Source: a virus (lineage: Duplodnaviria; Caudoviricetes). From it: a stretch of 30,408 bases of DNA. The translations under genes were made by a program, and so were the position numbers. Each line of letters opens with the position of its first letter. The first letter of the stretch is position 1. The DNA is taken from positions 1 through 30,408 of the IMG/VR virus record IMGVR_UViG_3300033067_000499. The stretch is one strand, 5' to 3'. Below the pieces are notes generated by a model. The model saw only the letters and a list, made by a program, of their open reading frames with translations. It was not told where the DNA came from and made no database searches. Of the stretch, positions 1-30,408 are shown one piece after another.

Positions 1-1104
1 GACATCGGCAACCGCGCCCTGCAGCACTGCGGGCAGCGCCTCATGACGTCCTTCACCGAGGACTACAAGGGCGCGCAAGAGGTAGCCTTCGCCTACGACA
101 AGATCCGTAAGTGGGAGCTGCAGCGGAACGTGTGGCGCTTCTCGATCAAGCACGCCGCCCTGCGCGCGATCAGCACCACCTCCATGAACGTGGTCTTCGG
201 GGCCTACGATGCTGCCAAGACCTACGTCGTCGGGAGCGTGGTGACCTCGGGCGGCCGGCCCTACATCGCCAATCAGGCAGTGCCGATCAGCACGCCACCG
301 GCGGACAACCCGGGCTCCTGGGAACCCTACTATGGGCCGCAAGCCTGCGATGCTTATGACAGCACGCTGAGCTACTACAGCGGTGAGGTGGTCTACATCG
401 CCAGCACCGGCTCGGTGTACCTGTCCCTGGTGGCGGACAATGCCGACAACCCGACGACGGCGCAGGCCGCGTGGGATGCGACCGTGACCTACTCGAAGGG
501 CGACACGGTCACCTACAGCGCCGCGACGTGGCAGTCGACGCGCGACCTAAACCTGAACCTCACCCCCGGCGTCAGCGGCTGGCAGGCGATCCCGGGCACG
601 CAGCCCGACCAGATGGTGGGCCAGAAGTGGCTCAAGCTGGGCGCGGCTACCGTGGCCAGCATCAAGATCGTCTACCCGGTCGGCAGCGGCCCGAGCAACC
701 AGACGACCACGCGCAACATCTACCGGCTGCCGGCCGGCTTCCTCCGCAAGGCCGCCCAGGATCCGAAGGCGGGCAGCCAGAGCTACCTCGGCGCTCCGAG
801 CGGCTTGGCCTATGACGATTGGGAGTTCGAGGGCGACTACATCACGACCCGGGACACCCAGGTGATCCTGCTCCGCTTCGTCGCCGACTTCACGGATGTC
901 ACCCGCATGAACAGCATGTTCTGCGAGGGCCTGGGCGCGCGGATCGGGCTCGAGGTGTGCGAGAGCCTGACGCAGTCGAGCGAGAAGCTGCAGACCATCG
1001 GGCAGAAGTACAAGCTGTTCATGGGCGAGGCGCGGCAGGTGAACGCCATCGAAATCGGTTCGGAGGAGCCGCCCGAGGATGACTACATCACCTGCAGGCT
1101 GTAG
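1..1104 (+). CDS. Phage tail adaptor / tail tubular protein A (T7 gp11-like), 5'-truncated, with three inserted CBM5/12-like repeats
   Basis: Frame 1 is open from base 1 (DIGNRALQHCGQRLMTSFTED, resembling the typical I.N.AL..G...I.S..E N-terminus). It also has WRFSIK, YRLPAGFLR, WEFEGDYI and a helical C-terminus (F.EGLGARIGLEVCESLTQS). It lies directly upstream of the nozzle gene. Confidence 0.8.
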   Translation, partial: DIGNRALQHCGQRLMTSFTEDYKGAQEVAFAYDKIRKWELQRNVWRFSIKHAALRAISTTSMNVVFGAYDAAKTYVVGSVVTSGGRPYIANQAVPISTPPADNPGSWEPYYGPQACDAYDSTLSYYSGEVVYIASTGSVYLSLVADNADNPTTAQAAWDATVTYSKGDTVTYSAATWQSTRDLNLNLTPGVSGWQAIPGTQPDQMVGQKWLKLGAATVASIKIVYPVGSGPSNQTTTRNIYRLPAGFLRKAAQDPKAGSQSYLGAPSGLAYDDWEFEGDYITTRDTQVILLRFVADFTDVTRMNSMFCEGLGARIGLEVCESLTQSSEKLQTIGQKYKLFMGEARQVNAIEIGSEEPPEDDYITCRL

Positions 1105-1112
1105 GATAGCGC

Positions 1113-4100
1113 ATGGCTGACGCATCCTTCATCCAGACCAACTTCCTCGGCGGCGAGTGGAGCCCGGAGTTCCAGGGCCGCGCCGAAGACCCGAAGTACC
1201 GCAGCGCTCTCAACGTCTGCCGGAACAGCTTCCCCATTGAGGAGGGTGCCTGGCAGCGCCGCTCGGGCACGCGCTTCGCCGCGCCGACCCGTAAGGGCGT
1301 GCAGGCGACGCTGCGGGAGTTCGACTTCACCGAGAGCCTGCCCTTCGACCTCGAGTTGTCGGCCGGGCACATCCGCTTCTTCGCCGGCCCGAACCTCGTG
1401 GTCGAGGGCACCACCGGCGTGCTCGGGATCTCGACGGCCAGCCCGGCCGAGGTGTCGACCTTCCTGGCCCACGGCTGGAGCACCGGCGATCAGGTGATGT
1501 TCCGCCTGCCGGATGGCGTGGCCGACCCGGGCGTCGCCGACATCCTGAACCGCCAGTTTGAGATCACCAAGGTCGACAACTACCGCTTCACCATCGTGGA
1601 CGCGGTGGACGGCATGGCGGTCGACGGCTCCACGCTGACGCCCGGGCCCAACCCGCTGTTCGTCGCGCGCGTCGTCGACATCGCCACGGTCTACACGGCC
1701 GCGCAGCTCGACGACATCCGCCTCGTGCAGAACGAGGACGTGGCGATCCTGCTGCACAAGGACGTCAAACCCTACGCCCTGGCATCGACCGCGCCGGCGG
1801 CCGCGGGCATGCCGGCCACCTTCACCTTCTCGGTGGCGATCTTCAAGGACGGCCCTTATCTCGACCCGCCCACGGACGGCACCACGCTGACGCCGAGCGC
1901 CACGTCAGGCACGATCACGCTGACGGCCTCGGGGATCACCTCGATCAACAACGGCCTCGGCTTCCAGTCGACGGACGTAGGCCGCCTCGTGCGCCTGTTC
2001 AGCGAGCCGCTGGACTGGAGCGCCGTCACGGCCTACGCCAAGGGCGACAGCGTCAAGTTCAACGACACCTACTGGCAGGCCCTGCTGGCCAACACCGGCA
2101 AGCAGCCGGATCTCGACGTCAACAACTGGCAGATCTCCACGACCGCGGCCGCCTGGACCTGGGGCACCATCGCCACGGTCGTCGACACGTCGCACGTCAC
2201 GATCACCCTGGCCACCGCGGACCCGACCGGCGAGTTCGCCGGCGGGAACCTGCACTACACCAACGCCATCAAGTCCTGGCGGCTGGGCAAGTACAGCAAC
2301 ACCACCGGCTGGCCGAGCGCCGGCTGCTACCACGAGAACCGCTTCTGGCTGACGAACGCGGCCAACCAATTCGACGCGAACGTGACCAACGGCGACGTCG
2401 GTGGCACGATCAACTTCTGCCCGACGACGCCAGATGGCACGGTCGCCGACAACTCGGGGATCTCCGAGAAGATCAAGACCGACACGGTCAACACGATCTT
2501 CTGGATGATGCCTGACCACACCGGCATCGTGCTCGGGACGCAGGGCGGCGAGTTCCTGATCCAGTCGTCGAACCTGAACGAGCCGATCACGGCGACGTCG
2601 ATCAAGGCCCCACGGATCACGAAGTTCCGCTGCGAGAACATCGAGCCCCGCCGCACCGGCCTCAGCTCGATCTTCGTCCAGCGCTACGGCAAGAAGGCCC
2701 TGGAGTACGTCGCCGACGTCTACAGCGGCAAGTTCAGCGCCACCAACGTCAGCCTGCCGGCCAAGCACCTCGCCCTGACCGGGATCAAGGAAATCGCCTA
2801 CGTCGCCGAGACGACCCCCATCGTGTGGGCGCGGATGACCGATGGCAGCCTGGCCGGGATGACCTACAAGCGCGAGAGCCCCTTCTCGACGCAGCCGGCC
2901 AGCTTCAACGGCTGGCACCGCCACGACCTGGGCAGCGGCCGCACCGTGGAGTGCGTGCGCGCCGGGCCGTCAGTGAGCGGCGAGACGGACGCCGTCGCCC
3001 TGATCACGAACGACACCGACGTCAATGTGCGCTGGGTGGAGTTCATGGCGGCGCAGTTCGAGAGCCGCGGCGACATCGCGGACGGCTTCTTCGTGGATGG
3101 CGGCACTGTGCCCACGGCGGCCAAGGTCGTCGGTTCCACGGTCGTCCTGTACGGCCTGCACTACCTGATCGGCAAGACGGTCGCGGTCACCGCCGGCGGC
3201 CTGGACCTGGGCGACCATGTGGTCGACGCCAACGGCCGCGTCACGGTTACCTTCACGACCGACAACGCCCTGTTCACGGCGGCCTACCTGCAGACGCTGA
3301 CCGACAGCGGGTCGACCTTCAACGGCCTGGGCCTGACCATCATCAACACGGCGGCCGGCACCGGCAGCGACCCCAGCTACAACGCCATCACCGAGTACAC
3401 CCCGAGCGGCGGCACGGTGACGACGTCCTCGGTCACGGGGCTGGCCGACTGGAACAACAACCGCTTCTTCCACTTCGGCACGACCACCGGCGGGATCCGC
3501 TCCTACAACCTCACCACCGGCGCGCAGACCGGACAGGTGACGGCCGCGGCGCTCGGCGTCTCCGGCGGCTTCGTCCTCGCTCCCGGGATCCTGGGGGCGG
3601 ACGGCAACATCTACTTCGTCAGCGACGCCAGCAACAGCGACCCGCTGAACAAGGTGTCGCCGAGCCTGACCCTGACCGGCACCTTCGGCGCGTCGAGCGG
3701 CAGTTTCGGCACGGGCACCGGCCTCGCCTACCCCTGGAGCATGTGCCCGATCCTCGTCGGCTCGGCGCACTTCATCCTGTCGACGTCGCAGGCCTACCTC
3801 GCCTTCAGCAACACGGCCGAGGTGGCGGTGATCGCGACCGCGGGCATGACCCTGTCGGACACGCCGGTCTTCATCGACGAGAACCGCGGGGAGGCCTGCC
3901 GCGGACCCAGCACGTCCACCACGGACGGCGACTTCGGCGCGGCCTTCATCCTTGGCCACAACGCGGTCGACGGGGCTACCAGCACGTCGCTGGGCCTCTA
4001 CCGCTACGGCATCTTCATCGACAAGGCCGGCAACCAGAGCCAGGGCCTGCACAAGATCGGCACCATCAGCGGCACGCAGATCTACGCCGGCTGGCCCTAC

Positions 4101-5063
4101 TACAGCTCGGTCTCGAGCCTGGGCTACGACGAGACGGACGGCAACCTGCTGTTCTTCGCCACGATCAGCCAGGCGTTCGCCTGGAGCGGCGGCAGCCCCT
4201 ACGTCGCCGGCGATTGGGTCAAGGGCTCGAACGGCCACGCCTACGTCGCGCTGAGCGGCACCACGGGCGTCGACCCCACGACGGACGCCGGCGTGCATTG
4301 GGCCGACCACGGCGCGATCACGAACGAGACCCGCCTCGTGAAGGTGCGCGCCCGCGACGCCACGGTGCTGTGGTCGACGGCGGTCCTGGCCGGCGGCTCG
4401 GACCTGAATAAGTGCCGGATCCGCAATGGCCGCTACGACTGGATGTCGGGCACCGCTTCGGGCGGAACCTACCACCTGTACCGGATGAACACCCTGACCG
4501 GGGCGCTCGTCACGCCGCAGATCGAGATCACGGGCGTCAGCGTCACGGGCTCGCAGAGCTGCGACGGCGGCACCGGGCAGATGGTGTTCTACTGCGACTT
4601 CACCTCCGGCGGTGGCGCGCCCACGGGCTCCAGCTTCAGCGGGAAGTGGGCGACCTTCGGCGGCACCCCGCCGGCGGCCGCGAGCAACTACTACGGCCCA
4701 TTCACGGTCGGCTACACTTACACCAGCCAGGGCCAGATCCTGCGGCCTCTGGCCCCCGCTGAGACCGGCGCGCAGAACGGGCCGGCCCTGGGCAAGACGC
4801 GCCGGATCCACCAGCATGCGGCGCTCCTGCAGGACACGCAGGGGATCTACTTCGGCTCGGACTTCAGCCACCTGAACGTCAGCCCGCTCTACAGCGCCGG
4901 CGGCACGGTTCCTCTGACCCCGCTGCAGCTCAAGAGCGGCGTGGTCTGGACTACGGTCGACGATGCGTATAGTTTCGACGGAATGCTCTGCTGGCAGATC
5001 ACGCGGCCCTACCCGGCCACGGTCCTGTCGGTGGAAAGCTTCCTTCACACGCAGGACCGCTAG
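1113..5063 (+). CDS. Phage tail nozzle / tail tubular protein B (T7 gp12-like), 1316 aa, with FCCH-like, CBM5/12-like and large beta-rich insertions
   Basis: N-terminus IQTNFLGGEWSP..GR...Y......N.....G...RRSGT; internal GWPSAGCYHENRFW, FVQRYG, GWHRHDLG; C-terminus VGYTYTS...GKTRRI...P.P.TVLSV. These motifs are characteristic of podophage nozzle proteins. Confidence 0.85.
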   Translation: MADASFIQTNFLGGEWSPEFQGRAEDPKYRSALNVCRNSFPIEEGAWQRRSGTRFAAPTRKGVQATLREFDFTESLPFDLELSAGHIRFFAGPNLVVEGTTGVLGISTASPAEVSTFLAHGWSTGDQVMFRLPDGVADPGVADILNRQFEITKVDNYRFTIVDAVDGMAVDGSTLTPGPNPLFVARVVDIATVYTAAQLDDIRLVQNEDVAILLHKDVKPYALASTAPAAAGMPATFTFSVAIFKDGPYLDPPTDGTTLTPSATSGTITLTASGITSINNGLGFQSTDVGRLVRLFSEPLDWSAVTAYAKGDSVKFNDTYWQALLANTGKQPDLDVNNWQISTTAAAWTWGTIATVVDTSHVTITLATADPTGEFAGGNLHYTNAIKSWRLGKYSNTTGWPSAGCYHENRFWLTNAANQFDANVTNGDVGGTINFCPTTPDGTVADNSGISEKIKTDTVNTIFWMMPDHTGIVLGTQGGEFLIQSSNLNEPITATSIKAPRITKFRCENIEPRRTGLSSIFVQRYGKKALEYVADVYSGKFSATNVSLPAKHLALTGIKEIAYVAETTPIVWARMTDGSLAGMTYKRESPFSTQPASFNGWHRHDLGSGRTVECVRAGPSVSGETDAVALITNDTDVNVRWVEFMAAQFESRGDIADGFFVDGGTVPTAAKVVGSTVVLYGLHYLIGKTVAVTAGGLDLGDHVVDANGRVTVTFTTDNALFTAAYLQTLTDSGSTFNGLGLTIINTAAGTGSDPSYNAITEYTPSGGTVTTSSVTGLADWNNNRFFHFGTTTGGIRSYNLTTGAQTGQVTAAALGVSGGFVLAPGILGADGNIYFVSDASNSDPLNKVSPSLTLTGTFGASSGSFGTGTGLAYPWSMCPILVGSAHFILSTSQAYLAFSNTAEVAVIATAGMTLSDTPVFIDENRGEACRGPSTSTTDGDFGAAFILGHNAVDGATSTSLGLYRYGIFIDKAGNQSQGLHKIGTISGTQIYAGWPYYSSVSSLGYDETDGNLLFFATISQAFAWSGGSPYVAGDWVKGSNGHAYVALSGTTGVDPTTDAGVHWADHGAITNETRLVKVRARDATVLWSTAVLAGGSDLNKCRIRNGRYDWMSGTASGGTYHLYRMNTLTGALVTPQIEITGVSVTGSQSCDGGTGQMVFYCDFTSGGGAPTGSSFSGKWATFGGTPPAAASNYYGPFTVGYTYTSQGQILRPLAPAETGAQNGPALGKTRRIHQHAALLQDTQGIYFGSDFSHLNVSPLYSAGGTVPLTPLQLKSGVVWTTVDDAYSFDGMLCWQITRPYPATVLSVESFLHTQDR

Positions 5064-5807
5064 ATGGTCGACTTCTCTGGATCCTCGCTCGGCGGCAGCC
5101 TCGCAGCCTCGGCCGGCGGCGGTGGCATCACGGCCGGCCTGTCGGCCTCGACCTTCGGCAGCCTCGGCGGCGCGGTTGGCGACATCTTCGGCGCGGTCGG
5201 CAGCCTCAAGGCCGCGAGCGCCTACACCAAGGCGTCGCAGATCGAGCTGCAGAACGCGGCCATCGCCCGGGCCAGCACGCAGATCCAGCTCACGCAGACC
5301 CAGCGCCACATCTTCCAGACCATCGGCGCGCAGAAGGCGGCGGTCGGCGCGGCCGGCTTCGCCAACTCGGGCAGCGCCCAGGATCTGCTGCGCTCCTCGC
5401 TCAGCCAGGGGGCGCTGCAGCGGCAGGTGATCCAAGAGCAGGGCCTGATCAACGTCAACAGCTACGAGGCGCAGGCGACGGCCTACCAGGGGCAGGCGGC
5501 GGCCGCGAAGGCCTCGGCCGGTGGCGGCATCCTGGGTGGCATCCTGAAGTTCGCATCGGCTGCGCTGCCGTTCCTGTCGGACGCCGACGCGAAGATCAAC
5601 GTCACCCACGCCGGCCCGAGCCCCGTCGCCGGCATCAACTACTACCTGTTCCAGTACAAGGGCGACCCGACGCTGAAGGTCTATCGCGGCGTCCTGGCGC
5701 AGGAGGTGCAGGCGGTGCGCCCCGACGCAGTGCAGGACACCGGCGGCTACCTGATGGTCAACTACCCGAAGCTGGGCCTGCGGATGGAGGAAGTCGCCAG
5801 TGCCTAA
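5064..5807 (+). CDS. Internal virion (ejection, gp14-like) protein with C-terminal Peptidase_S74-like intramolecular chaperone domain
   Basis: Gly/Ala/Ser-rich N-terminus and Gln/Ala helical middle (IGAQKAAVGAAGFANSGSAQD), then SDADAK-INV...YLFQYK...GVLAQEV...PDAV....GYLMVNY, the S74 signature. Position right after the nozzle gene fits an ejection protein. Confidence 0.7.
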   Translation: MVDFSGSSLGGSLAASAGGGGITAGLSASTFGSLGGAVGDIFGAVGSLKAASAYTKASQIELQNAAIARASTQIQLTQTQRHIFQTIGAQKAAVGAAGFANSGSAQDLLRSSLSQGALQRQVIQEQGLINVNSYEAQATAYQGQAAAAKASAGGGILGGILKFASAALPFLSDADAKINVTHAGPSPVAGINYYLFQYKGDPTLKVYRGVLAQEVQAVRPDAVQDTGGYLMVNYPKLGLRMEEVASA

Positions 5808-7695
5808 CATTCCTGAGTTCGAGGCTCGCGCAGCCGACCAGGGCCTGCAGCCCCAGGAGGGCGGCGCGCGGGCGTTCGAGGGCGAGGGCCGCCACGTTGA
5901 GGCCGCCTATGCCCGCGCCGGCAACGACATCGGCAGCGGCATCAACGACCTGGGCACCACCTGGGAACACCACGTCACGGTCCAGGCGGACCTGTCCACC
6001 CTGAAGCTGCAGAGCCAGAAGATGGTCTCCCGCCAGCAGGAGTGGCGGCAGGCCTTCGCCGAGGATCAGGCGGCTCCGGTCCACAACCCGAACCTCCTGC
6101 AGGATCTGCAGCAGAAGTGGGCGGGCGAAGACGACGCCTACAACGCCACCCTGCCGACGCAGGAAGCGCAGGCGTTCCACCAAGAGCAGGCCATCCGGCA
6201 GCGGCAGCACTTCGCCGAAGTCGGCATGGCGGACATGGCCACGCTGGCGGCGCACCAGGGCGTCACCGACGTCGAGCACACCGGCATCTACCTGCAGTCG
6301 GCCTCGCACAACGACCCCACGTCTCTGACCCACAACCTGGGCACCATCGACACCTCGGTCGAGGCACAGATCCGCGCCCTGGGCCCGAACGCCACCGCCG
6401 AGGCTATCGCCCTCATGCGCGAGGCCGGCGACCGCCAGAAGACCGCCTCGACGCTGGCGGCCGGCCGCGGCACCGTGGACAACGCAGTCGACCCGGTCGG
6501 CGGCGCGCCTGGCTCCGGCATCGGCCCCGCGGCGACGAAGTTCCTCGAGAGCCCCGAGGCGAAACTGTACCTCAGCGACCAGCAGCGCGCCGAGATCCAG
6601 GGCTACGCCGACCGCCAATCGCACGCGCGCCAGCAGGACGCGTGGATGCAGGAGGAGCACGCCCACCGGCAGGCCGAGTGGCAGTCGCAGGACACGATGT
6701 CGCAGTACCAGAAGATCCTGGGCGACAGCCTGAAGCCCGGCGGCAGCCTGCCCGGCGACTTCCTGTCGACGGTGCTCGCCGACCCCCACCTGCGCCCGGG
6801 CGACCGCGACACGCTGGTCGGCCTGACGCATCGCATGCAGACCGAGGCGGCCAACATCCAGACTGGCCCCGGCGTCCTGCACACGCTGCTCGGCCGCGTC
6901 ACGCTGCCGGAGGGTGACCCCCACCGCCTGACGCCGAACGAAGTGCTCCAGCACATCGGCGTCGACCTGTCGCGGACGGACGGCGACTTCCTGCTCGAGC
7001 GGCTGAAGCCGGCCGCCGAGGCGCACGACCGCATGGCGAACATCATGCTGGATCAGGCGATCCGCGAGGCGCGCGCGGCGTTGGTGCCGCACGACACGCT
7101 CTCGAACCTCGACCCCGCGCAGAAGGCGCTCGAGGAGCACAACATGAGCGCCTTCGAGACGTGGTTCGTGGCGGCCTACACGGACGGCCTGCGCCAGGGT
7201 AAGACGCCCGCGCAGCTACTGTCGCCCGACAGCGCCGACTACCTGCTCAAGGGCAACAAGATCCAGACCTTCGCCGGCCAGGGCGCAGGCAGCACGCCGG
7301 CCGGCGGCTCCGCGGCCGCGCCGCTGGGCGGCACCCCGCCGAAGGGCATCGTCCCGCGCCAGGCGGATTGGGCGGACGGCATCGCCAACTTCCTGGGCGC
7401 GGCCAACAGCAACAGCGCCGGCCTGGACGACGGGCAGAAGCAGCAGCTCGCGACGTGGATCCGCGGCCTGGGCGACAACCCCCTGGGCCAGATCTTCGGC
7501 GGGGACCAGAGCGGCCAGCGGATCACGCTGTCGCCCCAGGTCACCAACGAAATGGACCGGATCATCCGCGCGACGAAGGCTGGACAAGGGGCCCCTCCGC
7601 AGGGTACTGCTGGGAACACCGCCGTCGCCCCGCCCGCGCAGCAGCCTACGCTGAGCCAGCAACAGGTCGACGGCCTCCTGTTCGGGAAGCCGTAA
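5800..7695 (+). CDS. Internal virion (ejection, gp15-like) protein, 631 aa
   Basis: GTG start with GGAGG at 5786-5790, overlapping the previous stop. MPNIPEF N-terminus, Ala/Gln-rich helical composition, strong GC3 bias, located between the gp14-like and gp16-like genes. Confidence 0.65.
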   Translation: MPNIPEFEARAADQGLQPQEGGARAFEGEGRHVEAAYARAGNDIGSGINDLGTTWEHHVTVQADLSTLKLQSQKMVSRQQEWRQAFAEDQAAPVHNPNLLQDLQQKWAGEDDAYNATLPTQEAQAFHQEQAIRQRQHFAEVGMADMATLAAHQGVTDVEHTGIYLQSASHNDPTSLTHNLGTIDTSVEAQIRALGPNATAEAIALMREAGDRQKTASTLAAGRGTVDNAVDPVGGAPGSGIGPAATKFLESPEAKLYLSDQQRAEIQGYADRQSHARQQDAWMQEEHAHRQAEWQSQDTMSQYQKILGDSLKPGGSLPGDFLSTVLADPHLRPGDRDTLVGLTHRMQTEAANIQTGPGVLHTLLGRVTLPEGDPHRLTPNEVLQHIGVDLSRTDGDFLLERLKPAAEAHDRMANIMLDQAIREARAALVPHDTLSNLDPAQKALEEHNMSAFETWFVAAYTDGLRQGKTPAQLLSPDSADYLLKGNKIQTFAGQGAGSTPAGGSAAAPLGGTPPKGIVPRQADWADGIANFLGAANSNSAGLDDGQKQQLATWIRGLGDNPLGQIFGGDQSGQRITLSPQVTNEMDRIIRATKAGQGAPPQGTAGNTAVAPPAQQPTLSQQQVDGLLFGKP

Positions 7696-7696
7696 C

Positions 7697-10600
7697 ATGG
7701 CCGAGACCCTTGACGACCGCCTGATGCGCGCACGCGCCGGCGGGGCTACGTGGGACCAGATCCACACCGCGCTGAACACCCGGATCGAGGCGGCGCGGGC
7801 CGCCGGCGCGACCCAGGACCAGATCAACACCAGCCTGGGCTACTCGGACCCGACGCCGCTGATGCAGTCGTTCCGCACGCAGGCGCAGACGAACATGGCG
7901 GCGCACCCGCCGGCGGTGGCGGACAACCCCTATGACGCCTTCATCAACGGCCTGCAGTCCAGCTCCGGCGGCCTAATCGCCCGCGGCCGGCTGCCCGACC
8001 GGGTGATGCCCGACGCGCCGAACTTCGCCACCCGCATCGCCAACATGGCGGGCGTGGCGGTTGGCGACATCCCTGCCATGATCCAGGGCGGCTTCTACGG
8101 CGGGCGGCTGGGCGCGCTGGTCCCCGGGGCCGGCGAGACCGGCGAGAGCGAGGCCATCGGTGCCGGCGCGGGCGCGTTCGCGCTGCCCCAGGCGATCAAG
8201 AGCGGCTACCTCGACGCCCTGAACAAGGGGCAGATCCGCGACGCCGACGACTTCATCCAGCGCTACATGGGCGTCCTGTGGGACACCACGAAGGCCGGCG
8301 TCATCGGCGGCCTGACCGGCGGCGCTGGCAAGCTGGTCGAGAACGCGGCCGTGGCCCAGGGCACCGCCCCGGTCACCACCTTCATGGCGAAGTCCGCCAC
8401 CGAGCTGGCGACCATGACGACGGCCGGCGCGGCGATGCAGGGCAAGCTGCCCAGCCGCGAGGACTTCATCGACGGCGCGATCCTGCTGGCGGCCTTCCAC
8501 GTCGCCGGCGCAGCGCCGCGCACGGGGGCTCAGCTCCGCGACGCCCTGCAGCGCCACTGGCGGGACACTGACGAGCCGCCGCTCGTGGCGGCCCAGCGCG
8601 CGGCCGCGGACCCGGCCTTCCGCGCCCAACTGTTCAGCCTGCCCCACGCCCTGGCTAGCGAGGTGCGCGGCGCGAGCTCGACGCCGGTCGCCCCGCCGGA
8701 GCAGTTCAAGGTCGACAACCGCCACACGGCCGATCTCCTGCGGGAGCAGGCGGGCGATCAGCCTGGCCGCAGCCAGCCCGGGCAAGACGACCGCTTCGTC
8801 CTGCCCCGCGGTAACGGCGGCATCGACCACTTCACCGGCGTCATGCGGAACATCGAAGGCGGCACTGAGCACGGCGACCTGTCGCGGCCGCGGATCTCCC
8901 CCGCCGGCGCGGTCGGCGAGAACCAGATCATGCCCGCCACCGGCCGGCAGTACGGCCTCAAGGGCACCGACGCCGAGATCACCCGGCAGCTCATGGACCC
9001 GAACGTCAACCGACTGATCGGGCAGCGCATCACGACTGACCTCTACAACCGCTACAAGGGCGACGAGGAGGCGATGCTGGCGGCCTACAACGCCGGCCCG
9101 CGCCGCGGCGACCAGCTCCAGCGCCAGGGGCCCGGTACGCGCCTGCGCTCGGAGGTGGACCCCCACACGGGCAAGAAGACCTACACGGTCGAGCACTCCG
9201 ACCGCAACGAGGCCTTCCTGCCGATGGAGACCCAGCGCTACCTCGCCGACGCCCGCCGCGTGGCGCAGGGCAAGGGGGGCCAGCTCGCCGGGTCGCCGGT
9301 GATGGATCACAGGGAGCTGCCGCTCAACGAGGAGCCCGACGAGTTCGACGCTGCCCTGGCACGCGTGCGGGCCGAGGAGGGCGAGGAGCAGGCCCGCCGG
9401 CCGTCCCTGTGGGAGCGCTTCGCCGCCGACGAGAGCGGCAGCCTTGACCCCTGGGAGGCCGTTGGCAGCCGCATGGCGGACGCCGACAAGGGCCCCTCGA
9501 TCTTCGAGCGCCTGCAGGAGGGCCTGCACAACACCTACCTCGAGCTGTTCAACCCGGGTCACCCCATCCGCCGGCTGGTGGACGCGGCGACGACGGGTGG
9601 CGCTCTGCCCTCGGGCGAGAACCCGGAGTTCCTCTACCGCTTCGCGGAGCACTCGGCGACCACGTCGAAGTACATGATCGAGCGGAACATGGTCGACCCG
9701 GATGGCAACATCACGGGCCCGGGCCTCCGCACCATCCTCGACCTGGGGCAGAGCCAGATGGGGCCGAAGCGCTTCTGGACCTACGCCATCGGGAAGTGGG
9801 CGGTCGAGAAGGCCGGTCAGTCCAAGGAAACCGGGGTCGAGGTGGACGCCGCCCGTCGCGTGGTCGAGGAGGGTGAGGCCGGTGGCATCATTCCCCCGGG
9901 CGAGGATCTGGACGCGCACATGGCGCGCATCGGCACCACCCTGGTGGATCTGCCGGCCGGCAACAAGATCATCGACCGCTTCGGCCCGCACTTCGACATC
10001 GCCGCCAACCGCGTCCGCATGCTCAAGGGCACCGACGCCGAGTACGAGGCGAAGTATGGGAAGGGCCTGACCTACGCCGTGGTGAAGGCGCACGAGATCG
10101 GCCACGCCATCGCCTACAGCCTTGACCGCCTGACGGAGAAGGTCGGCCGCGGCGACTGGACGCACCTCGATCCGCGCGTTATCCGCGACCTGACCGACGA
10201 GCTGACCATCGTCTCCCGCCGCTACAAGCCGGGCCTGTGGCGCGACGCCATGCAGCGGACCCACGTCACGAAGCAGAGCGAGCTGATCGCCGACGCCATT
10301 GCGACATGGATGACGGATCCGGTCGCACGCACGCGGATGCCGGAGTTCGAGAACCTGATCCGCACCAGCGTCCCGGGCTTCGACATCGAGACCCTGGGCG
10401 CGAAGCCGGGCGAGTGGGGCACCCCCATGCAGCGGGCGTTCCAGCAGCTTCAGGACTTCCAGAACGCCACGTTCCGCTACCTCTACAAGAGCGGGGCCAT
10501 GTCGCGGGAGACCTACCTGCAGTCGGTGGCGCTGAACGCCGCGCGCATCCCCGGCTATCGGGAGCTCGACGGCCCGCCGACCGGCATGGGCACCGGCCCC

Positions 10601-12778
10601 GGGAAGACCGCCTGGAACCCGGTGAAAGAGTTCTTCGGCTCCGACCGCAAGGTCCAGAACATCCTGCAGTCGCTGTTGCAGGAGGCGTTCCTGCGGATCC
10701 AGCTCGCCGACTTCAACACGCAGAACCGGGCGATCTTCAACACGGCGCAGAAGCTGGGCGACGCTGATCCCCTGGGCGCGGCCGAGGTGGCGAAGCCGGT
10801 CAACTACGATCTGCTGAACGCCCTGGGCAACATGAAGGACATCGGGATGGAGGACGAGCACATCCAGACCATCCTCCAGAACCTGGGCGGCGCGGGCCTG
10901 CGCCATGACGAGGTGCCGATCTTCGAAGACGGCAAGATGCGCCGGGTGAAATTCAACGACCCCGACATGGTGCGCCTGCTGCGCGGCTACGACGCCACCA
11001 GCCTGGCCACATGGCAGAAGGTGGTCGCGGCCTTCACCAAGGTGCAGCGCACGCTGATCGTCATGAACCCGCTGTTCCCGCTGCGCCTGATCGGCTACGA
11101 CGTGCCGTGGCAGTTCATCACCACGCCGGGCGTGCGGAACACCGTGGCGGACTTCTTCGTCGGCCTGGGCCACGTCATGGGCAACAAGCCGATGTACGAC
11201 GAGTGGCTGCGCTCCGGCGGCGCTGAGCGGGTGTTCGACGGCCTCGCCAAGAACGAGTACATCAAGAAGGTGCTCAAGGGCGAGGAGGATCCCAGCTTCA
11301 CTGACGGGATCTGGAACGTCGTCAAGACGCCCTACGAGGCGCTGCGGGTGTGGGGCTCGGTCCTAGGCCAGGCGCAGCGGGTCGGCCGCTACGTCCGCGG
11401 CCGCCAGCAAGGCGAGGAGCCCGACGTCGCTGCGGTCAACAGCAGCGAGGCGTCCTTCCACCGGATCGGCTTCGGCGGCCCGCACGCCAAGTCCCTGAAC
11501 GCGATGATCCCCTTCTTCACGGCCTACCTGAACAGCCTGGAGAAGACGGCGCGCGGCTTCTTCGGCATCGGCCGCACCACGACCGGGATGGAGTTCAGCG
11601 GCAAGAACCTCGTGCAGTTCCACGCCAAGGCTATCGGCGTGATTACTATGCTGTCGCTGGCGCAGTGGTATCACGACCGAGACAAGGAATGGTATAAAGC
11701 CGCGCCGGAGTGGCAGAAGGACAACGGCCTGTTCATCCACATCGGGCCCGACGACGGCACGGGGCACACGTTCTTCTACAAGTTCCCGCCCCTGATCAGC
11801 TTCATCTATGGCGGCCTCCCCCGGCGTCTGGCCGAGGCGTTCATCGACGACAACCCGCACGCCTTCGACGGCATGGGTGCCAGCTTCGGCGACAGCCTCC
11901 TGCCGCCCGGCGGGCTCGTCCTCTACAACGTCTTCCTGCCGATCATCGAGCACGTCGCGAACCACAGCTTCTTCCACGACACGCCGCTGGTGGACGACAA
12001 CACCCGCCGCAACGTCATGCCGGCCGAGCAGTACAACCAATACAGCTCGGGGCTGGCGCGCAACATCGCCCGCTTCGCCAGCGACGTCCCGCTGGTCAAG
12101 GACATGAAGCTGTCGCCGCCGGTGGTGGACAACTACCTCAACGGCTGGGGCGGGACGCTCGGCACGGCCGCCATCCGCGCCACCGACCAGCTCACGCACA
12201 ACGGCCCCTGGAAGCCGGGCGCTCCGCTGCCGCGGTTCGAGGACATGCCGCTGGCCAGCTCCTGGCAGACCCGCTACCCCAGCGCCTCGGCCGAGCCGAT
12301 CAAGATGTTCGGCCACCGGATGGACGACTTCGACGCCGTCCACGGCTCCCTGGTGCGCGCCCTCGAGCATGGCGATCTGGCCCAATTCACCAAGATCGCC
12401 CGGGAGAACCCGACCGCGGCCGTCGTCCACGCCTTCAACCTGCGGGGCAAGCCGATCCCGGCCGACAAGGCTCCGTACCTGCAGGCCCTGCGCGACGCCG
12501 CCCAGGGGGCCGACATCCCCTCGGCGCGGCTGATCATGCAGGCGCAGCTCGCCCTGAAGAACGCCCGTGACTATGCGGCCAGGGTCTACGAGGCGGACAA
12601 CCTGTCGCCGGCGGACAAGCGCCAGATCCTCGACGCCACCTATGCTCAGATGCAGGTGATGGCCGAGCGCGCGAACGACGTCATGGATCGGTCGGGCTTC
12701 GACGGCTACCACGCCGGGCGGAACACCCAGCCGAACCCCGACAAGATCGCCTTCCAGCCGCCGCAGCCGGGGATCTAG
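7697..12778 (+). CDS. Large internal virion (ejection, gp16-like) polyvalent protein: lytic transglycosylase (SLT) + zincin metallopeptidase + LPD38-like C-terminal region
   Basis: SLT motifs RNIEGG, SPAGAVGENQIMPATG, LAAYNAGP, ETQRY (~8840-9245). HExxH motif AHEIGH (10088-10105) with downstream ELIAD. C-terminal WYKAAPEWQKDNGLFI...KFPP pattern resembles LPD38. Confidence 0.8.
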   Translation: MAETLDDRLMRARAGGATWDQIHTALNTRIEAARAAGATQDQINTSLGYSDPTPLMQSFRTQAQTNMAAHPPAVADNPYDAFINGLQSSSGGLIARGRLPDRVMPDAPNFATRIANMAGVAVGDIPAMIQGGFYGGRLGALVPGAGETGESEAIGAGAGAFALPQAIKSGYLDALNKGQIRDADDFIQRYMGVLWDTTKAGVIGGLTGGAGKLVENAAVAQGTAPVTTFMAKSATELATMTTAGAAMQGKLPSREDFIDGAILLAAFHVAGAAPRTGAQLRDALQRHWRDTDEPPLVAAQRAAADPAFRAQLFSLPHALASEVRGASSTPVAPPEQFKVDNRHTADLLREQAGDQPGRSQPGQDDRFVLPRGNGGIDHFTGVMRNIEGGTEHGDLSRPRISPAGAVGENQIMPATGRQYGLKGTDAEITRQLMDPNVNRLIGQRITTDLYNRYKGDEEAMLAAYNAGPRRGDQLQRQGPGTRLRSEVDPHTGKKTYTVEHSDRNEAFLPMETQRYLADARRVAQGKGGQLAGSPVMDHRELPLNEEPDEFDAALARVRAEEGEEQARRPSLWERFAADESGSLDPWEAVGSRMADADKGPSIFERLQEGLHNTYLELFNPGHPIRRLVDAATTGGALPSGENPEFLYRFAEHSATTSKYMIERNMVDPDGNITGPGLRTILDLGQSQMGPKRFWTYAIGKWAVEKAGQSKETGVEVDAARRVVEEGEAGGIIPPGEDLDAHMARIGTTLVDLPAGNKIIDRFGPHFDIAANRVRMLKGTDAEYEAKYGKGLTYAVVKAHEIGHAIAYSLDRLTEKVGRGDWTHLDPRVIRDLTDELTIVSRRYKPGLWRDAMQRTHVTKQSELIADAIATWMTDPVARTRMPEFENLIRTSVPGFDIETLGAKPGEWGTPMQRAFQQLQDFQNATFRYLYKSGAMSRETYLQSVALNAARIPGYRELDGPPTGMGTGPGKTAWNPVKEFFGSDRKVQNILQSLLQEAFLRIQLADFNTQNRAIFNTAQKLGDADPLGAAEVAKPVNYDLLNALGNMKDIGMEDEHIQTILQNLGGAGLRHDEVPIFEDGKMRRVKFNDPDMVRLLRGYDATSLATWQKVVAAFTKVQRTLIVMNPLFPLRLIGYDVPWQFITTPGVRNTVADFFVGLGHVMGNKPMYDEWLRSGGAERVFDGLAKNEYIKKVLKGEEDPSFTDGIWNVVKTPYEALRVWGSVLGQAQRVGRYVRGRQQGEEPDVAAVNSSEASFHRIGFGGPHAKSLNAMIPFFTAYLNSLEKTARGFFGIGRTTTGMEFSGKNLVQFHAKAIGVITMLSLAQWYHDRDKEWYKAAPEWQKDNGLFIHIGPDDGTGHTFFYKFPPLISFIYGGLPRRLAEAFIDDNPHAFDGMGASFGDSLLPPGGLVLYNVFLPIIEHVANHSFFHDTPLVDDNTRRNVMPAEQYNQYSSGLARNIARFASDVPLVKDMKLSPPVVDNYLNGWGGTLGTAAIRATDQLTHNGPWKPGAPLPRFEDMPLASSWQTRYPSASAEPIKMFGHRMDDFDAVHGSLVRALEHGDLAQFTKIARENPTAAVVHAFNLRGKPIPADKAPYLQALRDAAQGADIPSARLIMQAQLALKNARDYAARVYEADNLSPADKRQILDATYAQMQVMAERANDVMDRSGFDGYHAGRNTQPNPDKIAFQPPQPGI

Positions 12779-12781
12779 GCC

Positions 12782-13306
12782 ATGGTCAAGCGCATCCGCG
12801 TCCCTGGGCTGATCGGCCGCGGTATCCCCGAGGGCTACATCCTCGGCCGCCTGCGTGGCTCGAAGCACGGCGACGTCCAGCTCCTCGACCTGAACCACCT
12901 GCGCCAGTTCGGCGTGGCGAATGCGGCGAGCACCAAGAAGGACAGCACTGTCGCCGGCTTCACCTTCAGCGAGACTGGCCTGATGCTCGACAACGAGCTC
13001 CTGGGCTCGGGCTCCTGGGGCCACGACGTGACGTTCACGAACGACTATCCGGGCTCGAGCGTCTCGTGCGACCCGGGCTTCACCTCGACCGCCACGAACC
13101 CCATGCACATCCACGCCCTGATCGGCGGCGTCGACACCATCGTCGGCACGATCACGCCGGCGGTCGGGGTGCTCGCCGCCACCATCGCCTGGCTGACGTC
13201 GCCCTATGTTCACGCCGCCGGCAATCCGCTATCATTGCGGGGCCCGACGCCGGCCGACGCGACGTGGGGCAACGTCCACGGGACGGTCGTCGGGTACAGG
13301 AGCTGA
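12782..13306 (+). CDS. Putative short tail/fibre-associated structural protein, 174 aa
   Basis: Tightly packed ORF with good codon bias. N-terminal IPEGYILGR..G...G resembles fibre-shaft motifs. Beta-rich C-terminal domain ending AAGNPLSLRGPTPADATWGNV. Confidence 0.5.
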   Translation: MVKRIRVPGLIGRGIPEGYILGRLRGSKHGDVQLLDLNHLRQFGVANAASTKKDSTVAGFTFSETGLMLDNELLGSGSWGHDVTFTNDYPGSSVSCDPGFTSTATNPMHIHALIGGVDTIVGTITPAVGVLAATIAWLTSPYVHAAGNPLSLRGPTPADATWGNVHGTVVGYRS

Positions 13307-13307
13307 C

Positions 13308-13748
13308 ATGGCGACGATCAAGCACACCCGCGGGGACTTCGAGGTCAGCCCCGCCTTCGCCCTGGCCCACGCCGGGCTGCTGAGCGTGCCGCACGCGGCG
13401 CTCGAGACGGAGCGCTGGCGGCTGCTCAATCAGAGCAACAGCCGCCGCCTGACGCCGCAGGAGCGCTCCAAGCTGGACAGCGTGACCCACGTCATCAACG
13501 TCCACCGGGCGCTCGACGTGTTCCATGACGTCCACCACTCGCACTTCGGGTTCGAGTACGCCGACCAGCTCCATGGCAACCTGATCACCAAGGATTGCGG
13601 CTGCCAGATCCACTACGCCTTCGACCACCATGCCCGGGACGGCAGCAAGGGTCCGCTGGTCCTGCACCCGCACCGCAGCGAGGCGCACTGCCACGACCAC
13701 AAGCACCTGACGGACGTCCGCGAGCACCACAAAGCCCTGCACGGGTAG
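13308..13748 (+). CDS. His-rich hypothetical protein (146 aa) with CGC...CxxH putative metal site; possible fibre-assembly accessory
   Basis: ATG at 13308 follows AGGAG and the previous stop (more likely than the 13206 start in the ORF track). 22 His in 146 aa; KDCGCQIHY...HCHDHKH. Confidence 0.65.
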   Translation: MATIKHTRGDFEVSPAFALAHAGLLSVPHAALETERWRLLNQSNSRRLTPQERSKLDSVTHVINVHRALDVFHDVHHSHFGFEYADQLHGNLITKDCGCQIHYAFDHHARDGSKGPLVLHPHRSEAHCHDHKHLTDVREHHKALHG

Positions 13749-13751
13749 CGC

Positions 13752-15290
13752 ATGACGAACACCGCCACTCTGTTCGTCGGGGGCTACACCCCCAACAACG
13801 ACTTCTTCATCAACGGCCGCTACTTCGTCGGCTTCGGGGCGACCGTCCGCAGCAATGGCGCGGGTTCCTCGCTCGAGGCCAACGTGCAGCGGGCGACGAC
13901 GGTGTCCTGCACCCTGCAGAACATCGGCTGTCAGGTCGTCCTGTCGAACACCGGGGCCAACACGACGGGGTGGTGGAGCCGGGTCGGGGCGGCGGACGGC
14001 AACCAGACGGCGGTGCTCACCTCGAGCGTCACCGGCTACATCCAAGACACGACGCACACCGACAGCCTGACGGCGACGACCAGCCTGTTCAACGCCGCCT
14101 TCAAGGGCGTCAGCGCCGGCCCCGACTGCGAGATCACCAGCCACAACGTGGTGATCGTGAACACCTCGCCCCTGGCCGAGTTTGCCTGGAGCCCCCAGGC
14201 GAACATCAACGCCAACGGCCTGACCTTCAGCACGAACGCCAACCACTTCCTCCACATCATGGGCGGCTCTGGCGCGTCGACCGACACCAGCGAGACGTCC
14301 GAGAGCAACGCGACGAAAATGCTCGTGCGCGCGGCCGGCACCTACAAGGGGCTGCAGGCGATCCTGACGACGAACACGTCGGGCAGCACGATCAAGTTCC
14401 GGGTGAACGGCGCGAACGGGAACCAGACGATCTCGCCTGGCACCACCTCGAGCGCCGCCCTCACGCAGGACACCACGCACACCGACGCCGTCGTCAGCGG
14501 CGACCGGGTGAACTACGTGCTGAACCCGAACGCCTCGGCCACGATGACGACCACCTACCTGGGTGGCAGCTTCGCCGGCACCACCAGCGCCCAGGACGTG
14601 TTCGCCACCGCCGGCACGACGCTGTCCAACGCGAACACCTTCATGGCTGTGGGCGGCTCCTGGGGCTCGAACACGACCGAGAGCCAGTCGCAGATCAAGT
14701 GCCACACGGCCGTCACCTGGGACCGGCTGCGCGTGCGCCTGACGTCCAACAGCCTGTCGACCAACCAGACCTTCATCAGCCGCAACGCGACCGCGGACGG
14801 CAACCAGACGGTCACCCTGACGGCCGGCAGCGGCGCGGCGGACCTTGAGGACACGACGCACACCGACAGCGTCTCCGCGGACGCCCTGGTCAACTACAAG
14901 TACCCGGTCAGCGGCAGCCCCACGGGCAGCGCCATCGTCGCCTGGTACGGTGGCAAGTTCAACGACGGCACCAACACCGGCAGCTCGACCGAGACCGGCA
15001 CCGCCACCATGGCGTTCAGCGGGATCAGCTTCGTCGCCAGCGGCGCGCGCCAGGAGACGAGCACCGGAGCCATGGCCTTTGCGGGGATCAGCTTCTCCGG
15101 CAGCGGCGCGCGCACCGAGACGGGCACCGCCGGCATGGCGTTCACGAAGGCCAGCTTCGTCGGCACCGGGCTCGTCATCAAGGTCAAGGGCACCGCCGGC
15201 ATGGCGTTCGCCGGGATCAGTATCCAGGCCAGCGGGCTGGTCCTCGGCCCGGCCGGCTCTGGCCTCCGTCAGTTCAGCACCTTCGGCTAG
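13752..15290 (+). CDS. Putative virion fibre/spike protein, 512 aa, three repeated beta-rich domains plus four ~21-aa C-terminal repeats
   Basis: Thr/Ser/Gly/Asn-rich. The motif GNQT...DTTHTD occurs three times. The C-terminus has (E/K)xGxAxMAFxxxSFxxxG-type repeats four times. Confidence 0.65.
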   Translation: MTNTATLFVGGYTPNNDFFINGRYFVGFGATVRSNGAGSSLEANVQRATTVSCTLQNIGCQVVLSNTGANTTGWWSRVGAADGNQTAVLTSSVTGYIQDTTHTDSLTATTSLFNAAFKGVSAGPDCEITSHNVVIVNTSPLAEFAWSPQANINANGLTFSTNANHFLHIMGGSGASTDTSETSESNATKMLVRAAGTYKGLQAILTTNTSGSTIKFRVNGANGNQTISPGTTSSAALTQDTTHTDAVVSGDRVNYVLNPNASATMTTTYLGGSFAGTTSAQDVFATAGTTLSNANTFMAVGGSWGSNTTESQSQIKCHTAVTWDRLRVRLTSNSLSTNQTFISRNATADGNQTVTLTAGSGAADLEDTTHTDSVSADALVNYKYPVSGSPTGSAIVAWYGGKFNDGTNTGSSTETGTATMAFSGISFVASGARQETSTGAMAFAGISFSGSGARTETGTAGMAFTKASFVGTGLVIKVKGTAGMAFAGISIQASGLVLGPAGSGLRQFSTFG

Positions 15291-15322
15291 ACAGCAACCC
15301 CACCTTCGGAGTACAGTGAACC

Positions 15323-15763
15323 ATGGCTACCCTGCCCGTCATGTCCATCATCGCCGCGAAGGCTGCGCTCGACGCGACCACCGCGCTCGTCAACGGCGGG
15401 GGCACCGGCAATCTCTACATCCGCTCCGGCGCGCAGCCGGCGACCACGCTGACGGCCGACAGCGGCACGCTCGGGGCGACGCTGCCCATGAGCGCCACGG
15501 CCTTCGGCGCGTCCACCAGCGCCACCAGCAACGGGTTGGCGACCGCGACGGCCAACGCCATCACGTCCGACACCAACGCGGCCGCCTCGATCACCGCCGC
15601 CCACTTCCGCATCAAGAGCGGCGGCGGCACGGTGATCTACCAGGGCAACGTCGGCACCTCGGGCTGCGACCTGAACCTCAACACCACCACGATCACCGCC
15701 GGCGACACCGTCGCGGTGACCAGCTTCAAGATCACACTGCCGTGTGGGGATGGAACGTCATGA
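15323..15763 (+). CDS. Conserved small phage virion structural protein (fibre/spike base-like), 146 aa
   Basis: LYIRSGAQPAT...TLGATL....AFGA...A.ANAIT.D.....TAAHFRI...G.V...G.VGTSG.DLNLNTTTITAG.TV.VTSF.IT.P is a pattern I recognise from many phage structural regions. GGAG upstream. Confidence 0.6.
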   Translation: MATLPVMSIIAAKAALDATTALVNGGGTGNLYIRSGAQPATTLTADSGTLGATLPMSATAFGASTSATSNGLATATANAITSDTNAAASITAAHFRIKSGGGTVIYQGNVGTSGCDLNLNTTTITAGDTVAVTSFKITLPCGDGTS

Positions 15764-15978
15764 GCAACGAGCACGAACAGCGCATCGGCATCGTCGTCCG
15801 CAAGGACGGCACCGTGCCCTTCGACGAGGACTGCCACCCGCAGGTGCGCGCCGCGGTGTTCGAGCACCTGCGCCAGCTCGGGATCCCGCTGCACATGGAC
15901 GAGCACGGCGTCCACCGGATCCCCGACCACCACAAGCACATCCACAAGCTGCACGGTCAGGCCAAGGTTCCCGACTGA
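15760..15978 (+). CDS. Small His-rich hypothetical protein, 72 aa (MSNEHEQRIG...)
   Basis: ATGA overlap with the upstream stop and TGATG overlap with the downstream gene. Good codon bias; 11 His in 72 aa. Corresponds to the 3' end of the 14845..15978 track ORF. Confidence 0.65.
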   Translation: MSNEHEQRIGIVVRKDGTVPFDEDCHPQVRAAVFEHLRQLGIPLHMDEHGVHRIPDHHKHIHKLHGQAKVPD

Positions 15979-16250
15979 TGTCCGACGCGCATCCCGCTTC
16001 CATGGTCGTCGGTCACGGCGCGAGCCTCGTCGCCATCGTCCTGTCGTGGACCGGCGTGCTGCAGCCCATCGTGGCGCTGCTGGCGACGCTCGCCGCAGTT
16101 GTCTGGTACGCCGTTCAGGTGTATGAGAGCAAGTTCGTGCAGAAGCATATCCGTGTCCATCGCAGCCGCCGGCGTCGCCGGCGCAAGGGAGCAACCCATG
16201 TCCAACACCATCAAGGATCTCGAGGCAGCGGCCACCGGCGTCGTGACTGA
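15978..16250 (+). CDS. Holin (putative), 90 aa
   Basis: Hydrophobic segments GASLVAIVLSWTGVLQPIVALLATLAAVVWYAVQVY followed by a very basic tail RSRRRRRRK. TGATG coupling; located upstream of the endolysin. Confidence 0.65.
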   Translation: MSDAHPASMVVGHGASLVAIVLSWTGVLQPIVALLATLAAVVWYAVQVYESKFVQKHIRVHRSRRRRRRKGATHVQHHQGSRGSGHRRRD

Positions 16251-16383
16251 AGTCAAGGACGACGTCGCCAAGATCGAGGCCGACGTCAAGCCTGACACCC
16301 GCGCCGCCTACATCGTGGCCGGCATCATCCTGGCCATCGGCGTCGTCATCGGACAGGCCGTCGCCGGTATCTTCGGCATCTGA
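16198..16383 (+). CDS. Small membrane protein in lysis cassette (possible antiholin/second holin component), 61 aa
   Basis: AAGGGAG then ATG at 16198. Acidic amphipathic N-terminus and one C-terminal TM segment (YIVAGIILAIGVVIGQAVAGIFGI). Overlaps the last 53 nt of the holin. Confidence 0.55.
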   Translation: MSNTIKDLEAAATGVVTEVKDDVAKIEADVKPDTRAAYIVAGIILAIGVVIGQAVAGIFGI

Positions 16384-16385
16384 CG

Positions 16386-16880
16386 ATGGCCCGGGTTCAC
16401 CCGGCCGTCAGCCACGGCGCAACGGGGCTCGGTGCCCTGGCCGCTGGCCTCGGCCTCGCGACGCAGCTCATGCCTGCCTATGAAGGGGAAGTGCGCCACG
16501 CCTACCCCGACACGGGCGGCGTCTGGACGGCGTGCGACGGCCAGACGGCCGGGGTCCATCCGGGTGATGTCTTCACCCACGCGCAGTGCCAGGCGCTGCT
16601 GGGGGACGACCTGAAGGTCCGCATCCGCCGCATGAACGCCTGCCTGACGCCCGGCACGCCGCTGCTCGAGGCACACGTCGCGTGGTCCTTCATCGACTAC
16701 GACTACAACACTGGCCGCTTCTGCAGCCGCGTCGCTCCGTTCTGGAACGCCGGCCGCTACGCCGTCGCCTGCAAGCGCATGGACTGGCCCACCAAGGACC
16801 ACGCCGGGCACCTGCTGAAGGGCCTCGTGCGCCGCCGCGCTGACGAGCAGGCGGCCTGCCTCAAGGGGATCAACTCCTGA
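16386..16880 (+). CDS. Endolysin, GH24 (T4/P21-type) lysozyme with probable SAR anchor
   Basis: Catalytic triad E-x8-D-x5-T (EGEVRHAYPDTGGVWT); C-terminal LKGLVRRRADEQAAC; Gly/Ala-rich weakly hydrophobic N-terminus (GATGLGALAAGLGLA). Confidence 0.9.
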   Translation: MARVHPAVSHGATGLGALAAGLGLATQLMPAYEGEVRHAYPDTGGVWTACDGQTAGVHPGDVFTHAQCQALLGDDLKVRIRRMNACLTPGTPLLEAHVAWSFIDYDYNTGRFCSRVAPFWNAGRYAVACKRMDWPTKDHAGHLLKGLVRRRADEQAACLKGINS

Positions 16881-17887
16881 TGCCTCCGATCTCGATCAAG
16901 GCCGCCCTACTGATCGCCAGCTACCTGTTTGCCTTCGCCGCCGGCGGGGCGCTCATGCATCGCCTGGACGAGGGGCGCTACCAGAAGCTGGTGGCCACCC
17001 AGGCCAGGGCGCAGACGAAGGCGGTCGAGCACGCGCGCGTCGTCGAGCAGGCGCAGACCCAGGTGGCCGTCCGCGCCGCCGGATCCGCGGCCGCGGCGCA
17101 GGAGCGCATCGTCACCCGCACCATCACTCTCACCCGCGAGGTTCCCAATGCGGTCGCTACTCTGGTTCGTGATCATCCCTGTGTGCCTGTTGGCCTTGTG
17201 CGGCTGCACGACGCCGCGGCCTACGGGATCAGCCCAGCCGACGTTGGTCTCCCCGCCGACCAACCTGACGACGCCTGCTCGGCGGTTGCGTGGCCTGACT
17301 TCGCCGCCGTCATCGTCGAGAACTACGGCACCGCCAGGCAGAACGCCCAGCAGCTCGACGATCTCATTGCGTTCGAGGCCGACCGCGCTCGGGCCTTCGA
17401 TGGCGTGGTTCTACCCGAACGGCGTGGCCTACCTGCGGGCGGGGCAGCGCGAAGTGATGCCGGGGATCTGGACCTTCAACACCTGACGGAGTACAACAGC
17501 ATGCCCCTGGGCATCCACATCCACGTCCATCACCACTTCGAGGAACCTCTCGCCTTGTCCTTCCAAGACCAGATCGACCGCGCCGTCGCCGCCGTCCAGG
17601 CCGCGAACCAGCGCGCCGCCAACGCCGAGGCCGCTACGGCCGAAGCCGTGGCCCAACGTGACGCGGCCGTTGCCGCCCTCGCCGGCGACAAGTCGGCCGA
17701 AGACGCCGTGAACGAAGCCGCCCTGGCCGCGGCGCTCGACGCCGCCGGCGTTCCCCCGCTCGCTCCGGTGACCCCGGCCGAACCGGCCGCAGCGCCGGCG
17801 GCCGCGCCAGCCGTCGTGACCAACGCTGACGGCGTCACCGATCTCGCCGCTTCCGGCCTCAACCCGGATGGGTCGCCGGCCTCCTAA
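16880..17887 (+). CDS. Rz: i-spanin (Rz-like); reading frame continues without a stop into a downstream coiled-coil ORF
   Basis: N-terminal TM (AALLIASYLFAFAAGGALM), Ala/Gln coiled coil, C.VP.GLVRLHDAAA and ENYG...N..QL..LI motifs typical of i-spanins. TGATG coupling to the endolysin. Confidence 0.75.
   Translation: MPPISIKAALLIASYLFAFAAGGALMHRLDEGRYQKLVATQARAQTKAVEHARVVEQAQTQVAVRAAGSAAAAQERIVTRTITLTREVPNAVATLVRDHPCVPVGLVRLHDAAAYGISPADVGLPADQPDDACSAVAWPDFAAVIVENYGTARQNAQQLDDLIAFEADRARAFDGVVLPERRGLPAGGAARSDAGDLDLQHLTEYNSMPLGIHIHVHHHFEEPLALSFQDQIDRAVAAVQAANQRAANAEAATAEAVAQRDAAVAALAGDKSAEDAVNEAALAAALDAAGVPPLAPVTPAEPAAAPAAAPAVVTNADGVTDLAASGLNPDGSPAS
17148..17486 (+). CDS. Rz1: o-spanin (Rz1-like) lipoprotein embedded in the +1 frame of Rz, 112 aa
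   Basis: GAGGT 5 nt before ATG 17148. Signal peptide MRSLLWFVIIPVCLLALCG|C with lipobox, then a Pro/Thr/Ser-rich mature region. Rz-frame codon bias collapses over this interval, as expected for dual coding. Confidence 0.8.
   Translation: MRSLLWFVIIPVCLLALCGCTTPRPTGSAQPTLVSPPTNLTTPARRLRGLTSPPSSSRTTAPPGRTPSSSTISLRSRPTALGPSMAWFYPNGVAYLRAGQREVMPGIWTFNT
17501..17887 (+). CDS. Ala-rich coiled-coil protein with N-terminal HIHVHHH motif (128 aa), probably independently initiated inside the Rz frame
   Basis: GGAG at 17488-17491 precedes ATG 17501, just after the Rz1 stop, and strong codon bias resumes here. An alternative TTG start near 17555 follows GAGGA. Confidence 0.55.
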   Translation: MPLGIHIHVHHHFEEPLALSFQDQIDRAVAAVQAANQRAANAEAATAEAVAQRDAAVAALAGDKSAEDAVNEAALAAALDAAGVPPLAPVTPAEPAAAPAAAPAVVTNADGVTDLAASGLNPDGSPAS

Positions 17888-17918
17888 CCCACCCACGTTC
17901 GATGATGGGTCCAACTGA

Positions 17919-17954
17919 AACCCCCGCCGGAGCGATCCAGCGGGGGTTCTTTTG
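17919..17954 (+). terminator. Rho-independent terminator between convergent operons (probably bidirectional)
   Basis: AACCCCCGCCGGA-GCGA-TCCAGCGGGGGTT: 13-bp stem with one mismatch and a GNRA loop, followed by CTTTTGTT on +. The T-run on - is short. Confidence 0.85.
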
Positions 17955-17974
17955 TTACCGGCTATTGGCGGTTA

Positions 17975-18394
17975 TTAGAGGCCGCCGTCCTTGATCGTAG
18001 CGAAGGCGGCGTCGAACACTTCCTTCGGAGACGGCCGCTCCCGCGGCAGCTCCACGCCGTTCTCGTCGTAGCCCCGGATGGCGCTGCGGGGGAGTGGCAA
18101 GCCGTGCAGCTCCTCGAGCTCTTTCTGCAGCAGGGCCAGCGCCCGCCACGCCACCTTGACCGAATGAAGCTGGCCATCGGTGTCGACGGTGCCGCGCTCG
18201 ACGAGGTGGCGCAGCAGCGTGTCCGCCTCGTCGCCCGACTTCGAGCGGTCCCAGCGCACCGGCTTACCGGGGTTGTGCTGCTCGTTGGCGATCATGGACA
18301 GGCGCGCCACGGCGGCCAGGGCGTCGGGGAAGTAGTCGATCAGCCCGGTCACCATGGGGATGCCCTTGCGGGCCTGGGCGTCAGTCGGCAGCAT
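17975..18394 (-). CDS. dATP/dGTP diphosphohydrolase-like protein (DUF5664 family)
   Basis: RKGIPM..GL.DYFPDALAAVARLS...NEQHNPG.P..WDRSKS.DE.D.LLRHL...G..D.DG.LH..KVAWRALA.LQ matches the DUF5664 pattern. AAGGAG RBS. Confidence 0.75.
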   Translation of the reverse strand: MLPTDAQARKGIPMVTGLIDYFPDALAAVARLSMIANEQHNPGKPVRWDRSKSGDEADTLLRHLVERGTVDTDGQLHSVKVAWRALALLQKELEELHGLPLPRSAIRGYDENGVELPRERPSPKEVFDAAFATIKDGGL

Positions 18395-18752
18395 GGGTGG
18401 TCAGCTCCTTCAGGACATCGCGGCCGAGCCGCATCAGGTGGACGACGTCGGCTTCGGCCTTCGTCAGCTTCACCGGCCGGCACCAGAGGCAGCCGCCGGG
18501 CTGGTCGCCGCAGCGGGTGCAGGCGGCGCAGGGGTTGAGGGCGGCGTCGCCCACGGTCATGGAGAACTGCGCGGCTGCGCGTTCGTCCTGGCGCTCAGCA
18601 CGGGTGTCGTGCCTCACACCTCCCAATCGGTCACCGGCTCGGCCGGTTTCGTTTCCGTATCCCACAGGGGTTCCTCCTCGATAGTGGGGGTGTTGATAGC
18701 AGGGGACGCCACGGCGGCAGCAGTCCTCGTCGTTCTCGCAACAGGTGAACAT
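18381..18752 (-). CDS. Cys-rich hypothetical protein (putative Zn-binding), 123 aa; alternative start at GTG 18617
   Basis: AGGAGG RBS before ATG 18752; CC..CC..C N-terminus and CAACTRC...CLWC cluster; stop overlaps the DUF5664 start region. Confidence 0.5.
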   Translation of the reverse strand: MFTCCENDEDCCRRGVPCYQHPHYRGGTPVGYGNETGRAGDRLGGVRHDTRAERQDERAAAQFSMTVGDAALNPCAACTRCGDQPGGCLWCRPVKLTKAEADVVHLMRLGRDVLKELTTHAAD

Positions 18753-18904
18753 CCTTCCCTCCTGGGGTAGGGCGCGGTCATGTAGAAGGCGTAGCTCGGA
18801 TCCTCGGCGAAGCGCTGCGAGGCCCAGGCCCGGCCGGCGGCGTGCGTGGGGAAGATCTCGAACGGGATCCGCCCCTGCACCTCCGTCAGTCTCAGCCCTG
18901 CCAC
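18614..18904 (-). CDS. Hypothetical protein, ~96 aa (MAGLRLTEVQGRIPFEIFPTHAAGRAW...)
   Basis: GTG start overlapping the end of the metallophosphoesterase gene. Strong GC3 codon bias in the first half. Fills an otherwise empty gap at 18753-18891. Confidence 0.5.
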   Translation of the reverse strand: MAGLRLTEVQGRIPFEIFPTHAAGRAWASQRFAEDPSYAFYMTAPYPRREGCSPVARTTRTAAAVASPAINTPTIEEEPLWDTETKPAEPVTDWEV

Positions 18905-20127
18905 GTCAGCCACTCGGCTTCGGCCTCGGTGCGCTGTTGCTGCAGCTTCACCTCCCAGCGGGCGGTGACGCCGTGCTTGGGGTGGACGAAGAACAGCGAC
19001 TGCGACGCCGGCGCGTAGGGCGCGCGCAGGGCCAGGCGGGCGTACTCGTCGTAGCCCTTGAGGCAGTTGTTGACGATCACGCCCGGCAGCCACAGGGTCT
19101 GGTGCCAGTGGCCCATCAGGATGTAGTCGACGTCGCGGCCGATCTGGCGCTCGCTGTTGCCGACCTTGATGGAGCCGCGCATGATCGGGCCGATGGCACC
19201 GATGATGCCGTCGCCGCCCTTCACGCCCAGGCTGTCGCCGTGGGTCAGCAGGAACCGGCGGCCGCTCACCTTGAAGAAGGCGTCGGTGTTCTCGGGGATC
19301 AGAAAGGTGATGCGCTTGTCGCGCCGGAAGTGGCGCTCGAGGTTGCAGTAGATGTTCCACTCGTGCGAGGTGAACACCCGCCCCTTCATGCGCGGCTTGC
19401 GGCTGGCGCGGCCGTGGTTGCCCACGACGCAGGGGACGAAGACCTTGCCGAACTCGTCGGCCATCTTCTCGAGCGCCGAGGCCAACAGGTCGGTCAGGTC
19501 GTTGATGCACTGCTGGGTGGTGCGGTCGTTGGTGGCGAACAGCTCCTCGTGGATGTCGCCGGAGATCATGTCGCCGCCCAGGCACACGACGATGCCCGGG
19601 TACTTCGCGTCGCCCTGGCCCATGTGGTTCCGGCACAGGTCGATGGTCGCCTCGACGAGCTGCTCGGCCCGGGCTTTGGCGATGTCGGCGTTGAACTCGT
19701 TGAGACCGTTCACCTCCTCGGCGCGCACAGTCTCGCCATAGTGCCAGTCGGACCAGATGGTCACGGGCACGCCCAGGCTGCGGATCGGCGGCTTCTCGGG
19801 CGAGGTCCACTTCGGCGGCTCCGGCGTGCGGGCGGCGAGGCGGTAGATCTCCTGGCGGATCCGCTCGGCGCTGTCGGCTTCCTTGGACAGGCGGCCGATG
19901 TCGATGCGGGCCCGGGACAGCTCGATGCGGAGCCGGTCCACCTCGGTCAGGATCTGGCTCTCGGCCGTCAGCCCACGGGCCTCAGCATAGCCGATGCGCT
20001 TGTTGACGACGTTGGCGTCCACCTGCAGGAAGCGGGCGGCTGCGCGGATGCTGCCCTTGTCGCGGACGGCCCGCAGGGCCTCCACGATCTCGGCGTCGGT
20101 GGTCTGAGCTATGGCCATCGGGGTCAT
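18892..20127 (-). CDS. Calcineurin-like metallophosphoesterase with N-terminal HTH and coiled coil
   Basis: All five motifs are present: SDWHYG, GGDMISG, VGNHGR, THGD, MGHWH. N-terminal EALRAVRDKGSIRAAARFLQVDANVVNKRI is HTH-like. Start is 20127 (ATGA overlap) or 20118. Confidence 0.85.
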   Translation of the reverse strand: MTPMAIAQTTDAEIVEALRAVRDKGSIRAAARFLQVDANVVNKRIGYAEARGLTAESQILTEVDRLRIELSRARIDIGRLSKEADSAERIRQEIYRLAARTPEPPKWTSPEKPPIRSLGVPVTIWSDWHYGETVRAEEVNGLNEFNADIAKARAEQLVEATIDLCRNHMGQGDAKYPGIVVCLGGDMISGDIHEELFATNDRTTQQCINDLTDLLASALEKMADEFGKVFVPCVVGNHGRASRKPRMKGRVFTSHEWNIYCNLERHFRRDKRITFLIPENTDAFFKVSGRRFLLTHGDSLGVKGGDGIIGAIGPIMRGSIKVGNSERQIGRDVDYILMGHWHQTLWLPGVIVNNCLKGYDEYARLALRAPYAPASQSLFFVHPKHGVTARWEVKLQQQRTEAEAEWLTWQG

Positions 20128-20618
20128 TCCTTCGTGAGGGTTGCCATTGCGAACTTCAGGAGGCACCAAGCGTCGGCCTCGTGCTCGTTGTCGCCACCAT
20201 AGCCCATGAGCTGGGCGGCTTCAATCATGTCGGCTTTGTCAGCGTTGCCCTTGCCGACCGCCCACTTCTTGATCTCGGCCGGGGTGATGTCGAGGACGGG
20301 CACGCCGGCGTTGTGCGCCGCAGCTTCGAGGATGCCGGCCATGCCCCACAGGAGGCGCGTGGCAGCCTGGCCCCGGGCGAACGGGCGCTCGTAGACCACG
20401 ATGTCGAGCCGGGACGTGGCGTCGTTCATGGCAGCTAGGGTGGCGGCGAAGCTGCCCAGCACCTCCGGTCGCTTGCGCGCCAGCTTCGGTCTGTTGCGGT
20501 CGGGGTTCTCGTCGATATGGAACGCCTCGGCTTTGTCCCCCAGCAGCTCGGCCTTGGCGGAGAGCTGGTTCGTGGCGATGGCCCAGGTCGAGCCCAGGTC
20601 GAAGGCGGCGATCTTCAT
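20124..20618 (-). CDS. RuvC-like Holliday junction resolvase, 164 aa
   Basis: MKIAAFDLG, VVYERPF, TPAEIKKWAVGKGNADKADM, NEHEADA (acidic catalytic residues). ATGA overlap with the polymerase stop. Corresponds to the 3' end of the 20124..21932 track ORF. Confidence 0.85.
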   Translation of the reverse strand: MKIAAFDLGSTWAIATNQLSAKAELLGDKAEAFHIDENPDRNRPKLARKRPEVLGSFAATLAAMNDATSRLDIVVYERPFARGQAATRLLWGMAGILEAAAHNAGVPVLDITPAEIKKWAVGKGNADKADMIEAAQLMGYGGDNEHEADAWCLLKFAMATLTKE

Positions 20619-22657
20619 TTGCGGTATCGGTCTCCCTGCCACGCGTCGACCTTGATCGGGATGCCGATCTCGCGGGTCCACGGCTGGATGTCTTCCATGA
20701 TCTGTTTGAACGCCTTCAGGTCGGCGTCCACCTTCAGCGGCTCGGCGACGATCTCGTCGTGAACCTCGAGCACCACCGGGAACCCGTTGGCCTCGAGCCG
20801 CTTCTTCGCGTCTTCCATCACCTCGCGCTCGATCTTCATGACCGCGTTCTCGGTGAGTTGGCCCCCGAAGGCGTCGCGGGTCACCCAGCGGCCGGCCTTC
20901 ATCACCTGATAGCTGAAGCCGCGGCGGACGTCGGTCTCGTCCCACGGCATCGGCCGGCGGGTGCGCTGGGGGTTGAAGTAGTGGATGGTCGAGCCGTTGG
21001 GGAAGCGGGCCGTCAGCCACTGATCCTCGAGATAGTAGACGATGCCGTGCGTCTCCTGGGGCGTGCCGTCCCACACGCAGCGGATCGCCGCGTCCTGCAG
21101 GGCGTACCACAGCTCGGGGACGCAGGGGGCCCACTCTTTGCGGTAGACGCGCACCACCTCCTCGCAGAAGACCAGCGTCTGGCCCTTGCCGTATTTGATC
21201 AGGAAGGTGCGGCCGCCCATCTGGAAGCCCAGGCCGAGCACGCTGTTCTTCCCGGTCTGGCGCTCGATCAGATCCTTCTTGGTGATCTCCCGCTTGTAGA
21301 TCTGCGAGCCCATGTCGCAGTAAATGTCCGCGCCGGCGGCCATCAGGGCGACCTTGTCCCGTTGCCCGGCCAGGGCCAGGACGGTGCGCGCCTGGATCCC
21401 GGCGTAGTCGCCGGCGAGCAGGATGCGGTCGTCGTCGCAGGTGATGCAGTGGCGCAGGCTCGAGACCACCGTCTCTACGGCCGGGCCGTACATGCTCTCG
21501 ATCAGATCCGCGTCGCGCATCTTCAGGGCGCGCACCAGCGGCGTCGGATCCGGCGTGTCCCCGTCTTCCTTCAGGGAGCCGCGGGGGAAGTTGTGGGGCT
21601 GCAGCAGGCGGCCCGCCTGGCGGCCGGGGCCGGTGCCGTGGTAGACGAGGAGCTGCCGCGCACGGCCGTCGTAGCCGCAGCAATGGCGCATCGCCGCCAG
21701 CTTCTTGATGCTTGCCGAACCGACGAGCTGCCTGATATGAAGGGCCTCCCGCACCTCGGCGGGGAGAGGCACATGCTCCGGCTCCTCCACACCCGTGTCC
21801 CATTCGTCGCCTTCGGGGTCGGCATAGCCTGCATCGTCGTCTGTGGCGTCGGGCTCGTCGTCCTCGCCTAGCAGCTCGGCCAGCGTATCCTTCTGCAGGT
21901 TCGGCAGGTGGACGCCGCGGTCGGCGCACCATTGCTTGACCTTGGCGATCTGGCCGAAGCTGAGGCCGCCCGTCAGCTCGCGGAAGCGCTCGGCCAGCGG
22001 GCCCGAGGCTTGGTCGACGATGTCCTGCATGGCCGCCACCAGCTCGCGGTCGAGCCGCACGCCGCGGTCATTGGTGCGCGTGGAGGCCAGCCAGATGGGG
22101 CGCTCGTGCGCCGGCAGCCAGCCGATGCGGCGGTGCAGGGCGACCTGGGCGTCGATGTCGACGAAGCAGTAGTCCACGATCCGCTTCAGCGTCTCGGCCG
22201 TGATCTGCGGCCGCACGCCGGTCTTGGCGTACTCGCGGTTCAGCTTCCGCACCAGGGCGTTGCCCTCCATGTCCTTGGACACGGGCAGCTTCAGCACCGG
22301 CAGGACGCGGTCGAGGCCTGCGGGGAGCACGAGCTGCTGGCCCCGGGCCATGGTGTCGTGCCACTGCTCGAGGGGCAGTGCCGGCCAGCCATGCTCGCGC
22401 TCCATCTGCCAGCGCCAGATCGACCGCTCGAAGCCGGCTTGGTGCGCCACGAAGATGACGCCCTTCTCGATAGCCTGGCGGATGATGTCGGGGCACGGCT
22501 GCCCCTGGACCCAGGATCCGCGCCGGCGGTCGCTGGCCTCCCAGCAGAGGCACAGCACCTCGGTGGTGAAGTCCTGGGCGTAGCGGTCAGCGCCGGCCTT
22601 CGTCAGGTCGCAGGCGCTCAGCGTCTCGAAGTCGACGACGATCCAGGGCTGGGCCAT
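20615..22657 (-). CDS. Family A DNA polymerase with 3'-5' exonuclease (APSE/SPO2-type phage polymerase), 680 aa
   Basis: Exo motifs DFET, AHQAGFE, YCFVD; GR.AGRLLQPHNFPR; motif A GDYAGIQAR; motif B RQTGKNSVLGLGF; motif C VHDEIV. GGGAGG RBS and TGATG coupling at 22657. Confidence 0.92.
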   Translation of the reverse strand: MAQPWIVVDFETLSACDLTKAGADRYAQDFTTEVLCLCWEASDRRRGSWVQGQPCPDIIRQAIEKGVIFVAHQAGFERSIWRWQMEREHGWPALPLEQWHDTMARGQQLVLPAGLDRVLPVLKLPVSKDMEGNALVRKLNREYAKTGVRPQITAETLKRIVDYCFVDIDAQVALHRRIGWLPAHERPIWLASTRTNDRGVRLDRELVAAMQDIVDQASGPLAERFRELTGGLSFGQIAKVKQWCADRGVHLPNLQKDTLAELLGEDDEPDATDDDAGYADPEGDEWDTGVEEPEHVPLPAEVREALHIRQLVGSASIKKLAAMRHCCGYDGRARQLLVYHGTGPGRQAGRLLQPHNFPRGSLKEDGDTPDPTPLVRALKMRDADLIESMYGPAVETVVSSLRHCITCDDDRILLAGDYAGIQARTVLALAGQRDKVALMAAGADIYCDMGSQIYKREITKKDLIERQTGKNSVLGLGFQMGGRTFLIKYGKGQTLVFCEEVVRVYRKEWAPCVPELWYALQDAAIRCVWDGTPQETHGIVYYLEDQWLTARFPNGSTIHYFNPQRTRRPMPWDETDVRRGFSYQVMKAGRWVTRDAFGGQLTENAVMKIEREVMEDAKKRLEANGFPVVLEVHDEIVAEPLKVDADLKAFKQIMEDIQPWTREIGIPIKVDAWQGDRYRK

Positions 22658-22842
22658 CAGCGGCGCGCCTCCCGCGCGCGGGTCTGCGCCGGCGTCTCGC
22701 CGTCTCGGCTGATCGGCCGAGGGTGGCCGATGCCGCAGCGCGGGCAGCTCTTGCTGATCGACGAACCGACGCGCACGCCCCACCAGCTACAGGTCGGCTG
22801 CGGGCACTCGACTACGTGACGGGGGGACCAATGACGGGCCAT
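22657..22842 (-). CDS. Small putative Zn-ribbon protein, 61 aa
   Basis: CPQPTC...CPRC; GGAG RBS; stop overlaps the polymerase start. Confidence 0.55.
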   Translation of the reverse strand: MARHWSPRHVVECPQPTCSWWGVRVGSSISKSCPRCGIGHPRPISRDGETPAQTRAREARR

Positions 22843-22856
22843 GGCGGGCTCCAGAT

Positions 22857-22952
22857 ACGAGGTGGGCCCAGCGCGCTTGTGTCAAAGCGGTTTCCCGCGC
22901 GCTGGGCCCTTGGCAGGGGTCGGCCTATCGGGCGGCTGCCAGGGCCGCCTCG
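22857..22952 (-). other. Structured intergenic element (perfect 13-bp inverted repeat plus competing stems)
   Basis: GGGCCCAGCGCGC (22864-22876) / GCGCGCTGGGCCC (22897-22909); additional stem 22905-22916/22936-22946; inner GCGG-GAAA-CCGC hairpin on the - strand. Confidence 0.55.
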
Positions 22953-22958
22953 GGCTCC

Positions 22959-23621
22959 CTACCAATCCGTCGTGCCGGCACCGCCGGTCGGATCGACCTG
23001 ACTGTCGATGCCGATGTAGCCCTTGAAGACGTCGGCCCCGGAGGTGCCGCCCGTGATCAGGGCCTCGCCGGTGTTCGTCGAGCACACCTTGTTCAGGTAC
23101 GCCGTGACGCCCGGCTTGCCTTCGCCGACCGCATCGTAGGCCTGGAAGTTCACCTCGAACAGGACGTTCTTGCCCGTGTCGAAGCGCTTCTTCGCCGCCT
23201 TGATGGCATCCTGGCCGTCGAGCAGCACCCAGCGGCCGCCTTCGATGTGCGACAGCTCCGGCTGGAACTGCGACCGCGCGACCAGCACCTGCCGTCCGCG
23301 CGACCATTCGCGCTTCTTGCCCTTCGCCGTGGCCTTGTCCGCCAGCTTGTCGCCGGGGGTCAGGGGGACGAGGATCTCGCCGGCCTTGATGGCAGCGCCG
23401 ATGTCGCGGCCGGGCCACTTCGCCTGGGCGACGGCCACGATCTTGGCGCGGGCCGCCTGCAGGTCGACGTGATCGGCCTCGAACTCGAAGTTGGCGCTGA
23501 ATTTGGGTTCCTCTTTCGAGGACTGCGTGACCTTCTTCGCCTCCACGACGTTGAGGAAGCTGCCCAGGACGGGCTTGCTGGAGCTGAACAGCCCGAGCTG
23601 GTCGTTGGTTTCGGTGGTCAT
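22959..23621 (-). CDS. Single-stranded DNA-binding protein (DUF2815 / T7 gp2.5-like OB fold)
   Basis: SFLNVVEAK...EPKFSANF...PLTPGDK...ARSQFQP...F.AYD...KPGVTAYLNKV...GEAL..GG..GADVF, with an acidic/aromatic C-terminus (TTDW). Canonical position between DUF2800 and the polymerase. Confidence 0.8.
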   Translation of the reverse strand: MTTETNDQLGLFSSSKPVLGSFLNVVEAKKVTQSSKEEPKFSANFEFEADHVDLQAARAKIVAVAQAKWPGRDIGAAIKAGEILVPLTPGDKLADKATAKGKKREWSRGRQVLVARSQFQPELSHIEGGRWVLLDGQDAIKAAKKRFDTGKNVLFEVNFQAYDAVGEGKPGVTAYLNKVCSTNTGEALITGGTSGADVFKGYIGIDSQVDPTGGAGTTDW

Positions 23622-23680
23622 AGGATCTCTCCGATAGCTTGGCCGGTGGGCCGATAGAACCCCAAGTGGGGAATGGTTGG

Positions 23681-23709
23681 ACGCTAGTCCTTGGTGGCTG
23701 ACCTGTCAA
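23681..23709 (-). promoter_or_regulatory. Sigma70-type promoter for SSB/polymerase genes
   Basis: TTGACA (23709-23704), 17-nt spacer, TAGCGT (23686-23681), about 60 nt upstream of the SSB start. Confidence 0.65.
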
Positions 23710-23866
23710 CCGCCTTCTTCGTCGAAGGTTTCGGCGGCGACGGGAAGTCCGGCCAGCGCTTGCCGATACCGCGGCTGGTCTTGCCTTGGTTGGGGCCGCC
23801 GGCGTCGAACGTCGTGCGCTTGCCTCTGCGGTTGGTGCCGCTGTATCCAGGGGCGTAGGGCATCAC
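23684..23866 (-). CDS. Small basic hypothetical protein, ~60 aa
   Basis: Start (GTG 23866 or ATG 23863) overlaps the DUF2800 stop; reasonable codon bias; Lys/Arg/Gly/Pro-rich. Confidence 0.45.
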   Translation of the reverse strand: MMPYAPGYSGTNRRGKRTTFDAGGPNQGKTSRGIGKRWPDFPSPPKPSTKKAVDRSATKD

Positions 23867-25140
23867 TCAGCTTTCTCCAGATAGGCCTTGAACACCTCGG
23901 ACCCCTGCGTGACCTTGACGGCCAGCCGGCTGTCGTCGGCCAGGGCGACGGTGAGGCCGGTGTCGGGCGAGTACGCCCATTCCTTGACCCACTCTTTGGC
24001 GGCCGGCAGCTTCTCCAGCTCGGCCGGGGACTTCAGCTCGCGCGGCTTCCAGGCGTCGTCGCCGAACTTGCCCTTGGCGATGTCGACCGCCCCGGGCTTG
24101 AACACGCGGTTGGCCTTCTTCCGCACCAGCTTGATGCCTGGCACCTGCGCGCCCCGCATCTGCCGGTCCAGCGCCTCGCGCTCGAGGGCGCGGATGTAGT
24201 GCTTGACCGCCTCGGCCGCCTTGTAGTTGAGGCCCAGGGTCTCGTTGGTCATGTCGGGGATGTGCTTGGCGTTGGCCGTAGCGCCGGCCCCGAACATGGC
24301 GGTCAGCAAGGGGCAAACCAGCTTCGCCGGGCAGAAGCGGCAGTGCTCGCCGGCGTCGAGCCGATCATCGAACTGCGTGGCGTTCATGGCGGGCACCAGC
24401 GTGCCGTGGATCCAGGCCTTGATCTCGCCCACGGTGGTGTCCCACTCGCGGACCTGACCGTCAGGGTGCCACTCGATCCGCGGCTGCGCGATAGCCAGGC
24501 GAACGGTGTGCTCGTCGCGCATGGTGCGGCCGTACTGGCGCTCCAGGCCGTCGATCAGGCCGAAGGCATAATACTTGAGCTGGGGGTTGTCCTCCACCTC
24601 GACGGCCAAGCCCTCGCCGCCCTTCAGATCCACGACGTACAGGACGTGCTTGCCGTCCGGCTCGATCACGGCCGTGCCGAAGTCGGCGGTGCCGTAGAAC
24701 GCGGGATGGACCGGCGAGCTGATGGCGTACTCGATCCAGACGTCGCCGGCGTCAGCGGCCGCGGAGACGCGGCGGCAGTAGTCGAGGTAGACCCCGATGG
24801 GCGTCGCCAGATCCGCGGTGATCTTGGTGTCGTTGTAGGTCGAGCCGACCAGCTCGTAGCTCTCCAGCTCCTCCAGCAGGGCGGTGGCGGCGGCCTCGTG
24901 CATGGCCGTGCCGATGCGGCGATAGTCGGGCTCGTCGCTCTCGCCCAGGTCCAGGCGCTTCAGCAGCTCTACCGAGCCCGGGCACTTCATCCAGCGCTCA
25001 GCACCGGACGCGCCCAGCGGCGAGTGGCCGCGGCGGCTGTGGTCCTGGGGCTCGGCCGGCGCGCGATCAGCCTGGCGGAAGATCTCCGCGGCGCGCTCCT
25101 CGGCGGCCAGCTCGGCCTCGGCGTCTCGAACAACGGTCAT
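23863..25140 (-). CDS. DUF2800 family PD-(D/E)xK (Cas4/RecB-like) exonuclease
   Basis: HSPLGASGAERWMKCPGS, GTAMHE, IEY, GTADF, VVDLKGG, NPQLKYYAFG, IAQPR, GEHCRFCPAKLVCP (Cys cluster). GAGGAG RBS before ATG 25140; the frame is open upstream to GTG 25251. Confidence 0.88.
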   Translation of the reverse strand: MTVVRDAEAELAAEERAAEIFRQADRAPAEPQDHSRRGHSPLGASGAERWMKCPGSVELLKRLDLGESDEPDYRRIGTAMHEAAATALLEELESYELVGSTYNDTKITADLATPIGVYLDYCRRVSAAADAGDVWIEYAISSPVHPAFYGTADFGTAVIEPDGKHVLYVVDLKGGEGLAVEVEDNPQLKYYAFGLIDGLERQYGRTMRDEHTVRLAIAQPRIEWHPDGQVREWDTTVGEIKAWIHGTLVPAMNATQFDDRLDAGEHCRFCPAKLVCPLLTAMFGAGATANAKHIPDMTNETLGLNYKAAEAVKHYIRALEREALDRQMRGAQVPGIKLVRKKANRVFKPGAVDIAKGKFGDDAWKPRELKSPAELEKLPAAKEWVKEWAYSPDTGLTVALADDSRLAVKVTQGSEVFKAYLEKAE

Positions 25141-25254
25141 GGGTGGTGCTCCTCGACTAGCACGGGGATCAATCCACGCCCCTCGAGCCTTGGCCTTGGC
25201 GTTCGCTTCCGCGATCCAGGCCAGCTCTTGGGGCGTGAATTGCTTGGGCACTGG

Positions 25255-25944
25255 CTACTTCGTCAGGGCCGCCAGCTTCGCCAGGAACGTGGCGCGCTGG
25301 GCCTGCGGGATCTCCGTCACCTTGAACTTCTCACCCGCCGGCTTGGTGTTGAACGACTGGATCGTGTCCCGCACCTTGGAGGGGTCGCCCAGGCGCTCGG
25401 CCGTGGTCGAGCAGGCGGCGTTCAGCTCGGCGTCGGAGACGTCGGCCGTGGCGGTGTCGCTCGCCCATTCGTCACCGGACGCTGGGGGAGTGTCCTGGGC
25501 CGCCGGGGCCCCCGACGTTTGCGGCTCGCCACCGCCGCCATTCGGCGGGGCTCCACCGTTTCCCTCAGCACCGGACCCCTGCGAGCCGGAGGAGATAGTC
25601 GGGGAGTTTCCCGCCGCGGCCGCTGCGGCTGCAGCCTCGTCGGCGGCGATCTCGGCCGCGGTGCGGCGCTTGCGGCGCTGCGTCTCGGCCGCCGGCTGTT
25701 CGGCCGAAGCCTGGGCGAGCGGAGCCGTGGCGGCCTCGTTGGTCCCGCGGCCGAGCAGCCGGTCGACCTGACGGGCGGCCAGGGTGCCGGCGAGCTGCAG
25801 AGTATCCCCCGCGGCCGCGTCGTCACCCTCGGCGACGCTGAAGTGCAGATCCACCCGCACCTTGCGCGGCGGCTGGTATTCGACGGCGCTCTTGACGCCG
25901 TCCTCGACGGACACGAGGCCGCCGGTGATTTGCGTTACGGACAT
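25255..25944 (-). CDS. Hypothetical replication-module protein (low-complexity linker, basic RRKRRTAAEI motif, helical C-terminal domain)
   Basis: AGGAGG RBS 5 nt before ATG 25944. The C-terminal SDAELNAAC...VRDTIQSF...KVTEIPQAQRATFL domain resembles the gene usually found upstream of DUF2800. Confidence 0.7.
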   Translation of the reverse strand: MSVTQITGGLVSVEDGVKSAVEYQPPRKVRVDLHFSVAEGDDAAAGDTLQLAGTLAARQVDRLLGRGTNEAATAPLAQASAEQPAAETQRRKRRTAAEIAADEAAAAAAAAGNSPTISSGSQGSGAEGNGGAPPNGGGGEPQTSGAPAAQDTPPASGDEWASDTATADVSDAELNAACSTTAERLGDPSKVRDTIQSFNTKPAGEKFKVTEIPQAQRATFLAKLAALTK

Positions 25945-25970
25945 CATGTCCTCCTGTTAATGCGGGTCCG

Positions 25971-25999
25971 GTCTAGCAGTTAGCCGGCGGCCGCGTCAA
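25971..25999 (-). promoter_or_regulatory. Sigma70-type promoter (alphaproteobacterial style)
   Basis: (C)TTGACG (25999-25994), 17-nt spacer, CTAGAC (25976-25971), just upstream of the AGGAGG of the 25944 gene. Confidence 0.6.
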
Positions 26000-26231
26000 G
26001 CGGAAAGAGTGCGAGCACCTTCTCCGCGTCCTCCAGCCTGGCAGCCACCTCGGCGACTGCGTCGGCATAGGGCGGCGGCGTCCGGTGCAGGATCCCGCTC
26101 CCTACCTGGGCCACGCGGGCGTTCCGCAGGGCGTTGTTCAGGGGATGCTCCACGTCATGCAGCGCTCGGCTGATGCGGTTGAGCCGATCCTGTGCGGCGT
26201 GCGCCGCGGCTATCGTTTCTTCGTGGGTCAC
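25980..26231 (-). CDS. Hypothetical helical protein, ~83 aa (MTHEETIAAAH...)
   Basis: GTGA overlap with the upstream stop; AGGAG RBS; fills the gap between neighbours. Confidence 0.55.
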   Translation of the reverse strand: MTHEETIAAAHAAQDRLNRISRALHDVEHPLNNALRNARVAQVGSGILHRTPPPYADAVAEVAARLEDAEKVLALFPLDAAAG

Positions 26232-26851
26232 CACTCTATGCTCCTGGCTATCTCGATCAGCAGATCCCTGAACGGGAGGGGCGTGCGGTCGCGGATCTCG
26301 GTCTTGTTCTTCCCGCCGACCATGGCCATGTGGCCGATGCGTCGCGCCTTCTCGTAGCCATAGCGGGTGACCATCCACTCTGGCAAGGGCTTATCTGCCT
26401 TCCCCCAAATCAGCTCGGGGAGCCGCACCTTGCAGGCGTAGAGGAAGGTGCCCTTGCGGCTGAAGTGGCCGTAGTGGCCCTGCTCCACGTAGCAGGCGTA
26501 GCCGCCGAAGTCGTCGACCGGCACCCAGCCGCCGGCGCGGGGCGGGTGCTTCAGCCCGTAGTAGGCGTAGGCGTGGGTGTCGGCCGGGTGCTCGACCACG
26601 CCGCCGAAGGTGCGGGCCGCCCACAGCGACTGCGCGAAGCGGCCGCCGTCGTCGCCCAGGTGGTACTGATGGGGCTTGCGGGGTGAGCCGCCCCAATACT
26701 TCCCCCAGCGCTGGCAGGGCGGGTGCGCCACCACCGGGTGGGGGCCGGGGTACTCGCGGCTGCCGCGGGGCAGGGCCCAGGGGTCGACGCCCTCCAGCCC
26801 GAAGTAGACGCCGTCAGCCTCAACGTAGAGCGCAGCGATCTGCAGGGGCAT
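26228..26851 (-). CDS. Divergent minimal C5-cytosine DNA methyltransferase-like protein, 207 aa
   Basis: Catalytic-type VVAHPPCQRW (motif IV), VVEHP (motif VI, ENP-like), EQGHYGHFSRKGTFLY (motif VIII-like) and C-terminal RDRTPLPFRDLL. No FxGxG motif I. Confidence 0.6.
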   Translation of the reverse strand: MPLQIAALYVEADGVYFGLEGVDPWALPRGSREYPGPHPVVAHPPCQRWGKYWGGSPRKPHQYHLGDDGGRFAQSLWAARTFGGVVEHPADTHAYAYYGLKHPPRAGGWVPVDDFGGYACYVEQGHYGHFSRKGTFLYACKVRLPELIWGKADKPLPEWMVTRYGYEKARRIGHMAMVGGKNKTEIRDRTPLPFRDLLIEIARSIEW

Positions 26852-28464
26852 TACATCCTCCGGTCCAGGGCCTTGTGGGTGTCTTGCTTCTTCCGCAGGC
26901 TGGTGCCCAGCACCCGCTCGCTGAAGCTGCCCTTCGCCACGAGGAAGTCGAACAGCACCTCCCCGCTCTGGCCCATGCGGTCGAGCCTGTCAATGGCCTG
27001 CTCGTTGTTGCCGGGGGTCCAGTCGCACTCGGCGGCGACGCCGCGCTGGCACACCTCCTGCAGCCCGTCCGTGCCCGTGCCCATGCTGAGCAGGTTGCCG
27101 ACGATCAGCCGGTGGACGGGGGAGCGGAAGGCCTCGATCACCGCCTGTTTCTTGGAGGGCGGGGTCGAGCCGTCGATGCGGAGCGGGTTGTAGCGGGCCA
27201 GCTTCTTGCAGAGGATGTCGAGCACCTGGGTGTGCCAGGCGAACACGACCACCTTCTCCTCGCCGCCCTCGAGCAGCATGTCGACGTAGTCGGCGGCGTG
27301 CGGGGCGATAGCAATGCCCATCATCCGGCGCACCGTCGAGATCTGGCCCATGATGGCCGCGTCGACCCCCTCTAGGTTCTCGGGGTCGATGTCCAGCATG
27401 CTCTCGGCGCGCAGCGCAGCCTTGATGTGCTGGTCCTCCTCGACGTGGACGATGTCCAGGGCCGGCAGCTTGAGCTGGGGCAGCACCTCCCGCTTCAGCC
27501 GGCGCACCATGAAGTTGGCGCGGAGCCGTGCCTGCAGCTCCCCGGAGCGGCCGACCCGCTCGTCGATGTAGAGCCGGCCGTCCTTGGTTTCCTTCTGCTC
27601 CGAGGGGTTGAAGCGGATGCTGAACTTCTCCTCCGACATCCAGTCGATGCTGTCGAAGCACAGCCCCCGGGCCAGGGTGTAAGCCTCGCGCGGCCGGTTC
27701 GGCAGCGGCGTGCCGGTCAGCCCGCAGACGTAGGCGCAGCGGCTGGCGAGGTGCTCAAACTCGCGGTTCTCCCCGCCCCCGAACACCGCGCGCGTGCGCT
27801 GGCTGTCGATGGTCTTGAGATAGTGCGCCTCGTCGAGGATCAGCAGATCGTAGTAGCCCTTGGCCAAGGCGCGGCCGATGGCCGGCGTGCGCGCCAGATC
27901 GTAGCTGACGACGGTCCAGGCTGCGTCGGGGTGGACGCCGTGCCGGCCGTGCAGAATGGGGTAGACGGTGAAGGGCCACGTCATGGTCGTCCACTCGCGG
28001 ATCCGCTTCACCCACTGCAGGCGGATGTTCGCCGGGCAGAGCACGAGGATCCGCTTCGCCTGCATTTCGTTGGCGAGGCAGATCCCCTGCATGGTCTTGC
28101 CGAGGCCGGGCTGATCGCCGATCAGGCAATTCTCCCGGCGCAGGGCGTACTCCACCCCCGCCTTCTGGAACGGCGACAGCTCTTTGTCGGCCGGGCAGGC
28201 GATGTGCGCCTGGCTTTCGGCCGCCCACGAGCTGGCGACCTGGGCCTGCAGCTCCTGCAGGACCGCGGCCGCGCGGGGCGTCGCGTGTTCGAAGAAGGCG
28301 ACCGCGGCGTAGGGCTCGGCCGTGAACAGGACGTCCTCCAGCTCATTCGAGAGGGGAACGCTCCTGTCCAGGCCGTGTTCCTTCATGATCACCCCCGGAT
28401 CCGCCTCCCAGCGGGGGACGTTGAGAGTGAACTTCCGGGTCTCGGGGTAGTAGTCCAGCTTCAC
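26851..28464 (-). CDS. SNF2-family (SF2) helicase/annealing ATPase, 537 aa
   Basis: GDQPGLGKT, LCPA, VSYD, LDEAH, LTGTP, RRLKREVLPQL, VFAWH, IDGST, WTPGNNEQAIDRLDRMGQ. GTG start at 28464 by GTGA overlap. Confidence 0.92.
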   Translation of the reverse strand: MKLDYYPETRKFTLNVPRWEADPGVIMKEHGLDRSVPLSNELEDVLFTAEPYAAVAFFEHATPRAAAVLQELQAQVASSWAAESQAHIACPADKELSPFQKAGVEYALRRENCLIGDQPGLGKTMQGICLANEMQAKRILVLCPANIRLQWVKRIREWTTMTWPFTVYPILHGRHGVHPDAAWTVVSYDLARTPAIGRALAKGYYDLLILDEAHYLKTIDSQRTRAVFGGGENREFEHLASRCAYVCGLTGTPLPNRPREAYTLARGLCFDSIDWMSEEKFSIRFNPSEQKETKDGRLYIDERVGRSGELQARLRANFMVRRLKREVLPQLKLPALDIVHVEEDQHIKAALRAESMLDIDPENLEGVDAAIMGQISTVRRMMGIAIAPHAADYVDMLLEGGEEKVVVFAWHTQVLDILCKKLARYNPLRIDGSTPPSKKQAVIEAFRSPVHRLIVGNLLSMGTGTDGLQEVCQRGVAAECDWTPGNNEQAIDRLDRMGQSGEVLFDFLVAKGSFSERVLGTSLRKKQDTHKALDRRM

Positions 28465-28709
28465 CCGATCCGCCCCCGCAGGAGGCGGCCGCCGAGGCCC
28501 TGGGTGCGCGTCGCCGCCATGTCCCAATGGCTGCGCGGGTGCTTGCGGAAGCGCGGCGGCTGGCCCTTGAACGCCAGCACCTGCTGACGAACGGCGAGCG
28601 CCGCCTGATAGCCCTCGGCCGTGGAGCGCTTGCGTGTCAGCGGCTGCAGGCGGATCAGGTTCGCGGCCGCGCCGCGGAGCAGGAAGTCCTTGAGGCTTTC
28701 GAACTGCAC
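28461..28709 (-). CDS. Basic hypothetical protein, 82 aa
   Basis: Packed between neighbours (3-nt gap upstream, GTGA overlap downstream); plausible codon bias. Confidence 0.55.
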   Translation of the reverse strand: MQFESLKDFLLRGAAANLIRLQPLTRKRSTAEGYQAALAVRQQVLAFKGQPPRFRKHPRSHWDMAATRTQGLGGRLLRGRIG

Positions 28710-28712
28710 GGC

Positions 28713-28922
28713 CTAGACCCCCTGCGTGAAGGCGCTGATGTTGCTCGACACGAAGTCGAGGAAGCGGCGGCTGCGGGGCGTCAGCGTGTGCGCCTCATAC
28801 TGGATGTCGCCATCCGGCAGCCGGCGCTGGAACAGGGCGACCTCGCCCTTCTCGTGCGCCTTCCATGCGCGCTTCCGGTCGCGGGAGCGGCAGGGATCGT
28901 AGACGGTGATCTTGGTGGGCAT
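28713..28922 (-). CDS. Hypothetical protein, 69 aa; first gene of the leftward operon
   Basis: AGGAGG RBS 7 nt before ATG; promoter immediately upstream; good codon bias. Confidence 0.7.
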   Translation of the reverse strand: MPTKITVYDPCRSRDRKRAWKAHEKGEVALFQRRLPDGDIQYEAHTLTPRSRRFLDFVSSNISAFTQGV

Positions 28923-28952
28923 TTGACATCCTCCTGTCTGTCGGCCTATGGT
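28923..28952 (+). promoter_or_regulatory. Rightward sigma70-type promoter for primase gene
   Basis: TTGACA (28923-28928), 18-nt spacer, TATGGT (28947-28952). Confidence 0.6.
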
Positions 28953-28978
28953 CTACCAGCGTAGTCGAGGACGCTCAA
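28950..28978 (-). promoter_or_regulatory. Leftward sigma70-type promoter for helicase/replication operon
   Basis: (C)TTGAGC (28978-28973), 17-nt spacer, TAGACC (28955-28950). The same TAGACC hexamer occurs in the promoter at 25971-25999. Confidence 0.55.
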
Positions 28979-28985
28979 GCAGAAA

Positions 28986-30408
28986 ATGCATTCCCCCTGG
29001 AAATACTTCCCCACCGGCCCGGGGCATAAGCGGCCGGCGCTCGAAGGCGACTGGCGCGAACACGCGACCGCCGACGAAGCGCAGATCCACGCGTGGGAGG
29101 CAGCCGGCTACAATCTGGCCCTCGACTGCGAGGCGTCGGGCGTCACGGTGATCGACCTTGACGGCGGCGACGTCGGCGCGACCACCTGGGCCAAGCTGGC
29201 CGAGGAGCATGGGATCGAGCCCACGTATACCGTCCGCACGCCGAAGGGCGGCCGTCACCTCTACTTCGAGGGCGCGGCCGCGACCAGCGTGCAGAAGCTG
29301 GGCCCCAAGGTGGACACCCGCGGCGTCGGCGGCTACGTGCTGGTGCCAGGCAGCGAGACCGAGGACGGCGTCTACAGCGTGCTGGAGGATCGCCCGCTGG
29401 CGCGGCTGCCGGCGTGGATCCCCACGGTGCTGGCGTCGGCCCACGAGGCGCGCGCCGCGGCCGTGGTCGAGCTGGATCTGCCCTCCAACGTCACGCGCGG
29501 GATCGCCTTCCTGCAGGGCCGGCAGCCGGTCTACCAGGGCGACGGGGCCGACGCCAAGACCTACGAGACCGCCGCGCGCCTGCGCGACTTCGGCCTCTCC
29601 CAGGACAAGATCATCGACCTGATGCTGGAGCACTACAAGTGCTTCCCCAAGGACGACCGCTTCGAAGCCTTCATCACCCGCAAAGTCGAAAATGTGCATG
29701 AGTACGCGCAGAACGAAGCGGGTGCATGGGGCGTCACCCCCGGCAGCGAGACGTTCGCGGCCTACCTCGACAGCATGCCGCCAGCGGCTGCCGGGGGTGA
29801 TCAGCCCGACCCGTTCAAGGCCTACACCGAGGCCGAGCAGGACGCGTTCCAAGAGCCGGCGTGGCTGGCGCGGGATCTCCTGCCGGCGGACAGTCTGGTG
29901 ATGCTGCTGGGGCCGCCCGGATCCTACAAGTCGTTCGTGGCGCTCGACATCGGCATGACCCTGGCCGCGGGGGTGCCAGGCTGGGAGCTGCCGGCGGCCG
30001 AGGCGCAGCAGGTGGTCTATGTCGCCGGCGAGGGGCCGCGGTCCATCGGCCGGCTGCGCCGCCCTGCGTGGCGTCTGGCGCGCGGGATCGAGGGCCCGGT
30101 GCCCTTCCATCTGGTGGCGAACATGCCGCTGGCGTCGATGCCCGAGCAGATCCACGCGTTCTGCGCCTCCATCAAGGCCCAGGGCATCCACCCGCGCCTC
30201 GTCGTGATCGACACCCTGGCCCGGTTCATGCTCGGGCTCAACGAGAATGACGCCAAGGACTGCGGCACGGTGATCGCCGCCCTCGACCACATCAAGCGCA
30301 CGCTGCGCTGCACGGTCCTCGTCATCCACCACACCGGCAAGGACGCCGAGCGCGGGAGCCGCGGATCCAATGCCCTGATCGGCGGGATCGAGACGCTGCA
30401 CGAGGTGC
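28986..30408 (+). CDS. Bifunctional primase-polymerase (Prim-Pol) fused to RepA/AAA_25-type helicase; 3'-truncated, absent from the ORF track
   Basis: Manual translation from ATG 28986: MHSPWKYFPTGPGHKRPALEGDWREHAT..., VIDLD, VRTPKGGRHLYF, VDTRGVGGYVLVPGS (Prim-Pol); Walker A GPPGSYKS, YVAGEG, Walker B VVIDTLAR, IHHTGKD...RGSNAL. No stop before the window end. Confidence 0.92.
   Translation, partial: MHSPWKYFPTGPGHKRPALEGDWREHATADEAQIHAWEAAGYNLALDCEASGVTVIDLDGGDVGATTWAKLAEEHGIEPTYTVRTPKGGRHLYFEGAAATSVQKLGPKVDTRGVGGYVLVPGSETEDGVYSVLEDRPLARLPAWIPTVLASAHEARAAAVVELDLPSNVTRGIAFLQGRQPVYQGDGADAKTYETAARLRDFGLSQDKIIDLMLEHYKCFPKDDRFEAFITRKVENVHEYAQNEAGAWGVTPGSETFAAYLDSMPPAAAGGDQPDPFKAYTEAEQDAFQEPAWLARDLLPADSLVMLLGPPGSYKSFVALDIGMTLAAGVPGWELPAAEAQQVVYVAGEGPRSIGRLRRPAWRLARGIEGPVPFHLVANMPLASMPEQIHAFCASIKAQGIHPRLVVIDTLARFMLGLNENDAKDCGTVIAALDHIKRTLRCTVLVIHHTGKDAERGSRGSNALIGGIETLHEV

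Follow-up and report, generated by a model that had tools for sequence, protein, structure and literature searches.

A natural E710Q and A852E exchange in phage family A DNA polymerases and its recurrence in other lineages

Klenow, Taq and Bst polymerases share their fold and their catalytic Asp, Lys and Arg residues with the phage PolA analysed here. In Bst, the equivalents of Q849, R668, E710 and D882 lie near one another, with electrostatic interactions (PMC10520511), in Taq a water molecule joins E615, N750, Q754 and the dNTP (PMC6125688), and R853 of Pol gamma touches E895 in its apoenzyme form, where Q1102 is likely positioned by T851 (PMC3241644). The Klenow mutant Y766F behaves almost like the wild type, whereas E710Q on its own incorporates slowly and is a mutator; K2 for closure on A-rUTP is 0.056 in E710Q, 0.16 in E710A and 0.083 in the wild type (PMC3715850, Table 1). 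In a passage of PMC13697223 the gate appears in its standard role only.

Among phages, the SPO2-like (cluster 3, cd08642) and KPP25-like (cluster 12) PolA are likewise exonuclease-polymerase proteins of ~680 aa, and Leu is their usual residue at position 762; the consulted passages of the article's text mention no Gln at the gate (PMC10201439). The DpoZ enzymes (phiVC8-like and Wayne-like) have Phe at 766, as does the PolA described here (F478), and phiVC8 DpoZ has Leu at 762 too (PMC8599892), although F766 is also found in many polymerases that are not DpoZ. The DpoZ phages possess DUF5664 and NDT-like genes, which have counterparts near polA in the clade studied here; however, DpoZ enzymes keep E710, take another place in the tree and need PurZ, and PolA differs from them in all three respects. 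PMC3715850 describes E710 and Y766 as universally conserved, whereas the present enzyme has Q422 and F478 in their place, together with E852, M849 and P666, and the two residues are not universal across family A. It thus bears naturally both of the substitutions that were engineered in the Klenow E710Q and Y766F mutants. A natural E710Q/A852E swap was not found in the openly searchable literature, where E710Q was met only as an engineered mutant, and no publication was found that places A852/A757 beside R668.

E. coli numbering is used throughout, with 710, 762 and 766 taken from PMC3715850, 668 and 849 from PMC10520511, and 666 and 852 counted from those. Residue equivalences come from HMM profile alignments to Taq.

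The polymerase and its genomic surroundings

The window, meaning the whole 30,408-base virus record, encodes podovirus-type tail and virion modules, an endolysin and a replication block composed of Prim-Pol/AAA, an SNF2 helicase, a DUF2800 exonuclease, an SSB, PolA, a RuvC-like resolvase, a phrog_284 protein and DUF5664. Related contigs of ~44 kb have the same gene order. In the following list, Q and E loci are those with Gln or Glu at position 710.

20615..22657, minus strand: PolA ORF, family A DNA polymerase with a 3'-5' exonuclease domain, 680 aa (phrog_17, E 4.8e-66)
20124..20618, minus strand: RuvC-like resolvase, directly downstream of polA (phrog_159)
18892..20136, minus strand: phrog_284 'exonuclease' (phrog match; present in 12/16 Q and 23/41 E loci)
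17975..18394, minus strand: DUF5664 (dGTP_diPhyd_N) nucleotide pyrophosphohydrolase-like protein (PF18909; 8/16 Q and 25/41 E loci)
22959..23621, minus strand: ssDNA-binding protein, Enc34 / gp2.5-like (PF10991, phrog_112)
23863..25251, minus strand: DUF2800 / PD-(D/E)XK exonuclease (profile matches)
26851..28401, minus strand: SNF2-type helicase (profile matches)
28986..30407, plus strand: Prim-Pol / AAA_25 primase-helicase, truncated where the window ends (profile match)

Judging by its motifs, the phrog_284 protein is probably phosphoesterase-like; it occurs throughout the clade, next to Q710 and E710 polymerases alike. A second DUF5664 cluster is present in 3 Q and 2 E loci.

Translation of 20615-22657 on the minus strand yields 680 aa and contains no internal stop, in agreement with the initial annotation, which had described the ORF as uninterrupted. 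The AF2 model of PolA (mean pLDDT 90.3) adopts a Klenow-like fold, with the top 50 Foldseek ranks in the PDB at E 2e-16 to 3e-13; the TM score is about 0.6 against Klenow and G20c, and 0.85-0.87 against the polymerases of phages RDJL and phiXaf18. The family A motifs are present, including the motif A Asp, the motif B Arg and Lys and the motif C His-Asp-Glu. Two SPO2/KPP25-like traits are also found, namely Leu at motif B position 762 (L474, in 120/120 listed homologs) and intact exonuclease catalytic residues (D9, E11, E77, Y163, D167). In a 52-row tree built without SPO2 and KPP25, PolA groups with the Xp12 and P26218 polymerases on a branch with support of 100; unlike PolA, these two keep E710 and Y766. 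No cultured members of the clade were found, and the best cultured matches (MJing1, Xp12, PaMx74, P26218 and DU_RP_II) are 28-32% identical to PolA.

The pocket residues and their co-occurrence

The residues that form the nucleotide pocket and the two active sites are the following, all on the minus strand.

21392..21394: Q422, codon CAG, equivalent of E710 at the steric-gate position (HMM alignment to the Taq motif A Glu)
20828..20830: E610, codon GAG, equivalent of A852 (Taq Q754+3), the new Glu of helix Q (HMM alignment)
21620..21622: R346, equivalent of R668 and predicted partner of E610 (codon reading, arginine covariation)
20837..20839: M607, codon ATG, equivalent of Q849, aligned to the helix-Q Gln; the template minor-groove Gln is lost
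21224..21226: F478, codon TTC, equivalent of Y766, aligned to the O-helix Tyr
21626..21628: P344, codon CCC, equivalent of T666
21236..21262: motif B R466, K470 and L474 (L762 type; L474 codon CTC at 21236-21238) (codon reading)
20753..20761: motif C H633-D634-E635 (D634 in 120/120 listed homologs)
21407..21409: motif A catalytic D417 (120/120 listed homologs)
22157..22633: proofreading motifs ExoI (D9, E11), ExoII (H72-E77) and ExoIII (Y163, D167), acidic residues intact

The E610 codon sits at the edge of the interval marked in the initial annotation, and the residue is absent from its list. This residue is the closest partner of Q422, and its equivalent E852 is the one that keeps recurring with Q710.

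The 120 listed homologs, which include the query and are 55-100% identical, have Q at position 422 in 93 cases and E in 27; at position 607 they have M in 93, Q in 26 and E in 1. Phe at 478 is present in all 120 and in distant E710 relatives as well, P344 is found in 118, and in motif B Lys and Leu occur in 120/120 and Arg in 112/120. The five substitutions listed in the initial annotation are therefore real, with their codons confirmed and their residues recurring across homologs, and the catalytic residues that it had described as intact (D417, R466, K470, R346 and H633-D634-E635) are all there.

Co-occurrence was scored in 203 rows of the window's family, made up of 120 proteins and 83 locus-derived rows, with some proteins entered twice from two collections. 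Q710 is combined with M849 in 107 rows and with S849 in 1, and neither Q710 with Q849 nor E710 with M849 occurs in any row. The proposal that Q, F and M covary as a clade thus holds for Q710 and M849 and fails for F766, which is found in E710 relatives too. Moreover, P666, E710, L762, F766 and Q849 are combined in 51 of the 203 rows, which shows that P666, F766 and L762 can accompany E710 and that the five changes do not form one package. The changes are layered, with P666, F766 and L762 older than the Q/M/E switch and Q849M as the own addition of the window's clade.

A column scan of the near clade (108 Q and 67 E rows) revealed that position 610 is Glu in 103 Q rows and Ala in 67/67 E rows; positions 342, 631 and 347 likewise track the split. 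The rows with both R668 and Q710 have E852 in 103/103 cases, whereas those with L668 and Q710 have it in 0/5, and one further row, L156, also has Leu at 668 and lacks E852. In the scored E710 rows, R668 is present in 92/92 and E852 in 0/92. These counts imply that within the window's family R668 is accompanied by exactly one of two carboxylates, neither of which is kept once R668 is lost, with the limit that the five or six Leu668 rows may represent just two or three events.

With the tracking columns masked, one origin of Q/M in the polymerase domain withstood the topology tests (p-AU 0.94 and 0.089). Since rows of one clade are not independent and a single origin is neither rejected nor shown, covariation within the clade is weak evidence when taken alone. 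Many independent switches within the clade were considered, as quick trees need 12, 8 and 7 changes, yet the single origin stands in the one-clade tests and the within-clade switches were not counted. Joining L045 to the Q/M clade was rejected (p-AU 5e-5), and L045 represents either an origin of its own or a recombinant.

Q710 and E852 in unrelated phages and cellular enzymes

To find unrelated Q710 lineages, DNA patterns were used in which motif A alone is fixed, and matches outside polymerases (4/17, 3/12 and 11/18) were removed. With the first pattern, 13 of the 17 matches in viral contigs are PolA of unrelated lineages, and F766, Q849 and E852 are present in all 9 that were read. The second pattern gave 7 PolA among 18 matches, with E852 in each of the 6 read. 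In the set of 120 homologs of L136, F766 and E852 are found together in 12/12 rows with Q710, and E852 occurs in 0/108 E710 rows; in the homologs of L134, Q710, F766 and E852 are combined in 120/120. Among the metagenome matches, 19 of 20 loci reach helix Q, and these have E852 in 19/19, Q849 in 19/19 and Y766 in 16/19. Of the metagenome proteins tested, 7/9 pass the NCBIfam Pol I equivalog cut-off. The 52-row tree requires 6 changes at position 710, at least 4 of them forced by starred branches, as obtained by a quick method with one long-branch warning. Q849 is present in every other Q710 lineage read, and M849 was seen in the window's clade alone.

Cellular Pol I enzymes with Q710 and E852 were found in metagenome contigs (L200, L201, L206, L207, L213, L217). 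They share Q710, E852 and R668 with the window's PolA, but differ from it in being full-length, in having a 5'-3' exonuclease and F762, and in keeping Y766 and Q849. Their genes adjoin housekeeping-type ORFs, which from their N-termini are likely peptidyl-tRNA hydrolase-like and RecO-like. Because unrelated phage and metagenome enzymes share both E710Q and A852E, these two substitutions form the core swap. Y766F joins it in the phages read and is absent from most of the metagenome bacterial enzymes, 16/19 of which keep Y766.

A probable relocation of the carboxylate and competing explanations

The sequences show the residues themselves, their strict co-occurrence, more than one origin of the swap and the presence of the pair in cellular Pol I. 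The pocket has been rewired in a way that is real, extends across the clade and has evolved repeatedly, and that is most likely compensatory. Specifically, the carboxylate that likely partners R668 has probably moved from motif A to helix Q, and this would keep the enzyme working as a dNTP polymerase; we assign this reading a probability of about 0.7. In the proposed scheme, the older Y766F and T666P would have removed the hydrogen-bonding partners of E710 and Q849 and freed positions 710 and 849 to change. E852, one helical turn from 849, would restore the charge partner of R668, with E610 contacting R346 as E710 does R668. Gln, which is Glu-sized, would still block the 2'-OH, and Q849M may be a clade-specific repacking next to the new Glu. 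As the conserved minor-groove arginine is likely paired with the new carboxylate instead of the old one, ordinary DNA is probably still being copied from dNTPs, and since the swap is repeated in unrelated phage and bacterial enzymes, a working alternative design is likelier than a sign of an exotic base. The cellular Pol I enzymes vouch for Q710 with E852 and not for Q849M or T666P, because Y766 and Q849 are kept there. The slow incorporation and mutator phenotype of Klenow E710Q alone weigh against this reading, and full rescue by E852 is predicted.

Residues that have been called universally conserved in family A are replaceable via a reproducible second-site change. The family offers a natural mutant cycle (E710 with A852, Q710 with E852, and Q710 lacking E852 as well as R668), which poses the question of whether the job of E710 is steric or the neutralisation of R668. 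To this cycle the window adds a Leu762 background of the SPO2/KPP25 type, the extra Q849M and T666P, and a natural R668L control. Should E852 rescue the E710Q substitution in Klenow or Taq, engineers could vary the gate residue to suit modified nucleotides and avoid the drop in activity that normally follows. In metagenomes, Q710 or F766 is an unsafe marker of either modified DNA or a dead enzyme.

The initial annotation had suggested a remodelled pocket, possibly for a non-canonical base or sugar or for altered fidelity. For a base (Z, 7-deazaguanine or a modified pyrimidine), with the adjacent nucleotide-hydrolase genes helping, the arguments are that F766 is the one change common to both DpoZ clades (PMC8599892, PMC10201439), that the clade has DUF5664, NDT-like, HD and dCMP-deaminase genes of families that serve Z phages (PMC12884076), and that many of its small genes belong to no family. 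However, canonical phages also carry DUF5664 (PMC12884076), the hydrolase cassette occurs in E710 and Q710 loci alike, three DpoZ keep E710, and PolA has no match to the NCBIfam DpoZ models NF038380 / NF038381 at E 1e-5. PurA/PurZ were detected in 0/50 records (0/33 at >=90% completeness) and in 0/16 other records, against 14/14 control genomes; the search took 50 of the 57 near loci and left out 7 short contigs, and the window itself covers 30 kb of a genome type of ~44 kb. Among the 130 and 139 clade proteins scanned, families for thymidylate synthase, DpdA/TGT, glycosyltransferase and kinase were all missing; Pfam coverage was 54/79 cluster representatives, 38/38 Q-locus singles and 37/126 E-locus singles in the near loci, and 135/135 selected and 4 structural proteins in the second set. 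In addition, no gene tracks Q710, either in the ORF clusters drawn from 16 Q loci and 41 E loci or among 11 Q and 10 E near-complete genomes. The other Q710 lineages carry ThyX, MazG, DNA methyltransferases, DUF5664/NDT and an integrase, while one or two of the genomes have a single gene of the radical-SAM, glycosyltransferase or 2OG-Fe kind, and no modification pathway common to them was seen in the 146/260 proteins scanned.

Restriction palindromes lean the same way, though not decisively. Six of the 29 testable 6-bp palindromes are missing from the window (for example, 0 against 29 and 0 against 37 expected; non-palindrome background 0.004), and mixed-base palindromes are avoided in 13/14 Q genomes (0.38-0.70), unlike in three Z phages (0.72-0.90), which avoid mainly GC-only sites. 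L006 is a Q genome with hardly any avoidance (ratio 0.96). Six genomes of other Q710 lineages avoid palindromes too (0.43-0.86). Small overlaps between pieces entered the palindrome counts twice. Among the controls, 9g (0.74) and Wayne (0.62) both avoid palindromes, and partial modification is therefore conceivable. We take Xp12 to be a 5mC phage and 9g a dG+ phage. Given the cellular Pol I with Q710 and E852, which are the strongest counterpoint, the missing PurA/PurZ, the lack of a gene tracking Q and the avoidance of palindromes, adaptation to an exotic base seems quite improbable. A version by an undescribed PurZ-independent route, in which this clade alone, having lost the template Gln and the positioning Thr (Q849M, T666P) on top of the widespread swap, would have a replicative polymerase that no longer reads the template minor groove and that copies a base, modified or damaged, which the linked phosphoesterase/cupin/NDT-like/DUF5664 cassette supplies or clears, is also improbable.

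A compensated enzyme with altered fidelity, in which the missing minor-groove checks by E710 and Q849 shift the error spectrum or ease damage bypass, would be in line with the mutator phenotype of Klenow E710Q (PMC3715850), with the reading of the template minor groove by Q849 (PMC6125688) and the changed error spectrum upon its mutation (PMC10520511), and with the fact that the window's clade also lacks Q849, alone among the Q710 lineages. We regard it as unlikely, as the proofreading acidic residues are intact, Klenow Q849A is reported to be less prone to T:G misinsertion (PMC10520511), and 14 Q and 29 E genomes do not differ in GC (p 0.4) or in six-base palindrome depletion (medians 0.66 and 0.63, p 0.12), with 1 of 29 sequence features at an uncorrected p of 0.008. 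A relaxed gate accepting ribonucleotides or another sugar could be suggested by the role of E710 as the ribose gate (PMC3715850) and by the position of F766 beside it. This is very unlikely, because Gln preserves the side-chain length, Klenow E710Q does not favour rUTP closure, unlike E710A (PMC3715850), Q710 occurs in cellular Pol I and the phage encodes its own Prim-Pol. A decaying gene or assembly errors at the codons could be invoked from the weak Pfam score of PolA (30.9 bits, below the family cut-off) and from the second polymerase-type domain, Prim-Pol, in the window, yet this is scarcely credible. The same residues occur in >100 rows at 44-80% identity, D417, K470 and D634 are present in 120/120 listed homologs and synteny is conserved, which bears out the earlier view of a remodelled pocket rather than decay. 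Sequencing error is further contradicted by a contig of a second sample from the same study, which matches 20725-20905, including the M607 and E610 codons, with zero differences; run X1 was not counted as independent support, as it is probably the window's own source.

The HQ noted earlier in ExoII is present as H72-Q73 (codons at 22439-22444) and represents a minor local variant, position 73 being Q in 5, N in 98, a gap in 11 and another residue in 6 of the 120 listed homologs. No RNA holder is listed. A search of GTDB for prophage hosts gave at least two loci, of which the near one is a MAG contig of 44.6 kb and of the E710 type.

Substitutions at the steric gate, primer-contacting arginine and helix Q

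The combination of Gln at the steric gate (Q710, E. coli Pol I numbering) with E852 is also found in cellular-type enzymes, as 16 Pol I sequences from metagenome loci (L198-L217, on contigs of up to 377 kb) carry both residues together with Y766. In the PolA sequences of L022, L045, L156, P0045, P0055 and P0100, which have Q710 and lack E852, the conserved R668 is replaced by Leu, and the arginine that contacts the primer minor groove appears to be missing from these enzymes. The motif B Arg (R754 equivalent) is replaced by Tyr in 8 of the 120 listed homologs (e.g. P0030, P0034, P0036 and P0087), and this Tyr occurs among E710 and Q710 rows alike. In addition, L027, L055 and P0098 retain E710 and display a Glu-Gln exchange between window PolA positions 603 and 607, placing Glu at the Q849 position, so that helix Q shows another minor relocation of charge.

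Unusual polA architectures and downstream genes

The Q710/F766/E852 polymerase at L160:14714-16960 (G051), whose contig also encodes an integrase, is extended at its N terminus by a segment whose motifs resemble those of a uracil-DNA glycosylase. In L152, a 960-aa PolA ORF carries within motif B an insertion resembling an intein, and polA of L049 is divided into two ORFs. The window PolA itself has an acidic insertion in the thumb region (residues 267-294), modelled with low confidence (pLDDT under 50).

The slot order 3' of polA is conserved in the related contigs L001-L058, and runs from a nuclease through a phosphoesterase-like gene and a variable slot to DUF5664. The variable slot is interchangeably occupied by a cupin, NDT-like, DUF4406 or HAD-like gene. 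The phosphoesterase slot holds phrog_1745 in L045 and L038, and the phosphoesterase-like gene at L051:12427-14439 contains a LAGLIDADG domain.

The phrog_12600 protein and depleted 4-mers

26228-26851, minus strand: phrog_12600 protein, 207 aa (counterpart at L016:6012-6629)

This protein has no Pfam match; it contains a Pro-Cys motif like that of C5 cytosine methyltransferases, yet its N-terminal motif is degenerate. Of the Atlas clusters with a Pfam assignment, the one nearest to it is DNA_methylase, with a score of 0.91 and a TM of 0.64.

The GTAC 4-mer is nearly or entirely missing (ratio 0.00-0.03) from L019, L027, L029, L041, L047 and L048, which suggests that the hosts of these phages carry a GTAC restriction enzyme. 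GCGC is similarly depleted in three contigs (G052, G054 and G063).
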